From a virus, in IMG/VR virus record IMGVR_UViG_3300048851_000098, positions 1-64,000 of that record: a DNA stretch of 64,000 nucleotides. The stretch is one strand, 5' to 3'. Within the stretch, counting starts at the first letter, position 1; the number at the start of each line of letters is the position of its first letter. Below, in pieces: positions 1-64,000 of the stretch. The position numbers and the translations under genes are program-made. The notes beneath the pieces are model-generated. The model searched no databases and had not been told where the DNA came from. It saw nothing but the letters and a program-made list of their open reading frames with translations.

Positions 1-2022
1 GCTTCGGGCACTTATACCGGCGGTTACACACTTGCTCAAACTTCGCTAATTGCTGACGATAATAGAGCAGTTCTGTTGAATGGTTCTACTGGCTATGTCA
101 GAGCTGCTGATCGAGCCGCTTTTGATCTTGGCGATGTATTTACGCTCGAAGCATGGGTTCAGCTTACTGCTCTTCCGAGAAGCGGCGCCGTCGCTGTAGT
201 AGTAGATAAGGGGGCACAAGCTTATATTTTGCGAATTGAGCCTGATGGCTCATTGATCCTTCGTCGCAACAGTGTTCTGAATATTTGCACGGCAACTGTA
301 AGACTCGCTGCTGGCAATAAGTATCACATCTTTATTACAAAGAGTGGTGCGACTGTAAGAATGTTCGTGAATGGTGTTGATGTGACTGGAACAGTCACAA
401 ACAGCACCATGCAGAACACCGCTATCGAGTTCAATATCGGCTCTGCTGATGCTGGATCAACAGGCAATATGCTCGGCGGTGTAGTTGATGAAGTAGCTGT
501 TTATTCGACGGCACTCTCATCTACGCGAGCCGCTGCTCACTATGCCGCCGGAACAAGTTCTGGTCCTGTAACAGAACCAGTAACGGCTGCGGGTACCGTC
601 GCTGGTGGCAATGCGCCTGTTGCGCGTGCGGGCGTAAATACTGCTGGCGCGATTGCTGGCGGAAATGCTCCAAGAGCGTATGCGTCTGTAGGCGTTGCGT
701 CTTCTGTTGCTTCAGCAAATAATCCAGTAGTCAGAACTGTTCTCATCGCCAGTGGAGCAACAGCCGGCGGAAACTCTCCTATCCTGCCGTTGACAGGATA
801 TGTGCGACGTTTCAATGGCACTTCATATATCAACATGCATATTGGTGCTGCCAATATCAATACTGATATTACGATTGCTATTCTCTTCCGTCCAGATAGC
901 ACATTTAACAGCGAAGAAGTTTTGTATGCGCCACATGTGAGCGCCTCACCTGTTGGTTATCAATATGAGAACGTTGCGCAAAAGATTGGCGTTTACAACG
1001 GCTCTACTCTGAATTCGCAGCCAACATCGACACTTGTTGCAAATAGATGGATTATTGGTGTAATTGCTAAAAGAGCTGGAACAGCAAGAGTTCAATATCA
1101 TACTTATGATTTTGCTTCAGCTAGATGGCTTCACGAAGAATCTACTGGTACTTTTAACTCTCCTGGCGCTAGTAGCCCAACCCATGTGAGAATTGGTCTT
1201 TGGGGATCGCAATTCGGGTTTAGCGGTGACATGATGGCTGCCGCTGTTTGGGCTTCTGTGTTGCCGGATTCAGTTGTCGAAGAATTGACAAGAAGAACTT
1301 CGATTGAAGAATGGGCAAATGTAGACAGTCCTGTAGCACTCTGGCTTTTCAGACAGTCTGATGTAGCAGAGCTTGTTGACGATCTTGTTGGCACTTCGGA
1401 TCAATGGAACGCTCAAAGCGGAACTGTTGCAGTAAATGACGTACTCCCAATGCCGTACGAGGCAACCGGTGTGGTGGTACCGGTCGGGAGATCTACGGCT
1501 GGCGGCAATTCTGTTTCGGCGCTCGCTAGAGCTTCGATTGGCGCTTCTACTGCGGGTGGCATTGCCCCTGTACCAGTCGCGAGAAGTACAGAGACAGTTC
1601 CCTTCGCAGGTGCCATTGCAGGCGCTCAGCAGCCAAGAGCCAGAGTCATCATGTCTATTGGTGGAGCGCTCGCGCAGACGACCTCACCAAGACCCGCTTC
1701 GTCGCTCGTAGCAGGATCTTCTACAGCAAGAGGAATCGCTCCGGTTCCGTTCTATATCGCGCTGATCCCGAGCGCGGGCGCTGTTGCTGGATTCTTCACT
1801 GTGACGCCGGTTCTGCCTGGCGCACCAGTAGGCGCGAAGAGCGGAAAGCTGAGAATCGTTATCCCCTTCTCCGATCACAGAGTTGTGGTCGATGAAGTGG
1901 AAAATCCGAAACTGGTGGTTGCTACCAACACGTCGAGTACCGTCACAATTCTCCCTGTTGGTTACAATCGACTCGTCGTCTACACCCTCGAAGGTTTGAA
2001 AGTAACGGTGGATGAAGACTAA
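1..2022 (+). CDS. LamG/concanavalin-A-like double-domain virion fibre protein (5'-truncated)
   Basis: Frame is open from base 1 (ASGTYTGG...). Two LamG-like domains (FTLEAWV...GVVDEVAVY; ITIAILFR...GDMMAAAVW) separated by AGGNAP-type repeats. Confidence 0.75.
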   Translation, partial: ASGTYTGGYTLAQTSLIADDNRAVLLNGSTGYVRAADRAAFDLGDVFTLEAWVQLTALPRSGAVAVVVDKGAQAYILRIEPDGSLILRRNSVLNICTATVRLAAGNKYHIFITKSGATVRMFVNGVDVTGTVTNSTMQNTAIEFNIGSADAGSTGNMLGGVVDEVAVYSTALSSTRAAAHYAAGTSSGPVTEPVTAAGTVAGGNAPVARAGVNTAGAIAGGNAPRAYASVGVASSVASANNPVVRTVLIASGATAGGNSPILPLTGYVRRFNGTSYINMHIGAANINTDITIAILFRPDSTFNSEEVLYAPHVSASPVGYQYENVAQKIGVYNGSTLNSQPTSTLVANRWIIGVIAKRAGTARVQYHTYDFASARWLHEESTGTFNSPGASSPTHVRIGLWGSQFGFSGDMMAAAVWASVLPDSVVEELTRRTSIEEWANVDSPVALWLFRQSDVAELVDDLVGTSDQWNAQSGTVAVNDVLPMPYEATGVVVPVGRSTAGGNSVSALARASIGASTAGGIAPVPVARSTETVPFAGAIAGAQQPRARVIMSIGGALAQTTSPRPASSLVAGSSTARGIAPVPFYIALIPSAGAVAGFFTVTPVLPGAPVGAKSGKLRIVIPFSDHRVVVDEVENPKLVVATNTSSTVTILPVGYNRLVVYTLEGLKVTVDED

Positions 2023-2351
2023 TGGCATTCAAGATGAAGCGACACGATACGCTCCCAAATCTTCCGTTTCAGATTTTCGAACCTGACGGAACTACTCCAC
2101 TTGATCTGGCAAATGCAACGGATGTTTATCTTGCTGTCAGATACAAGAGAGATCTTACAGTTTTGTTCAAGAATAGAACAGTTATCGATGATGAGGTAAA
2201 TGGTATTGGTCATTACTCATGGTCTGGCGCTGATACCATTGAAGAAGGCGAATATCAGTACGAGTTTGAAATTCAATGGGCTGATGGAAATATTCAGACA
2301 GTTCCCGTCGATTCGTACCTTGATCTGATCATCATCAGCGATATTGCATAA
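2022..2351 (+). CDS. BppU-like baseplate upper protein N-terminal domain
   Basis: MKRHDTLP..F...DGTTPLDLANAT...GIGHYSW...EGEYQYEFEIQW.DG..QTVP pattern. Confidence 0.75.
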   Translation: MAFKMKRHDTLPNLPFQIFEPDGTTPLDLANATDVYLAVRYKRDLTVLFKNRTVIDDEVNGIGHYSWSGADTIEEGEYQYEFEIQWADGNIQTVPVDSYLDLIIISDIA

Positions 2352-2376
2352 TCTCGCAAGACGTAATATTGCATAG

Positions 2377-2409
2377 AAAAAGCCCCGAATAACCGGGGCT
2401 TTTTCTTTT
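2377..2409. terminator. Bidirectional intrinsic terminator
   Basis: aaaaagccccg-aataac-cggggcttttt between convergent genes. Confidence 0.85.
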
Positions 2410-2423
2410 GCTACTTGGAAGTC

Positions 2424-2684
2424 TTATCGATTGCCGGCGAGCTGCGCCAAGTCCTCGCCGAAGAAGAGATCGCGGTCCATTCGTGCGCGGACTTCTTCAG
2501 CAGTCAGGCCCGACGCCTCAGAGAGATTTTCCACGCTCTGACCATTTCGTACTGCCTGGCGCAAAGCGATTGTCAATTCGTCCTGACGCTTCAGCTCACT
2601 GATCGATGCCTGGATGGCGCGATCACGCAGCGTCGCCACGATTTCAAGTTCTGCTTCGAAAGGGCTGTTGTACTTGTGGCTCAT
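2424..2684 (-). CDS. Small helical protein, probable HTH DNA-binding regulator
   Basis: 86 aa; ALRQAVRNGQSVENLSEASGLTAEEVR is HTH-like; ends at the terminator. Confidence 0.55.
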   Translation of the reverse strand: MSHKYNSPFEAELEIVATLRDRAIQASISELKRQDELTIALRQAVRNGQSVENLSEASGLTAEEVRARMDRDLFFGEDLAQLAGNR

Positions 2685-2817
2685 GGTGGATCACCTTCTT
2701 TCTCATCGCCTGTAGCAAATATATCCGATTCAGCAAGAGTGTGTGCGATAACAGGATAAACTTTTGGCGATTGTGCCAACCAAAATCTGAATACGACTGG
2801 TTATTATCAGTAGTCAG

Positions 2818-3045
2818 ATGGCAGCTATCAATTCTGTGGACGCAAAGCGACGCAGCCGTGAACCCCTCATTACAAACGGCCGCTTCATGACGTGCCCCCG
2901 TTGTCGGGTTCCGCAAGACATCCTCCGGTTCATTCCGATGGGCATGGTCGAAGAATTCAAAGAGGACACGATGCCGGTCTACAAGTGCCCTTCGTGTCGC
3001 TGGGTCTTTGCGCCCGCCCAAGAAATCCGAGAGGAGCGATTTTGA
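2818..3045 (+). CDS. Zn-ribbon protein
   Basis: CPRC and CPSC pairs; the start may instead be ATG 2887. Confidence 0.6.
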   Translation: MAAINSVDAKRRSREPLITNGRFMTCPRCRVPQDILRFIPMGMVEEFKEDTMPVYKCPSCRWVFAPAQEIREERF

Positions 3046-4571
3046 TCAATCCCGCGAAAATGTTGAATCTCTCTGATTGGGAGTTCGACGGGGATAGATC
3101 CGTTGCCGCTGTCGTTCTTGCTGGCGCCGAACAGCGCGAGGAGAACGGCTACGTCCTGAAGGAAATCCTTCGTACGGGCGAGTGGCCCGTGATCCCTACC
3201 GCTGCGGGCCTCATCAGAATGCCGCTGAGAATCGTGCGTGACGGCAGATCAGACTTCACAAGAGGTCTGATTGCAATGTCTGAGCTGGTGGAGAACTTCA
3301 ACAACGGGGCCATCCCCAACGTTCAGATCCCCCTCGCAGACAGAGCGCGTGACGATCACATCAGAGACGGCAACCTCGCGCGTGTAAATACAGGCTTCGT
3401 TCGTGAGGTCTGGATCGAGGATCAAGACGATGGCATTTCCAAGCTCGTCGCAAAGATGGAGTTCACCGAGCCTGACGTGAAGGAACGCGCTCTGCGCGGG
3501 ACCTTTGCAGATGTCAGTCCTGGGATTCCGTGGCGAGTGTTTTCACGGGGGAGAAGATACGGCGCGTGTCTTGAACACGTCTGCATTACCAATTCTCCGT
3601 TTCAGGATGGACTTGGACCTTTCCTCGCACTCAGCAACACTTTTTCTGAAGACGCTGAAGTTGCGTATTTCTCATCAGAAGCAGTAGTGGAGAGACTCGC
3701 TTCTGACGCAAACGTAGATATCACTCCCGCTGTCATTGACGCCGCACGAATTCTTGAAGCTGCTAACGAGCAGCTTTCTGCAATTCTCGGTTCCAGCTTC
3801 AGAGTTGAGTCAATTCGGGCTGGTGGATTCTATGTTGCAAATGAGAATCTGAATATGTCATGGCTGATTCCATTCAAAGTGGAAGACAGCAAGACAGTAA
3901 TTTCTTCTGTTGATCAGTGGGTTTCTCAGGAAGTAAGAGAGCCAACTGAGAGAAGAGAAACAGAAGAAGAAATAAGAAGAGACGAACCAGTTGAAGAAAG
4001 AAGAGATACTGCTGACGTAGTAAGTATCACTCCTATTTCCGATCTGGATGCGGCTCGTCAGCTCCGTCAGGCTCGATTGGGCCTTTCGGGATCGGTATCC
4101 CCTACAGAGGAGGGCCACGTGCCACTTTCTGCCGAGGAACTGAGCCAGCTCAATCTTTCGGAAATCCCCGAGAGCCAGCGAGCTGTGTTTCAGAAGCTCC
4201 TCAATGAAAACGTGACGCTTTCTGCTCAGACTCGTGAAATCGAGGCAGATCAGCGTATTAGAGAGCTTGAAGGGCTGGGCCTGAGAGATCGTCCCGGCGC
4301 TCTGAAGCTTTACCGCCAGGTGATGCTCAGCGATGACAGCGGTCCTGCTGTTGTTCTTCTGAGCGACAACGGTCAGAACGAAAGAACTCTTACTGCACGT
4401 GAGATTCTTGACCAGTTCATCGACGCCGTAAAGGGTGCCGATGGCAAGGTTCTTCTGAGCGATCAGGCAATTGCATCAGGAAATGACGACAGACCTGCCG
4501 CCACTCCTGATGGCGAGAGAAAGTCCCTTGAAGAGCGTCTTGCGGAAGCAAGAGAAGCGCTCCAAAAGTAA
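3042..4571 (+). CDS. Prohead protease/scaffold protein (Mu gpI-like)
   Basis: TTG 3042 after GAGGAG; ILRTGEW...FADVSPGI...LEHVCITNSPF..GLGPF, then an acidic coiled-coil scaffold; lies before decoration and capsid genes. Confidence 0.75.
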   Translation: MINPAKMLNLSDWEFDGDRSVAAVVLAGAEQREENGYVLKEILRTGEWPVIPTAAGLIRMPLRIVRDGRSDFTRGLIAMSELVENFNNGAIPNVQIPLADRARDDHIRDGNLARVNTGFVREVWIEDQDDGISKLVAKMEFTEPDVKERALRGTFADVSPGIPWRVFSRGRRYGACLEHVCITNSPFQDGLGPFLALSNTFSEDAEVAYFSSEAVVERLASDANVDITPAVIDAARILEAANEQLSAILGSSFRVESIRAGGFYVANENLNMSWLIPFKVEDSKTVISSVDQWVSQEVREPTERRETEEEIRRDEPVEERRDTADVVSITPISDLDAARQLRQARLGLSGSVSPTEEGHVPLSAEELSQLNLSEIPESQRAVFQKLLNENVTLSAQTREIEADQRIRELEGLGLRDRPGALKLYRQVMLSDDSGPAVVLLSDNGQNERTLTAREILDQFIDAVKGADGKVLLSDQAIASGNDDRPAATPDGERKSLEERLAEAREALQK

Positions 4572-4587
4572 GAGAGGAGGGTAACAA

Positions 4588-4989
4588 ATGCCATTTGGTC
4601 ATACAACAAATTGGGAACGTCAAACCCTCCCGAAGCCTGAAATTCTGAGCTACCCGCTCGAAACGACCGTTATTGACTCGATTGTTGTTCACGCTTCTGG
4701 CGTGACAGCGGATCAGAGCGGTCCATACGAGGGACGCCGTTACCTGCTTGCAGGAACAATTCTCTCGAAGCGAAACGACAATCTGTACGAGCGTTTCGCA
4801 AGTGCTTCGGGTCAGAACGTTGCTGGCATTCTTTTCGACACTATCGAGTTTGCCGATAACACTGCTGTCAGCAATGAGCCAGTTGCAATGGTTCGTCGCA
4901 ATGTCTCTTTCAAGGCAGACAGAATCGTTGATTACAACACCTACAGAACCGCACTGAGAGATAATCTCACTACGTGCGAATTTATCTAA
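4588..4989 (+). CDS. Head decoration protein
   Basis: 133 aa, LLAGTILSK...AGILF motif, directly before the capsid gene. Confidence 0.75.
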   Translation: MPFGHTTNWERQTLPKPEILSYPLETTVIDSIVVHASGVTADQSGPYEGRRYLLAGTILSKRNDNLYERFASASGQNVAGILFDTIEFADNTAVSNEPVAMVRRNVSFKADRIVDYNTYRTALRDNLTTCEFI

Positions 4990-5009
4990 GAGAGGGGGTG
5001 AAGAACTAA

Positions 5010-6071
5010 ATGCCAAGATTCAATATTTACGATCAAGCGGTCCTTACCCGCGTCGTGAATGAGGATGTCGATACTGCGCTGGAAAGAGCACCTTTCCTTG
5101 GTGAGCAGATCGCGCCTACCGTCCAGATTCAGTCCCGTATGGCTCGAATGGATATCGGCCGTACATACGCTTTCGGTATGGGTCAGTTCAAGGCACCGAA
5201 CGCGATGCCACCGCTGATCGAGATGCCGACCGTCGAGCGTAGAGAGGCACTGATTGAGCTGGTCCAGCTCGAAGAGATGCACCGCATCAATTCCGAGCAG
5301 TGGATTCGTCTCAACTCTTCTGACGAGAACATCGTCAACGCTGAAGGTCTGGAAGTGGTTACACGCGGACAGATTCTCCGTCGCCGTTTGGAGCGTCTGA
5401 GCGAGTGGATGCGTTGGCAGGTGTTTGTGAACGGTACGCTGACTATCACGTACCCGCGCACAAATGCTCAGCTTTTCATCGATTACGGTTGGCTGCCAGG
5501 TCACAAGCCGGTTCCGTCTACGGATTGGGACGATTGGAACAACAGCAGACCTGTTGATGACATCGACGGGTGGCAGCAGCTTATGGCGGCTGACTCTGGC
5601 TACTTGGGCACGGTGATTCACCTTACCTCGTACCAGGCGAAGAACATCATCAACAGCGCATCGATCAAGGGATACTTCAATGTCCCTTCCGGGCAGGCGT
5701 TCCGCGCCACACTGGATCAGGTCGCTTCGCTGCTCGCCGAGGGAACTCGGTTCGTTGTACACGATGGTGGTTTCCGTCCGATGGCATCCGGCGCAGCGCG
5801 CGATGAGGCAGCTCACACGCGCTACCTGCCGAGAGACAAGGTAATCATCACGACCGATTATCAGGTGGAAGGCGAGAACATCGCTGACACTCTGAACGGT
5901 CAGATGGAAATCTCGTCTGCCTACAACGAGACAAGCATTCAGCAGGGACCTTTGTCTGAGGTCATTCTCGACCACATGACAAAGAACCGTTACCTGCGTA
6001 CGGGCGCTGCGCGAATCGTTCGCGTTATCCACCCTGAGTGCTTCATCTCGGCAAGAGTCGAAGGCAACTAA
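5010..6071 (+). CDS. Major capsid protein (lambda gpE-like, HK97 fold)
   Basis: 353 aa; RRRLERLSEWMRWQVF..G and HKPVPSTDW motifs; strong RBS. Confidence 0.85.
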   Translation: MPRFNIYDQAVLTRVVNEDVDTALERAPFLGEQIAPTVQIQSRMARMDIGRTYAFGMGQFKAPNAMPPLIEMPTVERREALIELVQLEEMHRINSEQWIRLNSSDENIVNAEGLEVVTRGQILRRRLERLSEWMRWQVFVNGTLTITYPRTNAQLFIDYGWLPGHKPVPSTDWDDWNNSRPVDDIDGWQQLMAADSGYLGTVIHLTSYQAKNIINSASIKGYFNVPSGQAFRATLDQVASLLAEGTRFVVHDGGFRPMASGAARDEAAHTRYLPRDKVIITTDYQVEGENIADTLNGQMEISSAYNETSIQQGPLSEVILDHMTKNRYLRTGAARIVRVIHPECFISARVEGN

Positions 6072-6088
6072 GGAAAGGAGGGATAACC

Positions 6089-6733
6089 ATGGCTGATGCA
6101 TACAAGCTGAAGCAGGACGCTTCCCTCCCTCGTGTCCTTCGCTATGTGAAGGCCGCTGACGGTAGCGATATCGAGGAGACGACTGGTCAGGCTTACGCGA
6201 AGGGCGATTACGTCCTCGCGTCGGCTATGACTGATCGTGACCGCGAGCGTGCAGAAAACGGTGATCTCGACCACATTCTGGAAGAGTCCACTGTGGAGGA
6301 GGCACAGCAGGCATGGGCCGAGGCCGGCGCCGCTGGTGTCTTTATTCCCGAGCACGAGGTAGAGCGCTACGCCCTGCTCGATGCCGGCCACGTTGTTGTT
6401 GAACGTGATCAGGTACTTGAGCTTCGCGCTGCGGGTGCTGAGGCATTTGCCGAGGCATTCGAGGCGTCGGGGGCCGCTGGCGATCCGTCACCGGGAGTGA
6501 CTGAGCAGGCTTCTTTCCAGGAAGTCTCATCGATCAACTCTCCCGATCCGGTTCTCCCAACAGAGACGCCCGAGCCCCTTTCCGCAGAGGTAGTGGAAAA
6601 GAGCGGTGTCGAGCAACCTCCGGGAATTCCGGTTGGACCTACGCTGGCAAAGGCTGAGGGAGCATCTGAATCGAGACTCGACAAGCTGTCGCGTCGCACG
6701 CGCCAGAAGCCGGGATCGAGAGACAGAGAGTAA
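6089..6733 (+). CDS. Hypothetical acidic virion-associated protein
   Basis: ATG 6089 after AAGGAGG; between capsid and adaptor genes. Confidence 0.6.
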   Translation: MADAYKLKQDASLPRVLRYVKAADGSDIEETTGQAYAKGDYVLASAMTDRDRERAENGDLDHILEESTVEEAQQAWAEAGAAGVFIPEHEVERYALLDAGHVVVERDQVLELRAAGAEAFAEAFEASGAAGDPSPGVTEQASFQEVSSINSPDPVLPTETPEPLSAEVVEKSGVEQPPGIPVGPTLAKAEGASESRLDKLSRRTRQKPGSRDRE

Positions 6734-6736
6734 GTC

Positions 6737-7240
6737 GTGGCTGTTGAGGGAGCCATCGCCGATCGAGTACGGGGAATCCTCCCCGTCACTTGGGATGCGC
6801 TTATTGCTGATAGACGCTACGGCGATGCGCTCCTTCGCAATTCCATCGATACCGTAAAAGAAACTGTATTTGGCGTAGTTGTACTTCCACAACTCGAAGC
6901 TGCATATCCGTTGATTGTTATTGACTATGTGGCAAAGCTGTGTGCAATCGAACTGATTACACCGGCTATCGACTACTGGATGGATGAGCCGTATCAAATC
7001 AGTCAAAGCGGTAGCGGTAACGAAGTCACAACTTCATCTGAAAAAGCAGACAGACTTCGACAACTGCGTGAAGATTTGCTGAGACAGACACGAGCATTGG
7101 AACCGATTGTTGGACCTTTGATCGGATTTAGACGAACTGCGCTCAAATCGCGACCTCGTTCAAGCACGATTGATGATCCGTTCCTGACCCCAGCATTGCA
7201 AGAATTCCCACGTCCATACAAAGTCACAGATCGATCATGA
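6737..7240 (+). CDS. Head-to-tail adaptor (putative)
   Basis: Position in head-tail module; helical 167 aa. Confidence 0.5.
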   Translation: MAVEGAIADRVRGILPVTWDALIADRRYGDALLRNSIDTVKETVFGVVVLPQLEAAYPLIVIDYVAKLCAIELITPAIDYWMDEPYQISQSGSGNEVTTSSEKADRLRQLREDLLRQTRALEPIVGPLIGFRRTALKSRPRSSTIDDPFLTPALQEFPRPYKVTDRS

Positions 7241-7875
7241 TTACTGCGCCTTTGATTGGCATGGGAGATGTGCAACGCGCTGCGCTTTTGCAAATCTTCG
7301 ATAGTTTGAACAGTGTTGCACTTGAAGTAAATCAAGCATATGCGGCAGATGATGAGTTTACAGCAACTCGTCTCAGTCGTGAATATGTGCCAGTAACTAT
7401 TGAACCTGTAACAAATGAGAATTTCTACGAAGGTCATCATCCTTCACTGATCGAAGCAGCTATTGATCGTTATCCCTGCTGTTCTGCATGGGCAATGCGA
7501 GCAACACCTGCGGCTGGATCGGCTGCCAGTGATCACACAACGATCTACAACGACTTGTTGTATGTCGAAGTGATTGCAAAGGCTATTGAAGGCGAGACGA
7601 TGGTCAATCTCCGCATTCAGCGCATGGCAGAAGCAGTGAATATCTGCTTGATGAAAGATCCCACTCTCGGTGGTCGAGTAAGTGGGCTTCTTTCAGATCC
7701 AACGATCATTCTGTCGGATGTGCAAATTCGTAGAGAAAAGGTGCGATACGGAGATTCTTGGTACTGGCAAGCGGCACGACTCGAATATGCAGTTCGAAAG
7801 GACGCTTCCCAACCGCCATCAAGTCCGGGGCAGCTCTTTAGCGGGGGCCTCCCTTATGACATTGACCAAGCGTAG
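7237..7875 (+). CDS. Tail terminator/neck protein (putative)
   Basis: Position; RMAEAVNICLMKDPTLGGRV is typical of tail-completion proteins. Confidence 0.55.
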   Translation: MITAPLIGMGDVQRAALLQIFDSLNSVALEVNQAYAADDEFTATRLSREYVPVTIEPVTNENFYEGHHPSLIEAAIDRYPCCSAWAMRATPAAGSAASDHTTIYNDLLYVEVIAKAIEGETMVNLRIQRMAEAVNICLMKDPTLGGRVSGLLSDPTIILSDVQIRREKVRYGDSWYWQAARLEYAVRKDASQPPSSPGQLFSGGLPYDIDQA

Positions 7876-7884
7876 GTGCTCAAT

Positions 7885-8166
7885 ATGACTCAATACCAGA
7901 AGTGGGTACGAAATTCGAACCCGAACGATGGTGTTTCCGAAATAACTCTCGAAGACGGAAGCACACTCAGACAGGGAGTGCCGGTAAAGCTTTCTGCTGA
8001 AGATCGTAAGAAGTATGAGGCTCTTGGACTTGTATTCGAAGATTCTTCGGCTGCTGAGTCCAGAGAGGTTCTGAGAGAAATTGCTGATGAGCAAAAGGTC
8101 GGAAGAGACGTTCAAGGCACTGGCCCTGTGTTCAGCAGATCCGACGAAACAACCAGCGAAAAGTAA
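7885..8166 (+). CDS. Hypothetical protein
   Basis: ORF with AGGTG RBS before ATG 7885. Confidence 0.55.
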   Translation: MTQYQKWVRNSNPNDGVSEITLEDGSTLRQGVPVKLSAEDRKKYEALGLVFEDSSAAESREVLREIADEQKVGRDVQGTGPVFSRSDETTSEK

Positions 8167-8183
8167 GAGGGGGTGAATAGTAG

Positions 8184-8834
8184 ATGTCAGATTTCCATCG
8201 TACTTCGGTAAATGACCGAAGCTTTATCCGAGGCGCTGCCCGCCTTCTGATTGCTCCGATTAGCCAAGCACGTCCGACAAGAATTTCGGATGTGATTGCG
8301 CTTGCCTCTGCGTCAGGAGTGAATCTGTACGACGCTCAGACAGGTTGGACAGATCTCGGCGCTACTAAGACCGGCATTCAGATCACGATCAATAACGCTG
8401 AAGAGTCCTTCGACGTTGATCAGATCTACGGTGACATCAGCTCTGCCCCTACATCGTGGGAGTGCAGCGTTGGAACTCAGCTTGCTGAGATGACACCTGA
8501 GAAGATGCAGGTTGCGTGGGAAGGTTCCGCGATTACTCAGGAAGCGGACGCCAATTCGCCTTCTGGCTTTGAGCAGGAGATTGGTTTCGGTCAGCCAACT
8601 GCGTACACAGAGCGTCGTCTCGCGGTCCTGTTCCAGCGTCCGAACGGAAAGATCCGCGCGTATCTGTTCCACAAGGCGCAGCGCCAGCCGCAGGAGTCCA
8701 CGGTTACGCACGCCAAGACGGGTGAGCAGATTTCGATCCCGGTGCGATTCCGCGTCCTTGCCGACTCGACTCTGACGGATACCAAGAAGCGATTCTTCGT
8801 AATCCGTGACCAGTCTACGGAGGCAATGCCGTAA
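8184..8834 (+). CDS. Major tail tube protein
   Basis: GWTDLGATKTGIQITI...FDVDQ...TQLAEMT siphovirus tail-tube pattern; strong RBS. Confidence 0.8.
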   Translation: MSDFHRTSVNDRSFIRGAARLLIAPISQARPTRISDVIALASASGVNLYDAQTGWTDLGATKTGIQITINNAEESFDVDQIYGDISSAPTSWECSVGTQLAEMTPEKMQVAWEGSAITQEADANSPSGFEQEIGFGQPTAYTERRLAVLFQRPNGKIRAYLFHKAQRQPQESTVTHAKTGEQISIPVRFRVLADSTLTDTKKRFFVIRDQSTEAMP

Positions 8835-8853
8835 TCTGAATTGGTATATACTT

Positions 8854-8940
8854 GGCACACGTCGGAGTGACGCAAAGCGGCTTCGCGAGTTACCAGGCCA
8901 CCAAATGGGGCTCAAGGAAACCATGCCGCTTAGTTACCAA
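8854..8940 (+). promoter_or_regulatory. c-di-GMP-I (GEMM)-like riboswitch candidate, minimal form
   Basis: Blocks GGCACAC (8854), GACGCAAAGC (8869) and GCGAGTTACC (8885) in GEMM order; no GNRA tetraloop/receptor. Confidence 0.45.
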
Positions 8941-8948
8941 AATTCCAA

Positions 8949-8982
8949 GGAAGCCCGCCAGTACGGTGGGCTTCCTGTCGTT
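8949..8982 (+). terminator. Terminator-like hairpin after the tail tube gene
   Basis: 11-bp stem ggaagcccgcc/ggtgggcttcc with a weak U tract. Confidence 0.6.
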
Positions 8983-8990
8983 CCGGGGGA

Positions 8991-9482
8991 TTGATGGAAT
9001 TTCACGTCGAATCTGAAGGAATGTCAGATTTCACTGCGAGATTCCGCGCAATTAGAGAATTTCGCGAAGCCATCGAAGATCTGCTTCAACGAGCAGGTTT
9101 CAGCGCAACCGCATATATGCACCTGCACGTCCCGTATCACACAGGTGCGCTTTCATCTGCAATCAACTACAGCGATTCCAGATATGCACCCGGTGCGGCT
9201 GGCGGTGGTGGCTTTTACGAAGTGAATGTTGGAGTTGACGAGGCGATTGCTCCGCACGCAAGACACGTCATCAATGGCTCTGGTCTGTATGACGAAGCTT
9301 CACCGCATCTGATTTACCCACGTTCAAAGTCTGCAATGGTCTTTGAACAGCACGGACAGCGCATCTTTACGGCATACACGAGAGGTCAAAGACCGCGTCG
9401 TGAATGGTTCGAAGATGCACAAGAGTTGGCGAGCGACATCATCGCTCAAGGAATTCAATCACTCTCTTACCGCACGACCTGA
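8991..9482 (+). CDS. HK97 gp10-like neck/tail completion protein
   Basis: HVPYHTGALSSAI motif (P.dTG.L) and C-terminal GQRPRREWF. Confidence 0.7.
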   Translation: MMEFHVESEGMSDFTARFRAIREFREAIEDLLQRAGFSATAYMHLHVPYHTGALSSAINYSDSRYAPGAAGGGGFYEVNVGVDEAIAPHARHVINGSGLYDEASPHLIYPRSKSAMVFEQHGQRIFTAYTRGQRPRREWFEDAQELASDIIAQGIQSLSYRTT

Positions 9483-9493
9483 AAGAGGTTTTT

Positions 9494-10201
9494 GTGTCTA
9501 CTGAAACAAACCCAACACAAGTCGGCCCACCTGTGGCCGCATCACCGCCGGCTCCCACGCCGCCCCCTGCGCCTGTAGAGGCAGAAGTCTCTTTCGATCA
9601 GGCACCTGCGGAGGAGAACCTTGGCGCCGCCCCCACGCCTGACTCCCCTGTCGCGCAGAAAGAGGAATCTCCAAGAGAGATCATCGAGACGCTTCAGCCG
9701 AAGTCCGCTCCACACAAGTGGGTAATCGGCCCGGAGGATATGCGCCGCGAGTATGTCCAGAGACAGCTTTCATTCATCGGAAAGATGCAGTGGTTCGCAC
9801 TCGTAGGCGACGTGCTCGACAGAGCGCTCTCAGGCCCCAGCGGAATGTCTCTGAATTCCTTCTTCAACGCTCCGCAGGCACGCGAGGGCAGCTTGTCGAT
9901 GGAGGATTTCCGCGACGCTGACACGTTCGTACAGGCAGTCGGAAAGCTGCTCGCGGTCGCTCCCGATTTCCTGCTCAAGTCCTACTGCATCTGGCTTGCC
10001 GTACCTGACTACGAGCAGGATTTGGCAATCACTCTGATGAAGATGCCAGAACAGGACGGCGGTCTGACTGACGACGCTGGCATGGAGATCATCGAAATCT
10101 TCATCGACCAGAATTACGAAGCACTCCACAATTTTTTCACAAAGCGTCTGGGCCAGCTTCAGAAGCGAGTTCAGGCGCGAATCGAAGCAACCCGAAGCTA
10201 A
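9494..10201 (+). CDS. Tail assembly chaperone (G)
   Basis: GTG 9494 after AAAGAGG; precedes the tape measure; contains a slippery site. Confidence 0.75.
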   Translation: MSTETNPTQVGPPVAASPPAPTPPPAPVEAEVSFDQAPAEENLGAAPTPDSPVAQKEESPREIIETLQPKSAPHKWVIGPEDMRREYVQRQLSFIGKMQWFALVGDVLDRALSGPSGMSLNSFFNAPQAREGSLSMEDFRDADTFVQAVGKLLAVAPDFLLKSYCIWLAVPDYEQDLAITLMKMPEQDGGLTDDAGMEIIEIFIDQNYEALHNFFTKRLGQLQKRVQARIEATRS

Positions 10202-10599
10202 GCCCTATTGACGCTCTTGAGGTCTACACAGCAAATCATTCAGAAACCGTTGAAGAGTTGCTTGTATGGCCTTGGAAGCGATTTGAAAAGTTTTGGGAAT
10301 CATTTGAAAAACGTCGTCTTATTGAGTCGGTCGAACGTCGCAAGGATCAGATGATCGCAGCGCTTTGGGCTAATAGCAATTACGACGACGATAGAGGTAC
10401 CCGGCAGAAAGCATTGGAAGAGATCGAAGAGAGATATCACGAGGCAGTTCTCGCTCTCCACGGTCAAGGCGAAACAGAAGAACAGATCGATACAAGCAAT
10501 CCCTTCTTCGGTCAAATGAGAGGGGTTGCGAAGATTGAAGAACCTAGTAACCCTAATGTCACTGTAAGTCAGGTAATCGACGCGGATATTGATCAGTAG
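10132..10599 (+). CDS. Tail assembly chaperone GT extension via -1 frameshift
   Basis: T TTT TTC heptamer at 10132-10138; the -1 frame is open to 10599. Confidence 0.75.
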   Translation, partial: FFHKASGPASEASSGANRSNPKLSPIDALEVYTANHSETVEELLVWPWKRFEKFWESFEKRRLIESVERRKDQMIAALWANSNYDDDRGTRQKALEEIEERYHEAVLALHGQGETEEQIDTSNPFFGQMRGVAKIEEPSNPNVTVSQVIDADIDQ

Positions 10600-10601
10600 T
10601 T

Positions 10602-13600
10602 ATGGCTGACGCTAGATACATCGTAGATCTGATCCTGAATGCTCGGGACAATACTGCTGACGCTTTCAATAGAGCGACAGCAAATATGCGTTCCTTTGAG
10701 TCGCTTCAGAGAGATGTAGAGCGTCAGAACAGAGCTACTGCTGATTCGTTCAGAAACGTTGCTGACAGCATTGAAGGCAACACTTCGCGAATTGACAGAG
10801 CACGCGAGAGATATGAACGACTCTCGAATGCCGCTGTCCGTGCCGAAGTAGAGCTTCAGAGAGCGGCGCAAGCAAATTCTCGCGCACAAGCAGATGCAAA
10901 TGCGTCGGCTGCTGAGCGTGAGGCTGCTTTGCGTCGCCTCGAAGCTGCAACGAAGAGCTATAAGGCGGCCCTCCAAGACGCCAAGAGAGAAGAGGATCGC
11001 TTTTCTGAGTCGGGCGCTCGTGGCCGCGCAAGACGAGTTGCTGATCAAGCAACAGAAATCGCTCAACTTAGAGAGCTTCAGCGTCAAGCTCAGAATGTTG
11101 CTCGCGAAGAGGAACGTCTGAGTCGTGAGCGTCAACAGCGTCAAGCGCGCGAACTTGATGCTCCTAGAAGATATCTGGAACTGCTCAGACAGATTCAGCG
11201 TATCGAGAGAGATCGTGCTCGCGCTGCTGATATTGGCGACACTGTAACCACTGCTCGTCTCGATTTTGATGATCGTGAAGCTCGCCGCAAGGCTCAGGTG
11301 CTCGCCGATGAACTGAGAATTCTGTTTAGAAGAGCAGAAATCAATGTAAATCTGGACGATGCCGAGGCAAGACGGCATGCTGTCGAACTGCTCGCGATGA
11401 AATCAGTTCTCGGTAGAGATATCGAGCTGAATGTAGATGTTGACATTGGTGCTGCACAAGCGAAACTCGCTCTCTTCGAGCAGCAAGTGCAACGTGCGAA
11501 TCGTCCTGGTGCGCTTGGAATTCTGAGTGGATCTATTCGCGAGACAGCAGATGCATTTACGAACGCATCTCAGAAGATCGCAACGTTTGACAACTTCCTG
11601 CGCGGTCTTGCGGCTATCTCTGTTTTCGCATTCTTCAACCAACTGATTCTTCTCGCGGGTTCTGCGGCTAGCAACCTGATCAGCCTTGCGTCGTCGGCCT
11701 CGTACGCTGGCGCGGCCCTTGGTGGTGGTCTGGTCGCTGGCCTTGCTCAGGCCCTCCCGATGCTCGGCATCCTTGCCGCAGCATTGACCCGCTTCAAGGC
11801 GGTTTCCGATGCCGTCAGACAGTCAGATCTTCTGCAACAGCAGGAGAGCTACAGAGCGCCAGCAAGAAATAGAAGAATCGCCGACAGCATCGATCAGGTT
11901 CGCAATGCTCAGGAACGACTTTCTGACGCGAATCGTCGTCAGCAGCAGGCACAGGAACAGCTCACGCAGGCGCGCGAGACAGCGCGACGCAAGCTGGAAG
12001 ACCTGATCCTCACTGAGCGCGGCGCAACGCTGTCTGTTGAAGAATCACAGACAGCTATTCGTAATGCTTCTAGCGTTTCGGATCTTGATCGCGCATTCCT
12101 CACTCGCGATGAAGCAAGATTGAACCTCCGTCGAGTATCGGGCGAACTTGCTACACGTCGCACTGTTGGTATCGAAGGATCACCAGAAGTCAAATCAGCA
12201 CAAGATCAGGTACTTGCCGCAAGACGTGCTGTCGATGAGGCAAGACGTGGAATTGATAGAGCTGCCAGATCTGCTGCTGTTGCTGGTAATGAGGTAACTG
12301 CTGCTGCTGGCAAGCTCAATTATCTGCTCGACAGACTCTCTCCTGCTGAAAGACGCCTTTACACAGCACTTCAACGCTTTCAGGATGAATTCCGTAGAGT
12401 CTCGCAAGTTATTGTCGAGCCGATTATCGACGCAACTGTGCGTGGCTTGGGTCGCATCACGGACATTATGACTGATCCGGCTGTGATGAGAGGTATGACA
12501 GGACTCTCTGAGCAGATGGTGAAAGCCGGAAACCGTGTATTTGATGCGGCTACAAGCGATCAAGCTGTTAGACAGTGGTTGCGAATCACTGAGCAGGCAA
12601 GAGAAAATCTTTTGCCAGTTGCTAACATTTTGGTGAATGTTGGCAGAGGCTTCATGGATATTGCGGAAGGTGCGGGTCCAGCACTTCACCAAATGGTGTT
12701 GTTCTTCCGAGATATTACGAGATCTGCTGCTGAATTCCTTTCTGATGCGCGTAGATCTGGTGAACTGACAGCATTCTTCCTTGAAGGCGTAAGACATCTC
12801 AAAGCATGGGCAGATCTGCTGTGGCAGATCGTTCGCCTGTTCGCCGCTATTACTGGTGCTGGTGGCGGTGCCGATGCTGGTTTCAGACTCGTCACAAGAC
12901 TCGCCGATGCAATTGGTGGTCTTGCCGACAGAGTCAACGACACCGATTCGAGACTCAGCAGATTCTTCCGCACATTCTTTGAAGTCGGACAAAGAATGCT
13001 CTTTGCAATGCTGCCTGTCCTTCAGTCACTTGCAAGAGAATTCGCAAGTCTCTTCACTGAAGACGGTGTGAGATCTGTCCAGTCCTTTGCGTTCTTCTTG
13101 TCTGACGTACTGATTCCAGCAGTTGGACAATTTGCTCGTACAGTCGGGCAAGCGACCACATTCATTGGTGAACTCTTCAGACAGTTCCCAATTCTGAGAG
13201 ACATGATGGTCGGGCTGATTGCCACGATGCTGACGCTCTCAGTCGGCGGCAAGCTCGCGGTGGTCTTCACGCCGATCATTGCTCCGCTCAGATTCCTTGT
13301 CAGATTGCTCGGCACGAGAGAGCAGATTCTTGTTCGTATTCTCGGCCTGCTGTCGAGAATCCCGATCATCGGTGCTGGTCTGGCCGGGCTTGCTGGTCGT
13401 CTCGGCGGTGGAGCTGCTGCCGGCGCTGGTGCGGCGGGGGCTGCCGGTGTTGTTGGTGGCGCGGCTGCTGGTGCTGCGGGCGACGTAGCGAGACAGGGAT
13501 CGCGCCTCGGTGGAATCTTCGGTGGCACATTTGGTGCAGCCGCCAAGGGCCTCCTGAAGAAAGCCGGTTGGATTGGTGTAGGCATCTCCGCAGTGGATGG

Positions 13601-16600
13601 TCTGATGTCTGCCTTCAGATACAACAGCGTCGAGGCAGGCGTTCGTGATTTCGCGAATTCCATGTCGTTTGGTCTGGTTGATTCGTTTGAAGAGACAACC
13701 AGAAAGCGCATTGATTCTGCGCTTGAAGGAATCAGAGATCAGTTTGAGGAAGCAGCTAGAACCTCTCTTGATAGAAATCTCACCAGAGCGCTTGGCAGAA
13801 TCAATCCTCTCAGACTTGGTACGCAAGAGAAGAGCACGCGCGATCAAGTAAGAGATCTGCTGAATCCTTCATACGGCGGCTTTTACAGACCAAGCACCAG
13901 AGAAGCAACACCATTCCAGAGACTTGTCGATGAAGTAAGAAAGATCGATCCGTACTTTGCAAGACTTATTGCGGGTACATCGAGATATGGCGAGTCAATC
14001 AACAGAATCAGCAGAAGCCTTAGAACGGGGCTTTCTGACTTCATCACTGGTGATCTCGCTAGAAATTCTGGATCGCTCAACAGATACATCGACACACTCA
14101 CCGCGCTGCTCGACCAAGCTCCTAGAACTAGACCGTGGAGAGCACTTCGCGATGAGTGGGAGCGTCTGCGTAACGACGCAATCAGAACACGCAAGACGCT
14201 GCAAACAGAGCTGGATATCGACAAGCTCAACTTCAACTTCGGTCTGGCGCTTCAGCAGAGAGATATTGATGTAAGCAGAGCCATTGGCGGTTACATCAGA
14301 CATCTGAGAAGACTGCCACCAGAGGCACGCAGAGAAGCTGCTGATTCGATGCTCAACCTCGCGAGAGGTCTTGAGGATCGCAGAGCAGTGCCGGAAGGTA
14401 CAGCAAGAAAATTCAGCAGACGTATTGGCGACGCGATGACGACGTGGACCACACGCTCCACAAGACGCGGCGCTAGAGCAATGTCTGACATGGCAACGAT
14501 TATGTCTGGAATGAGCAACATCGTTGCTGTTTCCATGGGTGACATGATCAGAGGCGTCAACTCTGCGCTTTCTGCCTTCGGTATCGGCGGCATCAGAATG
14601 CCGAGAGAGATCTCACGTAGAGATCTGACTACCGGTGCTCGCGTCATTGGTGGCTTGGCTGGATTCCTCTCGGATGCTGTCTTCGCAAGAGGTGGTTTCG
14701 TCGGTAATCGCGGCGAGCGCGGGACTGACGCCGTTCCTGCGATTCTCGGTCGCGGCGAGGCTGTTCTGAATTGGGCACATCAGCGCATGGTGGAACCGGC
14801 ACTGCGCGCCTTCTACGGAATCGGCCTCGGCGACATGTTCAGACGCACGAGAGGCTTCCACGCAGGAACAGGTGGTGTCGCAGGCGCTTACGCAGGCGGT
14901 GGTTTCACCGGTCCGGCTGGCTCGGGTGAAGGCTTCATTCCGATCTCGAACTTCGCTGCAAACAGATTCGGCCTGCAAATGACTGCTGGCCGTACTGATC
15001 ACTCGTACTACACATCGAGCGGAAACGTCTCAGACCATACAAAGGGTATGGCTGGCGACTTTTCTAACAGCACTGCGCCGACGCCTCAGATGGATGGCTT
15101 CAACGCTTTCTGGAAGACTCGTCTCCCACAGACAATTAAGCAGCTCATCTGGCGCAATATTGATCAATTCCAAGGATTCCCTGTCGGTGGACATATGGAC
15201 CACGTCCACCTTGCCGTTCATCCAGCATATGCGTTCAATTCTGCATTGATGGCGCGTCTTATTTCGCGTGCCTCTAAGGGTCTGTCTATTTCTCGTCTTC
15301 TGTCGAGCGTTGGATCAATGGAGATGGGTGGCGATGATGTCGATCACGTTCACCGCGTGATCATTAGAGGTAGAGGGAAGCTGCGCGACTACATGCAGAG
15401 AGCACTTGACCGAGTGCAGCGCGGAGCAAACCGCTACATCGATAGAAAGGCAAATACCGATCTCGGCAATATTGTCGACGGTCCGAATGACATCGACCTG
15501 TTGCCAAAGGGCAAGGGTGTGTCAGTCGGTGCTTCAGAGTTCGGTGGGCCTTCTGATATCGGAACCGGAACAACTGGTTATCGCGGCGATAACCTCGCAC
15601 TGAAGCCAGATTCATACGCCGAGCTTTCTAATAACCCTGGCATGGGTGTAGGTGCAGATTTCGCTGCACTTGGTGGACTGCCATATATGACGAAGCTGCG
15701 CATTACTGGTCCTCGCGGATCAGCAATTGCGTACAAGCGTGATGTCGGTGCCGGTGGTGGTGCAGTTGGTGGCCTTCCGCGCGCAATCGACCTTTGGTAC
15801 ACGCTTGCGAATGCGCTTGGCGTCTCTGGTCTGTCACCGGTGAAGATTCAACGCCTCGCGCAGGGTGGTCTTGCAAAGATTCAGCAGTTTGCTACTGGCG
15901 GTCACGTCAGAGGGCCTGACGGTCAGCCAGTGCCGATCATCGCGCACGCGGGCGAGTGGGTCCTCAACAGAATGCAACAGAGCAGACTCGCGAAGATGGT
16001 CGGCTTGGGTGTCGATCAGGTCAAGGGCCTGCTCGGATTCCCTGGTGAATCGCCAAAGACGACTCATTTTGCAGATGGTGGAGAAGTTCGCAACGTCTGG
16101 GATGGTCCAGGCAGCGATTCTGTGCAAGTCGAAGGAACGAGAGCGACTGAGCGCAATACAAAGGCTGTTGAGGAAAACACTAGAGCTACGAGAGATGAGA
16201 TTGAAGCTCGTAGAAAGGATCGCGAGAATAGAGCGAATGACGCATACGAGACAGCAACATCGTATGCCGGACCTCGCTTCAATATCGCTCCAACAACTTT
16301 CAGAGACATCAGCTCTGAAATCAATAGCATTTTCAGAGCGATCAGCAGAATTGGCTCTGGCAGAGTAGGTAGAGCTGAGACATTCGGTGATCAGGTAGAC
16401 CGATTCAACAGAAACATGAGATATCTCATCGGCGAGAATGGATATCTCTTTACAATCGGTGAAGCTATCGATGCGTTCTCTAGCAGACTGGCGCTCGGCC
16501 TCAGCTTGGCTCAAGCGGGCCTGCGGAGAGTTGGATTCCGTCTGCGCCGCCGCAGACCGCTTACTGATGCGGTAGCTATTGCAGAGCAGTCGATTGACAA

Positions 16601-18590
16601 TCTCGAAGAGATCAACAGAGACATCGGTAGAGCGCGCACGCAGATCATTCGAGCGCTGAGAGCTAATCGTCAGCGTCTCAACAGATACCTGCGTAGTGCT
16701 GAGAGAGAGAACACGGGTGAGCTGAGAGAACTTCTGGCCGAGAGAGATCCGTCGAGAAGAGATTCATCGCGGATTAGAGAGCTGAGAAGACTTCTCGAAG
16801 GCAGAAGAATTGAAGACCGCCTTACTCAGAGACAACTTGATCGCTATACGTTCTTGCGTAGAGCTGATGATGATTTGCTGAGATTGTTGGATGACAACAC
16901 TCAGAGACGAATCGACAATATTACTGCTAGACAGGAAGCAGTTGTTCAACGTCGCGAAGCTCTGGTAGCCAGATTCCAGACGAGAACTGACAGATTCCTC
17001 GCTAGACCAGCGAGAAATCTCGCAATTACTGATGCCATGCTCGAACGTGCTCGAATCAATGAGCGAGACGAGGATGTAATTGCTCCGCTGCTTCAGAGAC
17101 GACTTGGCGGTTTGAATCGCGAACAAGACGTAATTAGAAATCGTCTTGCAAGAGCACGTGCGGCAGCGAGAAGAAATCCTGCAATGAGAGCGGTTGCTGA
17201 CGAACTGGAAGAGCAGTTGCGCCAGATCAACACCGACATCATTCAGGCAACAAGAGATATTGCTGATAATCAGCTTGCAAGATTGCAAAGACAGCTTGAT
17301 GCAGTATTCGCGTCCTTTGATGAGCGGAATGCAGGGCTGTCACGCGAACAACAGATTGCCTCGATCTTCGGTCGCACTGGCGCACTCACGAACGTAACTC
17401 AGCGCAGCCTCGATCTGGCCGTTGAAGAGATGAACACGCTGAGCGCAATGCTTGGTCAGTACCACGATCCTGAGATGCGCAGACAAATCACAGACCGCAT
17501 CAATGATCTGAGTGTCACAGTTGCCGATCTCACATCGCAATTGCTCGACGCTGCTATCGATGCAGTCGAGAGAGAAAACGCTAATCGCGAGCGTCGTCTT
17601 GGCTTGCGAGATCGTCTGGCAAACCTGCGCGAGAGAGCCGGCGACAGACTTGGTGCGATCCAACAGCGTCAGGGTATTTCTGATGATCGCCTTGGTGGAC
17701 TTCAATCTGATCGCAATCACTATCAAGATCTGTTGATGAGAGCGATGCTGGAAGGAAACGAAGGCGCTGTGCAGGAGTTGACAGAAAAGCTCGAAGATCT
17801 CGATGTTGCGATTCAAGAGGAAACGGCAACACGAAGAGATCTCGTGTACGAGTATCGTCAAGCTGCACTCGATATTGTCACTGGACAAACTGATCGCTCA
17901 ACAGGTCTGATTGGCTCCGCAAGAGATTTGTTCCAAAAGCTCGCCGATATTTCTGGTAGCGAGGCAACTGCAATGTTGCTCAGACTTGCTCAGCAGACAG
18001 CAACGCTGCTGAGAGATGAAGCCACCAGAATCATCGAGAGAGTGAACGAAGCGCTCGGTGGCGGGGAATTCACCGGACAGGCTGGCGGTGTCCTGGCGGC
18101 CCTCTCCGCAGCGTTCGGTCAAGGTCCAGAAGCCTTCGCTAGCAAGCTGGCAGAGCTTGCACCTATCATCGCAGCACTCGAATCAACAATGAGCGAAGCT
18201 GAGCGAGATACGTTCCAAAGACTGGTTCAAGCAATGCTCGAAAACACAGGCGCTGTTGTCGATAACACAAGAGAAACAAGAGATCTGACGAATTCGATCA
18301 CGACTCCTCAGACCTGGGCATCGTCCTCTTGGAATTGGTTCCGCGAAGCTATCTTCAACGGAATGGGCGATGTGTTGCCTCAGTACAGAATTCCACAGCT
18401 TCACAGCGGCGGTACTGTTGGACGAGGCGGCCTGTTCGAACTGGCGCCTGGTGAAATCGTCATCAACCCAAGAGGAGATAACATGCCTAAGACTGGTGAT
18501 CTGAATATCACCGTCAACGAGGCAGGTCAGCCAATGGATATCACCCATCTTGCAAATCGTATGGCTTTCGAAATGAAGTCGCAGAGATAA
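10602..18590 (+). CDS. Tape measure protein with embedded cell-wall hydrolase domains
   Basis: 2662 aa, helical Ala/Arg-rich; SDHTKGMAGD (M15-like) and RlpA-type DPBB segments. Confidence 0.9.
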   Translation: MADARYIVDLILNARDNTADAFNRATANMRSFESLQRDVERQNRATADSFRNVADSIEGNTSRIDRARERYERLSNAAVRAEVELQRAAQANSRAQADANASAAEREAALRRLEAATKSYKAALQDAKREEDRFSESGARGRARRVADQATEIAQLRELQRQAQNVAREEERLSRERQQRQARELDAPRRYLELLRQIQRIERDRARAADIGDTVTTARLDFDDREARRKAQVLADELRILFRRAEINVNLDDAEARRHAVELLAMKSVLGRDIELNVDVDIGAAQAKLALFEQQVQRANRPGALGILSGSIRETADAFTNASQKIATFDNFLRGLAAISVFAFFNQLILLAGSAASNLISLASSASYAGAALGGGLVAGLAQALPMLGILAAALTRFKAVSDAVRQSDLLQQQESYRAPARNRRIADSIDQVRNAQERLSDANRRQQQAQEQLTQARETARRKLEDLILTERGATLSVEESQTAIRNASSVSDLDRAFLTRDEARLNLRRVSGELATRRTVGIEGSPEVKSAQDQVLAARRAVDEARRGIDRAARSAAVAGNEVTAAAGKLNYLLDRLSPAERRLYTALQRFQDEFRRVSQVIVEPIIDATVRGLGRITDIMTDPAVMRGMTGLSEQMVKAGNRVFDAATSDQAVRQWLRITEQARENLLPVANILVNVGRGFMDIAEGAGPALHQMVLFFRDITRSAAEFLSDARRSGELTAFFLEGVRHLKAWADLLWQIVRLFAAITGAGGGADAGFRLVTRLADAIGGLADRVNDTDSRLSRFFRTFFEVGQRMLFAMLPVLQSLAREFASLFTEDGVRSVQSFAFFLSDVLIPAVGQFARTVGQATTFIGELFRQFPILRDMMVGLIATMLTLSVGGKLAVVFTPIIAPLRFLVRLLGTREQILVRILGLLSRIPIIGAGLAGLAGRLGGGAAAGAGAAGAAGVVGGAAAGAAGDVARQGSRLGGIFGGTFGAAAKGLLKKAGWIGVGISAVDGLMSAFRYNSVEAGVRDFANSMSFGLVDSFEETTRKRIDSALEGIRDQFEEAARTSLDRNLTRALGRINPLRLGTQEKSTRDQVRDLLNPSYGGFYRPSTREATPFQRLVDEVRKIDPYFARLIAGTSRYGESINRISRSLRTGLSDFITGDLARNSGSLNRYIDTLTALLDQAPRTRPWRALRDEWERLRNDAIRTRKTLQTELDIDKLNFNFGLALQQRDIDVSRAIGGYIRHLRRLPPEARREAADSMLNLARGLEDRRAVPEGTARKFSRRIGDAMTTWTTRSTRRGARAMSDMATIMSGMSNIVAVSMGDMIRGVNSALSAFGIGGIRMPREISRRDLTTGARVIGGLAGFLSDAVFARGGFVGNRGERGTDAVPAILGRGEAVLNWAHQRMVEPALRAFYGIGLGDMFRRTRGFHAGTGGVAGAYAGGGFTGPAGSGEGFIPISNFAANRFGLQMTAGRTDHSYYTSSGNVSDHTKGMAGDFSNSTAPTPQMDGFNAFWKTRLPQTIKQLIWRNIDQFQGFPVGGHMDHVHLAVHPAYAFNSALMARLISRASKGLSISRLLSSVGSMEMGGDDVDHVHRVIIRGRGKLRDYMQRALDRVQRGANRYIDRKANTDLGNIVDGPNDIDLLPKGKGVSVGASEFGGPSDIGTGTTGYRGDNLALKPDSYAELSNNPGMGVGADFAALGGLPYMTKLRITGPRGSAIAYKRDVGAGGGAVGGLPRAIDLWYTLANALGVSGLSPVKIQRLAQGGLAKIQQFATGGHVRGPDGQPVPIIAHAGEWVLNRMQQSRLAKMVGLGVDQVKGLLGFPGESPKTTHFADGGEVRNVWDGPGSDSVQVEGTRATERNTKAVEENTRATRDEIEARRKDRENRANDAYETATSYAGPRFNIAPTTFRDISSEINSIFRAISRIGSGRVGRAETFGDQVDRFNRNMRYLIGENGYLFTIGEAIDAFSSRLALGLSLAQAGLRRVGFRLRRRRPLTDAVAIAEQSIDNLEEINRDIGRARTQIIRALRANRQRLNRYLRSAERENTGELRELLAERDPSRRDSSRIRELRRLLEGRRIEDRLTQRQLDRYTFLRRADDDLLRLLDDNTQRRIDNITARQEAVVQRREALVARFQTRTDRFLARPARNLAITDAMLERARINERDEDVIAPLLQRRLGGLNREQDVIRNRLARARAAARRNPAMRAVADELEEQLRQINTDIIQATRDIADNQLARLQRQLDAVFASFDERNAGLSREQQIASIFGRTGALTNVTQRSLDLAVEEMNTLSAMLGQYHDPEMRRQITDRINDLSVTVADLTSQLLDAAIDAVERENANRERRLGLRDRLANLRERAGDRLGAIQQRQGISDDRLGGLQSDRNHYQDLLMRAMLEGNEGAVQELTEKLEDLDVAIQEETATRRDLVYEYRQAALDIVTGQTDRSTGLIGSARDLFQKLADISGSEATAMLLRLAQQTATLLRDEATRIIERVNEALGGGEFTGQAGGVLAALSAAFGQGPEAFASKLAELAPIIAALESTMSEAERDTFQRLVQAMLENTGAVVDNTRETRDLTNSITTPQTWASSSWNWFREAIFNGMGDVLPQYRIPQLHSGGTVGRGGLFELAPGEIVINPRGDNMPKTGDLNITVNEAGQPMDITHLANRMAFEMKSQR

Positions 18591-18591
18591 T

Positions 18592-19659
18592 ATGGCCCGC
18601 GATATTTACCAAAACACCATTGCTGCTGCCGGAACTGACGGTACGCTTAGAGCATTGGCAGATATTCAAATCTACGTATATTTGCCTGGAACGCTCACAG
18701 TGGCAACGATCTATACCGGTCGTACTGGCCCGGCGGAAGCTGGAAATCCACTGCTTACAGATGTCACCGGAGCAGTAGAATTCTATGCGGAAGTTGGCGA
18801 ATATGACGTCCGCGTTAGAGATACACAAGCAATTCCACGTATTGCTGATCGCACTACGAGTTGGAACGCTTTCAATGGCTCAGCACAAGGTCTGCCAAGC
18901 ACTCTTCTTGAGCGTGATGGCGGTATCGATCTTGCTGCACTGGCCGAAGACATCAAACGTCAGATGACACAGATCGGTCAAGTCATCGACTGGTGGCGTC
19001 CGGCTAACACAGTTCCGATTCCTGCGGGATTTGCAATCTGCGACGGCCGTACGATTCAGGCTGCCGATCATGACTTTGGCACTGGTGGCCCGGTGGCGCT
19101 TCCTGATCTGCGGAACAAGTTCGTCATCGGTGCAGATCCATTCAAGACAGATGCAGCAGCTTCATCAAACGGTGACGGTTCTGCTGCCTCTGGCGCTCAG
19201 CACCCGAATGCCCCTGGTATTCGTGGTGTAGGCGGATCGAACACAACAAAGAATCTCGCTCACTCTCACCAGTATTCGCACTATCACCCTGTTACTGGTG
19301 TTGACCACCTTCATGCATTTTCCACTCCTGACCACTTGCACGGTCCCCCTGGCATTGGCGTGTCCGTCGGAATGGGAACAGCGAATCGAGGAACGGCATC
19401 GTCACCTAACTCGGGTGGTCTGGAATCCACTGCTTATACCAGTCACGTTCACGGTTTGAGCGCAAATGGATGGGCAGGCAATACTGGTGCTGCGGACCGT
19501 TACCTCGGCGGATACACCATCGGTGCTGACCGTTCGCTCTTGACTTACACAGGCACGCAGAATACGACGACTACTGATAACGGAAATATCACTACAGCGG
19601 CAGATATGCGTCCTGCCCATGTCGGACTCCTCAAACTGATGAAGGTCAAGGCATCCTAA
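18592..19659 (+). CDS. Tail fibre protein with tail-collar domain
   Basis: IGQVIDWW...IPAGFAICDG...LPDLRNKFVIGA collar motif; H-x-H repeats. Confidence 0.8.
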   Translation: MARDIYQNTIAAAGTDGTLRALADIQIYVYLPGTLTVATIYTGRTGPAEAGNPLLTDVTGAVEFYAEVGEYDVRVRDTQAIPRIADRTTSWNAFNGSAQGLPSTLLERDGGIDLAALAEDIKRQMTQIGQVIDWWRPANTVPIPAGFAICDGRTIQAADHDFGTGGPVALPDLRNKFVIGADPFKTDAAASSNGDGSAASGAQHPNAPGIRGVGGSNTTKNLAHSHQYSHYHPVTGVDHLHAFSTPDHLHGPPGIGVSVGMGTANRGTASSPNSGGLESTAYTSHVHGLSANGWAGNTGAADRYLGGYTIGADRSLLTYTGTQNTTTTDNGNITTAADMRPAHVGLLKLMKVKAS

Positions 19660-20030
19660 TGTCTGAAGAATTTCCAACAGTCGAAGAGCAAATGGCAGCT
19701 CAGAGAGCTGAGCAAGAACAAGCGCTTAGAGAGCTTGAAGAACTTGCCAGAAGAGAAGTTGATCGAATCGCCAGAGAGCAAGAGGAAGAGCACGAAAGAT
19801 CTTTGCTCATTGTTGAAAGAAACAATGCGCCGATCAGACCACCAGAGATTGAAGAGAGCGATAATTTCGGGCCACCACCGCCGCTCAACAATCAGGAAGA
19901 AAACCTTCACAACGATGGCGGTCTTGACGAACCGATTCCGGCCGAGCAAGTAACTGAGCCGGAATCGTATGCGCCGGTCACGCCCCCTGCTGTAAGAGAG
20001 CTTCCTCCACTGTCGCAATTTGGTGAGTAA
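19659..20030 (+). CDS. Hypothetical acidic protein
   Basis: Coupled ORF (TAATG overlap). Confidence 0.6.
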   Translation: MSEEFPTVEEQMAAQRAEQEQALRELEELARREVDRIAREQEEEHERSLLIVERNNAPIRPPEIEESDNFGPPPPLNNQEENLHNDGGLDEPIPAEQVTEPESYAPVTPPAVRELPPLSQFGE

Positions 20031-20032
20031 CT

Positions 20033-22222
20033 ATGGGCATTATCTCGATCCCTAGATTCCCTGTTGGCCTCACAAGCGGTTATTCAGATCGCATTGATAT
20101 CTCTGCGCAGGTTGGCCGCCCTGGTGGCGTGGAATCGGTGTTCGAGTTCAATGGCTCGTACTTCAATGTGCGGACGTGGTTGGACACGTTCCTGATCACC
20201 ACGATTGACGGCTTCGCAGACCCGGATATTCGTGATTCGCGTGAGGTCAATCCTGGCCGCCATGGTGAGACATATTTCAATTCCTACTACGGCGGTCGAA
20301 CATTGGTGCTGAGCGGAAAGCTTCGCGCTCAGACGCTCGGCAAGATGCGCAATATGCAAATGGGTCTGAAGGAGATCTTTGGGGATATCTCTAGAGAGTA
20401 TCCCCTGATCATCCGTACTGGCGATCTGCATAATGACGTGATGATCTACTGCAAGAAATCACAACCACTTGTGATGTCTGAAGTACAGCAAGATTTCACA
20501 TTCCGTCGTGATTTCCAGATCACCCTTCGTGCATCAAACCCTTACTTCTTCAGCGTAGTAGAAGTACGTAGCACTGCTGACTTTGATGCAGGGTTCACTG
20601 AAACCTTTGATACTGATGCATTCGTTTCGTATACGAATATCATCGAAAATTCGAACGGTTACTACACCAGCAATATCGCTTCTACTCCTGGTGCTCAATA
20701 CGGCACGATTGTTTTGACTGCTGCTACTGACAGCACAAATAATCCAAACGTATATCGGATCACGAATACAATCGCGAGAGCGCCAACAACGCCGTCATAT
20801 TCGCCGCTTACCACAACACTCAGAAGCGCTGCTAATACGAATTTTACATGTGTTGCTGGGCAAAGAATTTCACTCGAATTCAAGCAGTCAGGAAGAAGCA
20901 ATAACGGAAGCTATCCGCCGCCTGGATACGCGATTCATAATCGTGCATTTATCAATTTCTACGGTCCAAGCAGTTTCTTCAGTCAGGTACCGATTGCGTT
21001 TACTGGTACACCAGGCAATGTAACTTTCAGAGATGTCGTTACTGTTCCTAATGGTGCGAATGCATTCAATATTCAGCATCAGGGATATTTGTATGACAGC
21101 AGAGCTGATGTAGTCACATTTGAGTTGTGGGGGTTCATGGCTGTTATTGGTGATCCTGCACCGACAACATTCTTCGATGGATACTCGCAAAATGCTCGCT
21201 GGGCTAGCACTCCTGGTAGATCGCAATCAGAGTTTCTTGGCGCGACAGGTCTTGAAGATTCATATTCGTTTGCTAGTGGTGCCGGAAATGCATACGCTAG
21301 AAGTGGCAAGCTTTACGCAAACGGAAATGTAAATATCGCTCGGTTGAAGCGAAATGGCTTCAACAAGATGAGAAGCTTTATTTCCACCGTTGAATACAAC
21401 ACTAACAGTGTTGCTGCTCCTAATGGCGTTATTGAACATTCTAAGATTGTTAGCCCTGCTCAGTGGCTCTTTGGATCAATTATGGTCAATGGCGCATCTA
21501 CGAGACTCAAGCTCGGTACTGCTGTTAGCGATCTCAGCACCGGACAGACAATTCTGAGAGAATCAGCATCAGCATTTACAGTCGTAAATAATACGACTTA
21601 CTGGTCGCGTACCACATTCAATGGAAATGTAATTACTGTCGAGCATTGGACAACAGATCCAAGACTCGGTGGTTCGCCAACACAATCGATCAGCGCTACG
21701 CTGACCGGTGGTGATATCAACATTTTTGGTGAAAACGTGCCCGGCGATGCTGCTATCGCACTTGGCGGTGCGAACTTCTATCAAGTCAGAGTTGATAATC
21801 ATAACGTCACACCTGTTCCGGGCCAGGTGGATCTTGCTTTCGCGCCCGAGAACAGAGGCAACGCAGCGGCCCCGACTGTCATCAGACTCTTCGGTCAGCT
21901 CAACGCTGCGGTAAATGGTGGGCCGGCTGCCACGGTGCGCACAACCAACAGAGCACTGGACGAGCTGTCTGTGACGATCAACGCCCCTGCCGGCACCAGA
22001 CAAGCCATTCCCGCAGACCATTACATCGAGATCGACAGTTGGAATCGCACAGCGAAGCTTTACGACTCGGACGGTGTTCTGATTAGTAGCGTGTACCAAC
22101 AGCTCGACATTGAAAGCGATTGGATCGAGCTTTCACCCGGAGTAAATCAGGTCGAATTCATCACATACTCGATCACCGGCACGCCTTCTCTTGAGATGCA
22201 CCACCGACACACGTATCTCTAA
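20033..22222 (+). CDS. Distal tail protein (evolved Dit with inserted beta-rich domains)
   Basis: N-terminal GGRTLVLSG...FQITLRASNPYFFS and C-terminal ENRGNAAAP...WIELSPGVNQVEF halves with about 430 aa between them. Confidence 0.75.
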   Translation: MGIISIPRFPVGLTSGYSDRIDISAQVGRPGGVESVFEFNGSYFNVRTWLDTFLITTIDGFADPDIRDSREVNPGRHGETYFNSYYGGRTLVLSGKLRAQTLGKMRNMQMGLKEIFGDISREYPLIIRTGDLHNDVMIYCKKSQPLVMSEVQQDFTFRRDFQITLRASNPYFFSVVEVRSTADFDAGFTETFDTDAFVSYTNIIENSNGYYTSNIASTPGAQYGTIVLTAATDSTNNPNVYRITNTIARAPTTPSYSPLTTTLRSAANTNFTCVAGQRISLEFKQSGRSNNGSYPPPGYAIHNRAFINFYGPSSFFSQVPIAFTGTPGNVTFRDVVTVPNGANAFNIQHQGYLYDSRADVVTFELWGFMAVIGDPAPTTFFDGYSQNARWASTPGRSQSEFLGATGLEDSYSFASGAGNAYARSGKLYANGNVNIARLKRNGFNKMRSFISTVEYNTNSVAAPNGVIEHSKIVSPAQWLFGSIMVNGASTRLKLGTAVSDLSTGQTILRESASAFTVVNNTTYWSRTTFNGNVITVEHWTTDPRLGGSPTQSISATLTGGDINIFGENVPGDAAIALGGANFYQVRVDNHNVTPVPGQVDLAFAPENRGNAAAPTVIRLFGQLNAAVNGGPAATVRTTNRALDELSVTINAPAGTRQAIPADHYIEIDSWNRTAKLYDSDGVLISSVYQQLDIESDWIELSPGVNQVEFITYSITGTPSLEMHHRHTYL

Positions 22223-23409
22223 TGACCACATGGAAATTCGTACTTTGCAGATCCAACGATCTCGCGAATATTGCTGAGCTTACACAAGCTCGCAATCGTC
22301 AGATCACATTGACACATAATCGCCCTGGATCTGCTGGCTTTACGATTCCACTTGATGACGAGTTCGGTCAGACGATTTACCCGCTTGAGTATGCTATCAA
22401 GGCGTATCGTCGTGGCACTACTGGCACGAGACTGATCTGGTCTGGATACGTCAATACGATTGACGAAGACGTATCCAACAACAGAATGACAGTTAACTGC
22501 GTCGGCTGGCTTGAGCGTCTGAATCACAGCTTGATGCGTCAAGATCTGACTTACTCAGATACCGACGATTCTGTCATCGCTGCACAGTTGCTTCAGAACG
22601 CCACGATTCTGTATGGCAGAGGCGGTGCTGCTGAGTTCACAGCCGGCGTCACGAGCACGGTCGCATGGGATGGCGTGACCATCAGATGGCCTGCGGGCAG
22701 TTCTCCCAACACGCCTGTATTCATCAAGTCTGGCTACCCAGCGCTCCCGAACGAGGGCGTTGGTGGAGCGACAGCATACGTCGAGGCGAGACGCAGCATT
22801 AGATACTCCAAATATCAAACAAATATCGGGCAAGCGATTCAACAGCTCACCGATATTGAGAATGGTCTTGATATTTGGATTGATCCCGCAACACGAACAA
22901 TGAACTTCTATCGGAAGAAGCGCAAAATTCTTCCGAATATCGTGTTTGGTTTTCAATGGGGTCCAGAAAATATTGCGCAGTACAACCGACAGCTTGATGG
23001 TTCATCAATCGTGAACTACATGTTGGTAACTGGTGGCGCTGCAACAATCCCTAAGTATCAAGTAGATGGCACGTCAATGAGTCTCTACGGTCCGTTTGAT
23101 GAAATGACTTCGTTGAGCGATATTACGGGTTTGAATGCCAACCAAATTCTTCAATATTACGCTTCGGCTGAAGTAGCAGTTCGCGCCTACCCGCGCGAGA
23201 TGCATTCGATCACGCCGTTCAGCTTTACACCGGAAAACTCTGTACCAGAACCGTTCGTGGACTACGACCTGGGCGATCAAGTAGCATTTATTGCGCGCAA
23301 CGGTTCGCGCGTCAGAGTCAACCAGCAGGTACGCATCTTTGGTATCTCGCTTTCGATTGATGAAGAAGATAATGAAAGACTTGGACAACTTCAGATTTAT
23401 CCGCAATGA
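22222..23409 (+). CDS. Minor tail protein (Tal/gp37-like hub)
   Basis: LIWSGYV...TVNCVGWLERL...DYDLGDQV pattern of actinophage minor tail proteins. Confidence 0.7.
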   Translation: MTTWKFVLCRSNDLANIAELTQARNRQITLTHNRPGSAGFTIPLDDEFGQTIYPLEYAIKAYRRGTTGTRLIWSGYVNTIDEDVSNNRMTVNCVGWLERLNHSLMRQDLTYSDTDDSVIAAQLLQNATILYGRGGAAEFTAGVTSTVAWDGVTIRWPAGSSPNTPVFIKSGYPALPNEGVGGATAYVEARRSIRYSKYQTNIGQAIQQLTDIENGLDIWIDPATRTMNFYRKKRKILPNIVFGFQWGPENIAQYNRQLDGSSIVNYMLVTGGAATIPKYQVDGTSMSLYGPFDEMTSLSDITGLNANQILQYYASAEVAVRAYPREMHSITPFSFTPENSVPEPFVDYDLGDQVAFIARNGSRVRVNQQVRIFGISLSIDEEDNERLGQLQIYPQ

Positions 23410-23885
23410 GTAGACCGATTGTTCAAGATAATCTTTTCTCAGTCATTCAGAGACTCCAAGAGCGCATTGAGCGATTGGAAAGCAAAGTGGCTCAATTTGC
23501 TACGCCTCGATGGGAAACACTTCCTCTGTCCTCGCCATGGGTTGACTACGGAAGCACATGGTCATCACCAGGAATGTGCCTGGATGCAGATGGATTTGTA
23601 CATATCAGAGGACTGGTAAGAAATACAGTAGGATTCGCTTATGGTACTAGCACGAATACGACTGTTGCTGTACTGCCAGTTGGATATCGACCTGCTTCAC
23701 CGCGACTCTTTCCAGCTATGATGGTTGATAGCGGCAATGCAAGGATTTTTGTTCGTGTTGATATTCAGGTTGATGGTGTGGTCACGATCAGATTTGGTGA
23801 TCATTATAATTCACTTGGGGCTAATACTGGCTTTGCATCTTATCTTTCTCTTTTCAGTGCGCCAGTGTTTGAAGCAGCGAATTAG
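23406..23885 (+). CDS. Minor tail protein
   Basis: N-terminal coiled coil; DADGFVHIRGLV...VAVLPVGYRP tail-fibre motif. Confidence 0.65.
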   Translation: MSRPIVQDNLFSVIQRLQERIERLESKVAQFATPRWETLPLSSPWVDYGSTWSSPGMCLDADGFVHIRGLVRNTVGFAYGTSTNTTVAVLPVGYRPASPRLFPAMMVDSGNARIFVRVDIQVDGVVTIRFGDHYNSLGANTGFASYLSLFSAPVFEAAN

Positions 23886-23893
23886 GCGGAAAA

Positions 23894-24151
23894 ATGGCCC
23901 AACGGCGTCCACCTAGCAAAAACCGATCACGAGCACTTACAGAAATGACATTGGGGATTTTGATCCCCCTTGTTATTATTGGGTTGGCTATCGCCGACTT
24001 TATTCGCGATGGTCAGATCGACAAATATCTGATCGGGACGCTTTTGGTTTTCGGCCTTGGCGCCCTTGGGTATCGGGTAGATAACCTCATTGAGCGATAC
24101 CTCGACGCGCGCGCGGGCCTCTTGCCGCAGAAGAGAGCCGACGGAGAATGA
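23894..24151 (+). CDS. Two-TM membrane protein (holin-like)
   Basis: Two hydrophobic segments, 85 aa. Confidence 0.5.
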   Translation: MAQRRPPSKNRSRALTEMTLGILIPLVIIGLAIADFIRDGQIDKYLIGTLLVFGLGALGYRVDNLIERYLDARAGLLPQKRADGE

Positions 24152-24468
24152 CAGTCCCCGATAAGAGACGATTCCTTGATTCCTGCGCGACGGTTTGGCT
24201 CTACGTCGGCGAGAGGTTCCGCGCTCGGCCAGCTACAATTGTAGGAATTGTGGTGGGTGCAGTTTTGCTCACTACGATCCTCACATATACGCTTGTCGAG
24301 CAATACAGCACGAACAAGCAAGTAGAGAAAGTCACGGCTGCATTCTGCAACGGACCTGACAATGTGTTGAACGAGAAGCGCTGCCAAGAATTGCTTCGAG
24401 CATTGCTGAGAAATCCTGACAGAGAAAACGCTAAGCGTTTGAAGGAAATCGTAAGGGATGCCGAATAA
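24148..24468 (+). CDS. Single-TM membrane protein with paired Cys
   Basis: IVGIVVGAVLLTTILTY TM segment; C...C ectodomain. Confidence 0.6.
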   Translation: MTVPDKRRFLDSCATVWLYVGERFRARPATIVGIVVGAVLLTTILTYTLVEQYSTNKQVEKVTAAFCNGPDNVLNEKRCQELLRALLRNPDRENAKRLKEIVRDAE

Positions 24469-24914
24469 TGTTGGCAAACTCTGACGCGAAAAAAGCTCGC
24501 GTACCATTCGCTCGTTACACATTCACTTTGGTGTTTGCGCTGATCGGCTCTTTTCTTTGGCTCTTCAATGAAAATGTAGCTGATGATTACTTTCGTATCT
24601 TCGCCCTGGCAATGGGCTCGGTAATCGTAATCTTTGCAACTCGTATCATCTTTGTGAATTATAGAATGGCTAAAGGATCAGGTCCCACATCTCTTTTGCC
24701 AAACCATATTTTTACGATTGCTGCTAGCTACATTGTCTTCGTTCTAAGTGGTCATATCCGGCTCGTATATGGGTTCGGAGAATCCTTCAGTTGGAACGGA
24801 CTTCCATTTGTACTTGTGGGGGATATTTTGGGAATCGCTGCTCTTGGAGTGATTTGGCGATTCCAAGAGGTCAAGCTCCAAAAGGCGAAGAACAATGGAC
24901 AAAGCGCTCAATAA
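24468..24914 (+). CDS. Four-TM membrane protein
   Basis: Four hydrophobic segments. Confidence 0.6.
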   Translation: MLANSDAKKARVPFARYTFTLVFALIGSFLWLFNENVADDYFRIFALAMGSVIVIFATRIIFVNYRMAKGSGPTSLLPNHIFTIAASYIVFVLSGHIRLVYGFGESFSWNGLPFVLVGDILGIAALGVIWRFQEVKLQKAKNNGQSAQ

Positions 24915-25248
24915 GGTTGATCAGAAGAAGGTTCAAAGTTGGCGTATTCGTACGATTATCTATTCGATTATTGCGTCAGGTGTGATTGCGCTCTTCATCA
25001 ACAATATTGATGAAAGCAATCGCTACAACTCAAGAGTCGAGGAGAATCGTAATTTTTGCATGGCGATCTACAGCGACCGCGCCTTTTTGAAAGAGATTTC
25101 TGATGAAGTCTCTAGAAGCTCTCCCGACCCAAGAGTAAGACTTCGCTGGAGTCGCTATAAGGAAGAGTTTGAGACGCGACTTCCGCCTTTTCTCGATAGA
25201 TGTGACGACATCTACAAAAAGCGTAGTGTAGTACCATTCATCGAGTAG
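24895..25248 (+). CDS. Single-TM membrane protein with paired Cys
   Basis: IIYSIIASGVIALFI TM segment; FC...RC. Confidence 0.6.
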   Translation: MDKALNKVDQKKVQSWRIRTIIYSIIASGVIALFINNIDESNRYNSRVEENRNFCMAIYSDRAFLKEISDEVSRSSPDPRVRLRWSRYKEEFETRLPPFLDRCDDIYKKRSVVPFIE

Positions 25249-25256
25249 GTGGTCAT

Positions 25257-25592
25257 ATTACTGAGCGACATCGGCGCCTTCGAACATGGTCGCTATGGAT
25301 TGCTGGAATAGTTATCGCTGTAGCGCTGGGAGCAGCCCTCAGCTCATATACATCACGCGACAACTTGCTGGCAGAATGCGCACGCAGCAATCAGGTAAAA
25401 ATGTCTCTCAGCGTATTTCTCAGATCGGCTGAGAGGGAGCAGCAAGTGCTCGTTGAGAGATCTACTACAGCAGCAGAAAAAAGATCAAATGCAGAAACAG
25501 CCAGTGAGTACAAAAGACATAGCAAGTATGTAGAATCAACTATAGTCAGATGTGCCGAAGCCTATCCACCGCTTATACCTTGGATTGAATAG
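25257..25592 (+). CDS. Single-TM membrane protein with paired Cys (probable ATT start)
   Basis: Frame open from 25227; TM segment WSLWIAGIVIAVALGAAL lies upstream of the called TTG 25365. Confidence 0.5.
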   Translation: MTERHRRLRTWSLWIAGIVIAVALGAALSSYTSRDNLLAECARSNQVKMSLSVFLRSAEREQQVLVERSTTAAEKRSNAETASEYKRHSKYVESTIVRCAEAYPPLIPWIE

Positions 25593-25745
25593 ATGCTTTA
25601 CAAGCTTCTCATCGCACTTGCGGTATTTCTTGTTGTAGGCATTGTGCTCAACATCTTGTGGGCACCCTACGCCTGGTTGATCGCGCTGGTCGTGGCGATC
25701 CTCGCGTTCCTCTACGCGCCGGCTCGGGCCACCTCTCCGCAGTGA
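25593..25745 (+). CDS. 50-aa two-TM protein (holin candidate; not in the ORF track)
   Basis: MLYKLLIALAVFLVVGIVLNILWAPYAWLIALVVAILAFLYAPARATSPQ. Confidence 0.6.
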   Translation: MLYKLLIALAVFLVVGIVLNILWAPYAWLIALVVAILAFLYAPARATSPQ

Positions 25746-25978
25746 TTCCATCGCCCGTCGAGATCGACCGCTTCCGTAAGAAGGTCGCGCGGACGACCTA
25801 CGGCGGGCGTTACAGCGGCCCTCGCAAGCGCTACCGGCGCCGCACGTTTCAGTGCTTCGGCAAGCGCTGTCGGAAATTCATCAGCCGGCCCTCGGCGACG
25901 TGCGCGTACTGCGGCAACGACCCTCTGCCGCTCGGCACAGATCCATTCGTCTTCGACCGCGAATACGGCTGGGACTAG
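25742..25978 (+). CDS. Small basic Zn-finger protein
   Basis: GTG overlapping the previous stop; CFGKRC...CAYC. Confidence 0.5.
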   Translation: MIPSPVEIDRFRKKVARTTYGGRYSGPRKRYRRRTFQCFGKRCRKFISRPSATCAYCGNDPLPLGTDPFVFDREYGWD

Positions 25979-26349
25979 CAGCGCGCTTGAAAGCCGTATT
26001 TGACTCCGCGCACCATGATGGATATCTGCGCGACCTCTTCATCGGTGAGCTTGGACTCATCGAGTTTCACATAATGGAAGAGATCAAATGATGTTTCTGG
26101 CTTTTCCAAGTAGAATTTGAGTTCTAAGCCAGTATGCTCAATGAATATATCATTGGGCAGCGGCCATTCAAATTCGGCGACAATGCTGGATACTCCTGAT
26201 GCAGCGGTTGGAGTATTCCCTATGCCCTTCAGCGGGCCATCTATGAATTGCAGAGCGACTGTCTCGGGCATTCTAGACTCCGAATGGGCTTCTATCGAGA
26301 ATTTCGTTTGACTGCCAGCGTTCGCGCTCAAGCCAGACACCAGTAGCAA
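25975..26349 (-). CDS. Hypothetical protein
   Basis: ORF in a run of minus-strand genes. Confidence 0.45.
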   Translation of the reverse strand: MLLVSGLSANAGSQTKFSIEAHSESRMPETVALQFIDGPLKGIGNTPTAASGVSSIVAEFEWPLPNDIFIEHTGLELKFYLEKPETSFDLFHYVKLDESKLTDEEVAQISIMVRGVKYGFQARC

Positions 26350-26557
26350 CAGACACCTGTACGAGCATTGCCAACAGCTCAGGCGTTATGGCTTCGCCTT
26401 CGAGCATGAATTCCAACAGCGACAGGCAGTCATCCCGGCTAACCCCGACTGCCACCAGATCTGCGCCGTTGGGATTGACCTTGAAGTCTCTGAAGACTTG
26501 CCGGAGCGCTCTCTCGAATTCAGCTCTCATGCGCATGCTTTTCGTGCGAGATTCCAA
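26273..26557 (-). CDS. Hypothetical protein
   Basis: ORF in the minus-strand operon. Confidence 0.45.
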   Translation of the reverse strand: MESRTKSMRMRAEFERALRQVFRDFKVNPNGADLVAVGVSRDDCLSLLEFMLEGEAITPELLAMLVQVSVATGVWLERERWQSNEILDRSPFGV

Positions 26558-26907
26558 CCGCGTCCAGTAGGCTCGAATCGAGCAATCGGGTGTATGTACT
26601 CCTGGCTATCCGAGAAGTGAGGATCGATTGCTCTCTGCTGCAAAAGGGCGTCGAGTGTGACACCCCTGTCGAACAGCAGGATCTTCAGTCCCTCAAAGTT
26701 CGTAGCGTCCGGATACTTGATTACGAGCAGCAAGAATCCGTTGATGTGCTCAGCCTCGACCACATCGAATCTGAATGGATTCGGATTGGGAGGCGGTGGC
26801 ACACGCTGCTGATCGCCGAGTTGACTCTTGCTGATGCCCATTATCGAGCTGGACACCTTACGACCGAGCTTGCTCGTGCTGAAGAAGTTGAGGCCCATTA
26901 TCGCCAC
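26527..26907 (-). CDS. Conserved phage hypothetical protein
   Basis: PNPNP.F...KYPDATNFEGLKILL...DPHF...PIARFEPT..GW pattern recalled from large phages. Confidence 0.65.
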   Translation of the reverse strand: MAIMGLNFFSTSKLGRKVSSSIMGISKSQLGDQQRVPPPPNPNPFRFDVVEAEHINGFLLLVIKYPDATNFEGLKILLFDRGVTLDALLQQRAIDPHFSDSQEYIHPIARFEPTGRGWNLARKACA

Positions 26908-27398
26908 ACGTCGTATGAAGGTAAACTTTTACGACGATCTAAATATCGTTGACGTCTTTCGCGTTCTTCTCGAATGCTGGCAAGACGTGCACGCAAATAA
27001 TATTTATGTGCTGTATCGATATCGGTACTACCATCAGGTGCAAAAAATCTCATTGCATCGACAATTTCATCGTATGACCAGCGCCGCACTTCATCGCTTG
27101 ACAAGAGAAGTTCAACAGCTTGATCAAAGATTACTATGTTCGGTACTGGTTCAAGCGGCGAAATATACCGATCCCACATCCAAGTTTCGAAATTCTCTTC
27201 GCGAATTGCAGATCGTCGTGTCAGTGTTCTTTTGTATCCACGATAATTCCATGCAGCAAGACCAGCATTTATACCAAATGAAACGGGCATAAGAAGAGAG
27301 AACCCGGCAAACAATGCTGAGATCAATACAAAGAGCGCTATCGCTGCATGAATACAGGTAAAAGTAACTGCGTATGTAACGGGCGGCAGTTTTCTCAC
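26898..27398 (-). CDS. Membrane protein
   Basis: Two N-terminal TM segments. Confidence 0.55.
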   Translation of the reverse strand: MRKLPPVTYAVTFTCIHAAIALFVLISALFAGFSLLMPVSFGINAGLAAWNYRGYKRTLTRRSAIREENFETWMWDRYISPLEPVPNIVIFDQAVELLLSSDEVRRWSYDEIVDAMRFFAPDGSTDIDTAHKYYLRARLASIREERERRQRYLDRRKSLPSYDVWR

Positions 27399-28741
27399 AA
27401 GTCCAGTCCCACTTTCTCTGATTTCTCAGTCGCTTCTGGCCCTTGGCTGACGATTGTTACGGGATACTCTGTCTCTCTTTGGATCACATCCATCAACTCT
27501 TGCCATGTGATGCCGGTGGTGTACTGCCAGTAGTTACCGCCACAGGAACGAATGAAGTTCGTCAGCTCTTCCTGTTCGGCAATCGACTGTGGAAGGATCT
27601 CGCCGATATCATCCAGAACGTCCCCGGCAGGGCTGTTGTAGGAGTGGCACACGGCCCACGGCTGATCACCGGGCTTTCTCAGACGGTCCATGTGCGTGAC
27701 CGCCAATTCGTCCACCGTCTGAGCTGCACGAAGGGCATAGCGGAGCGCTACGAGGTCGAGAGCGCCCGTCCGCCAGCCGCCCTGCCATTCCCCCGCAGTA
27801 TTGTGCTCCTCGTAGTACGGCCGCCCCGGAGCATTACGCTCGTACTTGTCGGGTGAGTGCTCTGTCACGAATGGTCCTGCACCGTGGCGCGTCATGTATG
27901 AGCGCAGCACACCGTACGTTTTGATCTCACCGCCATAGTCAGCAAGGATCTTCATCGCGTTCTCAGGAGTTGTCTTACTCCACGTGGTATATGGATGAAA
28001 TCCATAATCCTGATCGAGCAGAACACCTTGCCCGCCTTCAAAGACCCATGTCTCATCCGGCGGGGGAACGAACGTGTAATTGAAGATTCTGACGTGCCGC
28101 GCGAAAGCCTGATAAACCTCGATAGCAACATCGATGCTTTCTCTGACTGTCACCGGATCGAATATATACTTCCACTCGTCGCTGAGACTTCTTTCATTTC
28201 TGAAGACTTCGAGCTGAGCGGCCTTCAGCTCGTGAATTTCTTGCAACCGCCGACGCAATGCGATGGTGTCGAAGTTAGCGATATCACCAGCACGCAACTC
28301 GTAGCCGTCCATTGCGGTTTCGACTGTTTCGCCGATACCCATTCCGCACGAACCATGGCGGGAATCGCCGCGCTCAGCCTCGCGCATGCGATTGGCAGAC
28401 ACGTGGAACTGTGTGGTGATCAGTGCGTTGCCGTCAACACTGATCAATTCCAGTGGATTGCCACCAATATGTGCTCTCAACAATCTCTGCTCGATGTAGA
28501 GCATGTGAGGATTGACGAGGAAGTATCTCGACAAATGCGTCTCAGCACCAGCAAACGTGCCAGCACCAAACTGGCGGAACGTATGGTGCTGGCCGTTGCT
28601 AGCCACGACGTTGTGTGCATGTTGCGCACCGCCGTTGAACTTCACTACCCCTTGCGCTTTGTGTCGGCGCACGAGGTAGTCAGTGATGGTGCCCTTGCCC
28701 TCGTCGCCGTAGAGCATGCCGATGACGATGAACGCAGGCAT
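27395..28741 (-). CDS. purA: Adenylosuccinate synthetase-like protein (PurA family, divergent)
   Basis: YGDEGKG, GGAQHAH, FEGGQG, HPYTTWS, RSYMTRHGAGPF, LAVTHMD motifs. Confidence 0.85.
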   Translation of the reverse strand: MPAFIVIGMLYGDEGKGTITDYLVRRHKAQGVVKFNGGAQHAHNVVASNGQHHTFRQFGAGTFAGAETHLSRYFLVNPHMLYIEQRLLRAHIGGNPLELISVDGNALITTQFHVSANRMREAERGDSRHGSCGMGIGETVETAMDGYELRAGDIANFDTIALRRRLQEIHELKAAQLEVFRNERSLSDEWKYIFDPVTVRESIDVAIEVYQAFARHVRIFNYTFVPPPDETWVFEGGQGVLLDQDYGFHPYTTWSKTTPENAMKILADYGGEIKTYGVLRSYMTRHGAGPFVTEHSPDKYERNAPGRPYYEEHNTAGEWQGGWRTGALDLVALRYALRAAQTVDELAVTHMDRLRKPGDQPWAVCHSYNSPAGDVLDDIGEILPQSIAEQEELTNFIRSCGGNYWQYTTGITWQELMDVIQRETEYPVTIVSQGPEATEKSEKVGLDL

Positions 28742-28745
28742 ACCC

Positions 28746-28943
28746 TTATCGCTCCTGATCCATCATTGTCAAATGGTTATATGACTCATTCGAAAACACT
28801 TCAGGATCGTCCGGCGCGGTTGTCACTCTGAGATGTATAGGGTTTGTGGGAATTGTGCATTCGTCAATAGCATCTTCCATGACGTTCAAGAACGAATTCG
28901 GATCGTCATCTTCGACACAAAAGGTGATAGTGACGATCTGCAT
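28746..28943 (-). CDS. Hypothetical protein
   Basis: Coupled acidic ORF. Confidence 0.5.
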   Translation of the reverse strand: MQIVTITFCVEDDDPNSFLNVMEDAIDECTIPTNPIHLRVTTAPDDPEVFSNESYNHLTMMDQER

Positions 28944-29455
28944 TAGAGCTGAATGCTGCTGTAGCTCGAAACGTCTTCGCGGAACTTACCCGACCACTGC
29001 CATCTGTCGTTGACGTACTGGTCGAAGTCGTAGCTGCTCAGCTCGACGCTCTCTCTCGTCTCGTATCTGAGCATGTCGAGCACCTGATCGTATTCCGCCG
29101 TGTGATCCTCGGGAGCGGAGAGATCGATACGGAGATCGCGCGCTCTCGGGCTGTGCCCGTGATCGATTCTGCCGATCAGTGCTTGCAGCTCTTCCTTGAG
29201 CTTGGCGGTAAATCCCTTCTGCGCCTCTTCGAAGGCAGCAGCGTGTCTCTCGCGATTTTCCTTGACAATCGCGAGCAGTTCGACTCTATTGATGTTTACG
29301 CTGTTCATCCCGCTCTTTCGTCGTCGTTGTCGGCGTCGTTTGATGGTTTGTGTAATCTCTTCAGGAGAGATTTCTTGCAGATTCCCAGCGTTCCAGCTCA
29401 GCTCGCCCATTTGCTTCATCCTGTCGTTGAAATTCAAGTTGTTCATCTTGATCAA
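28943..29455 (-). CDS. Hypothetical protein (start may be 29308)
   Basis: VKENRERHAAAFEEA...PEDHTAEYDQVLDML...FDQYVNDRWQW. Confidence 0.6.
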   Translation of the reverse strand: MIKMNNLNFNDRMKQMGELSWNAGNLQEISPEEITQTIKRRRQRRRKSGMNSVNINRVELLAIVKENRERHAAAFEEAQKGFTAKLKEELQALIGRIDHGHSPRARDLRIDLSAPEDHTAEYDQVLDMLRYETRESVELSSYDFDQYVNDRWQWSGKFREDVSSYSSIQL

Positions 29456-29581
29456 CAGGCGTCAACCGATGGACAAGTCGAGATCTGTGATACCCGCGTT
29501 GATCGAATCCCGTCATGAGAACAAATACATAGTCAGGCGCCGAGTATTCGCCTATTGCTACTTCCCAAGCCGGGACTCTCA

Positions 29582-29827
29582 TCAGATTCCGAGGGTGTCG
29601 CCCTCGGCCGCTGCGTCGATCTTGGCGATGGCGTTGTCCAGATCGCCGGGCATGTCGCCGCTCTGCGGGGTGATCTCACCCATGACGGCGTCGCGGAGCG
29701 CCTTGGCCTCGGCGAACTTCAGCGTCACGTCGGGACGCTCTTCGCTGGGGGCGGGAGTGGCCTCGGCCTTCTCCTCCTGCACTGCCTCCGCAGCGTTCTT
29801 CTGCATGTCCTCTTCGGTGAGGCCCAT
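29582..29827 (-). CDS. Small acidic protein
   Basis: GAAAGGA RBS; strongly GC3-biased codons. Confidence 0.65.
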   Translation of the reverse strand: MGLTEEDMQKNAAEAVQEEKAEATPAPSEERPDVTLKFAEAKALRDAVMGEITPQSGDMPGDLDNAIAKIDAAAEGDTLGI

Positions 29828-30187
29828 TGCTGATCCTTTCTTCAGTTGTCAGTGACTAATAAATTATTGTCGAGTCGCCACCCTGGCTGAGTTAGCAACC
29901 GTTCTGCTCTCGACCAACGTCACCACAGTGCATCAGGCGTGTCCTTTTTGGGCCTCAGTCCGCAGAGCGAGGGCGCTTGAAGATCCTGATCACTACCTAA
30001 CTTCTGACGCTTTTCCCTATGTGTGTACTGCTGTCATCGTGACCATCTCTATTCAGCGCGTTCCGATGATCTATGTGGTCGATATGCGCTCCGGCATCGT
30101 ATACCGTATGACACATATATTGAACGCTGACCCACTATCAAATGCAGAGTGCCCGCCAACCTGGCCTCTGCGCTACGGCCAACCCTT

Positions 30188-30258
30188 GATCCTGTGGGAG
30201 GAATCGAACCCCCACCGTGAATGCCCTGAAGGGGCAGACTGCTTCCAAAGCTCAGGAC
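30188..30258 (-). ncRNA. Isolated tRNA-like element with a 5-nt anticodon loop (CUUCA)
   Basis: Acceptor gtcctgag/cacaggat, D hairpin gctt/aagc, stem tgccc/gggca, T arm ggggg-TTCGATT-cctcc. Confidence 0.6.
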
Positions 30259-30385
30259 AATAAGGTAATTATCTCCCTTACACAATAAAGGCTAATAATT
30301 ACCATCCATGGCCGTCTCGAACAGAATATTCAAAAAATTCTATTACACCACACTAGCTTCATTATCTATTATATAATAGGTATTG

Positions 30386-31306
30386 TTAGACGGGAATGTT
30401 GGTTCCCTCTGCGACTGACACGGCTCTGCCGATCAGTTCGCAGATTCTCTCGGCGTCGTCCATGATGAGGATGTTTTCCTCATTCAGAGCCTTCCAGCCG
30501 AGACAGCGCGCGCCGCCGTAGCGACCGCCGTCGTCACCCGCATCTCTGTCGAGCACTTGGCTCGGCGAGTAGCTGCCCTGCTGAGCGAACACGAACGTGA
30601 CGTTCCACTTCTCGCTCAGCTCTCTGTAGATCGCTTCGGTGCTGATGTTCTCACCGAGATCTTCTGAGTCGCCGCCGATCAGTGTTCTGACCTGCTCGTG
30701 ATTGACAGTGGCGTACACCCGTTCGTCACCGACGACGAACAGGTGTCCTCTCTTCGCTCGCTTCTCGAACGAATCGATGTATGTGTGTCGGGCTGTCCAG
30801 TACAGCGCCAGCTCGTACGACTCGTGGTTGCCACCGCCGCCCCCGCCTTCGAGGACCATCGATTCGAGCTGTTCGTCCATGCGGTTATCGGACTCGAATT
30901 GTCCGACTTGTATCGGCAGATGATCCGAGTAGGCATCACCTATCGCGCCGAAGAGGATTTGCGGGTCCTCGACCGTGCCAGCTTCCTGAAGCTGTCTGAG
31001 CAGATTCGGAAGCTGTCGTTGCAGAACAGCCGGAATGAACCCCATCGAGCCAGTCACATCGAACAGAATCACGATGGGCGTGCTGTTGGGATGCTCTTCC
31101 GAATCGAGCGATTCGCGGATGTTGCGGCCCGCGTGATCGCCCTGCTGGTTCTCCCGCTTCGGGTCCAGCAGATCGTTCACTCTCCACTCACTGCGCGGAA
31201 CTTCCCGATGCAGCCGGTCGGAGTAGTTGAACGTCGATTCGCCCGCCGCTTCCTTTGCCGCAGAGCGGGCGAGGTAGCTCGCGTTCGAATATGTACCGCC
31301 GCCTAT
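30386..31306 (-). CDS. vWA-domain protein (probable ATA start)
   Basis: FDVTGSMG, AIGDA, GGGGGNHESY, VVGDE motifs; frame extends to ATA-GGC-GGC-GGT-ACA-TAT-TCG (MGGGTYS). Confidence 0.8.
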   Translation of the reverse strand: MGGGTYSNASYLARSAAKEAAGESTFNYSDRLHREVPRSEWRVNDLLDPKRENQQGDHAGRNIRESLDSEEHPNSTPIVILFDVTGSMGFIPAVLQRQLPNLLRQLQEAGTVEDPQILFGAIGDAYSDHLPIQVGQFESDNRMDEQLESMVLEGGGGGGNHESYELALYWTARHTYIDSFEKRAKRGHLFVVGDERVYATVNHEQVRTLIGGDSEDLGENISTEAIYRELSEKWNVTFVFAQQGSYSPSQVLDRDAGDDGGRYGGARCLGWKALNEENILIMDDAERICELIGRAVSVAEGTNIPV

Positions 31307-31378
31307 AGGACATCACCCCTTTCTGTAGGTCCGTTGGTTGATGCTGTGATGATACCACAGATCCGGACTGTTGTGCGA

Positions 31379-32803
31379 CTACTGCGTCTGTACAGAGATT
31401 GCATAGCCGCGAGGTTCATATACCTCCATGCGACGCATCTTCCAGTGTTTCTGAAAGACTGCAATCAGAACATCTGCATAGTCGTAGATCTTCGCGTCTC
31501 TCTTATCAGGATGCTGTCGTTCCACGCGCCCGACTTGCTGAGTGATCAAGCCAGTATTTCTCTGCGGGAATGTGAGATGAAGCCGGTCCAGACGCGGAAT
31601 ATCCATTGCTTCATCGGCGAGTGTTGAAAGAATCAGGCAGGGTTGAGAAGCGGCAAGTTCGACTGCTGCCTGTCGATGATCATTTTTATCTCTGCCAGTG
31701 ATAGTCGTGATCGGATCTGGAAATCCTGCATCTTCGAGATAAAACTGAAGGAATTCCAGATGTTCCAAGCGCTTCGAAACGAGCAACTGATGATGGCCTT
31801 GCTCGGCCATTACGTTGCGCACGATCATCATATTGCGACCAGGATCGCGAATAAGCGCGTCGATCATCTGCGGATAGTTCGACCGCTGCCAGCGATTGCG
31901 GTGCGGCACGAAGTTGAATCTGAAATTCGTACTGACGCGGACGACGCTTGGTTTAGTCAACGTGGTGACTTCAGACGGTCTTGTCGTATGGATGATCGGT
32001 CCGAGCACGTTGACGGCAAGCGCAAAGTCGCCTGTTTTATCTGGCGTTGCTGAGACGCCTACACGATAGCGAGCAGAAAAGCGATCCAGCAGCTTGTTAT
32101 ACGTGCCGGCTGTTGCGTGATGGCATTCGTCAAGACAGACAAGCGAGAAGTAATCATCGAAAAAGCCGCTCTGCTCAAGATCGTCAAAGCGGCTGTGAAG
32201 CGTCTGCGCTGTAGCGATAGTGATGTACGGCGAGACTTGAAAGATACCGTCGCCGATCTGGCCTATCGGATAGTCTTCACCAAGAAAAGTTCTGACTCGA
32301 TCTATCCACTGCCAGAGAATATCTTTGGTGTTGATAATGATCAGGCTGCTGCAACCGAGCTGCTGAATCGCCGCAAGGATCGCCACGGTCTTTCCACTAC
32401 CAGCAGGCGACTTGATGATCCCTTGTTCATAGGAGAAGATCGATTCGATTTGTGGCTTTTGCCACGGCCGTGCTCTGACTCTTCTGCCAACGCGAAACAG
32501 CGGTTCCCAATAGCGCCCCTCGACCAACTCGATCTGCGCCCCAAAGTCATTCATCCCCGCAGCAAAATCAGCAAGAAATCCCCGTGGCATCACGAGGATT
32601 TCAGATCCATCTTCCGCTTGCGTGATCTCGTACAGACAGATCGTGTCGGGCATCTCCTGCCAGCCCCACTCATCCATCTTGCGAGCCTTCTGCTTGGCGA
32701 TATTCGGGATGTTGAGAGCTTCCAACATGAACGGAACGCTCTCGATAGGAAGATCTGAAAGACGTACGCGAAGCTTGTGATCGATAGTGGTCTTGATAGC
32801 CAT
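31379..32803 (-). CDS. SF2 DEAD/DEAH helicase (UvsW/XPB-like)
   Basis: SPAGSGKT, DECHH, SATP, QQVGRVER motifs. Confidence 0.9.
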   Translation of the reverse strand: MAIKTTIDHKLRVRLSDLPIESVPFMLEALNIPNIAKQKARKMDEWGWQEMPDTICLYEITQAEDGSEILVMPRGFLADFAAGMNDFGAQIELVEGRYWEPLFRVGRRVRARPWQKPQIESIFSYEQGIIKSPAGSGKTVAILAAIQQLGCSSLIIINTKDILWQWIDRVRTFLGEDYPIGQIGDGIFQVSPYITIATAQTLHSRFDDLEQSGFFDDYFSLVCLDECHHATAGTYNKLLDRFSARYRVGVSATPDKTGDFALAVNVLGPIIHTTRPSEVTTLTKPSVVRVSTNFRFNFVPHRNRWQRSNYPQMIDALIRDPGRNMMIVRNVMAEQGHHQLLVSKRLEHLEFLQFYLEDAGFPDPITTITGRDKNDHRQAAVELAASQPCLILSTLADEAMDIPRLDRLHLTFPQRNTGLITQQVGRVERQHPDKRDAKIYDYADVLIAVFQKHWKMRRMEVYEPRGYAISVQTQ

Positions 32804-32846
32804 TTCGCTTTTGCCGTAGGTAGCTCTTACATGATAGCATCGCGGC

Positions 32847-33101
32847 ATGAGATCTGCAATCTCTGCATGTGCTACTCCAAAGTGCTCAAAGGCGCGTATT
32901 GAGAGAAGATCGTTCTGTCAAGAATGTTCTGAAAATCTTGCACGTATTCGTAGAGAACTTGAAGAACATCCAGCATTGCTCTTCAATCAGCGAGTAGCAG
33001 GTATGAGAATAAAAAAGTTTCCAACTTGCTGCTTCCCAGGCTGTTTTGAACGGCGAGTACCGCCAGAACCCTTCTGTTACAAAGGTGAAGACGGACACTA
33101 A
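32847..33101 (+). CDS. Small Cys-rich protein
   Basis: CATPKC, FCQEC, CCFPGC. Confidence 0.5.
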   Translation: MRSAISACATPKCSKARIERRSFCQECSENLARIRRELEEHPALLFNQRVAGMRIKKFPTCCFPGCFERRVPPEPFCYKGEDGH

Positions 33102-33412
33102 TGAGAACTGGTTACTTCGATATGGACACGCGAGCAATAGTCTCGCTTGATCCTGTTATCAGAACTAACACAGGCAAGGATCATACGTGGATTGTGCGTG
33201 TCAATACGCCTGAACGGCATCGAAATAGAGGACTCGCAACAAGATTGATGGAGGAAGTCTGCGCGGATGCCGACAAGGAAAAGGTAATCCTCTATCTCGG
33301 GATTACCGCAAGTGGTCCTCTTGATGGCAAGAGACTGGCGAAGTTCTACGCGAGATTCGGATTCGTATTCTACGACCAACACTCTGCTTCAATGGTGCGG
33401 AATCCACGATGA
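33101..33412 (+). CDS. GNAT-family acetyltransferase
   Basis: V.TPERHRNRGLATRLM acetyl-CoA motif; FYARFGF. Confidence 0.8.
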   Translation: MRTGYFDMDTRAIVSLDPVIRTNTGKDHTWIVRVNTPERHRNRGLATRLMEEVCADADKEKVILYLGITASGPLDGKRLAKFYARFGFVFYDQHSASMVRNPR

Positions 33413-33840
33413 GAGCTACCGCATTCACAGATGGCCGGGGAAACGCGAGAAGAACAGGATCTTGCGCGGCAGTTCTGAGATTTCCCGATAGAGAGGTTGA
33501 GCAAGCGAAACGTCTTCCGGGAGAACCTACTAACAACGAAGCCGAATATGAAGGCGTAATTCTGGCTTGTCTTACTGCAATCGGAATGAGAGTGAGAGAG
33601 TTGGAAATCTATTCAGATTCGCAACTCATCGTAAATCAGATCAATGGCTTGTGGAGAATCAGAGAACCACGTCTTCTTCCTTATCGAGATCGAGTTTGGG
33701 CCATTTGTCAATCTTTCGACAAGGTGACCATCAACTGGATTCCTCGTGAAGAGAACGAACATGCTGATTCCCTTTGCCGCAGAGTGATCAAAGAACCTTC
33801 TCCCCGCAGACCAAGGAAGCATCCTCTGTACAAGTTCTGA
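33409..33840 (+). CDS. rnhA: Ribonuclease HI
   Basis: FTDG, TNNEAEY, YSDSQLIVNQ, WIPREENEHADSL catalytic motifs. Confidence 0.9.
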   Translation: MRATAFTDGRGNARRTGSCAAVLRFPDREVEQAKRLPGEPTNNEAEYEGVILACLTAIGMRVRELEIYSDSQLIVNQINGLWRIREPRLLPYRDRVWAICQSFDKVTINWIPREENEHADSLCRRVIKEPSPRRPRKHPLYKF

Positions 33841-34075
33841 TCCACCGCAGAGTGCGGGATGACATTCCACCCGTAGTAGCCCTCCGCTTTCACGGCACCG
33901 CATCCCAGGCTCTACGCCAAGAGTGTCCTCAAGGCGCATGCCAACTCCCGCCCCTCTGATGGTGAACACGCATTTCACCAACGGGCTACGTAACGGTTTG
34001 ACGAATCTTCACAAAGCATTACTTCTCGCCGCGCTTTGTTGATAAGATTCCAACCGCGTTAAGAATCGCGTCCCT
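33841..34075 (+). ncRNA. Unassigned structured RNA candidate (3' of rnhA)
   Basis: gtagccc/gggctac, ggtgaa/ttcacc, acaaagc/gctttgt, aatctt/aagatt helices; no credible ORF. Confidence 0.4.
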
Positions 34076-34084
34076 GGACAGTAC

Positions 34085-34123
34085 CAGAAGCCCCGAGCCT
34101 CGCCGCCGGGGCTTCTGTGTTTC
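34085..34123 (+). terminator. Intrinsic terminator
   Basis: cagaagccccg/cggggcttctg stem followed by tgtttc. Confidence 0.75.
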
Positions 34124-34142
34124 TGAGTACGATTCTGACCAC

Positions 34143-34511
34143 GTGCATTACAGAACCCGTCAGCGCCTCCGCGAGCTGGGCTATCCCACCTACGCCCACT
34201 ACCTCCGCTCAGCCATATGGGCCGACATCCGAAAGAACTACTTCGCGATATACAGACGCGAGTGTTGGATTTGCGGAAAGAATCGAGATGTAGCTCTTCA
34301 TCACATCTCCTATGACCGCATTGGTGGAGATGAGCTGTTTGAAGATTTCATTCCGTTGTGTAGGCGACATCATCGCGCTCTGCACAACTTCATGAAATAC
34401 TATCGAGTAGGTCTTATTCACGCACATATTGAATACAAGGCGCATCTCGACAGACCACGGAGAAGACGCAGAAAAAGACGCGCTAGACAGATTCGACGGA
34501 GAGCGATATAG
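34143..34511 (+). CDS. HNH endonuclease
   Basis: CWICG...LHHISY...FIPLCRRHH. Confidence 0.8.
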   Translation: MHYRTRQRLRELGYPTYAHYLRSAIWADIRKNYFAIYRRECWICGKNRDVALHHISYDRIGGDELFEDFIPLCRRHHRALHNFMKYYRVGLIHAHIEYKAHLDRPRRRRRKRRARQIRRRAI

Positions 34512-34632
34512 TTCCCGCTCCTGCGATAGAAGCGTTCACAGGAACATGGTCCGGACACTGGCGCGTGCTCACGTCGGGGGACACGCCATGACAGTGCGCT
34601 GAAGAGGGTCCTAGGGATAAAGCGCACTACCC

Positions 34633-34705
34633 GCCTCGGTCGTCCAGGGGACTAGGACGCTTGGTTGTCGACCAAGAAACCGGAGTTCGAATCTCCGTCG
34701 AGGCG
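34633..34705 (+). tRNA. tRNA-Asp(GTC)
   Basis: Cloverleaf; cttgg-ttGTCga-ccaag. Confidence 0.9.
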
Positions 34706-34707
34706 TT

Positions 34708-34887
34708 ATGAAGTCGGCTACACGTATGTTTGTTGAAGGAATGTCATATCGCGATGTAATGAGAATCGTCGGCATGCGCCAGCGTTACAGTCGCGAAGTG
34801 AATGATCCTGCTCTGCGGCCGGCTCCTCGTCGCAGACCCACGAGACGCCGCGACCGTCGTGCCCCTACAAAACCAATGCGCCGATGA
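34708..34887 (+). CDS. Small basic hypothetical protein (not in the ORF track)
   Basis: MKSATRMFVEGMSYRDVMRIVG..., overlapping the next start (ATGA). Confidence 0.4.
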   Translation: MKSATRMFVEGMSYRDVMRIVGMRQRYSREVNDPALRPAPRRRPTRRRDRRAPTKPMRR

Positions 34888-35123
34888 GATCACGAGCTGT
34901 ACGCCGTCATCATCGTTCCCGTCTGATCAAAAGACGCTCTCGCGATGCACTTGCTGCTTCGGTGATGCATTCTCCCGGAAAGCATCCTGAAGGCGCTCTT
35001 GCTGATAATCAGTATTGGCTCGGGTGTAATCTCCCGAACTGCGGCCTTTGCCATCCGTGGAAGCGATGGAGCCGAAGTGCTGATCGCCACAGAGCAAAGA
35101 TCAGCTTGCACGAGGAAATCTGA
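34884..35123 (+). CDS. Small basic Cys-containing hypothetical protein
   Basis: 79 aa, GCNLPNCGLCHPWK. Confidence 0.55.
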   Translation: MRSRAVRRHHRSRLIKRRSRDALAASVMHSPGKHPEGALADNQYWLGCNLPNCGLCHPWKRWSRSADRHRAKISLHEEI

Positions 35124-35256
35124 GCTGCTAGATTGCATCTCGTGAGCCGTTTCCGCTACATCCGCGCTTCGCGATCAGATCGATCGCGATATACCAGTCG
35201 ATTGCTGCGACTCCGCTAGCGCGCGGGTGAGATATCCCGCGCGCTAGAACAGCAGT
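35124..35256 (+). ncRNA. Unassigned multibranch RNA candidate
   Basis: Closing helix gctgct/agcagt; 8-bp, 5-bp and 12-bp hairpins inside. Confidence 0.5.
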
Positions 35257-35260
35257 GCGC

Positions 35261-35348
35261 GTCGGGGTGGTGAAACATAGGCAGACACGCGGGCCTCAGA
35301 CGCCCGTGCCCCTAACAGGGCGTGAGGGTTCGAATCCCTCTCCCGACA
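35261..35348 (+). tRNA. tRNA-Leu(CAG)
   Basis: Cloverleaf with variable arm; cgggc-ctCAGac-gcccg. Confidence 0.92.
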
Positions 35349-35355
35349 CTTTCAT

Positions 35356-35442
35356 GGCGTCGTGGCGGAATTAGGTATACGCGCGCGGCTGAGTACCGCG
35401 TGGGAGTCAAATCCCTTGGAGGTTCAAGTCCTCTCGACGCTA
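35356..35442 (+). tRNA. tRNA-Leu(GAG)
   Basis: cgcgg-ctGAGta-ccgcg; variable arm. Confidence 0.92.
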
Positions 35443-35459
35443 CCTATAACAAAATAGTT

Positions 35460-35537
35460 GTGGCGATTGTTGAAACTTCAACTGCTCACGTAAGGGGCGA
35501 GCCGAACGTGGGACAGGGAGCTTCAAACAATCGCCAC
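35460..35537 (+). ncRNA. Unassigned rod-like hairpin RNA candidate
   Basis: gtggcgattgtt/aacaatcgccac plus inner helices, about 29 bp in total. Confidence 0.5.
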
Positions 35538-35557
35538 GAGACGAGTGTAGCAGACAC

Positions 35558-35641
35558 GCGCGAGTGGCGGAACGGCAGACGCGCTCGACTCAAAATCGAG
35601 TGTTCCTTGTGAACGTGTGGGTTCGACTCCCACCTTGCGCA
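35558..35641 (+). tRNA. tRNA-Leu(CAA)
   Basis: ctcga-ctCAAaa-tcgag. Confidence 0.92.
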
Positions 35642-35655
35642 TTTAGGTAAAACTT

Positions 35656-35742
35656 GGAGGCTCGCAAGGTTGGCGTGCTTATCGGTCTTGAAAACCGTGA
35701 TGGCTCTAACGAGTCGTGGGGGTTCGATCCCCTCAGCCTCCG
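35656..35742 (+). tRNA. tRNA-Ser(TGA)
   Basis: cggt-ctTGAaa-accg; long variable arm; G73. Confidence 0.9.
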
Positions 35743-35754
35743 TAGTTCCAACAT

Positions 35755-35836
35755 GCCGGGAAGGCCCCAATGGTGGGGCACCTGACTGTAAATCAGGCGT
35801 CTCTGACAACGGCAGGTTCGATCCCTGCTCCCGGCA
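35755..35836 (+). tRNA. tRNA-Tyr(GTA)
   Basis: cctga-ctGTAaa-tcagg. Confidence 0.92.
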
Positions 35837-35864
35837 CTAAGAAAACATAAAAACCCCTGCAAAT

Positions 35865-35952
35865 GGACGGTATCCGAGTGGTTAGGGGCGCGACTGCTAA
35901 TCGCGTAAGACAGAGCGAATCTGTCCGCTGGGTTCGATTCCCAGGCCGTCCG
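35865..35952 (+). tRNA. tRNA-Ser(GCT)
   Basis: cgcga-ctGCTaa-tcgcg; long variable arm. Confidence 0.92.
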
Positions 35953-35978
35953 TACTAATCGTTCTGATCGTTCTTCTC

Positions 35979-36006
35979 TTGACTCTTTGTAGAGGAGTGG
36001 TACTGT
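35979..36006 (+). promoter_or_regulatory. SigA-type promoter candidate
   Basis: TTGACT-16 nt-(TGG)TACTGT upstream of the wHTH gene. Confidence 0.5.
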
Positions 36007-36071
36007 TGTGTGCAAGTCGCCTCGTAATGAGGCTTTCCCACACACCACGATGACCTTAGGAGGCCATCAGC

Positions 36072-36596
36072 ATGACCGCTCTTCTCGAAGAGATGACGAC
36101 CAGAATCGACAGTCGTATGGAGGAGCTTCAGCCGCTCGTCCAGGAGTACGGCGAGTTGGCCGAGGCCAAGGCTCGCCTGACCGGCAGAGAGGTCAACGTC
36201 TCCCTGTCTCCCGCGCGTCGTCGCGGCCGCCCGAGCGCCAAGGACGGATCGGCTCCCCGCGCCGGCAAGCGCACCGACATGGTGATCGCTTACCTGCGCG
36301 AGCATCCGGACGGTGCCACGGTCAATCAGATCGTGGAGGGCACGGGCACGTCGCTCAACTACACCTACGCGATCGTCCGCGATCTCGTGGACGCGGAGCC
36401 GCCCGTCGCCAAGCGCGCGGAGGGCAGAGTGGTCCTGATCGACCCCAACTACCGTTCGCCGAGCGAGGACGAGAACAAGGGCGACGAGGGGAACAGCGAT
36501 GGCGACTCGACGCAGGGCGAGCAGAAGCCCGACGAGACGCCGGCCCCCGACAAGGCCAAGCCCGCCGCGAGAGCGAGAGCGACCAGCAGAAAGTGA
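36072..36596 (+). CDS. Coiled-coil plus winged-helix DNA-binding protein
   Basis: N-terminal coiled coil, RRRGRP AT-hook-like motif, VIAYLREHPDGATVNQIVEGTGTSLNYTY wHTH. Confidence 0.75.
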   Translation: MTALLEEMTTRIDSRMEELQPLVQEYGELAEAKARLTGREVNVSLSPARRRGRPSAKDGSAPRAGKRTDMVIAYLREHPDGATVNQIVEGTGTSLNYTYAIVRDLVDAEPPVAKRAEGRVVLIDPNYRSPSEDENKGDEGNSDGDSTQGEQKPDETPAPDKAKPAARARATSRK

Positions 36597-36601
36597 TCTC
36601 C

Positions 36602-36648
36602 TAGCGGCTCGCTTGTAATCACTCAGGCGAGCCGCTAAGATCCTTTTT
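36602..36648 (+). terminator. Terminator hairpin overlapping a TTGTAA-17-TAAGAT promoter candidate
   Basis: tagcggctcgctt/aggcgagccgcta stem followed by ccttttt. Confidence 0.65.
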
Positions 36649-36659
36649 GGAACAAAGAA

Positions 36660-36732
36660 GGGTCGTTAGCTCAGTCGGTAGAGCAGGAGACTCTTAATCT
36701 CAAGGCCGTAGGTTCGATCCCTACACGACCCA
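36660..36732 (+). tRNA. tRNA-Lys(CTT)
   Basis: gaga-ctCTTaa-tctc. Confidence 0.92.
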
Positions 36733-36734
36733 TA

Positions 36735-36979
36735 CTGGTTATATCGTTGATATGGTCAGAACTACCCCCGAAAGGTAAGAGCGGGCCACGTCCGGGTACC
36801 CCGAGGCCGGACAACAATTTCATAGTGTCCCGAGAGCGGGTAGCTGACGGTAGGAGAAATCCGTACTAAGGTCCGACTCCGGATATCTGTACGTGACAGA
36901 GAAATTGCCTTCGGGAACCGATACACGGAATGATCGGATCGCGGACAAATGTGGGGGTGCGTCCACTATAAAAACGCAC
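36735..36979 (+). ncRNA. Unassigned ~245-nt structured RNA with 3' pseudoknot
   Basis: Two GAAA tetraloops, a cUUCGg loop, several helices, H-type pseudoknot gtgg/ccac plus gtgcgt/acgcac. Confidence 0.65.
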
Positions 36980-36983
36980 ACTC

Positions 36984-37059
36984 GCCCCGTTGGTCTAGTT
37001 AGGCTTAGGACGCCTGCCTCTCACGCAGGAGATCACCGGTTCAAATCCGGTACGGGGTT
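36984..37059 (+). tRNA. tRNA-Glu(CTC)
   Basis: cctgc-ctCTCac-gcagg. Confidence 0.92.
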
Positions 37060-37323
37060 TAGGGAATTGGAAAGCCAACTAATCACAAAGCGCGAGCGTT
37101 TCTAGAGCGACTGCGGCGTGCGTCATTAGAGTAGGAGCTATCGATTCCCGATCTCGGAATCGGATTCCTCTTACCTTGCCTTTCCTCTAATGGGTCTGGC
37201 TGGGAAGATCCCCACGCAGCCCTCTGGCACCGTTCCAATGGGATTCGGCATTGCCATTCCCGGAGCAACGCTTTGAGGTCGGTCGGCATACGACTAGAGG
37301 AATCCGATTCCATCTTCTGCGAA
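37060..37323 (+). ncRNA. Unassigned ~260-nt structured RNA
   Basis: Perfect 16-bp long-range helix 37156-37171/37296-37311; crossing 8-bp helix 37124-37131/37185-37192. Confidence 0.6.
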
Positions 37324-37380
37324 GTGGCGTTTGGCCGGACTTGGTAGCCGGTGTAAACGGGTTCGATTCCTGGCGTCACG
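37324..37380 (+). ncRNA. Anticodon-less mini-tRNA (57 nt)
   Basis: Acceptor gtggcgt/gcgtcac, one D-like hairpin, T arm cggg-TTCGATT-cctg. Confidence 0.65.
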
Positions 37381-37383
37381 CTT

Positions 37384-37542
37384 ATGAAATTCAGACCAAT
37401 CGACGGCATGGCTGTAGAAGTTGATGATGAGGAAATCATTGTCAACTATTCGGGCGAAGGTACCGATTTGCTCTTGCATCAGGCACATCTGGCCGATAAG
37501 ATCATCGACAGATGCGTGAGAGCGCATGATTCTGCCCGGTAA
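37384..37542 (+). CDS. Small hypothetical protein (not in the ORF track)
   Basis: MKFRPIDGMAVEVDDEEIIVNY...; stop lies inside tRNA-Thr. Confidence 0.45.
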   Translation: MKFRPIDGMAVEVDDEEIIVNYSGEGTDLLLHQAHLADKIIDRCVRAHDSAR

Positions 37543-37605
37543 GCTTTGTTGGCGAAGCGCTGGTTTTGTAATCCAGTGAGCAGGGTTCGATTCCTTGACC
37601 GGGCG
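37534..37605 (+). tRNA. tRNA-Thr(TGT)
   Basis: ctgg(t)-ttTGTaa-(t)ccag; acceptor gcccggt/accgggc. Confidence 0.88.
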
Positions 37606-37610
37606 CTTGC

Positions 37611-37985
37611 ATGGACAACCCGCGTCGAGATGAACTTGGCAATTACATCTTTCTGCCGCAAACCCGGTTCGATCCCGAACCTTGGGCGAGAGTTCTGCGC
37701 CGCGATCCATGCTCATATTGCGACGGCGCGGGCGGCACTGTAGATCACATCGTGCCGCTGGCTCATGGCGGCGAGAAGGCCGTTTCTGTCAACGGCACCG
37801 GCGCCTGCTCGACCTGTAACAGTCTGAGCCACCAGAAGTCCGACACGCCCCTCCTCCAATTCCTCCTCAAGCGAGCACAGCGGAGAGACGCCTACGAGCA
37901 CTACGTCAGATCCTCTCCGCAGATCACTCACAGATTCTTCACGGAGGAGCAGTTGGAACTTCTACGTCGAGTTGCAGAAAGCTAG
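37611..37985 (+). CDS. HNH endonuclease
   Basis: CSYCD...TVDHIVPLAHGG...GACSTCN. Confidence 0.85.
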   Translation: MDNPRRDELGNYIFLPQTRFDPEPWARVLRRDPCSYCDGAGGTVDHIVPLAHGGEKAVSVNGTGACSTCNSLSHQKSDTPLLQFLLKRAQRRDAYEHYVRSSPQITHRFFTEEQLELLRRVAES

Positions 37986-38010
37986 CGAATACTGTAGTAT
38001 TGACCCTCTT

Positions 38011-38083
38011 GTGCCTATAGCTCAATTGGTAGAGCAGTGGACTTCTAATCCAAAGGTTGAGGGTTCGAGCCCCTCTAGGCATG
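38011..38083 (+). tRNA. tRNA-Arg(TCT)
   Basis: tgga-ctTCTaa-tcca. Confidence 0.9.
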
Positions 38084-38086
38084 TAT

Positions 38087-38473
38087 ATGAAGGAATATAG
38101 AGATTTCATGTGCTCTTGTAAGCCTGACGGCAAAGAGCGATGTGAAGACACTCTAAGAAGAGTTTGCAGACTTCTTAGAGTTGAACCAACAAAGCTTCTC
38201 ACTGGTGTTGTTTACAACATGCAGCATCTTGAGAATTGGAGAGATAGACCGGGAACTGTTTGGATTTGCGGTAATATCGAATCTATCTATTCTGATATGT
38301 GGGCTGCGATCAATGCAGAGATCCAGTATCACGATGAGGAAGAAGATGAATTCAGACTTATTGCAAGAATTCGAGTTCAATGTGATCTGATTGAACATGG
38401 CGTTGCTCGTGTTTATGAGCTGGCGCTTAGAGCAGCAGAAGATTTCGAAGCGTCTATAGCTCAGTCTGGTTAG
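38087..38473 (+). CDS. Hypothetical protein
   Basis: ORF filling the tRNA spacer; stop lies inside tRNA-Ile. Confidence 0.55.
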   Translation: MKEYRDFMCSCKPDGKERCEDTLRRVCRLLRVEPTKLLTGVVYNMQHLENWRDRPGTVWICGNIESIYSDMWAAINAEIQYHDEEEDEFRLIARIRVQCDLIEHGVARVYELALRAAEDFEASIAQSG

Positions 38474-38524
38474 AGCGTCCGTCTGATAAGCGGAAGGCCC
38501 GAGGTTCAAATCCTTGTAGGCGCA
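38450..38524 (+). tRNA. tRNA-Ile(GAT)
   Basis: tccgt-ctGATaa-gcgga. Confidence 0.92.
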
Positions 38525-38527
38525 CCT

Positions 38528-38737
38528 ATGGCATTGCATAAAGAGGATTTCGACGGACAGATCTGCCACTGCGGCGATGATGGATGCGATATGAGCATTA
38601 TGTATCTGCATTCGAGTTGTCATCTTGGTGCGCCTACGGAGGCTTCGTATTCCGGAGGCGAGATTACAATCAGATGTTCTGTGTGTAAAACCTTTATCGC
38701 TTCGATAGCTGTCGCATCAAATGCAACAACGAATTAG
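38528..38737 (+). CDS. Small Cys/His-rich protein
   Basis: CHC, HSSCH, CSVC. Confidence 0.55.
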   Translation: MALHKEDFDGQICHCGDDGCDMSIMYLHSSCHLGAPTEASYSGGEITIRCSVCKTFIASIAVASNATTN

Positions 38738-39011
38738 TCACAAGCTCACTGCTCACCACTTCCGTCATAATCGTAAAGGCGGAACGATTATTGGTGTCTG
38801 TAGCTGCGGATATCGCCATGGCATCTTTCGCAAGATGCGTCGTACACAGCTCACTCGCGGAATCGTCTGTTTCTTCCGTGGTGGGCATCGATGGGGCGAG
38901 GAAGATACCTGGGAGGTCGGCCCGGCCGGCTTCAGAGACGGCGAAGGTGAAGCTTCTGGCCGTTTCAAGCAATGCGATTTCTGCTATAAGATCGAAGATA
39001 CGCACCTGTAG
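38721..39011 (+). CDS. Small Cys/His-rich hypothetical protein
   Basis: CSCG, C...H, CDFC; stop lies inside tRNA-Gly. Confidence 0.4.
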   Translation: MQQRISHKLTAHHFRHNRKGGTIIGVCSCGYRHGIFRKMRRTQLTRGIVCFFRGGHRWGEEDTWEVGPAGFRDGEGEASGRFKQCDFCYKIEDTHL

Positions 39012-39073
39012 TGTTAGTGGTAACACGTCAGCCTTCCAAGCTGAAGTGCTCGGTTCGAATCCGAGTAGGTGCT
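39002..39073 (+). tRNA. tRNA-Gly(TCC)
   Basis: tcagc-ctTCCaa-gctga; U73. Confidence 0.92.
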
Positions 39074-39115
39074 TTTGTTCGCTAGAGGGCGAACGAAACG
39101 AACCGAACAAAAGCC

Positions 39116-39144
39116 TTGACACGCCCCAAAACCTCCTCTAAGAT
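39116..39144 (+). promoter_or_regulatory. SigA-type promoter
   Basis: TTGACA-17 nt-TAAGAT. Confidence 0.7.
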
Positions 39145-39220
39145 GCAAAGCATGATGCAGCCGCCCACCACTCAGAATTGCCGCCGATGGCGATTCCATC
39201 GACCGTGCCGAAATATGCAT

Positions 39221-39291
39221 GGGCGAGTGGTGCAACGGCAGCACAGCGGCTTCCAACCCCGCTGATCCGGGTTCGATTCCTGGCTCGCCCG
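39221..39291 (+). tRNA. tRNA-Trp(CCA)
   Basis: gcgg(c)-ttCCAac-(c)ccgc with a C31:C39 mismatch; G73. Confidence 0.8.
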
Positions 39292-39495
39292 CTTCTGGTC
39301 CTCGCCGGCCACAAGGTGAACGTGCGCACTGCGACGGCAGAGCGCGGCCCCCACAGCGTTCACTGGTCGTTTGGACGCCAGAGCGCCTGTCTGAAGCAGA
39401 GGATAAGATAGGCGGCTAGCCGGGTGGTCTTCGCACTCCGCGACCGACAGACGCCACCATACGCCTCTCCAAGACGGAGATAGAGAGGACTTCGA
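39292..39495 (+). ncRNA. Unassigned ~200-nt structured RNA
   Basis: gtgaacg/cgttcac, cgcctgtct/agataggcg, ggtgg/ccacc, cctctc/gagagg helices. Confidence 0.55.
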
Positions 39496-39568
39496 TGCGC
39501 GATAGTTCAATTGGCAGAACGCTCGACTGTTAATCGAGTAGTTGAAGGTTCAAATCCTTCTCGCGCAG
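39496..39568 (+). tRNA. tRNA-Asn(GTT)
   Basis: ctcga-ctGTTaa-tcgag. Confidence 0.92.
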
Positions 39569-39569
39569 T

Positions 39570-39752
39570 ATGCGAATAGCAGCTCGTGTAGCACATACAA
39601 GAAACGGACCTGTTGTTACTATCGTTGATGATGTTCCTAACGATTGTGGTCCTGGCGAATATGTGATTCTGGAAGAACGCGAAGGAAAATACACAGAAGT
39701 CGGAGAATTTGGTAAAGATATAGATACTCGCACTGATAGCTCAGTCCGGTAG
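39570..39752 (+). CDS. Small hypothetical protein
   Basis: 60 aa; stop lies inside tRNA-Phe. Confidence 0.45.
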   Translation: MRIAARVAHTRNGPVVTIVDDVPNDCGPGEYVILEEREGKYTEVGEFGKDIDTRTDSSVR

Positions 39753-39804
39753 TAGCGCCTGTCTGAAAAGCAGGAGGTCCCTGGTTCGATTCCAGGTCAG
39801 TGCA
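39730..39804 (+). tRNA. tRNA-Phe(GAA)
   Basis: cctgt-ctGAAaa-gcagg. Confidence 0.92.
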
Positions 39805-39805
39805 T

Positions 39806-39880
39806 GGGTCCGTAGCATAATTGGAACAATGCCCCTGGTTGTGGTCCAGGTCGATGCGGATTCGAATTCCGCCGGACCCC
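39806..39880 (+). tRNA. tRNA-His(GTG)
   Basis: cctgg-ttGTGgt-ccagg; C73; G-1 is not encoded (T at 39805). Confidence 0.88.
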
Positions 39881-40014
39881 TATGAAAATGATCGGGAGAT
39901 GTGTCGGATTGGGATACTGCTGGTGTCCCGAGTGCCGTCCTCGCGGCGATAGCAGAAAATCAGAAAGACGACGGATCAAGCGGCGCGAGCGTCAGAAATG
40001 GAAGAGAATCGTGA

Positions 40015-40218
40015 ATGGCGCGCAAATCTAGAGATCTGAGAGTAAGAGTAGGAGACGTTCTGACTGAGCATCAAGTCAGTCAGATTGAAAAACTAGAAGC
40101 GGAATGCGTAGCTCTTGCCAAGGAAGCAAATCGTTGGCGAGAGGAAGCGCATCGATTGAAGACTAGACGTAGCGCGGTGCGTGAATGGCTAGCGGGTCGC
40201 CTGCAAAGCGAACGATAG
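40015..40218 (+). CDS. Small coiled-coil hypothetical protein
   Basis: 67 aa; its 3' end runs into tRNA-Cys. Confidence 0.4.
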   Translation: MARKSRDLRVRVGDVLTEHQVSQIEKLEAECVALAKEANRWREEAHRLKTRRSAVREWLAGRLQSER

Positions 40219-40241
40219 GGGTTCGATTCCCCTCCGCGCTT
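40171..40241 (+). tRNA. tRNA-Cys(GCA)
   Basis: tcgc-ctGCAaa-gcga; U73. Confidence 0.9.
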
Positions 40242-40259
40242 CTTTGCTAAACTGCACGC

Positions 40260-40463
40260 ATGAATCTAAGAATTATTCGCAAAGGTACAATTTGGAAGTA
40301 TAAAAACAGAACGGGAGCTGCTACTATTGTAAAAGTCATCTTTGTCCATACCATCGCAAGTGTCACATGGGTTGCCTTTATGCCGATTCACCGCGATAGA
40401 CTTGGCGGGGTAATGACAAGAGAAGACTTTTGTGATACATTCGAGTGGATGTCGAGCAAATAA
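40260..40463 (+). CDS. Small hypothetical protein
   Basis: ORF filling the spacer. Confidence 0.5.
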   Translation: MNLRIIRKGTIWKYKNRTGAATIVKVIFVHTIASVTWVAFMPIHRDRLGGVMTREDFCDTFEWMSSK

Positions 40464-40536
40464 GCCCGGATAACTCAGCGGTCAGAGTGCGGTCCTTACA
40501 AGACTGTGGTCCTTGGTTCGAATCCAAGTCTGGGCA
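40464..40536 (+). tRNA. tRNA-Val(TAC)
   Basis: cggtc-ctTACaa-gactg. Confidence 0.92.
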
Positions 40537-40539
40537 CTT

Positions 40540-40746
40540 ATGAGTCTTTTTGTATGTGAAGAATGTAGATGTATCGAGAACACTGCAACCAGTAAATACT
40601 GGTTGCGTAGCGAGATCGACGGAAAAAGACTCTGTTCGCTGTGTGACCCTCGAATTGGAAAATGGCATAACATCTTTCCGCGTGAGACAATTTCCGAATT
40701 TGAACAACGAATCGGAAGACCAGTAGATCGCAGCAACTATTTGTAA
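40540..40746 (+). CDS. Small Zn-binding hypothetical protein
   Basis: MSLFVCEECRCIENTA...LCSLC...GKWH. Confidence 0.6.
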   Translation: MSLFVCEECRCIENTATSKYWLRSEIDGKRLCSLCDPRIGKWHNIFPRETISEFEQRIGRPVDRSNYL

Positions 40747-40752
40747 CAACCA

Positions 40753-40827
40753 CGGGATATAGCGCAGCCTGGCTAGCGCGCTCGCTTTGGGAGCGAGAGG
40801 TCGAAGGTTCGAATCCTTCTATCCCGA
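40753..40827 (+). tRNA. tRNA-Pro(TGG)
   Basis: ctcgc-ttTGGga-gcgag. Confidence 0.93.
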
Positions 40828-40828
40828 C

Positions 40829-40899
40829 TGCGGAGTAGTCTAACGGCAAGACGCACGGTTCTGGCCCGTGAGTAGAGGGTTCGAGTCCTTCCTCCGCAT
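40829..40899 (+). tRNA. tRNA-Gln(CTG)
   Basis: cacgg-ttCTGgc-ccgtg. Confidence 0.9.
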
Positions 40900-40900
40900 T

Positions 40901-40996
40901 ATGCCGCTACATGATCTTATTGCTCTAGGAATTCTTATTGCTGTGATACTGCTAATTGGATTGCTTTTGTTGATTTTCTTCGAACTGAAAGACTGA
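40901..40996 (+). CDS. 31-aa single-TM peptide (not in the ORF track)
   Basis: MPLHDLIALGILIAVILLIGLLLLIFFELKD. Confidence 0.5.
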   Translation: MPLHDLIALGILIAVILLIGLLLLIFFELKD

Positions 40997-41002
40997 CCCC
41001 TT

Positions 41003-41074
41003 GGGGGTCTAGCTCGAAGGTCGAGCAGGGAGCTTTTAACTCTCCGGTGATGGGTTCGATTCCCTCGGCCCCCA
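41003..41074 (+). tRNA. tRNA-Lys(TTT)
   Basis: gggag-ctTTTaa-ctctc; imperfect T stem. Confidence 0.85.
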
Positions 41075-41076
41075 CT

Positions 41077-41268
41077 ATGAAAACTGAAACGTTTTATTGT
41101 GATCGGTGTAAAATAGAAGTTCATCCGGAGCGTCTGCATAGGATCACACATGATTGGTATCCTGCTGCGAATGTCTCTGAGACTTATGATTTTTGCGTAA
41201 ATTGTATTACTGATATCGTAAATGTAATCAATCGCGCAAGTGATACAAATCAGTTTCGATTTCGATGA
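41077..41268 (+). CDS. Small Zn-binding hypothetical protein
   Basis: CDRC...DFCVNC. Confidence 0.55.
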   Translation: MKTETFYCDRCKIEVHPERLHRITHDWYPAANVSETYDFCVNCITDIVNVINRASDTNQFRFR

Positions 41269-41339
41269 TGGCGGATCGTCTAATGGTAAGACGCAAGCCT
41301 TTGGAGCTTGCTATCGGGGTTCGAATCCCTGTCCGCCAG
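41269..41339 (+). tRNA. tRNA-Gln(TTG)
   Basis: caagc-ctTTGga-gcttg. Confidence 0.92.
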
Positions 41340-41448
41340 TGGCAATGACTAGACAGCGTACGAGTTGAACAGGGAAGCTGGCACGTCAGGCGTGTAGAGG
41401 TTGAGTCGGTACCAGGCTCGCCGTCCCTTGCGGCCCTTGTCATTGCCA
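41340..41448 (+). ncRNA. Unassigned ~110-nt structured RNA
   Basis: Terminal 10-bp helix tggcaatgac/gtcattgcca beginning right after tRNA-Gln. Confidence 0.5.
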
Positions 41449-41468
41449 ATTCGTTTACCGCAGCACCT

Positions 41469-41542
41469 ACCCCGGTAGCTCAACTGGACAGAGCGCTGGT
41501 CTACGGAACCAGAGGTTTGGGGTTCGAATCCCTAGCGGGGTG
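41469..41542 (+). tRNA. tRNA-Arg(ACG)
   Basis: ctggt-ctACGga-accag. Confidence 0.9.
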
Positions 41543-41552
41543 CTGTAACAAT

Positions 41553-41646
41553 GGGCCGGTAGCCAAGGTTAGGACAGGCCACTCCCCGGCAGTGGTAGCT
41601 GTCGGAAGAGAAGGAGTGAAAGCGGGTTCGAATCCCGTCCGGTCCA
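41553..41646 (+). tRNA. Atypical tRNA-Arg(CCG): C33 and a long unpaired variable region
   Basis: Acceptor gggccgg/ccggtcc, cact-ccCCGgc-agtg, canonical T arm, 94 nt. Confidence 0.6.
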
Positions 41647-41647
41647 T

Positions 41648-41677
41648 TTGACACAGACTATGATTCTTGTGTATAGT
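41648..41677 (+). promoter_or_regulatory. SigA-type promoter
   Basis: TTGACA-18 nt-TATAGT. Confidence 0.7.
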
Positions 41678-41791
41678 AGCTCTACCTTCGCAAAAGGTGC
41701 GTTACGAGTAGGTTCTGGAAATTTCTGCAAACCATCAACTGGTTGAGAAACGCCTAAAGTTGCATCGAAGTCAGAATAGATGCAGCTCCGC

Positions 41792-41862
41792 TGCGGATTG
41801 GTGGATTGGTACCACGCGAGGCTCATAACCTTGAGGGACGGGTTCGATTCCCGTATCCGCTA
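41792..41862 (+). tRNA. tRNA-Met(CAT), initiator-like
   Basis: cgagg-ctCATaa-ccttg; U1:U72 mismatch, G2-C71, C3-G70, A73. Confidence 0.85.
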
Positions 41863-41936
41863 TGTGCGATAGCTGGCCGCGCATCTCTGAGTGTGCCTTT
41901 GGCATTTATCAGACAAGGGTCTTCGACTCCCAGCTA
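41862..41936 (+). ncRNA. Pseudoknotted/tRNA-like spacer RNA candidate
   Basis: tagctgg/ccagcta, atgtgcg/cgcgcat, tctga/tcaga, gggtc-ttc-gactc. Confidence 0.45.
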
Positions 41937-41940
41937 ACTA

Positions 41941-42012
41941 GGGCGATTGGTGTAATCGGGAACACACTAGCTTTGCAAGCTAGAATTGGGGGTTCGACTC
42001 CCCCATTGTCCA
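41941..42012 (+). tRNA. tRNA-Ala(TGC)
   Basis: ctagc-ttTGCaa-gctag; G3:U70. Confidence 0.92.
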
Positions 42013-42020
42013 TGCCGAGC

Positions 42021-42087
42021 CGGATGTGATGGATTATCTTGGTAAATGGTGCGACCCACCTACCGAGTTCGAGTCTCGGGTATCCAC
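42021..42087 (+). ncRNA. Degenerate mini-tRNA (5-nt anticodon loop)
   Basis: Acceptor cggatgt/gtatcca, ggtg-cgacc-cacc, T arm ccgag-TTCGAGT-ctcgg. Confidence 0.55.
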
Positions 42088-42238
42088 CGCAATTGATTTG
42101 CTCGGCAATCTAAATCCACAAAGGAGGCGAATCATGCTGAAGCGCCTGCTTGTCCTTAGGACAAGCTAGCCTCAGTCGAAGGGACGGATGAACCGTCTCT
42201 AGTGCCGGCTGGGGCGCCCCGAAAGGGGGTGAAACAGC

Positions 42239-42415
42239 ATGGCTAGTGGAACGCCCCATACGGCGAAGTCCACCACTACGAAGACGAACAAAAAACGTCT
42301 TCGCAAGGGCGGTCGTAACGAGCGAAAGTACGCGAGATATCGCGCTCGCGTCGGTAAGCCGAACGGCCCCGGTATGCCCGGTAATAAGTCGGGCAAGAAC
42401 AAGATCCATTCATAG
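42239..42415 (+). CDS. 58-aa highly basic protein (not in the ORF track)
   Basis: GGGGGTGA RBS; KTNKKRLRKGGRNERKYARYRARVGKPNGPG. Confidence 0.65.
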   Translation: MASGTPHTAKSTTTKTNKKRLRKGGRNERKYARYRARVGKPNGPGMPGNKSGKNKIHS

Positions 42416-42447
42416 GGGGTGAGCTAATGTCTCCCCACAAGGCAACG

Positions 42448-42478
42448 GCCCCGCTTTCGAGTGGGGCTTTTGTCGTTC
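42448..42478 (+). terminator. Intrinsic terminator closing the tRNA region
   Basis: gccccgc/gtggggc followed by tttt. Confidence 0.75.
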
Positions 42479-42479
42479 C

Positions 42480-42581
42480 CTAGAAGACAAGTACGAGCAT
42501 CAGAATTACTGCTGCCCAAAACGCAATAAGGAAAGCAGTAATAGTTACCAGCATCTCTGTCTCTCGTGTACGATTGTTCAT
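42480..42581 (-). CDS. 33-aa single-TM peptide (not in the ORF track)
   Basis: MNNRTRETEMLVTITAFLIAFWAAVILMLVLVF. Confidence 0.45.
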   Translation of the reverse strand: MNNRTRETEMLVTITAFLIAFWAAVILMLVLVF

Positions 42582-42634
42582 CTTCGCGATTTTACACGAT
42601 TACCTTGCTATCAACTTCGCGCTAAGATAGCATC

Positions 42635-42997
42635 ATGCAAGAAGATCAAAACCCTGATCGGATCTACATCAGGGAGGCTGCGGAGATGCTGAATCGTCGC
42701 ATGCCCACACTGCGAAAGTGGGATCGCGATAGAGAACTTCCTACGCATCTCTGCCCAAGACGCGGTATTCGTGGTTGGCGATATTGGAGTCCTGAGCAGA
42801 TCGAAGGAATCCGGCAATGGCTTCGGGATACTGATAAACGTCCCGGAAAGAGTTTGCCGCATTACAATCCCACAGAAGAACAACTGAATAACGCAATCGC
42901 AGCAATGCGAAGACCACGATGGAGATTCGGAAAAGCCGGACCATCTGGTATTGTTTTCACAGAAGAAAAAATAGAAAAGGAAAACAATGGCGACTAA
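42635..42997 (+). CDS. MerR-like HTH DNA-binding protein
   Basis: YIREAAEMLNRRMPTLRKWD...GWRYWSPEQI. Confidence 0.8.
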   Translation: MQEDQNPDRIYIREAAEMLNRRMPTLRKWDRDRELPTHLCPRRGIRGWRYWSPEQIEGIRQWLRDTDKRPGKSLPHYNPTEEQLNNAIAAMRRPRWRFGKAGPSGIVFTEEKIEKENNGD

Positions 42998-43394
42998 TCC
43001 TTTCATCGCTAGAACTGTGGGAAAAGAAGACACACAGTCGCGAGCCAAGGCTGATTCTGCGTCTAGACGTGCAAATGAACAGGTGTCAGGACTTGATGCC
43101 GGTAACGGGTGGCCTCGCAACGCGAGAGGCACACCAATGGTCGAGGCAGAAATGTCTTGTGCCGAGCTGATTCCAACAGGAAACTACGCCAATGTATCTA
43201 TTGGTCCTGCTCGCATCCATTTTCTCATCGATCCTGATCGCGATCTCGAATCAGGAAATTACTTCACGTCTGAGCAGTGGACGAATATCACTCGTGCTCT
43301 CAATGAAGCTGCGGAATTGGTAGGAACTGACGTTATTGCCGTACAACGCAATCTCGTCATGGAGTCGATGCAAGAGCAGATTGGACAGAGATGA
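42987..43394 (+). CDS. Hypothetical protein
   Basis: Coupled ORF. Confidence 0.6.
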   Translation: MATNPFIARTVGKEDTQSRAKADSASRRANEQVSGLDAGNGWPRNARGTPMVEAEMSCAELIPTGNYANVSIGPARIHFLIDPDRDLESGNYFTSEQWTNITRALNEAAELVGTDVIAVQRNLVMESMQEQIGQR

Positions 43395-43723
43395 TGGATG
43401 AAAGACAGATTAGAGATGAGGGATTTGTCAGAGTGGATGAGGAAGGAACACCTGTTGTTGAGCATCGCCCTCTCGACATGAAGGATCTCGCCGGCCCGCT
43501 CGATGTAGTTCATCTCCCGCAGGTTCTCAACGACGAGTTCGGACTGAGCCTCAGTGAAGCTCGACGCATCCTCACCTACGGCGTGGAGATCGATAGCCAG
43601 CCGTGGACTGGTGGCTTGGATGTGCCGCTTGAAGAGATCGATGGAAAGCTCGTGAGAGTAAAGGATCAGACGAAGAGTCTGATGTTCACGTATCGCCCAG
43701 CGCGCGACCGCTATTTCGGCTAA
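43391..43723 (+). CDS. Stand-alone S4-like RNA-binding domain (TyrRS C-terminal type)
   Basis: VHLPQVLNDEFGLSLSEARRILTYGVEIDSQP...LDVPLEEIDGKLVRV. Confidence 0.65.
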   Translation: MMDERQIRDEGFVRVDEEGTPVVEHRPLDMKDLAGPLDVVHLPQVLNDEFGLSLSEARRILTYGVEIDSQPWTGGLDVPLEEIDGKLVRVKDQTKSLMFTYRPARDRYFG

Positions 43724-43725
43724 AG

Positions 43726-45075
43726 ATGGATATTGAGCGCGCTCTCATCAGCAAGATTATCTCGACTGGACAACTGGAAGAAGTAGTAAGTCGAGGCATT
43801 CGCTTCGACTTTTTTAGCGATCCAGAATGTCAAGATATGTTCAAGTATCTTGCCGGTCATGTTCGTAGATACAAGGTTGCTCCCTCTTCTGCTGCGGTGA
43901 AGGAAGCAAAGCCCGGTTTTGAGTATGTAATCGTTCAAGATCCGCTTAATTATTTGATTGACGAGTTTGTTGTCAAAGTCAAGCGACTCAAGGCGAATGA
44001 AATGCTCAGAGAGCTGGCAGTGATTGCTAGCGACAGAGAGAAGAGCCGCGATATCGAGTTGCACTTCATGGAAATCAGTCGCACGCTGGCGACCATGGTT
44101 CCCTCTATCGAAGTTCACAATTTCGCTAGAGATATGGAATCTCGTATTATCGATTACGAGAGAAAAGCAAAGGAAGGTGTTCCGCCTGGAATTCCTTTCG
44201 GTTTCCCGACACTTGATCGTTGGACTGGTGGCATTCAGTCGCACGAATTTGTGACGGTGATGGCCCCATCTGGTGTTGGCAAGTCGACAATGCTGATGAA
44301 GATGGCATTCAATGCGTGGATGGCCGGAAAGACTCCACTCGTTATTTCGCTTGAGATGGAGAAGCATGCCATTGCCCGTAAGTTCGATGCCATGTTCGCC
44401 GGCATCGACTACAACAAAATTAAACACCTTGAACTTCCTGAAGTACAACTTCGCCGTTGGCGTCAAAAATTGCAGGAAGTTGAAGGAAGAGGATGTGACA
44501 TTCCGATCATCGATTCGATTCGCGAATGCACTCCTGATCACGTATTTGCTGAGACTGTTCGGCACAGTCCCGACATTGTTTTCATCGACTACCTGAGCCT
44601 TATGCGGTCCTCGCGGCCCAACAGTAGTAGTTCGTCTCAGTGGCAGACCATCACTGAGATCACTCAGGACATGAAGCAGAACGCGCGTACTCTGAGAGTT
44701 CCGATGGTGGCCGCCGCGCAGACCAATCGCGAAGGCTTCAAGAGAGGCGTCGATCTCGAAAACGTAGGCCAGTCGATTTCTATCGTTTGGGATTCAGACA
44801 TCATCGTTGCGCTGTGGGCGACCGACGAGATGAAAGAAGCCAATCGCATTGATCTCAACCTGCTGAAGAATCGTGATGGTCGTCTTGGTCAACTCAGAGG
44901 CGTGTGGGATCACAAGCACGCCGACTATCGCGAGTGGAGAGATGGTGAAGAGCTGCGTCATTTCCAGCGCGAAGAGCAAGATCGTCAGGAAGATGAACTT
45001 GACAAGGCAATGGAAGTAGCCAAAGAAAAGGCCAAAGCTCAGATGGGAAACCCATTCGAAAAGTTTATGAGATGA
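43726..45075 (+). CDS. dnaB: DnaB-like replicative helicase
   Basis: MAPSGVGKST, ISLEM, VFIDYLSLM, AAQTNR, LKNRDG. Confidence 0.92.
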   Translation: MDIERALISKIISTGQLEEVVSRGIRFDFFSDPECQDMFKYLAGHVRRYKVAPSSAAVKEAKPGFEYVIVQDPLNYLIDEFVVKVKRLKANEMLRELAVIASDREKSRDIELHFMEISRTLATMVPSIEVHNFARDMESRIIDYERKAKEGVPPGIPFGFPTLDRWTGGIQSHEFVTVMAPSGVGKSTMLMKMAFNAWMAGKTPLVISLEMEKHAIARKFDAMFAGIDYNKIKHLELPEVQLRRWRQKLQEVEGRGCDIPIIDSIRECTPDHVFAETVRHSPDIVFIDYLSLMRSSRPNSSSSSQWQTITEITQDMKQNARTLRVPMVAAAQTNREGFKRGVDLENVGQSISIVWDSDIIVALWATDEMKEANRIDLNLLKNRDGRLGQLRGVWDHKHADYREWRDGEELRHFQREEQDRQEDELDKAMEVAKEKAKAQMGNPFEKFMR

Positions 45076-45338
45076 GTGAAGACGAGCTTGGAAAGCAGGA
45101 CATCAAGAGAGTATACGAAGCAATCAGTACGTCTCGTCAAGATGATGAAGAATTTGATGGTGCTGTGCTGATTGGCTTCATGTCTATCGGTGAGTGGATT
45201 ACTGCTGAAGGCAAGAAGTATTTGACACTCATTGATGGCAACGGCTCAGGTGAACGCTTGCATCGTTGGCAAGTACAAGGGTACTGTTTCAATCTTCTGC
45301 ACGACCCCTTGTGGGGACCTGATCGCAAGGAGGACTAA
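45072..45338 (+). CDS. Hypothetical protein
   Basis: Coupled ORF. Confidence 0.55.
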   Translation: MSEDELGKQDIKRVYEAISTSRQDDEEFDGAVLIGFMSIGEWITAEGKKYLTLIDGNGSGERLHRWQVQGYCFNLLHDPLWGPDRKED

Positions 45339-45610
45339 TGCCATTTGATATCGGCACTAGCAACCATTCTAACTTCTATCTGAGAAACCCAATCTATTAT
45401 CCGCCGTTTCAATACGGAACTGGAACCAGAGTCAAGCTGGTGGATCGGCTTCAGCAACAGCATCATTACAACGATTTTCATTTTCAGATTCCAAGAATCA
45501 CACTCGACAGAATCACGCTCGACATGCTTTCAAGAGCGTGGGACGATCCAGAAATTCTTCCGAGATCAGACATGGATGAAATCTATCTCAGATGTCCCGA
45601 TTTGACGTAA
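45338..45610 (+). CDS. Hypothetical protein
   Basis: GGAGGA RBS; coupled ORF. Confidence 0.45.
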   Translation: MPFDIGTSNHSNFYLRNPIYYPPFQYGTGTRVKLVDRLQQQHHYNDFHFQIPRITLDRITLDMLSRAWDDPEILPRSDMDEIYLRCPDLT

Positions 45611-46671
45611 CAAATGTAGATGTTGAGCATTTTCTTGACACTCTAGAGATTCGGAATATCACAAAAGCGACGGAGGAGGAATTCCGATTCTCCTGCCCCT
45701 ACCCGAATCACTCGGGTGGCGATGAGTCACCGTCGTGTTATATGAATGCCGAGACAACTAAGTTCTATTGCCATGGGTGCAAGGAACGAGGCAACGCGAT
45801 TTCGTTTGCCTCTTATTGTCTCGGTATTTCATATATCGCATCAATTTCTCTACTTCGATCGGCATATCAGCCTGGCGCTCTCGACCCTGACGAGATCGAC
45901 ATGGTTGCCGAGATTGAGCGTTTGCTCAATCTAAGAGAAGAAATTGATGAACAACCATTGCTTCCTCCATCTCTCGTAGATAACTACGAGATGGATTGGA
46001 AATTGGCATGGGATGCTTATCAGGAAGGTAATGGCTTCGAACCAGCCAACTACATGTTCGAGCGTGGATTTGATTGGGAAACGCTCACAACATGGGGATT
46101 CGGTTGGGATGATTTTTCCAAGCGCATTGTCTTTCCTGTGTATGACGACGTTGGTCGTCTGATCGGATTCAAGGGGCGAGCCACAGACGGCCGGCATCCG
46201 AAGTACCTCGTGCTCGGTGACGGGCCTAGAAGATCGCTCTACGGCTTTCCGCGTTATTACCCGTCCAGAGTGGTGTTCGGGGCCTACAGAATCCAGGACG
46301 ACCCGGTTCTGATCGTCTGCGAGGGTGAGCTGAATGCCATTGCCGTGACGATGAAGACGGGCCTTCCCGCAGTGGCGATCAACGGCTCCCACTTCACCGA
46401 ATACCACTCCAAGGTCATTCGCAGAATTGCATCTGAAGTGATCCTTTTTCTGGACACCGACAGAGCTGGTGACGATGCCGTGTGGGGCTGGGACGATGAG
46501 AGAACTGGTAAGCACCATTCAGGAATCGTAGAAAGTCTTAGTCCATTTCTCCCTATCAGACTCGTTCCTCCGCACGAGGGTGACCCTGCTTCTATGACAA
46601 AAGAAGAGATCATCGAGTGTGTAGAAAGATCAGAGTCAGATCTATTGACATTTCTTTCTGAACCTTGCTAA
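45592..46671 (+). CDS. dnaG: DNA primase (Zn finger plus TOPRIM)
   Basis: CPYPNH...FYCHGC; IVCEGELNAI; FLDTDRAG. Confidence 0.9.
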   Translation: MSRFDVTNVDVEHFLDTLEIRNITKATEEEFRFSCPYPNHSGGDESPSCYMNAETTKFYCHGCKERGNAISFASYCLGISYIASISLLRSAYQPGALDPDEIDMVAEIERLLNLREEIDEQPLLPPSLVDNYEMDWKLAWDAYQEGNGFEPANYMFERGFDWETLTTWGFGWDDFSKRIVFPVYDDVGRLIGFKGRATDGRHPKYLVLGDGPRRSLYGFPRYYPSRVVFGAYRIQDDPVLIVCEGELNAIAVTMKTGLPAVAINGSHFTEYHSKVIRRIASEVILFLDTDRAGDDAVWGWDDERTGKHHSGIVESLSPFLPIRLVPPHEGDPASMTKEEIIECVERSESDLLTFLSEPC

Positions 46672-46674
46672 GGT
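46645..46674 (+). promoter_or_regulatory. SigA-type promoter upstream of ssb
   Basis: TTGACA-18 nt-TAAGGT. Confidence 0.6.
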
Positions 46675-46729
46675 GATCACACGCGGCGGAAACGCCAGAA
46701 ATAATCAGAAGCAGTAGAGGGAGAATTAC

Positions 46730-47455
46730 ATGCCGCGCGGGTTTGGAGCTGTTCGTCAGGCTGCCGCTGAGCTTGAAAGCAAGCGAGGCTCCGGTGGTCC
46801 GGGAGTCTTCTATTTCAAGTTGGACGCTGGCGAAGAAGCGGTAGTGCGATTTCTTGAGCAGGATGATGATGTCTTCTGCGCAATGATGCACGAAGTTCCT
46901 GTTGAAAATCGCAGTTGGGGTAAGAACGTCGTTTGCATCGATCAAGAGCGCGACGGTACACCTTGCCCCGGTTGCGAACGAGATATGGATCGCCGCTTCA
47001 AAGGCTTCATCAATGTTATTTGGTTCAATGCGCCCGTATTCAGACGTGATGCTGATAGAAAGCTGATCCGCGACAGCGCTACAAACAAGCCAGAGAAGAT
47101 TGGTGAAAGACCACAAGTAGCAGTGTGGAATTCAGGCATTCGCCTTTTCGAAGAACTTGAAGAGATCAACGCCAACTACAAAGGCTTGAAGTCTCGTCGT
47201 TTCAAGGTCAAGCGCAAGGGCAGAGGGCTTGATACGAAGTATGTAATCGTTCCCGAAGACATCGATTCTGGACCACAGCCGATGACTGAAGAGGAACAGA
47301 AGCTTGCGGCCGAGAAGCCTGATCTGAATCAGTTCACCAGACCAGGCACCTACGAAGATTTCCTGCGGGAATTGAGTGGTGGCGGTCAGTCGCAACAGAG
47401 TCAAGAAAGCGGTTCGGCTCCGTCGAGAGCTAACCCTTTCATGCGTAATCGCTAG
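46730..47455 (+). CDS. Phage single-stranded DNA-binding protein (gp32-like)
   Basis: FKLDAGEEAVVRFL...C...CPGC...FKVKRKGRGLDTKY. Confidence 0.75.
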   Translation: MPRGFGAVRQAAAELESKRGSGGPGVFYFKLDAGEEAVVRFLEQDDDVFCAMMHEVPVENRSWGKNVVCIDQERDGTPCPGCERDMDRRFKGFINVIWFNAPVFRRDADRKLIRDSATNKPEKIGERPQVAVWNSGIRLFEELEEINANYKGLKSRRFKVKRKGRGLDTKYVIVPEDIDSGPQPMTEEEQKLAAEKPDLNQFTRPGTYEDFLRELSGGGQSQQSQESGSAPSRANPFMRNR

Positions 47456-47484
47456 AAAAACAACAAACCAGGAGTAAGAGCAAA

Positions 47485-47808
47485 ATGGCTCCAAGACCGA
47501 ACCCTGCCGCTGCATCCAACGGCGAGGCCCCCGAGGTCGAAGGCGGGGAGAAGCAGAAGAGAGAGAAGAAGCCGGCGCTGTACCACATCTACGATGCGGA
47601 AAAGCTGGCCGACGCGCGTATCGGTTCCTACGACGCGATCAACGCCATGGGCGCCATCGCTGCGTTCATCGAATCGGGCGATCAGGAAGAGATCGCCGAG
47701 CAGGTAACGAACGGTAACCTCGTGGTCGCCGTGGTCCCTGAGCGCAACCAGACGGTCGCCTCCGCGCAGGTGCAGACGAAGACCAAGGTGAAGCTCTCCG
47801 CTGTGTAA
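47485..47808 (+). CDS. Hypothetical protein
   Basis: GGAG RBS; GC3-biased codons. Confidence 0.6.
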   Translation: MAPRPNPAAASNGEAPEVEGGEKQKREKKPALYHIYDAEKLADARIGSYDAINAMGAIAAFIESGDQEEIAEQVTNGNLVVAVVPERNQTVASAQVQTKTKVKLSAV

Positions 47809-47816
47809 TAATCTGA

Positions 47817-47910
47817 TTGCTGTCGTAATTCCCGCCCGACAGCACTCGGCCAAGAATGCCGCGTACCGCACCGTCGTCAACCGGTGTAGGGCGCGGCATT
47901 CGCCTTTCTT
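47817..47910 (+). terminator. Tandem hairpins (terminator-like) before dnaE
   Basis: tgctgtcg/cgacagca and gaatgccgcg/cgcggcattc followed by ctttctt. Confidence 0.5.
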
Positions 47911-47942
47911 GAGCAGAGTATGTACATAACCGAGGATATGTC

Positions 47943-50900
47943 TTGACAATTGTTCACTTGCATCGCCACAGCGAATTCTCAAGACTTGATGGAATTGGTA
48001 CTGCTCGGCAATATGCAAGACGAGCTGCTGAGCTTGGACAGCCAGCACTTGCACAGACAGATCACGGTACCCTTTCAGGAGCACTGCATCATATTGTCGC
48101 TTGCGCTGGTAAAGATGAAAAGGGCAAGCGAATTCATGATCCGATCATTCCGATCTCAGGCGTCGAAGCTTACTTCCGTCCAGATCGTAGACTCGCTGTA
48201 AAATTTAGACAGCGTCAAGCGTGGCATTTGTGTCTGTTTGCTCGTAATCTCAAAGGCTGGCACAATCTCCTGAATATCGTCTCGACTGCTTATGCCGATC
48301 CGAAGGACGGCGGTGGCTTCTATCAGTACCCGTGTGTCGATTGGGAACTGCTCGAACGATATAAAGAGGGCCTTGCTGTCTCTTCGGCTTGCATCTCCTC
48401 ATATCTTTCAACACTCGTACAGGATGGACACGCTGCTTCCATCAGAGAGTTTGTTGGGAGAATGCTCTCGATCTTCGGAGAGAATTTCTGGATCGAGATC
48501 ATGCCGCACGACTTCGAGGAGCAGTGGAGACTCAATCTGGCCCTCGTAGATGTCGCGCAGGAATTCAGTGTCCCTCTGATCGCTACTAACGATGCTCACT
48601 TCCCCTTCAGAGAGTGGGCAGAGACGCAGCGTGTAGCGAAGCTCTGCGGGACCAAGAGATCTTTCAAGTCAGTCGAGATTGACAAGGCGAAGGGCAGAGC
48701 GAGCTACCTCGCGGATCTTCACCCGACTTTGTATCTGGCTTCCGAGGATGAAATGCGGACGTGGTTCCGCAAGCATCATCCTGGTATTCCGCCATCGGTT
48801 GTTGATGAGTCAATCAGCAACACGGTTTTGTTCATGCAGAAGATCAAATTCTTCATGCTCGACAAGACCGACAAGCTTCCCAAGGTCGTCAACTCGAAAG
48901 ACGAAGGCGAAGCCCTTTTGAGATCGTGGATCGATGAGGGATGGGATCGACTCTGTGAGGAATACCCCGAAGACCATTGGGATAGATGGTCCAGACAGAC
49001 ATATTTGGATCGTATTGAGTCGGAATGGAAAATCCTCAAGAGCAAGGGAGTAATTGATTACTTCCTGCTGACTGGTGATGTTGTCCGCTGGTGTAAGAGT
49101 GACGCTCCTCTTCCAGACAGATCAACATGGGAGAAATTCAGACATGAAGAGGGAAGAAAGCGACCAATTCGTGTTGGTCTTGGTCGTGGCTCTGCTGCTG
49201 GCTGCCTCATTTCGTATCTGGTTGGAATTGTTGCGATTGATCCCATTTCGTGGGGACTTCTTTTCGAGCGTTTTCTCAATCCTTCGCGCAAGGGTCTTCC
49301 GGATATCGACCTCGATTTCCAGAGACACCGCCGGCATGAAGTCAAGGAATACATCTCCCAACAGCACGGTCGAGATCACGTTGCAGACATCATCACCCAT
49401 GCTCGATTCCAACCAAAATCTGTACTCAAGGCGCTCTGTCGAGTTCATGACATCCCGTTTGCAGAGTCGAGAGCGGTAACAGACACAATCGAGATCCGGC
49501 AGGATTCAGAAGAAACAACACTCGAAGAGCTGCTTCCGCTCAACGAAGCACTGAGAGCTTTCAAGAACAGATATCCCCAAATTTGGGAACACGCGCTGCG
49601 TCTTGAAGGCACAGTAGAAAATGCCGGCAAGCATGCTTCCGGAGTAATCATCACTCCCAAGCCTGTTGCTGATTACATGGCGTTGGAACGAGGCACGAGA
49701 GGCGATCTCGTAACGTCATGGTCAGATGCAGCCGACTTCCCCGTTGTTTCTGATCACGGTCTGGTCAAGATTGATGCTCTCGGCTTGCTCGGCTTGGAAA
49801 AGCACGATCACTCACTGCTCGCTATCGAGAGACGCCACAAAAAGTTCATCGATCTCAATAGATTGCCGCCCCTGCGCAATCCATATGACGTAGACGATGA
49901 AGTGCTTGAAGGATTCCGCAAAGGCTGGACTATCGGAATCTTTCAGTTCGGCTCACGCGGCATCACGAGCCTCATGCGCGACATCTCACCGTCCGGCGCT
50001 GCCCTTGACATCGCCGCAGCGAACGCGCTCTACCGTCCTGGCCCTATGAAGGGTGGAGTCACCTGGGACTACCCGAAGCGCAAGAGAATGGCTATCCAGA
50101 ACGACGGCCATTTCGATGAGTGGTACTGGCATGAGTACGTCTTTCCGATTCTGTCTGAGACGTACGGCTTGGTCTGTTATCAGGAACAGGTGATGGAGAT
50201 CTCGAAGCAGCTCGGCGGCTTCTCAGGTGCCGAAGCTGATGATCTCCGCAAGGCCATGGGCAAGCTCTACCGCATCAAGGGCGGTAACGCTGCCAAGGAA
50301 TTCATGAAGCGGTTCGAGGAAAGATGGTTCGCCGGCTGTGTGAACCGTGAAATCCCAATCGATATCGCTCACGAGATCTGGAACAAGATCCTTGAGTTCG
50401 GTCACTACGGATTCAATAAGTCGCACTCCGCATCATATGCACTTCAGGCATATCAAGACATGTGGCTTAAGGTGCATTACCCAATCGAATTCTATGCGGC
50501 ATTTCTCACGTACGAAGCTGATGACGATAAGAGAATGGCTGCTATCCGCGAGGCTCGTGGTCGCGAGATTCAGATTCTCCCACCTTGTATCAACTCATCT
50601 GATATCGGATGGACAGCAGATGATAATTGCATTCGCATGGGTATCCCTTCTATCAAGGGGCTTGGTGACAAAGGCGCCGCTGCCATCATCAAAGAGCGCG
50701 CCTATGGAAGATTCGAGAGCATCGATGACTTCAGAGAGCGAGTACCAGCAAAATCAGTAAACAGAAGAGCGCAAGAGGCTCTGTTTGAATCTGGCGCACT
50801 TGATTGCTTTGAGGCCCGAAGAGGCGTTGACGAGAGAATCATTGCTGCGTGGGAAAAGGCTCGCTTGAACATGAGCCTTACGGTGCCGAGTGGCGCCGAC

Positions 50901-51248
50901 AGATATGCAGAAGTGCTGAAGAGAAACATCTACACGCAAGATGAAGTCGCGTCGTATATGCCTGGCACCACTGTGATTGTCGGTGGGGAAATCACCAGAT
51001 TCGAAGTGAAGAACACAAGACGTGGCTCACCCTTTGCCAACGTCGATCTGATCTTTGAACTGAATCAATATCGCGTCAAGTTCTGGTCAGAAGCGCTTGA
51101 AGAAAACTACTCTAAGTTGGCTGAAGGCAACACCATCATCGTTGCCGGAAAGATTGATGAGTGGAATGGATTTCGATCAGTAGTAGCACGCGATGTAACA
51201 GACGATCTGCAAGCTTTGGAAGGTAAAGATGCCAGTCAACCCGAATAA
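47943..51248 (+). CDS. dnaE: DNA polymerase III alpha subunit
   Basis: PHP domain HLHRHSEFS..DG; GRGSAAG; LPDIDLDF; YGFNKSHS; C-terminal OB fold. Confidence 0.95.
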   Translation: MTIVHLHRHSEFSRLDGIGTARQYARRAAELGQPALAQTDHGTLSGALHHIVACAGKDEKGKRIHDPIIPISGVEAYFRPDRRLAVKFRQRQAWHLCLFARNLKGWHNLLNIVSTAYADPKDGGGFYQYPCVDWELLERYKEGLAVSSACISSYLSTLVQDGHAASIREFVGRMLSIFGENFWIEIMPHDFEEQWRLNLALVDVAQEFSVPLIATNDAHFPFREWAETQRVAKLCGTKRSFKSVEIDKAKGRASYLADLHPTLYLASEDEMRTWFRKHHPGIPPSVVDESISNTVLFMQKIKFFMLDKTDKLPKVVNSKDEGEALLRSWIDEGWDRLCEEYPEDHWDRWSRQTYLDRIESEWKILKSKGVIDYFLLTGDVVRWCKSDAPLPDRSTWEKFRHEEGRKRPIRVGLGRGSAAGCLISYLVGIVAIDPISWGLLFERFLNPSRKGLPDIDLDFQRHRRHEVKEYISQQHGRDHVADIITHARFQPKSVLKALCRVHDIPFAESRAVTDTIEIRQDSEETTLEELLPLNEALRAFKNRYPQIWEHALRLEGTVENAGKHASGVIITPKPVADYMALERGTRGDLVTSWSDAADFPVVSDHGLVKIDALGLLGLEKHDHSLLAIERRHKKFIDLNRLPPLRNPYDVDDEVLEGFRKGWTIGIFQFGSRGITSLMRDISPSGAALDIAAANALYRPGPMKGGVTWDYPKRKRMAIQNDGHFDEWYWHEYVFPILSETYGLVCYQEQVMEISKQLGGFSGAEADDLRKAMGKLYRIKGGNAAKEFMKRFEERWFAGCVNREIPIDIAHEIWNKILEFGHYGFNKSHSASYALQAYQDMWLKVHYPIEFYAAFLTYEADDDKRMAAIREARGREIQILPPCINSSDIGWTADDNCIRMGIPSIKGLGDKGAAAIIKERAYGRFESIDDFRERVPAKSVNRRAQEALFESGALDCFEARRGVDERIIAAWEKARLNMSLTVPSGADRYAEVLKRNIYTQDEVASYMPGTTVIVGGEITRFEVKNTRRGSPFANVDLIFELNQYRVKFWSEALEENYSKLAEGNTIIVAGKIDEWNGFRSVVARDVTDDLQALEGKDASQPE

Positions 51249-52260
51249 TTGGGATGATATTGTTGCGAGAATCAACAAGAAATACGAGAATGACATTCGA
51301 CTTGGAAATGACTTTCAGAAAGTAAGCCGAATCCCGACTGGCTCTCTCGAACTGGATGCCGCAATGGGTGGCGGTGTCCCTATCGGTCGCTGGACGCGCT
51401 TCTATGGTGGCTATTCATCTACTAAATCAACTCGTGCCCTGAGTGTTGTTCGCGAAGCTCAGAAGATGGGCCTGCTCTGTGCCTATTACAACTTGGAGAA
51501 GCAATACGATCCGGTGTTCACAAAGAACAGCATCGGCGTCGATGTCGATAACTTGACGGTCGTAGAAGGAACGTCAATCGAAGAGGTTGGCGACAAGATG
51601 GAAGCGCTCTTCCAAGTTGTCCATCTTCACGTCATCGATTCGTGTTCGATTGCTGTTTCCGAAGATGAGCTTGATGCTGATATTCGTGAGTGGCGCCCCG
51701 GTATTACCTCGCGCGCTTGGGGCAAGGTGTTTCGTCGTCTGAATGAGCGCTTCGATCAGAACGAGAACACCGTGATCATGATCGATCAGGTGCGAACCAA
51801 CTTCAAGACGGGCGCCGAAGAGGCCCCCGGTGGGCGCATCCTTGATCACCAATCCTCTATGACCATCCACTTCAAAAAGGGCGCTTGGCTCCACCGCGCA
51901 GAGGATGGATTCCTTGACGACAGAGCTAGACAGGCCAGAGGCGCATCAGGTCAGATGGAGCCTGCGGGCATTGAGGTCAGAGCACGTGTGATGAAGTCGC
52001 GCGTCTGTCGGCCATTTCGCACTGCAACGATGCGTTTTGATTTCAAGTCACTCGGTTTCGATAACGAATTTGAAGTCATCAAAGCTGCAAAGTATTACGG
52101 GATTGTAGACGTTAGAGGTCGCTTCATCTACTACACGCCTCCGCAAGGTGGAGAAGCGATCCGTTTCGACAACAGAGTAGATTTTCGCAACTTTGTGCGT
52201 AGCGATATCTCTTTCCAGGAAGAGGTTCGCGACCGTGTGATGAGATCATTGGATCGTTGA
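51229..52260 (+). CDS. recA: RecA/UvsX-like recombinase
   Basis: PTGSLELDAAMGGGVPIGR, GGYSSTKST, VIDS, IDQVR, PGG. Confidence 0.88.
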   Translation: MPVNPNNWDDIVARINKKYENDIRLGNDFQKVSRIPTGSLELDAAMGGGVPIGRWTRFYGGYSSTKSTRALSVVREAQKMGLLCAYYNLEKQYDPVFTKNSIGVDVDNLTVVEGTSIEEVGDKMEALFQVVHLHVIDSCSIAVSEDELDADIREWRPGITSRAWGKVFRRLNERFDQNENTVIMIDQVRTNFKTGAEEAPGGRILDHQSSMTIHFKKGAWLHRAEDGFLDDRARQARGASGQMEPAGIEVRARVMKSRVCRPFRTATMRFDFKSLGFDNEFEVIKAAKYYGIVDVRGRFIYYTPPQGGEAIRFDNRVDFRNFVRSDISFQEEVRDRVMRSLDR

Positions 52261-52280
52261 TAATTTGATAGGATAAATCT

Positions 52281-52460
52281 GTGTCGAAGCTCTGCAAAAT
52301 CTGTGACCGACCAACTCACAATGGTTTGTGCAACATGATCGAACTGAGCAATGGCAAGATTGTTCACGCACATCGCGTGGATTCTTACGAAGGCGATGTA
52401 CGAAAGCAAATCGAACGTGGCGAAGTCAAAGTAAGAAACCGCTGGATCAAGAGACGGTAG
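52281..52460 (+). CDS. Small hypothetical protein (not in the ORF track)
   Basis: GTG start; CKIC...H...C. Confidence 0.45.
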   Translation: MSKLCKICDRPTHNGLCNMIELSNGKIVHAHRVDSYEGDVRKQIERGEVKVRNRWIKRR

Positions 52461-52468
52461 GTGTATCT

Positions 52469-52648
52469 ATGCCGATTGAAATAACAAGAGCTGTCTTGAG
52501 AAGGGGCTATGCCTACTGTCTTCACTGTGAAGGCAAGGGTTGTCGTTCAAAATACGACGAGGGCTGGCGATCACTCGCTCATAGTCCCGAACTTGCCGCA
52601 CCACGAACATGCGGTTGGTGCAATGGCACAGGCTTGAGGAAGATATGA
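52469..52648 (+). CDS. DnaJ-type Zn-finger mini-protein
   Basis: CLHCEGKG and CGWCNGTG repeats. Confidence 0.6.
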   Translation: MPIEITRAVLRRGYAYCLHCEGKGCRSKYDEGWRSLAHSPELAAPRTCGWCNGTGLRKI

Positions 52649-53181
52649 CGCTTGTCGTAAATCTCTTCGGCGGCCCTGGAAGTGGCAAGTCAACGACTGC
52701 CGCTGGCGTCTTTCATGACCTGAAGATGAACGGAACAAATGTCGAAATTGCTCATGAATTCGCCAAGGATCTTGTATGGGACAAGTCAGACCGAATGCAC
52801 TTTGAATGCCAGCCGCGCATTGCCGGTGAGCAGATTTGGCGCATCGAGCGACTGATCGGACAAGTTGATGTTGTAATCACTGATAGCCCGGTTCTGTTGT
52901 GCTCGCTTTATCACAAGAGCAGTGGGCCTGTTGAAGAGGCTTTCGACAAATTTCTGATTGAGCAGTGCAAGCACTGGCCTGCGTTGAACATTTACATCAA
53001 CCGTAGTGGTCGCCCTTATAACCCAAGAGGTCGCAATCAGACGCTTGAAGAGGCATTGGATCTTGATGCACAGATTCGTGACTTGCTTGCGCGAACTGAA
53101 ACGCAATACACGACAACTACTGTAGAAGAAGCAACTGACTACACGTATCGACAAATCCGCGATTATATCGGTGGTACGTGA
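52645..53181 (+). CDS. P-loop kinase/ATPase (NadR/AAA_28-like)
   Basis: LFGGPGSGKST; HEFAKDLVW; VITDSP. Confidence 0.75.
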   Translation: MTLVVNLFGGPGSGKSTTAAGVFHDLKMNGTNVEIAHEFAKDLVWDKSDRMHFECQPRIAGEQIWRIERLIGQVDVVITDSPVLLCSLYHKSSGPVEEAFDKFLIEQCKHWPALNIYINRSGRPYNPRGRNQTLEEALDLDAQIRDLLARTETQYTTTTVEEATDYTYRQIRDYIGGT

Positions 53182-53573
53182 TGAATGTCTACATTGCTGG
53201 ACGCACTTATGCTAATACTGCGATCACTGAAGTAGAAGACGTAGTAGAAAATCTCGGTCATGAAATCACTTTCAAGTGGTGGCTCGCCGACGAAGAACAA
53301 AACTGGCGAATCGATCAAGGAATCGCTGCTGATCTTGCTGGTAGAGAACGACAAGCGGTTTGGGAAGCAGATCTTCTTATCCTTTGTTATGCAGAGGATT
53401 TGCTTGGCGGTCTGATTGAAACTGGAATCGCAATTGGTGAAGACAAAGACGTATATATTCTCAATGCGTTTCGAGAATCAGTGTTTTGGCATCTACCCAA
53501 TGTGTATCTGCTGAGAGATATCGAAGAGCTGAAGGTTGCTCTTCGACATGAAAGATACCGTTGGCTGACGTAA
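53178..53573 (+). CDS. Nucleoside 2-deoxyribosyltransferase-like protein
   Basis: VYIAG...AVWEADLLI...GGLIETGIA. Confidence 0.7.
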   Translation: MMNVYIAGRTYANTAITEVEDVVENLGHEITFKWWLADEEQNWRIDQGIAADLAGRERQAVWEADLLILCYAEDLLGGLIETGIAIGEDKDVYILNAFRESVFWHLPNVYLLRDIEELKVALRHERYRWLT

Positions 53574-53812
53574 CGAGACGAAATCCTTTTATTCTCAAAG
53601 CCAAGAGACGCGAGCTAGATCAGCTCAGAATTGGCGATGAAGTAGAAGCAGTATGGAAGGTTGATCCGGCGTATTCAGTCAAGGGTCAGTCAACTGCTCG
53701 GCACAAAGGAAGAATTACTAGAATTTCCGGATGGGGAATAGAAATAGTAGACAAAGATAATGTCTACATGTATTCTCTGTACTACATGTTCTCGTCGGTA
53801 AGAAAGATATGA
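53561..53812 (+). CDS. Hypothetical protein
   Basis: Coupled ORF. Confidence 0.5.
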   Translation: MADVTRRNPFILKAKRRELDQLRIGDEVEAVWKVDPAYSVKGQSTARHKGRITRISGWGIEIVDKDNVYMYSLYYMFSSVRKI

Positions 53813-54825
53813 TCTACGACAAGAAAAACATTGCGTCACTAAAGCTTAGAAGCGCTTCTTATCTGCGGAGACTTACTCGCAATGAGATGCTGACGCGAAT
53901 GCAGATTGTTCGTAGTCTTGAGCCAATCGTCGCTAGCGCATATAAAGACGTAGAAGATCGCAAGTGGAGAGAGCAACTTGATGACTCTCCACACGGGAAC
54001 CCGTGGCACGTTTCCTTCCATGCCTCTCAGTTTCCCGGTGATAACCCGATGGCGTGCCCTCGGCAATCGCTGTACCGGATGATGGATCTTCCATCTGAGA
54101 CGCCATTCTCGCGCGCCAGTCGTACCGTCATGTCCGCAGGCAAGGGCATTGAGATTGAGCTGGTGCAGACCTTTTCCGACGCTGGCATTCTGCTGAGCGC
54201 CAGACCTGATGACGAAGTGCAGACGGGATTTGAGATTCCAGATGTGTGGCTGACTGGATCAGTTGACTGCGTAATTCTGCCGCCTCGTTGGAACAAGCCT
54301 CTGCCCATCGAGATCAAGACGAAGTACCAAGAGAACATCAACAGAATGAAGCTTGGTCTTCAAGGTCCAGATGATGGACACGTATTTCAGATCAAAGTGC
54401 AATTGGCTCTACTTGCTCTGAGACAGAAGGAATACTGGCCTGGTCTTGATCAGATCACACACGGCTACATCTACTACTTGTCGCGAGATCGCCCTGATGA
54501 CACAGCAGAATTTCGTGTCGATCTCGATATGCGCTTCTATGAAGCAGGCGTAGAGCAGCTTTTGAAGTGGAAGCAAATGTTTCTTGATGAAGTATTGCCC
54601 GAGTATGACCCTGGTAAGCGCACTACCAAGTTCGGTCACCCGATGGGTTGGAAGTGGAGCAAACTTCCTTGTGCGTGGTGCTCTTTCAGAAAAACATGCC
54701 AACTTGATTTCCGTCAGAACATTCAGGAGATGAGAGAATCAGTTGGCATTGAGCGGGCGAAGCTGGTTCGGCCTCAATACGATTACCAAGTCGCCCGACA
54801 GAGAGTTTTGGAGCGGTGGAGATGA
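53809..54825 (+). CDS. Cas4-like PD-(D/E)xK exonuclease
   Basis: ACPRQ, GSVDC, IEIKT, Q...AL, CAWCSFRKTC. Confidence 0.8.
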   Translation: MIYDKKNIASLKLRSASYLRRLTRNEMLTRMQIVRSLEPIVASAYKDVEDRKWREQLDDSPHGNPWHVSFHASQFPGDNPMACPRQSLYRMMDLPSETPFSRASRTVMSAGKGIEIELVQTFSDAGILLSARPDDEVQTGFEIPDVWLTGSVDCVILPPRWNKPLPIEIKTKYQENINRMKLGLQGPDDGHVFQIKVQLALLALRQKEYWPGLDQITHGYIYYLSRDRPDDTAEFRVDLDMRFYEAGVEQLLKWKQMFLDEVLPEYDPGKRTTKFGHPMGWKWSKLPCAWCSFRKTCQLDFRQNIQEMRESVGIERAKLVRPQYDYQVARQRVLERWR

Positions 54826-55346
54826 CCGCCTACTACGCGGGTATCGGATCACGAGAGACGCCCAGCGACATCCTCGCTGTCATGGAAAAGGCCGCTTGGC
54901 ATCTGAATAAGGAGGGCTGGACCCTCCGCAGCGGTCACGCACCTGGAGCAGATCAGGCTTTTGAGAATGGTGCTCGTGGTAAGGCTCAGATCTTTTTGCC
55001 ATGGAGAACATTTGAATCAGAAGTGCGCGTATGCGCAGCAGAGGTATACAACGAACCAATCAGACAAGCATATGCAGTAGCAGCGGAGTTTCATCCGGCT
55101 TGGGAAAAACTCAGAAGAGCTGCGAAGACTCTCCACGCTCGTAACACACATCAGATGCTCGGTCCAAAGCTTGATGATGTTTCATCATTTGTTATATGTT
55201 GGACTAGGAATGGCAGAGCATCCGGAGGCACCGCCCAAGCATTGCGTATTGCTGAGAGTTTTCAGATTCAGATCTTCAATCTTGGCGATCCGTTTGATCT
55301 GCAACTCATTGAGAAATGGCTGAATAAGACGAAGGGAAAGAAGTGA
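54816..55346 (+). CDS. DprA-like SLOG-family protein
   Basis: YAGIGSRETP...LRSGHAPGADQAFE...SGGTAQALRIA. Confidence 0.8.
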   Translation: MEMTAYYAGIGSRETPSDILAVMEKAAWHLNKEGWTLRSGHAPGADQAFENGARGKAQIFLPWRTFESEVRVCAAEVYNEPIRQAYAVAAEFHPAWEKLRRAAKTLHARNTHQMLGPKLDDVSSFVICWTRNGRASGGTAQALRIAESFQIQIFNLGDPFDLQLIEKWLNKTKGKK

Positions 55347-56563
55347 ACGCTGAAAAAGCACGAGCTATTCTGGCTCAGGCTAAAGCAGATGAGACATACG
55401 AAGGGCCAATCCCTGAAGATGACTCGAAGGCAATTTCCGAAGCCAATAATCTCGTAGAACAAGCTCAGACCGCATGGGATCAGTTCGCTCGCGGCCCTGA
55501 AGTAGAATCAATTTTGCGCATTGCCAAGGAAGATTTCGGTGGCGATGCAACACCCGAAGCAATCGAAGAATCAGAAGCACCGGCTGATGAAGTGTCGGAT
55601 GTGGTCCCTGATGCTCCTGCTCCTATGACTGAAGAGGAGATGCAAACCACAGAGCCCTGGGATAACTATTCGATTGAGCGTGTTTCAGATGTTATTTCTG
55701 GAATCAATGCGGCAGTCGATAGTTTCTCTGAGCAAGATCTCACTGACCTCATGGGTCACATTTGGATCTACGAAGAGGCAAATAAGAGACGTGCGACAGT
55801 TCTCACCCATCTTCAGGATATTGCGAATCGTCTTGAGAATGGATCTGATCTGCCAGATGATCCTGAAGATGCACAGCCGGACGCACCTGGCACGCCTGAG
55901 CCTGAAGTAGAACCAGAGCCAGAGCCAACGCCCGAACCCAATCCTGAGCCGGCCCCTGCACCGGCAGCCGATCCTGAGCCTGAGCCAGAACCGGAGCCTG
56001 CTAGAGAGCCAGAAGAAGTACCAACACCTGAGCCGGAAGCAAGAGAACCGGAGCAGGAAAGAAGCGAATATTCAGATCTCGTCAGCAGAGTCAATGATGA
56101 GTTGAGTCGTGAGCGTATGCACACGCCTGAGCCACCATCTGAAGAAGTCCCTGATTTGCCTTGGGACTGGACGAAGATGTCTGATGCAGAGTTGCATCGC
56201 TTCTACGGAATCTACTCAAACATTTGTTACTACAAGTCATACCTGCTCGAAAGAGACGAGCGTATGACAGCGCATTGCCGTCAAGCTGCGGACGAGATTC
56301 ACAATGCTCTGCTCGTAAGACTCGATAAGTACGATGACAACGGCAAGCAAAAGACAATGACGTTGCTTGAGGCAGAGATCGAGAATCACGATCTCGTAAA
56401 GAGCTGGCGTCATCGTCAGCGCAAGCATGAAATGTATGCGTCGGGCCACCGTCGTGAACGTGACTCCCTGATCAAACTGGTCGAGGCCCTGTCTCGCGCA
56501 GAGTCCATGCGCCAGCAGGAATGGGAGCGCAGTGGTGGCAAGTCCGGACGCAGAGTGAAGTAA
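55343..56563 (+). CDS. Acidic protein with Pro-Glu linker and C-terminal coiled coil (UvsY-like, putative)
   Basis: PE repeats; the C-terminal helical region resembles recombination mediators. Confidence 0.5.
   Translation: MNAEKARAILAQAKADETYEGPIPEDDSKAISEANNLVEQAQTAWDQFARGPEVESILRIAKEDFGGDATPEAIEESEAPADEVSDVVPDAPAPMTEEEMQTTEPWDNYSIERVSDVISGINAAVDSFSEQDLTDLMGHIWIYEEANKRRATVLTHLQDIANRLENGSDLPDDPEDAQPDAPGTPEPEVEPEPEPTPEPNPEPAPAPAADPEPEPEPEPAREPEEVPTPEPEAREPEQERSEYSDLVSRVNDELSRERMHTPEPPSEEVPDLPWDWTKMSDAELHRFYGIYSNICYYKSYLLERDERMTAHCRQAADEIHNALLVRLDKYDDNGKQKTMTLLEAEIENHDLVKSWRHRQRKHEMYASGHRRERDSLIKLVEALSRAESMRQQEWERSGGKSGRRVK
55899..56055 (+). repeat. Low-complexity Pro-Glu coding repeat (cctgag/ccagag units)
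   Basis: PEPEVEPEPEPTPEPNPEPAP... Confidence 0.7.
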
Positions 56564-56572
56564 GATTCTGAT

Positions 56573-56637
56573 GGGGCGCGCAACTACACGGATGGTGATC
56601 ACCGAGGCTGGCTCTGTGCGCCCCGCCAGCCTCCTTT
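56573..56637 (+). promoter_or_regulatory. Competing hairpins (attenuator-like)
   Basis: ggggcgcgca/tgtgcgcccc versus gaggctggc/gccagcctc-ctttg. Confidence 0.45.
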
Positions 56638-56650
56638 GCGGGGGTCGCGC

Positions 56651-57082
56651 GTGATCACTCTGCGCATTGCTGGTCAAGCTAAGGGCAAGGACCGTCCAAG
56701 ATTCAATACGTTCACTAGAAGAACGTATTCGTCTTCCAGCAATATGATTTCTGAGAACGATGTGCGAGCTGTCTGGCGTGAAGCTGGCGAACCGCGTATC
56801 GATGATGACGTTGCAGTGGGAATCGCGCTCAGAATCGAAGTACCTCGCCCGCAAGGTCATTTCAAAGCTAACGGTGAGTTGTCCGCAACAGGACTGCGAC
56901 ACCCTGTGCCTCGAAGCAGAAAGCCTGATTTGGATAACGCGGTGAAACTTGTGATGGATGCGCTGAATACTCGCGCTTACAGAGATGACGTACGAATCGC
57001 TCGTGTTTACTGTGAACGGGTATGGGGTGATTGGCCCTTGACAGTCGTAAAGATTTGGCCTTTGCATGAGCCGGTTGAATGA
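56651..57082 (+). CDS. rusA: RusA-family Holliday junction resolvase
   Basis: GQAKGKDRPR, KPDLDNAVKLVMDALN, YRDD. Confidence 0.88.
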   Translation: MITLRIAGQAKGKDRPRFNTFTRRTYSSSSNMISENDVRAVWREAGEPRIDDDVAVGIALRIEVPRPQGHFKANGELSATGLRHPVPRSRKPDLDNAVKLVMDALNTRAYRDDVRIARVYCERVWGDWPLTVVKIWPLHEPVE

Positions 57083-57771
57083 GCGTATATAACCCGTATC
57101 TCGAAGATACAGAAGAAACTTCTCGTCTCTATCAAACATATCCAGGTGGACGTAAGCTGTGCAAACATAAATCGCACATCGGTCCGCGTTGGCTTTTCTA
57201 CTCAGAGTTTGCGATTCTGAGACGGGATTACAACGGAAGAGTGCAAACCCTTCGATCATGGTGCAAGACATGTCAGCGTGTCCATGATCGTTATCAGAAG
57301 GGCATGCAGCGATACGGCCGTCCGATGACTCCTATCTATAAGAGATACATCCACGGTGATCGTAAGCTTACTGATGGCGAGCGACAAAGACGCTACATGG
57401 AAAGACTTGCTCGCACCAATCCTGAAGCAATCGAGATTCGCAAGCAGAGAAAACGCGAATACGATGCGTTCTATCGTGAGAGAATTCGTCAGCTAAACGG
57501 TATTAGACAGCGACAGAAGAAAACTGATCTCAATGAGGGGGCGGGTAGAAGATTGCCGGCGGCTCCCATGTGTGCTTGGGCGAGAGCAGTTATTGACGGT
57601 CGAAACATGTCATTCACAGAGCTTGCTAAAAGATGCGATGTGAATGAAAAGACGATTCGTAATCTCTACACCAGTAGCGTGGCATATATTTCTGAAGGTC
57701 TTGTAGATCGCATGCTCACGAGTGAAGGGTCCAGCTTGCTGCTGGAAATTTATCCCGAGCTGTACGCATGA
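57079..57771 (+). CDS. Zn-finger plus C-terminal HTH protein
   Basis: C..K..H...CKTC; MSFTELAKRCDVNEKTIRNL. Confidence 0.55.
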   Translation: MSVYNPYLEDTEETSRLYQTYPGGRKLCKHKSHIGPRWLFYSEFAILRRDYNGRVQTLRSWCKTCQRVHDRYQKGMQRYGRPMTPIYKRYIHGDRKLTDGERQRRYMERLARTNPEAIEIRKQRKREYDAFYRERIRQLNGIRQRQKKTDLNEGAGRRLPAAPMCAWARAVIDGRNMSFTELAKRCDVNEKTIRNLYTSSVAYISEGLVDRMLTSEGSSLLLEIYPELYA

Positions 57772-57790
57772 TTATTGCTACAGTTTGAAC

Positions 57791-58276
57791 ATGTCTGAAA
57801 GACGTAGACGGCACATCAGTCCGGAAGCACGAGAGAAACTTTCTCGGTTGGCAAAGCAGCGTCATGCCGAAGGTAAGTTCAATCTCACACCCGAGCTGTA
57901 TGAAAAGCGTCGTAGAACTTTCAGAGAGAAGAACAGACGTGAGCGAATCGCCAAGCGTGTTGCGGAAGCAGCAGCAGATGATGCAAACGCCAGAGCGATC
58001 ATCGAAGTCTTCAAGGATGCGATCCATCCGAATCAGCCTATGCAGACTCGCCTCAAGGGGGCAGAGGCGTGGGCCAAGCTCGCGATGGAGCATGCGAGAT
58101 TCGAGCTTCATCAGGAAGTGCAAGATGCAGCTCAGCACTCCCGCGAGGAACTGCTCGAAATCCTTTCAGACAAGCTGACTAACGGTCCCGCCGCTCGCGT
58201 CATCAGTGCTCAGCTTGAGCAAGAAAATATTGCCGAAGCTGAGATCGTGGAGGAGGAAGAGGATGCCGCCGCCTGA
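57791..58276 (+). CDS. Terminase small subunit (putative)
   Basis: Directly upstream of and overlapping terL; helical. Confidence 0.5.
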   Translation: MSERRRRHISPEAREKLSRLAKQRHAEGKFNLTPELYEKRRRTFREKNRRERIAKRVAEAAADDANARAIIEVFKDAIHPNQPMQTRLKGAEAWAKLAMEHARFELHQEVQDAAQHSREELLEILSDKLTNGPAARVISAQLEQENIAEAEIVEEEEDAAA

Positions 58277-60074
58277 CATGCTGGCGACTCTTTCTCGTCT
58301 TAGTGATGACGAGCTGCGGGAACTGCTCGACGCGCAAGAGCAGCTTGAACGCCGCCTTCAAGAGGAAGGTCCGAGAAATGATGACGAGCTGCACGAATGG
58401 TTGAAGTTCGAACTTGGCATCGACGTTCCACGGGTGGCAGTGTGCGAAGGACATTCATCGCCGTTTCAATTCCTGGCAGATCTGTACTTCGAACGGATCG
58501 AAGCAGCTCTCGGTGTAGCAAATCGTGGCGGCTCCAAGACGTTTCTCGTCGCCGTTCTGCACTGGCTCAACTCTCGTTTCAAGCCCGGCTGCGAAAGCTG
58601 TACGTTCGGCGCTATTGAGGCTCAGTCATTCCGAGCGTATTCCCACCTGAAGGGGTGGATCTTCGATGAGAGAGGAGATAAAAAGGCAGAGGTTGTTTCT
58701 TCTCTCATGCGCGAGACGATTTTCGAGAACGGATCGAGAATCGAAGTGCTCGGTTCGACCCCTGAAGCCGTCAACGGCCCTCACCCGCAGAAGGCACACG
58801 CTGACGAGATCGAACTGATGCGCGACGATACTTGGAAAGAGTCGCGCAACATGACCGTCTCCAAGAGATTGAGAAATGGTCAAGTCCTGATTCCCCAGGA
58901 CATTCTCACGAGCACGCGCAAGGGTCCGTCTGGTCGCGTGCAGATGCTCATTGACGAGATCGAGCAGGCGGTGGCCGCCGGCTATCAGCCACCACGCTCT
59001 CTCTATATTTGGTGCATCAAGGAAACAGCGTCACAGGTGAAGAACTGTCGTGTCGCACGTCCTGATCTGCCCGAGGCATTCAAGTGCCCTTGCAACAGAA
59101 TCCCGAAGGGGGAATGGGAAGACGGTAGACCGCGCACGCTCGACAGAATTTGTCAGGGAGATTTCTATCGGTCGCGTGGATGGCAGCCATATGGCGACAT
59201 TGTGAAGCACTTCCGCGAGAATGATCGCAACACATTTGAAGTGCAGCAGCTTTGTTCAAAGCCAGAAATGAGCTACCACTATGTTCCGAATTGGCGTGAT
59301 GACCGTCATCTTGTACGCAACTTTGTTCCTGATCCAGCAAATGGTCCGATCGTCCAGTCAGTCGATTGGGGAGGTACCAACCCTCACGCCGTCAACTGGT
59401 ACCAACTTTTGCGCAATGAAGTTGAAGCAGAATCATGGCTTCAGCCCGAGCATGGTCCGCCTAACACGGTGCGTCTCAGAGAAGGCACCCTTGTCTGTTT
59501 CGATGAAATCTACATTGCTGAGATCGGTAATGAAAAGTTGGCAAAGCTCGTAAAAGCCAAAGAAGATTACTGGAAGCTCAGATTCGGTCCACAATGGCAG
59601 ACGTTTGAGCGTTATGCAGACCCCCAGGGTAGAGCTGCGCGTCTCGATTGGAAGGCTGAGGGGCTTCGCACTACCTGGCATACGACTCGTGAGTTTGACG
59701 AACATATCAAGGCGATCCGCAATATGTTCGAGGATGATCTCTTTCGCTGTGCCGGCGATAGATGTCCAAAATTTGTATGGGAAGTGAAGCAGTGGCGCGC
59801 TGACGAGCGCACGGGCAGACAGCTCGACATCAACAACCACGCGATGTCGAACTTCCGCTATGCCGTAGCAAATCTGAAGCGCATCAGACGCCGCTTCGTG
59901 GGCGATCACAGACCGCGTGCGCGAGCATTCACCCGTCGATCTGTTCGAGTAAGAATTACTCGATCACACGAATCGACTCCTCCGGTAGTCTTCAACGATA
60001 AGAACGATAGATTTGCTCAGTGGCGTAAGTCTCTCGGCGGCCCTATCACCGACGACGAACGTAGATTGGTATGA
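58263..60074 (+). CDS. Terminase large subunit
   Basis: ANRGGSKT Walker A, HADE Walker B, VDWGGTNP nuclease, YADP. Confidence 0.9.
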   Translation: MPPPDMLATLSRLSDDELRELLDAQEQLERRLQEEGPRNDDELHEWLKFELGIDVPRVAVCEGHSSPFQFLADLYFERIEAALGVANRGGSKTFLVAVLHWLNSRFKPGCESCTFGAIEAQSFRAYSHLKGWIFDERGDKKAEVVSSLMRETIFENGSRIEVLGSTPEAVNGPHPQKAHADEIELMRDDTWKESRNMTVSKRLRNGQVLIPQDILTSTRKGPSGRVQMLIDEIEQAVAAGYQPPRSLYIWCIKETASQVKNCRVARPDLPEAFKCPCNRIPKGEWEDGRPRTLDRICQGDFYRSRGWQPYGDIVKHFRENDRNTFEVQQLCSKPEMSYHYVPNWRDDRHLVRNFVPDPANGPIVQSVDWGGTNPHAVNWYQLLRNEVEAESWLQPEHGPPNTVRLREGTLVCFDEIYIAEIGNEKLAKLVKAKEDYWKLRFGPQWQTFERYADPQGRAARLDWKAEGLRTTWHTTREFDEHIKAIRNMFEDDLFRCAGDRCPKFVWEVKQWRADERTGRQLDINNHAMSNFRYAVANLKRIRRRFVGDHRPRARAFTRRSVRVRITRSHESTPPVVFNDKNDRFAQWRKSLGGPITDDERRLV

Positions 60075-62596
60075 GTCCACAACCACGCATTATCAGAACT
60101 AATGGTTCGAGAAATGGTGGTGCTCCCGTTGGCGAGGTAACGCCTGAAGAAGCGGCAGTTATTCGCTCTTCTGTCGGTGCGAGAGAACAAGCGCCTTCCA
60201 CGCGAGTCCAGTCGATTTTCTCGAACTGGCGCGAAGTAGCAGATCAGCTTGGCGATCCATTCGAAGTAGAAAAGATTCCTGTCTCAAAGCTTCGAGCGAT
60301 GCGCCGAGATCCGATGCTCGGCTTTGGTCTTTCGTTCACAAAGACCCCGCACGTACGGGCGAAGTGGACAATCAACGCGAAAGATAACAGAGGGCCAAAT
60401 CCTCAAGTTGCTGCGCATCTTGATCACGACTGGCGACGTATCCATGCCAGCTTCGTAATGCAATATTTGAACTGCCTTGAGTTTGGCTTTCAAGCTATTG
60501 CAAAACGTTTCGAGTTTCGCACTCCATCGGGCACATACATCGATAACACCAGCGAAAGCCCATCTGAAAGACCTATTTGGTCTGAAGGTGGTATTCAGCC
60601 AATCGCATGGAAGCCCTTCGTGGCTCTGCGACCAGAAGGCGTCGATCCGATTTGGGATAGATCTACTGGTGAGTTCTCTGGTATCGAGTACACCCCTTCT
60701 GGCGGCGGGAGAACTGGTGGAGGCGGGAGCGCCCCCGCTGGTACTGCCGCGCAGCAAACCTCCGGCGGCAGTGGCGGCACCAATAGAGAGCAGACCTACA
60801 AGATCGATCTGCCTCACTCTCTGTGGGTGACGAATGAAAAGGATGCGAACTTCGGTTCCGTCTTTGGATATCCACGTCTCGGATACGCATATCGTTATTG
60901 GTGGAGCTATTGGATGCGCTGGGCGATTGCTGATCGTGCATTCGAGCGCAAGGCTGATCCTTCTGTACTCGTGTATCACCCCGAAGGTGAGTTCCTTGAC
61001 GAGGACACAGGTCAAACTCTGACACACTCTGAGTACGCGCTTATGATTGGTGAGCGTATGCGCTCAGGTGGCGTTATCGCGATGCCTTCAGAAGTGTTTG
61101 AGAGCATCGATGGTCGCGGTACTATTCGTCAGTGGCAGATCGAGTTCACCAAAGATTCAACAAACTTCGATCCATTCGATAAGTCGTTCGAATATCTCGA
61201 TGTGCAGAAACTTCGTTCTCTGTTCATTCCTGAACAGGCATTCCTTGAAGGCAAGGGCGGCACTTCCTCTCGAAATGTTGCAGCCGAGATGGGTGATTCC
61301 TTTGTCGAATCACAGGCTGTACTCAACGCACAAATCGTAGAGACGATTAATCGTTGGATCATCCCACAATGGCTTGCGGTGAACTACCCCGAGTTTGTCA
61401 TGAATGGCGGCACTGCCGAGATCATGATGCAGGGATTCGGCGATGAAGATGTCACCTTCATGAATCAGCTCATCACGCTCATTGGTCAGCAAGAGAGCGG
61501 TATGAGAGAAATTCTGAAGATGGCTGATCTCAGAAAAATGCTCGAAGATCGCGGTGCTCCCATCGCAAACTTCGCCGAGCAGCAGCGTCGTGAGAGACAG
61601 TTGATCGAAGAGGCGCAAGCCGCTGCGGCCCCTGCTGTTGCGCCGGCACCAGGAAGACTTGGCGTGGTGCCTACCGCTACGGGATTCTCCTACGTAGCTC
61701 CGCGCGAGATCATCTACCTGTCTGAGACGGCGACGAGCTTCATCGACAATCTGCCTGACGCCCCACAGTACGAGGACAGATCAGTAAGACAGCTTGCGCG
61801 ACAGCTCTGGAATATCTATGCAGATCTGTATCGTGATGAATATCTCTCCGCTATTGACATCATTCTGAATGGTGACGATAACGTAGAAATGAGCGACTTC
61901 AAGGAACGCGCAAAGAGACTGCTCGAAAAGTGGACAGGCTCAGAACGCTGGGCAAGTGCGCTTGATAAGTCGATCTCTCTCATGACCAACCTCATGCGTC
62001 GTGCGGCCAGAATCGAGTTGACCCGAGTTGGTGAGGTCGGCGAAGTTTCTGACGAAGAGGTCGAGAGATGGTTGCGCGAGCACTTGGCTGAGATCGCTCC
62101 CAAGATCGCTGCTACTACTCGTGGCGAGGTAGAGAGCTTCCTCGCGGCCACCATGGAGTCTGGCGTTACCAATCGCGAAGAGCTTGCACAAGCTGCGCGT
62201 GAACACTTCTCTGATTTCCCACAGTGGAAAGCTGATCGCCTCGTGCGCACAGAGGTCCGCGACATCTACAACGCGGCCACCCTGCTTGCCGCAGAGGCTC
62301 ACGGAATCAGACGTGTACAGGCTGTAGACGCTCAGGTCACGGCCAACACCGACGAGGAGTGCGTCCACCGCGACGGCAGAATCTTCGCGATCAGAGATGC
62401 CTTCGAACAGCGCGAGCATCCGAACGGAACGCTCGGCTGGCGCATGGTTCCTGCTGAGTTGTCTATTGAACGCCGGGACGTTGATGGTGCAGAGTTTGAC
62501 GAGAGACTGAAGATTCTCACGCTCTCGAATGACTTGCCAGAAGAGACAGAAAACAGAATTCTCAAATCAGTGGTGGATGTGATGCTTAGTGCTTAG
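60071..62596 (+). CDS. Portal protein (DUF935/Mu gp29-like) fused to a MuF/gp7 head-morphogenesis domain
   Basis: GYPRLGYAYRYW...GGVIAMP...LRSLF portal; KADRLVRTEV...C..RDGRIF...EHPNGT MuF. Confidence 0.8.
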   Translation: MSPQPRIIRTNGSRNGGAPVGEVTPEEAAVIRSSVGAREQAPSTRVQSIFSNWREVADQLGDPFEVEKIPVSKLRAMRRDPMLGFGLSFTKTPHVRAKWTINAKDNRGPNPQVAAHLDHDWRRIHASFVMQYLNCLEFGFQAIAKRFEFRTPSGTYIDNTSESPSERPIWSEGGIQPIAWKPFVALRPEGVDPIWDRSTGEFSGIEYTPSGGGRTGGGGSAPAGTAAQQTSGGSGGTNREQTYKIDLPHSLWVTNEKDANFGSVFGYPRLGYAYRYWWSYWMRWAIADRAFERKADPSVLVYHPEGEFLDEDTGQTLTHSEYALMIGERMRSGGVIAMPSEVFESIDGRGTIRQWQIEFTKDSTNFDPFDKSFEYLDVQKLRSLFIPEQAFLEGKGGTSSRNVAAEMGDSFVESQAVLNAQIVETINRWIIPQWLAVNYPEFVMNGGTAEIMMQGFGDEDVTFMNQLITLIGQQESGMREILKMADLRKMLEDRGAPIANFAEQQRRERQLIEEAQAAAAPAVAPAPGRLGVVPTATGFSYVAPREIIYLSETATSFIDNLPDAPQYEDRSVRQLARQLWNIYADLYRDEYLSAIDIILNGDDNVEMSDFKERAKRLLEKWTGSERWASALDKSISLMTNLMRRAARIELTRVGEVGEVSDEEVERWLREHLAEIAPKIAATTRGEVESFLAATMESGVTNREELAQAAREHFSDFPQWKADRLVRTEVRDIYNAATLLAAEAHGIRRVQAVDAQVTANTDEECVHRDGRIFAIRDAFEQREHPNGTLGWRMVPAELSIERRDVDGAEFDERLKILTLSNDLPEETENRILKSVVDVMLSA

Positions 62597-62705
62597 AAGA
62601 GGTATTCCAAGTGGCGAGATTTGTAATCAGTGTGGTGGAATGCTGATTCAGACTGGTTCATGTAGAACCTGCACACAGTGCGGATCGACTTCAGGTTGCG
62701 GGTAA
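62589..62705 (+). CDS. 38-aa peptide resembling the NrdJ C-terminal Zn ribbon (not in the ORF track)
   Basis: ICNQCGGMLIQTGSCRTCTQCGSTSGCG; overlaps the portal stop; TAATG-coupled to the next gene. Confidence 0.7.
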   Translation: MLRRGIPSGEICNQCGGMLIQTGSCRTCTQCGSTSGCG

Positions 62706-63427
62706 TGAGATTCGATAGGAACGGTGTTCAACTTGCAAACGTTCCGAATGCTGGCGTATCGCGCCGTAACGCCGATACTGATTCCGGCAATGCTAATCAT
62801 GATATTCGTTCTGGTAAATTCGCTCCGGGCGGTAGACCTGATCAAAGACCTACTGCACCGGCGAATGTTGATCCGCTCGAATATCAACGAATGCTCGATG
62901 CCGTACGCGATGCAGCACGTGAGTTCGATGGCTTCGATGAAGGTGACATCAGAGAATTTGTGAGTGGTCGCGCTAACGCTCCGGATGTCGTAGATATTAG
63001 ACAATTCATGGAGATGGTGACAGAGCAGCGCAAGAGTGATCTTGTGGACATGCTCGATCAGATTCTTCGTGTATATGGCTCCGCTCCGCGAGGACGACGC
63101 AAGGTGCGTGTCTCGGCACCAAAGGGATTCATTCGCAAATCTCTCAACGGCCTTGATCCTGATGATCTTGCCAACGTAATGCACCGCTTGGAAGCTCGCG
63201 GTCATACGACTGAAGATGTCGAGAGATTTTTTGAAGGACGTACAAAAAATCTTGATAGAGCCAAAGAGAGACGAGATACTTTGACAGCTTCAGATAACTG
63301 GTGGGAAGATCCATTTGATTCTGAAGCTACAATCTCATCTGACCAACCGATTATCGTCAACGTGTTCGCTAACGATCAGGTGAACCCTGATTTGATTGCA
63401 GACGAAATTCGGTTCCGACTCAGATAG
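62705..63427 (+). CDS. Hypothetical protein (possibly virion-associated)
   Basis: ATG 62705 coupled; GNANHDIRSGKF motif. Confidence 0.6.
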   Translation: MRFDRNGVQLANVPNAGVSRRNADTDSGNANHDIRSGKFAPGGRPDQRPTAPANVDPLEYQRMLDAVRDAAREFDGFDEGDIREFVSGRANAPDVVDIRQFMEMVTEQRKSDLVDMLDQILRVYGSAPRGRRKVRVSAPKGFIRKSLNGLDPDDLANVMHRLEARGHTTEDVERFFEGRTKNLDRAKERRDTLTASDNWWEDPFDSEATISSDQPIIVNVFANDQVNPDLIADEIRFRLR

Positions 63428-63442
63428 CGCTACAATTTCAGC

Positions 63443-64000
63443 ATGGCTCTGAATGGTCGGCTGCCGGCATCGGATCTCGCGCCAATTGCCGGCGGTCAAC
63501 TCCGCAAAGACGCAGCATTGCGATGGAATGCAATGAACTACTCGCGTCGCAAGAACGGTCTTACCACCATTCTTCCCAATGGTCCGCAAAGTTCGTATCG
63601 AACTTATAACGGACAAGTGCTGATGCGTAATATGTGGTGTGGAATGGGTAAGTGCGGAAACGCTGCCATTCCAGGCACATCAAATCACGGCTGGGGGCTT
63701 GCGGTAGACGCGAATAACCCTGCTGGTGTGAGTGCATCTGGTGCTCCGTATGGCTATCAAAAGAGATGGTCAGACGCATCATGGGAACCATGGCACTTCA
63801 AGTGGGCAGGGTTCGGATCTACGGTCGGCGGTGCTCCTACAGCAATCGACCGTGTTCGCGAGAATCCGCTGCGCCTTGGAAGCAAGAGCACGGATGTTCG
63901 AGACATTCAAATCTGGCTTCGTCGCGGTGGATACATTCGCAGAAACGCCAGAATTGCAAAGAATGTTGGCACTATGGGTCCAGCAACAGTTAGTGCCGTA
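63443..64000 (+). CDS. Endolysin: M15 (VanY-like) peptidase plus peptidoglycan-binding domain (3'-truncated)
   Basis: SSYRT, PGTSNHGWGLAVD, EPWH, then LRLGSKSTDVRDIQ.WL; runs off the window end. Confidence 0.85.
   Translation, partial: MALNGRLPASDLAPIAGGQLRKDAALRWNAMNYSRRKNGLTTILPNGPQSSYRTYNGQVLMRNMWCGMGKCGNAAIPGTSNHGWGLAVDANNPAGVSASGAPYGYQKRWSDASWEPWHFKWAGFGSTVGGAPTAIDRVRENPLRLGSKSTDVRDIQIWLRRGGYIRRNARIAKNVGTMGPATVSAV

Follow-up and report, generated by a model that had tools for sequence, protein, structure and literature searches.

An uncultivated phage is represented by an IMG/VR record of 124 kb, and the window analysed here, its first 64 kb, contains an array of tRNA genes that cover all 20 amino acids (Table 1). 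Twenty-seven of the 28 tRNAs were called by ARAGORN, all on the + strand; the remaining one, a Tyr-type tRNA (35755–35836), was missed by ARAGORN and detected by Rfam only. CCA ends are not encoded in the cases inspected. HNH endonuclease genes lie inside the array and just upstream of it. The gaps mainly hold genes for small proteins, sites resembling promoters, and hairpins; a single Y RNA and a few look-alikes of tRNAs are also present. Genes downstream of the array are syntenic in relatives, and the array interior is not shared. Similarities of the tRNAs and of DnaB suggest an actinobacterial host.

Table 1. Features of the tRNA array, in window coordinates
Feature	Position	Strand	Basis or remark
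tRNA gene array, 28 genes	34632–42012	+	ARAGORN and Rfam
Leader hairpin copy 1	34593–34628	+	3 nt before tRNA-Asp
ORF, 59 aa	34708–34887	+	starts 2 nt after tRNA-Asp discriminator
Non-coding stretch before tRNA-Leu(cag)	35124–35260	+	z −2.4 (+), −2.05 (−); borderline
Long, nearly perfect hairpin, about 35 bp	35458–35540	+	fold z-score
Terminator-like 14-bp hairpin and T run	36602–36637	+	after ORF 36072–36596
Lys-Glu spacer, non-coding	36733–36983	+	z −1.47, overall fold not above chance
156-nt domain, perfect 16-bp closing helix	37156–37311	+	inverted repeat; z −5.1 (37150–37318)
Mini-tRNA, 57 nt, without anticodon arm	37324–37380	+	model R1 match
ORF, 52 aa	37384–37542	+	starts 3 nt after mini-tRNA
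HNH endonuclease ORF	37611–37985	+	starts 5 nt after tRNA-Thr discriminator
Leader hairpin copy 2	37971–37998	+	11 nt before tRNA-Arg(tct); end of HNH ORF
ORF, 128 aa	38087–38473	+	starts 3 nt after tRNA-Arg(tct) discriminator
ORF, 69 aa, cysteine-rich	38528–38737	+	starts 3 nt after tRNA-Ile discriminator
Promoter (−35, −10 boxes) and leader of tRNA-Trp	39116–39219	+	promoter scan, conserved in relative L010
Leader hairpin copy 3	39384–39414	+	in Trp-Asn spacer
Leader hairpin copy 4	39464–39488	+	7 nt before tRNA-Asn
ORF, 60 aa	39570–39752	+	starts 1 nt after tRNA-Asn
ORF, 49 aa	39882–40031	+	starts 1 nt after tRNA-His; weak PHROG match, E 0.0013
ORF, 68 aa	40540–40746	+	starts 3 nt after tRNA-Val discriminator
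ORF, 31 aa, hydrophobic	40901–40996	+	starts 1 nt after tRNA-Gln(ctg)
ORF, 63 aa, cysteine-rich	41077–41268	+	starts 2 nt after tRNA-Lys(ttt) discriminator
Gln-Arg spacer, non-coding	41340–41468	+	z −0.62, overall fold not above chance
Odd tRNA, 94 nt	41553–41646	+	Rfam tRNA 35 bits; fold
Promoter-like site, 11/12 consensus positions	41648–41677	+	consensus match only
Leader hairpin copy 5	41758–41787	+	4 nt before tRNA-Met
Cloverleaf-like fold without D arm, between tRNA-Met and tRNA-Ala	41870–41936	+	weak fold
Y4, assigned as fourth Y RNA of the phage's Ro60 system	42013–42107	+	shared motifs, RF01656, two-helix consensus

Ten of the 18 long spacers open with an ATG ORF whose start lies 1–5 nt behind a tRNA or, in one case, the mini-tRNA, an abutting ORF being one of at least 25 codons with its start within 6 nt of the spacer start. 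The corresponding rate was only 5% in other phage loci (14 of 268) and 5.8% at random positions, and therefore tRNAs may punctuate small mRNAs. ORF 40540–40746 matched phrog_11861 (E 7.6e-14) from residue 1 of both protein and profile, ORF 41077–41268 matched phrog_2569 (E 0.0023) from residue 3, and ORF 37384–37542 has a coding score (0.26 per codon) like those of true frames. By eye, most tRNA 3' ends ahead of these ORFs show no Shine-Dalgarno sequence. The idea of tRNAs as processing punctuation, put forward in the earlier note for the release of RNAs, fits the sequence, yet applies mainly to small protein genes (the ten ORFs) and to a single RNA, Y4. A similar arrangement is known from the mitochondrial tRNA punctuation model of Ojala, Montoya and Attardi (1981; cited through PMC4633059): coding sequences abut tRNAs, and excision would leave little or no mRNA leader. 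Unlike in mitochondria, the pattern occurs here in a bacteriophage, in ten ORFs only and with a gap of 1–5 nt.

The promoter and leader of tRNA-Trp aligned with positions 140–242 of L010 (nhmmer E 4e-4), with both boxes kept and a varying promoter spacer. The promoter-like site at 41648 directly follows the odd tRNA. In total, promoter-like sites are no more numerous in the region than in shuffles. The leader hairpins, placed just 5' of tRNAs, form a family confined to the array, with five copies in 7.5 kb, whereas 2.6 Mb of DNA from other phages held 0.017 copies per kb; pairing is kept while stem sequences differ between copies, and copy 2 is without ACGCC upstream.

Eight spacers of 78–265 nt, confirmed to be without convincing ORFs, had been described as heavily paired blocks. 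Their position near tRNA boundaries follows automatically from how the blocks are defined, as the stretches between tRNAs, and no Rfam family was matched by them at E≤5. Fold z-scores were computed against dinucleotide shuffles, with 20 coding pieces of the same window as controls (mean z about −0.6, SD about 1.15, minimum −3.05). Strong pairing was found in two elements, 35458–35540 and 37156–37311, which lie far beyond the controls, and the stretch at 35124, which carries two G+C-rich palindromic hairpins, was borderline. The other five (36733, 39293, 41340, 41648, and 41863) gave z-scores of −0.6 to −1.5, within the range of the coding controls, including the Trp-Asn spacer (39293–39495, −1.05) and the blocks 41648–41791 (−0.9) and 41863–41940 (−1.2). 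Local elements are present in the Lys-Glu spacer, which has an 11-bp hairpin at the 5' side and a 6-bp hairpin 4 nt before tRNA-Glu, and in the Gln-Arg spacer, which is closed by a 10-bp stem.

The element at 42021, proposed earlier as a tRNA mimic, is present, but it gave no tRNA match in Rfam at E≤10 and can be assigned from its sequence to the Y RNAs, a family already known, as part of the phage's own Ro60 system. The first base of this RNA, Y4, directly follows the tRNA-Ala discriminator. Its ends pair in a closing helix of 8 bp, next to which comes the conserved Ro60-type helix; two hairpins, a small one and one resembling a T arm, lie in the interior. A 23-nt 5' motif and a 9-nt 3' motif are common to Y4 and to three Y RNAs beside the Ro60 gene, all located 39 kb away in the same genome; just upstream of Ro60, two sub-threshold YrlA matches and one RF01656 match were found. 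Y4 itself matched RF01656 (E 0.046), a nematode sbRNA family that is presumably a Y RNA homologue, and obtained no score from the YrlA model of Rfam. Eight phage Y RNAs define a covarying two-helix consensus that Y4 fits, with 94% of cells paired and compensatory changes in 12 of 19 pairs; none of 500 shuffles came as high. The fold of 42013–42110 has a z-score of −2.65, just inside the control minimum. With the bacterial and phage Y RNAs YrlA/YrlB (RF02553; Ro60/Rsr), Y4 shares the long terminal stem, the conserved Ro60-type helix, a T-arm-like module, and a genome with a Ro60 gene and three further Y RNAs. It differs in its distance from Ro60, its location on the other strand, its fusion to the tRNA-Ala 3' end, and the order of the inner module (hairpin and then T arm in Y4; T arm, stem, and D arm in YrlA). 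The Y RNAs of four other Ro60 phages likewise lie in or beside tRNA arrays. Chen et al. 2014 limited their report to candidates no more than 4 kb from Ro60 and left out hits that overlapped tandem tRNAs (PMC4201824).

According to the earlier note, the spacers represent a battery of new stable functional RNAs that are released by tRNA-end processing and serve as decoys, protein sponges, or translation modulators. The eight spacers without convincing ORF or Rfam match, the two very strong folds, and the leader hairpin pairing preserved despite differing stem sequences are in line with this model, and there is a precedent for the principle: the tRNA cluster of phage T4 releases the stable RNA species 1 and 2, the function of which is unknown. 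The array resembles the T4 cluster in having non-tRNA RNAs among phage tRNAs, those of T4 being released by tRNA-processing enzymes; the elements described here are candidates predicted from DNA. Similarly, the large RNAs GOLLD and ROOL lie beside tRNA genes in phages, but the spacer blocks are far smaller and match no Rfam family at E≤5. Nothing observed in the sequence speaks for decoy, sponge, or modulator roles in particular. The model is nevertheless unlikely, as the fold of five among the eight blocks is no better than that of coding sequence, one spacer opens with a promoter-like site, and another, not among the listed blocks, holds the conserved tRNA-Trp promoter. Moreover, in relatives with 56–59% DnaB identity the tRNAs are tightly packed, with 2–20 nt between them, and none of the listed spacers is present, although at such a distance the spacers might still be lineage-specific RNAs. 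Of the proposed set of unknown RNAs, one is a Y RNA, and what stands are the tRNA array, its non-coding spacers, and two strong folds without an Rfam family; a battery of novel RNAs is only partly supported.

All three proposed tRNA mimics exist, but 37324 and 42021 lack an Rfam tRNA match and 41553 has only a weak one. The mini-tRNA consists of a 7-bp acceptor stem, a D arm with a GG loop, and a T arm with a consensus T loop. No tRNA match was obtained in Rfam at E≤10; model R1, built from five anticodon-arm-less elements of other phages, matched it over its full length without insertion (18.9 bits, E 6e-4). Such arm-less look-alikes recur in phages: at least six unrelated phage contigs carry the architecture, and this genome holds a second example. 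The acceptor, D, and T arms of the odd tRNA are normal, and a 6+8-bp helix, interrupted by a 7-nt bulge and capped by a 4-nt loop, stands in for the anticodon arm (41552–41647: MFE −44 kcal/mol, z −3.8, beyond the controls). In the Rfam tRNA alignment, 26 nt are placed as an insertion in the anticodon loop. Two ARAGORN readings of this element were rejected, one with anticodon CCG and a long variable arm, which would use a base needed by the D stem, and one as a permuted tmRNA, which has no Rfam backing. The tRNA-like domain of tmRNA has alanine identity without an anticodon. Like this domain, the odd tRNA has G3:U70 and A73, also present in the phage's own tRNA-Ala, and no 7-nt anticodon loop, but it is without mRNA-like part and pseudoknots.

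The mini-tRNA can be compared with mascRNA of MALAT1, a tRNA-like 3'-end processing signal that keeps a shortened anticodon stem. In both cases, a strongly folded RNA domain is immediately followed by a non-decoding tRNA-shaped element, and by analogy the mini-tRNA could set where this domain ends (3') and where the next RNA starts (5'); the setting here is prokaryotic, however, and the anticodon arm is wholly absent. Alternatively, look-alikes and unstructured spacers might be functionless remains of tRNA genes or small ORFs, generated by duplication, deletion, and homing-endonuclease gene traffic in a hypervariable array. This would agree with the completely different array interior of relatives, the HNH endonuclease genes, the near identity of the T arms of the mini-tRNA and tRNA-Trp, and the fold at 41870–41936, which resembles a degraded cloverleaf, has no tRNA match in the Rfam scan and a z-score within the control range (−1.2 to −1.8), and is possibly a decayed tRNA. 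As a general explanation, decay appears improbable, since the mini-tRNA keeps its acceptor stem and consensus T and D loops and lacks the anticodon arm alone, its architecture recurs, and the anticodon arm of the odd tRNA is unusually stable and fully closed, unlike random damage.

The region is best read as a composite, fast-evolving phage tRNA array and not as one system of new RNAs (probability roughly 0.6). Such an array would be transcribed from several sigma-70-type promoters, of which 39116 is supported by conservation and those at 34484 and 41648 are consensus matches only; the site at 41648 would drive tRNA-Met, the 78-nt spacer, tRNA-Ala, and Y4. Host RNase P, together with a nuclease that processes tRNA 3' ends (assumed to be RNase Z because no CCA is encoded), would cut the long transcripts at the tRNA boundaries. 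Three kinds of products can be envisaged. The first would be small mRNAs of the ten ORFs, leaderless or nearly so, with the ATG 1–5 nt from the new 5' end, the mini-tRNA acting as an extra cut site ahead of one of them. A leader this short with a 5' monophosphate differs from a classical leaderless mRNA, and translation of such ends is assumed. The second would be Y4, starting right after the tRNA-Ala discriminator, and the third leader or trailer pieces ending in stable hairpins, which may shield the upstream RNA from 3' exonucleases. The other non-coding spacers would comprise promoter-like sites, the terminator-like site, tRNA-derived look-alikes, and sequence without above-chance structure.

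The two strongest structures, 35458–35540 and 37156–37311, stand outside this composite-array account. The first, between tRNA-Leu(gag) and tRNA-Leu(caa), reached z-scores of −6.5 and −7.0 on the + strand (the latter for 35455–35545) and −5.6 on the − strand, and had neither an Rfam match nor a homologue among the loci compared. The 3' end of the second lies 12 nt before the mini-tRNA, and its closing helix forms between two copies of one 13-nt palindrome (37156 and 37299), of which only one further copy, with one mismatch, exists at genome position 77709, likewise upstream of a tRNA look-alike. Such a confined palindrome, and a hairpin that folds far better than shuffles on both strands, could also indicate signals that act in DNA and not as RNA, for example as operators bound by a dimeric regulator or as signals for replication or recombination. 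The cumulative GC skew has its minimum at about 34.5–35 kb, beside replication genes, which would suit signals in DNA, but this turn also coincides with a change in gene orientation. A role in DNA is rated as quite improbable, since the 16-bp match runs 3 nt past the palindrome and the hairpin at 35458–35540 is, because of G-U pairs, 6 kcal/mol more stable on the + strand than on the − strand.

The IMG/VR record (124,171 bp, of which bases 1-64000 form the window; estimated completeness 85%) carries 27 tRNA genes in one array as detected by ARAGORN, to which Rfam added a Tyr-type tRNA. Genes for a helicase and an RNase H lie upstream, and a gene for a DnaB-type helicase follows downstream. The reading preferred here, with a probability of roughly 0.6, is a multi-promoter array in which tRNAs punctuate small mRNAs and a Y RNA, while the other spacers consist of regulatory pieces, look-alikes derived from tRNAs and sequence without structure; two strongly folded elements, the long hairpin and the domain with a 16-bp closing helix, fall outside this reading. 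These parts are variants of what is known, on the one hand phage tRNA clusters accompanied by stable RNAs, on the other the Ro60/Y RNA systems. An earlier note had proposed a set of heavily paired, novel RNAs released from between the tRNAs; its observation was confirmed in part, and its interpretation is partly supported.

Punctuation of small mRNAs is suggested by open reading frames that abut the tRNAs. Among the 18 spacers of more than 75 nt, ten open with an ATG ORF of 31-128 codons starting 1-5 nt past the discriminator base; the ten ORFs span 34708-41268, and one of them sits behind a mini-tRNA. The background for this arrangement was 5.8% at random positions and 14 of 268 tRNAs in other phage loci, a tenfold excess at tRNA 3' ends relative to those loci. 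PHROG matches begin at residue 1 in one abutting ORF (E 7.6e-14) and at residue 3 in a second, and several of the ten are cysteine-rich. Given the gap of 1-5 nt, a Shine-Dalgarno sequence would have to sit within the tRNA, and by eye none was found in most of the tRNA 3' ends before these ORFs. On the simplest reading, we infer that tRNA excision would yield near-leaderless mRNAs. The punctuation model of mitochondria likewise has tRNA excision shaping mRNA ends. With its excess of abutting ORFs, this bacteriophage is a concrete candidate for tRNA punctuation and for near-leaderless translation.

The eight spacers singled out earlier as heavily paired are non-coding tRNA spacers, with no convincing ORF by a codon-usage score that separates short ORFs weakly and no Rfam family at E<=5. 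Neither GOLLD, ROOL and other large phage RNAs nor ribozymes gave an Rfam match at E<=5 over 34500-42700. Folding z-scores were computed against dinucleotide shuffles, with twenty pieces of 130 nt from coding parts of the window as controls (mean near -0.6, sd near 1.15, minimum -3.05). For most of the eight blocks heavy pairing did not hold, their z-scores lying within the range of the coding controls; three elements are clearly beyond that range, namely a long hairpin, a domain with a perfect 16-bp closing helix, and an odd tRNA (see table). Caution is needed with tRNA spacers judged to be paired by eye, as those seen here mostly fold like coding sequence.

Coordinates of the array and related elements, with folding z-scores (window positions unless a genome position or another locus is named)
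Element	Position	Strand	z-score
tRNA array (27 genes)	34632-42012	+	
Spacer block	35124-35260		-2.37
Long hairpin	within 35455-35545		-7.0 (+ strand), -5.6 (- strand)
Tyr-type tRNA	35755-35836		
Spacer block	36733-36983		-1.47
Domain with 16-bp closing helix	37150-37318		-5.1
Mini-tRNA	37324-37380		
T-arm-like 16-mer	37661-37676		
Spacer block	39293-39495		-1.05
Spacer block	41340-41468		-0.62
Odd tRNA	41552-41647		-3.8
Spacer block	41648-41791		-0.94
Spacer block	41863-41940		-1.24
Y RNA	42013-42107		
Short ORF and hairpin after Y RNA	42120-42171		
tRNA-shaped element outside array	30189-30257	-	
tRNA body with large insert	genome 77440-77860 (L004:13440-13860)	-	
Ro60 gene	genome about 79.7-80.6 kb	-	
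Second mini-tRNA copy	genome 94,252-94,307 (L005:10252-10307)	-	
Mini-tRNA copies in L066	350-410, 2052-2113, 3556-3610, 10701-10761	-	

Putative signals of transcription were found in several spacers. The Gly-Trp spacer contains -35 and -10 boxes 17 nt apart; both boxes and the tRNA-Trp leader of about 45 nt are conserved in the related phage locus L010, whereas the promoter spacer differs. This leader seems to be under sequence constraint and not under pairing constraint. When 39160-39219 is compared with L010:185-242, the leader (roughly 45 nt) is about 90% identical and the tRNA-Trp genes only about 80%. The spacer beginning at 41648 opens with an 11/12 promoter match, the total of such sites not being above that of shuffles, and behind ORF 36072-36596 there is a terminator-like site made up of a hairpin and a run of T. 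In addition, five leader hairpins form a family with common loop ends, differing stem sequences and, in four of the five, an upstream ACGCC. All of them lie on the plus strand inside the array, four of the five 3-11 nt before a tRNA, and the background of this family in DNA of other phages (2.6 Mb) is 0.017 per kb. They might serve to shield the upstream 3' end that cleavage by RNase P would create. Their loops were also considered as -10 boxes and rejected for unsuitable spacing, as judged by eye. The 16-bp helix is formed by a 13-nt palindrome of which there is one further copy only, at 77.7 kb of the genome, also in the leader of a tRNA look-alike.

The element that directly follows the last tRNA had been counted, from 42021, as a mimic within the set of unknown RNAs. 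Judged by shared motifs and covarying helices, it is instead a Y RNA. Its ends pair in an 8-bp closing helix, with a 10-nt block, a 5-nt gap and an 8-nt block on the 5' strand and a complementary 9-nt block on the 3' strand. Paired motifs of this kind occur at four sites of the genome only, at 42013 and in three Y RNAs beside the gene for Ro60, the TROVE protein of this phage, so that further Y RNA copies among the spacers were dismissed. The 23-nt motif has a pattern identical to that of two of the Ro60-side Y RNAs and near-identical to that of the third. A focused Rfam scan returned RF01656, a nematode sbRNA family which we take to be a Y RNA homologue, at 42011-42108 (22.8 bits, E 0.046); against YrlA (RF02553) there was no match even at E<=10, and its gathering score was not reached. 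The Ro60 gene is about 38-39 kb from the Y RNA of the array and not within 4 kb of it; just upstream of Ro60, the two Y RNAs with a tRNA domain match YrlA below its gathering score of 69 bits (at 42.9 and 41.7 bits, E about 1e-7), and a third match there is to RF01656.

Support for a Y RNA family comes from an alignment and from pair counts. A search with the 23-nt motif identified 17 viral contigs, about ten of them with real Y RNAs. When eight short Y RNAs, among them the one in the array, were aligned, 94% of cells were paired and 12 of 19 pairs showed compensatory change; none of 500 shuffles scored as high, and slid controls gave 35-46%. The terminal helix 1, which was a selection criterion, is paired in 100% of cells, and the inner, Ro60-type helix 2, which was outside the selection criteria, in 89%, with six pairs changed on both sides. 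The Y RNA begins immediately behind the discriminator of tRNA-Ala. In L043, L038, L042 and L031, four other phages with Ro60, the Y RNA is placed within a tRNA array or at its side, with Ro60 adjacent; the order in L043 is Gln-Met-Ala-Y RNA-Asn-Asp-Ro60. No Y RNA motif was found after the array in the DnaB relatives. Because Y RNAs lie in or beside arrays here and in these four phages, their co-expression with the phage tRNAs is plausible. Phage Y RNAs were already known from a study that kept candidates only at a distance of at most 4 kb from Ro60 and left out any hit that overlapped tandem tRNAs (Chen et al. 2014, PMC4201824). Since phage Y RNAs are known, and this one lies 39 kb away fused to a tRNA, it represents a new placement and not a new kind. 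Such search rules miss Y RNAs embedded in tRNA arrays, as the copy fused to tRNA-Ala shows. Downstream, the Y RNA is immediately followed by a strong Shine-Dalgarno sequence, an ORF of 11 codons and then an 8-bp hairpin. In two of the Ro60 phages, several odd tRNA-shaped elements with acceptor and T arms and aberrant middles, some of 44-51 nt, lie between Y RNA and Ro60 (L043:9380-9650 and L042:1553-2171).

The mini-tRNA consists of an acceptor stem of 7 bp, a D stem of 5 bp whose loop contains GG, a 5-nt linker from D stem to T stem, and a T arm with a consensus loop; the anticodon arm is missing. It does not form the four-arm cloverleaf and gave no match to RF00005 at E<=5. A pattern search of viral sequences with the D loop 9-14 nt from the T loop returned more than 115 stretches, and a filter on acceptor and T-stem pairing left 36, among which a uniform 57-58-nt architecture was shared by five contigs, or pairs of identical contigs, that are independent of one another. 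Any tRNAs in those loci lie just upstream on the same strand. In the alignment of the five contigs, 97.5% of cells are paired and 11 of 16 pairs are compensatory; all seven acceptor pairs covary, pairing there and in the T stem having been selected for, and the D stem is 95% paired, with neither this stem nor the length subject to selection. The covariance model R1, built from these five, matches the mini-tRNA of the array over its full length (18.9 bits, E 6e-4), and the element shows the features that define the class (7-bp acceptor, D arm, short linker and T arm in 55-62 nt).

More examples of 55-62 nt were found with R1, including four in the phage locus L066. A second copy in the present genome, of 56 nt, is located far from the array. 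Arm-less look-alikes recur in unrelated phages and may be a neglected RNA class; a full-text literature search returned no description of such phage mini-tRNA genes, which is weak evidence of novelty. The L066 copies, from a 180-kb viral record, are paralogous, and each is followed by the same conserved sequence of roughly 40 nt, so that they belong to a longer cassette present in repeats; this locus yielded no ordinary tRNA. A link of mini-tRNAs to Ro60 was rejected, as a TROVE gene was found in none of the five mini-tRNA records, two of which are at least 97% complete. A mini-tRNA generally followed by ATG was likewise not seen in other phages. Outside the array, a tRNA-shaped element that was missed by ARAGORN and Rfam scores 17.1 bits with R1; it has both an acceptor and a T arm, and its "anticodon" loop, judged by eye, is of 5 nt. 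Within the array, an HNH endonuclease ORF contains a T-arm-like 16-mer, possibly by chance or as a tRNA remnant.

The odd tRNA (gene 41553-41646) had been considered an anticodon-defective mimic. A 7-nt anticodon loop with U33 is absent from the Rfam, MFE and ARAGORN readings alike. With its acceptor, D and T arms, the element passes the Rfam tRNA threshold (RF00005, 35 bits; gathering score 29). About 26 nt, shown by Rfam as a 26-nt insertion, take the place of the anticodon loop, and in the MFE structure they lengthen the stem to a helix of 6+8 bp, which has a bulge of 7 nt and is closed by a loop of 4 nt. The alternative of ARAGORN, with anticodon CCG and a 27-nt variable region, needs C33 and costs the D stem a base. 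As the first four acceptor pairs are those of the phage tRNA-Ala, including G3:U70, and A73 is present, charging with alanine is plausible. A permuted tmRNA at 41553-42204 was proposed by ARAGORN only and was rejected, Rfam tmRNA_permuted matching just the 17-nt T arm (E 9.8). Elsewhere in the genome, a tRNA body with a large insert replacing the anticodon loop sits behind a -35/-10 promoter match and a hairpin with the palindrome core found at 37156/37299.

A mitochondrion-like scheme would go further and have tRNAs and purpose-built look-alikes, namely the arm-less mini-tRNAs and the alanine-type tRNA with its sealed anticodon arm, act as cleavage signals that free leaderless small mRNAs, a Ro60-bound Y RNA and hairpin-protected pieces of RNA out of long transcripts. 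This is considered improbable. If true, the 57-nt arm-less tRNA would be a widespread undescribed phage RNA class and would have its own role, be it in processing, in aminoacyl transfer or in evading defences.

Comparison with relatives bears on whether the array is one coherent RNA system. A DNA search of cultured phages returned tRNA matches only and no close phage, and DnaB is at most 28.5% identical to that of cultured phages (Gordonia and Mycobacterium phages). Searching viral contigs with DnaB alone, ORF 36072-36596 or P0015 gave no match. With a DnaB alignment, six viral and 15 metagenome loci were found at 36-59% identity, most of which stop before the array or within it. A DnaB of 45-69% identity is present in many uncultivated phages, the best being P0002 (69%, on a 71-kb contig). 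The gene order from 42635 to DnaB is common to the fetched relatives, which are mostly cut off near the array, and the small ORFs and listed spacers of the array are not shared by them. L010, at 56% DnaB identity, has 11 tRNAs with gaps of 2-20 nt. Because the relatives keep the downstream genes and not the ORFs and spacers of the array, its interior is changing fast. Such turnover speaks for a mosaic of parts rather than for a single coherent RNA system, though some RNAs may be specific to this lineage. The cumulative GC skew reaches its minimum at 34000-35500, where gene orientation turns from minus to plus beside replication genes.

Follow-up and report, generated by a model that had tools for sequence, protein, structure and literature searches.

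Introduction

Stable RNAs derived from the spacers of tRNA operons include the species 1 and species 2 RNAs of phage T4 (rnaC and rnaD), E. coli RtT and 3'ETS-leuZ. Processing stems for RNase III, for which about two helical turns of double-stranded RNA serve as the criterion, are known from rRNA operons and from T7 early transcripts. In MALAT1-mascRNA, a tRNA-like element lies 3' of a stable helix, and RNase P cleavage sets the 3' end of the upstream RNA. At the DNA level, MITEs and the mycobacteriophage mobile elements (MPME) are short elements bounded by terminal inverted repeats.

Here we describe a 264-nt spacer (37060-37323, plus strand) in the tRNA array of an uncultivated phage. The analysed window is a stretch of 64,000 nt, bases 1-64000 of the 124,171-nt IMG/VR virus record IMGVR_UViG_3300048851_000098, which is estimated to be 85% complete. 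We propose, with a probability of roughly 35%, that these 264 nt are a spacer of the phage tRNA array, non-coding and specific to this lineage, rather than a folded 260-nt riboregulator, and that, with the rest of the spacer unstructured, a symmetric stem may act in cis on the tRNA precursor, as a leader element or in its processing or stability; in this proposal we infer the transcription, the processing sites and the identity of the factor. Two explanations at the DNA level, namely palindromic protein-binding sites or a relic, come close behind and are nearly as likely.

By analogy, the spacer may work most like the RNAs derived from tRNA-operon spacers, the stems that bracket stable RNAs, and MALAT1-mascRNA. 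Like the tRNA-operon spacer RNAs, it is non-coding, lies between co-oriented tRNA genes on the tRNA strand and is a candidate for release by the enzymes that mature the flanking tRNAs. Unlike T4 species 1 and 2, RtT and 3'ETS-leuZ, with which it shares no sequence or Rfam similarity, it carries a dyad-symmetric perfect stem. As in RNase III processing stems, a long-range perfect duplex brackets an internal segment of a putative polycistronic stable-RNA precursor, and its two-fold symmetry would suit a homodimeric enzyme. However, the helices, of 16 bp without coaxial extension here and 10 bp at a second locus, are shorter than is usual for a classical RNase III substrate, which counts against a leader function, and among the phage proteins no RNase III, dsRBD or RtcB family is encoded. 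As in MALAT1-mascRNA, a tRNA-like element lies 12 nt 3' of a predicted stable helix and an RNase P cut would set the upstream 3' end, whereas the setting here is bacterial or phage, the tRNA-like element is putative and the helix has no end protection of the triple-helix type. With MITEs and MPME, the repeat shares a small size (here 156 bp), terminal inverted repeats, a possible 4-5-bp flanking duplication and an intergenic site in a phage, yet it differs from them in occurring as one full copy and one 38-bp hairpin, between which the tips are not conserved.

A relationship to Y RNAs (YrlA, RF02553) is suggested by the phage encoding Ro60 together with YrlA-like RNAs and by the shared architecture of a stem plus a tRNA-like module. 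[quoted passage not shown] Whereas known Y RNAs are located within ~4 kb of Ro60 on the same strand (PMC4201824), the focal locus lies 42 kb from Ro60 on the opposite strand (plus versus minus). A Y RNA identity, failing by model match, motif, topology, and Ro60 distance and strand, was rejected.

Genomic context of the spacer

ARAGORN and Rfam place 27 tRNA genes at 34.6-42.0 kb, every one on the plus strand, interspersed with small ORFs and two HNH endonuclease genes and followed downstream by DnaB and primase genes. The focal 264 nt, on the strand shared with all 27 tRNAs, form the first part of the 474-nt interval from tRNA-Glu(ctc) to tRNA-Thr(tgt). The tRNA-Glu gene (36984-37059, plus), which has no encoded CCA, is called by both ARAGORN and Rfam (RF00005, 59.9 bits) and is indeed the 5' boundary that the original prediction had named. 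On the 3' side, beyond a putative tRNA-like element described below, lies a 52-codon ORF (37384-37542, plus) with gene-like codon usage (codon score +0.27) and no Pfam family, which overlaps by 9 nt the start of tRNA-Thr (37534-37606, plus; ARAGORN and Rfam), the next canonical tRNA. An HNH endonuclease gene (37611-37985, plus; Pfam PF01844, E = 6.7e-6) follows within the array and is a sign of mobile DNA in its long spacers. Rfam searches of the array region at the gathering score and at E<=5 returned tRNAs alone.

Elsewhere in the array, Rfam recognises an 82-nt tRNA of the long-arm type at 35755-35836 (47.7 bits) that ARAGORN missed and that may be the otherwise missing tRNA-Tyr. A permuted 'tmRNA*' call by ARAGORN at 41553-42204 covers several tRNA genes and is probably spurious, and the 'tRNA-Arg(ccg)' at 41552-41647 (94 nt) scores just 35 bits in Rfam. 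The array also holds, within 36072-36637, a GC-rich (67%) ORF of 174 aa (36072-36596) with a weak IclR-type HTH match and a long acidic/basic tail, for which we found no PHROG family and no paralogue in the genome; a terminator-like 14-bp hairpin stands after it, 22 nt before tRNA-Lys.

A 16-bp inverted repeat built from two palindromes

The central feature of the spacer is an inverted repeat of 16 bp (37156-37171 / 37296-37311), whose arms are 100% complementary and 124 nt apart, just as originally described. Two perfect inverted repeats of at least 16 bp within 300 nt occur in the genome, compared with ~0.05 expected from 20 first-order Markov genomes. The repeat is therefore not due to chance, and it alone exceeds chance among the features that the original prediction had listed. 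If the focal strand is transcribed, the long-range helix would dominate the fold, with pair probabilities in the Boltzmann ensemble of 1.0 for 15 pairs and 0.87 for the innermost pair. The remaining long perfect inverted repeats of the genome lie at 106477-106553 (17 bp, 43-nt gap) and 98293-98341 (14 bp, 21-nt gap).

A property that had been overlooked is that each arm is itself a near-perfect palindrome, expected by chance about once in 4096. Specifically, arm 1 (37156-37171, plus) holds the palindrome GGAATCGGATTCC and arm 2 (37296-37311, plus) holds GGAATCCGATTCC, reading GGAATC-G-GATTCC and GGAATC-C-GATTCC, respectively, that is, the 13-mer GGAATC-S-GATTCC. This palindromy makes the two arms not only inverted but also direct copies of a single dyad-symmetric motif, and an RNA helix formed by them would be two-fold symmetric. 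As direct copies, they also accord with a repeat at the DNA level, the scenario that the original prediction had set against itself. At the focal locus, only the inner side of the palindrome has further complementarity, of 3 bp (TCT/AGA).

Genome-wide, the string GAATCSGATTC occurs three times, compared with ~0.06 expected, and the 11-nt palindrome core has four copies in total, three exact and one with a single mismatch. We also considered that the arms might be noteworthy as GANTC (CcrM/HinfI) sites and rejected the idea, since GANTC is over-represented throughout the genome (711 versus 483 expected) and its local density merely ties with that of another region.

A putative tRNA-like element 3' of the stem

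From the stem, a 12-nt linker (AUCUUCUGCGAA, 37312-37323, plus) leads to a 57-nt element (37324-37380, plus), in which a 7-bp acceptor stem with two G-U pairs, a central hairpin and a UUCGAUU T arm can be drawn by eye. The central hairpin can be read in two ways. Taken as a D arm with the loop ACUUGGUAG, it leaves no anticodon arm; aligned with tRNA-Pro genes, it becomes an anticodon arm with the loop CUUGGUA (UGG) and leaves no D arm. The tRNA-like fold has a predicted energy of -19.2 kcal/mol and lies 3.5 kcal/mol above the MFE rod (-22.7 kcal/mol). The element is called neither by ARAGORN (standard or -mt) nor by the Rfam tRNA model RF00005 at E<=5. In the mini-tRNA that had been placed at the 3' boundary, an acceptor stem and a T arm are thus seen only by eye. 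With its acceptor and T arm, the element is a plausible candidate substrate of RNase P.

Outside the window, a lone perfect T-arm hairpin (ACGGG-TTCGATT-CCCGT; 94263-94283, minus) directly follows a stop codon. Although 20 of its 21 nt are identical to the mini-tRNA junction, it consists of just that hairpin and was rejected as a second mini-tRNA.

The duplex core recurs beside a second tRNA-like gene near Ro60

The third copy of GAATCSGATTC lies at 77710 and has a partner, GAATCCGATTg, 18 nt away, with which it forms a 10-bp hairpin (77711-77720 / 77739-77748). Among the 84 perfect inverted repeats of at least 10 bp, this is the one that shares a 10-mer with the focal repeat, against an expectation of 0.001, and at both loci the central bases are G in the first copy and C in the second. 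On the minus strand, the hairpin lies downstream of a TTGACA-N17-TAGAGT box and ~45 nt 5' of a tRNA-like body. Outside the 10-12-nt arms, the two loci are unalignable.

The tRNA-like gene at this locus (77490-77671, minus) has a 7-bp acceptor stem (ACGCGGG/CCTGCGT), a D arm, a T arm and an AGGTC variable region, and its anticodon stem (CCGGG/CCCGG) carries an insert of ~125 nt in place of the anticodon loop. It is called by neither ARAGORN nor Rfam and lies 1.3 kb downstream of Ro60. The same duplex core accordingly stands 5' of two different non-decoding tRNA-like elements and of no canonical tRNA.

The Ro60 (TROVE) gene itself (79022-80704, minus, outside the window) is preceded by three Y-RNA-like elements in a region that extends to 81253; two of them (80.9-81.3 kb) match Rfam YrlA with 42-43 bits, compared with a gathering score of 69. 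The closest cellular Ro60 homologues with a source name are labelled as Solirubrobacteraceae MAGs, which gives a weak hint of the host.

A candidate leader stem of a tRNA precursor

In the reading that we favour, the array would be transcribed as a polycistronic precursor, in which the two motif copies pair into a two-fold symmetric 16-bp stem. This stem would close off 124 nt and end 12 nt before the tRNA-like element, thereby forming the leader module of a tRNA-like unit. With tRNA-Glu on its 5' side, the tRNA-like element on its 3' side and the tRNA strand in common, release of the spacer by tRNA processing is plausible: from established tRNA-processing biochemistry, an RNase P cut at 37323/37324 together with 3' processing of tRNA-Glu would free it. 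The stem may then block 3'-5' exonucleases, or it may provide a point of entry for a dimeric factor specific for double strands, such as the RNase III of the host.

The second locus bears on this reading in several respects. Because the same 10-12-nt helix core recurs in the leader of another non-decoding tRNA-like gene, 40 kb away, sequence-specific recognition of the duplex would account for it better than mere pairing, and the palindromic form of the duplex suggests that a dimeric factor, itself two-fold symmetric, recognises it. Additionally, the 3-bp extension on the inner side and the G/C central bases at both loci fit pairing, or inverted duplication, better than independent operator copies. 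Each copy is part of a leader that shares its strand with the tRNA-like unit downstream of it; the second follows a promoter-like box and the first lies inside the array, and this placement favours the pairing reading.

Other features of the spacer weigh against a leader stem. The perfect repeat contains no G-U pairs, so that neither strand nor RNA level can be inferred from it. An RNA helix alone leaves the self-palindromy of the arms unexplained, a symmetry that fits dimeric protein sites on DNA equally well. Furthermore, the element is absent from the compact arrays of relatives, its 3' tRNA-like neighbour is recognised by no tRNA model, and the interior and the 5' domain give no structure signal.

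A functional stem would mean that phage tRNA arrays contain cis-elements dedicated to treating tRNA-like non-decoding RNAs unlike canonical tRNAs, and it would link the tRNA array to the Ro60/Y-RNA machinery of the phage. A more ambitious version, which we consider quite unlikely, is that precursors of non-decoding tRNA mimics in this Ro60/Y-RNA phage are marked by a sequence-specific leader helix with two-fold symmetry (core GAAUCGGAUUC / GAAUCCGAUUC), at which a dimeric factor that times the release of the mimics docks or cleaves. The helix would then belong to a hitherto undescribed phage system in which tRNA decoys are tied to RNA quality control.

Protein-binding sites or a relic at the DNA level

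The palindromy of the arms is most directly accommodated if GGAATC-S-GATTCC is a palindromic site for a dimeric DNA-binding protein (a regulator, recombinase or nuclease), two such sites lying beside an odd tRNA-like gene at each of two loci. Two copies of a palindrome are automatically inverted repeats, so that RNA pairing would be a by-product. The 13-nt palindrome in each arm and the four copies of the 11-nt core, against ~0.06 expected, point this way, as does our reading of the sequence that the conserved part is the palindrome core and not the outer tips. At 77.7 kb, moreover, the copies lie between a sigma-70-like promoter and the tRNA-like gene, and the winged-helix-like ORF 500 nt upstream of the focal locus, with its weak HTH_IclR match below the curated cut-off, would be a candidate for such a protein. 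However, no promoter-like site was found near the focal pair, and neither of the distances between site centres, 143 and 29 bp, corresponds to a whole number of helical turns. Independent sites also leave unexplained the inner-side 3-bp extension (1/64) and the G/C complementarity of the central bases at both loci. Near the second locus the ORFs have no Pfam family and include no paralogue of the upstream HTH-like ORF, and none of 80 other Ro60 phage loci contains the motif. We regard such sites as a serious, if tentative, alternative.

Just as tenable is a relic without function, in which a recent inverted duplication, or the remnant of a miniature palindromic or mobile element, arose from tRNA T-loop-like sequence in a recombination-prone array and any transcript is degraded. 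In line with such an origin, strings resembling a T loop plus stem occur at 37142 (TCGATTCC), 37160 (TCGGATTCC), 37303 (TCCGATTCC) and 37362 (TTCGATTCC), and by our reading the 264 nt show a several-fold enrichment of the pentamers GGAAT and ATTCC. On either side of the repeat stand ATCTC and ATCTT, a possible target-site duplication with 4 of 5 positions matching (~1.6% by chance), and the 156 bp of the repeat are a MITE-like size. The array carries HNH genes and long spacers, compared with spacers of 10-20 nt in relatives; the interior is unstructured, and the collections that we searched hold no homologue. On the other hand, neutral decay should not leave 16 of 16 positions paired together with an identical 10-12-nt core at a second, otherwise unalignable locus, and conservation does not extend to the tips, the part that transposases read. 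The number of copies is just two, and no transposase is present. No family of MITE copies was found in the viral or prokaryotic collections, including the genomes of 185,579 species; the second locus shares the inner 10-12 nt only, and no target-site duplication was found at the 77.7-kb hairpin.

Should the repeat be a DNA-level site or a relic, the finding would be an ordinary one, and would warn that hairpin-rich, GC-balanced spacers look 'ornate' by eye without exceeding shuffles.

Predicted folding and coding potential

The original prediction had described the 264 nt as a discrete, structured regulatory RNA of ~260 nt that toggles between the long-range helix and alternative pairings. All of the strings that it quoted were located to within 1 nt of where it had put them. 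Specifically, cattagag/ctctaatg is complementary at 37124-37131 / 37185-37192, the local gattcc/ggaatc hairpin is present as a 7-bp hairpin CGAUUCC/GGAAUCG (37142-37148 / 37156-37162; 37142-37162 overall, plus), the GGAAUCG strand of which is shared with arm 1, and the inner hairpins ggctg/cagcc, aatgg/ccatt and gtcg/cgac lie at 37198-37202 / 37217-37221, 37237-37241 / 37254-37258 and 37278-37281 / 37291-37294, respectively. Alternative pairings therefore exist in the sequence. Transcription would reach the local hairpin ~135 nt ahead of arm 2, which makes a transient kinetic alternative conceivable; the hairpin could form first during transcription but would be negligible at equilibrium.

The predicted ensemble does not bear out switching. 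While the long-range helix has a probability of 1.0, the crossing 8-mer and the local hairpin are both at ~0, so that there is no bistability, and the two mutually exclusive folds of comparable stability that characterise a riboswitch-like switch were not found. When the arms are masked, a single 8-bp stem (cattagag/ctctaatg) is left, compared with a shuffle mean of 0.52, and 33% of shuffles hold at least one, which puts the crossing 8-mer at chance level. Nor is the rest of the spacer elaborately folded. The 124-nt interior enclosed by the stem (37172-37295, plus), which has a pyrimidine-rich start and hairpins at chance level, has a z-score of -0.62, and the 96-nt 5' part (37060-37155, plus), without significant structure or coding signal, has one of -0.92; both are no better than shuffles and indistinguishable from their reverse complements. 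Since the parts alone are unstructured, it is most likely the repeat that accounts for the z-score of -2.27 obtained for the stretch as a whole. Additionally, no Rfam family matched 37060-37323 at the gathering score or at E<=5, among riboswitches, group I/II introns, ribozymes, GOLLD/ROOL and tmRNA, and no conserved core resembling a ligand pocket is definable without homologues. A discrete switching RNA is therefore very unlikely. Taken together, the long-range helix, predominant in silico, and the tRNA and tRNA-like flanks stand from the original description, and the switching and the ornate 260-nt fold find no support.

The spacer is non-coding: all six frames have negative codon-usage scores when compared with 33 long genes of this phage, and a six-frame tblastn of the spacer against the genome and all fetched loci gave no match. 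That a peptide is the real feature is hardly credible. On the minus strand, 120 codons are open across the element (37083-37445, 120 aa), but this frame has a codon score of -0.17, compared with +0.25 on average for genes, belongs to no Pfam family and shows no translated similarity within the genome or to relatives. It is also antisense to the tRNA-like element, in an array that uniformly uses the plus strand. A small plus-strand ORF of 28 codons (37190-37276) has no Shine-Dalgarno sequence.

Search for relatives of the spacer

No homologue of the spacer was found in phages, IMG/VR, JGI metagenomes or GTDB. A blastn search against 50,697 phage records gave tRNA-sized matches alone, and exact or gapped patterns for the repeat pair, the mini-tRNA and the tRNA-Glu D region found nothing in IMG/VR. 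The short-gap pattern had two matches in IMG/VR, a coding stretch of D/S repeats and an AT-rich terminator, both of which were rejected as unrelated. The motif was absent from 80 further Ro60-bearing viral loci (893 kb). One motif match in the record of a relative was likewise rejected: the surrounding sequence is a long open stretch that offers neither a tRNA nor a hairpin as context, and a partner arm was not seen in its vicinity.

In the GTDB genomes (185,579 species, 596 Gb), the long-gap pattern was not found, and the short-gap pattern returned four unrelated hairpins (Runella, Oscillospiraceae and two Gammaproteobacteria MAGs), which we judged to be background for 596 Gb. In the Oscillospiraceae MAG (L033, 5423-5460), the 5' arm of the hairpin and its flanks (CTCGGAATCGGATTCCTCT, 19 nt) are identical to 37153-37171 of the window; given the different host and GC content, this identity is probably coincidental.

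The phage belongs to an uncultivated clade. Its DnaB has more than 200 homologues, many of them on contigs of 105-125 kb; the nearest DnaB is 69% identical (Logan only), and the best match from a cultured phage is 28% identical. At 24 loci reached through DnaB (IMG/VR and JGI), the arrays, where present, are compact or truncated and show no similarity to the spacer. Relatives with 56-59% DnaB identity (L008, 57-1716; L005, 1-610) carry tRNA arrays upstream of DnaB with spacers of mostly 10-20 nt, and the long spacers of the present phage consequently look like lineage-specific insertions.

The neighbouring long spacer of the array, between tRNA-Lys and tRNA-Glu (36733-36983, 251 nt), has halves with z-scores of -0.85 and -1.05, no better than shuffles. 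Across tRNA-Glu, it shares complementarities of 10-13 nt with the focal spacer, at 36911-36923 / 37139-37151 and at 36772-36781 / 37168-37177.
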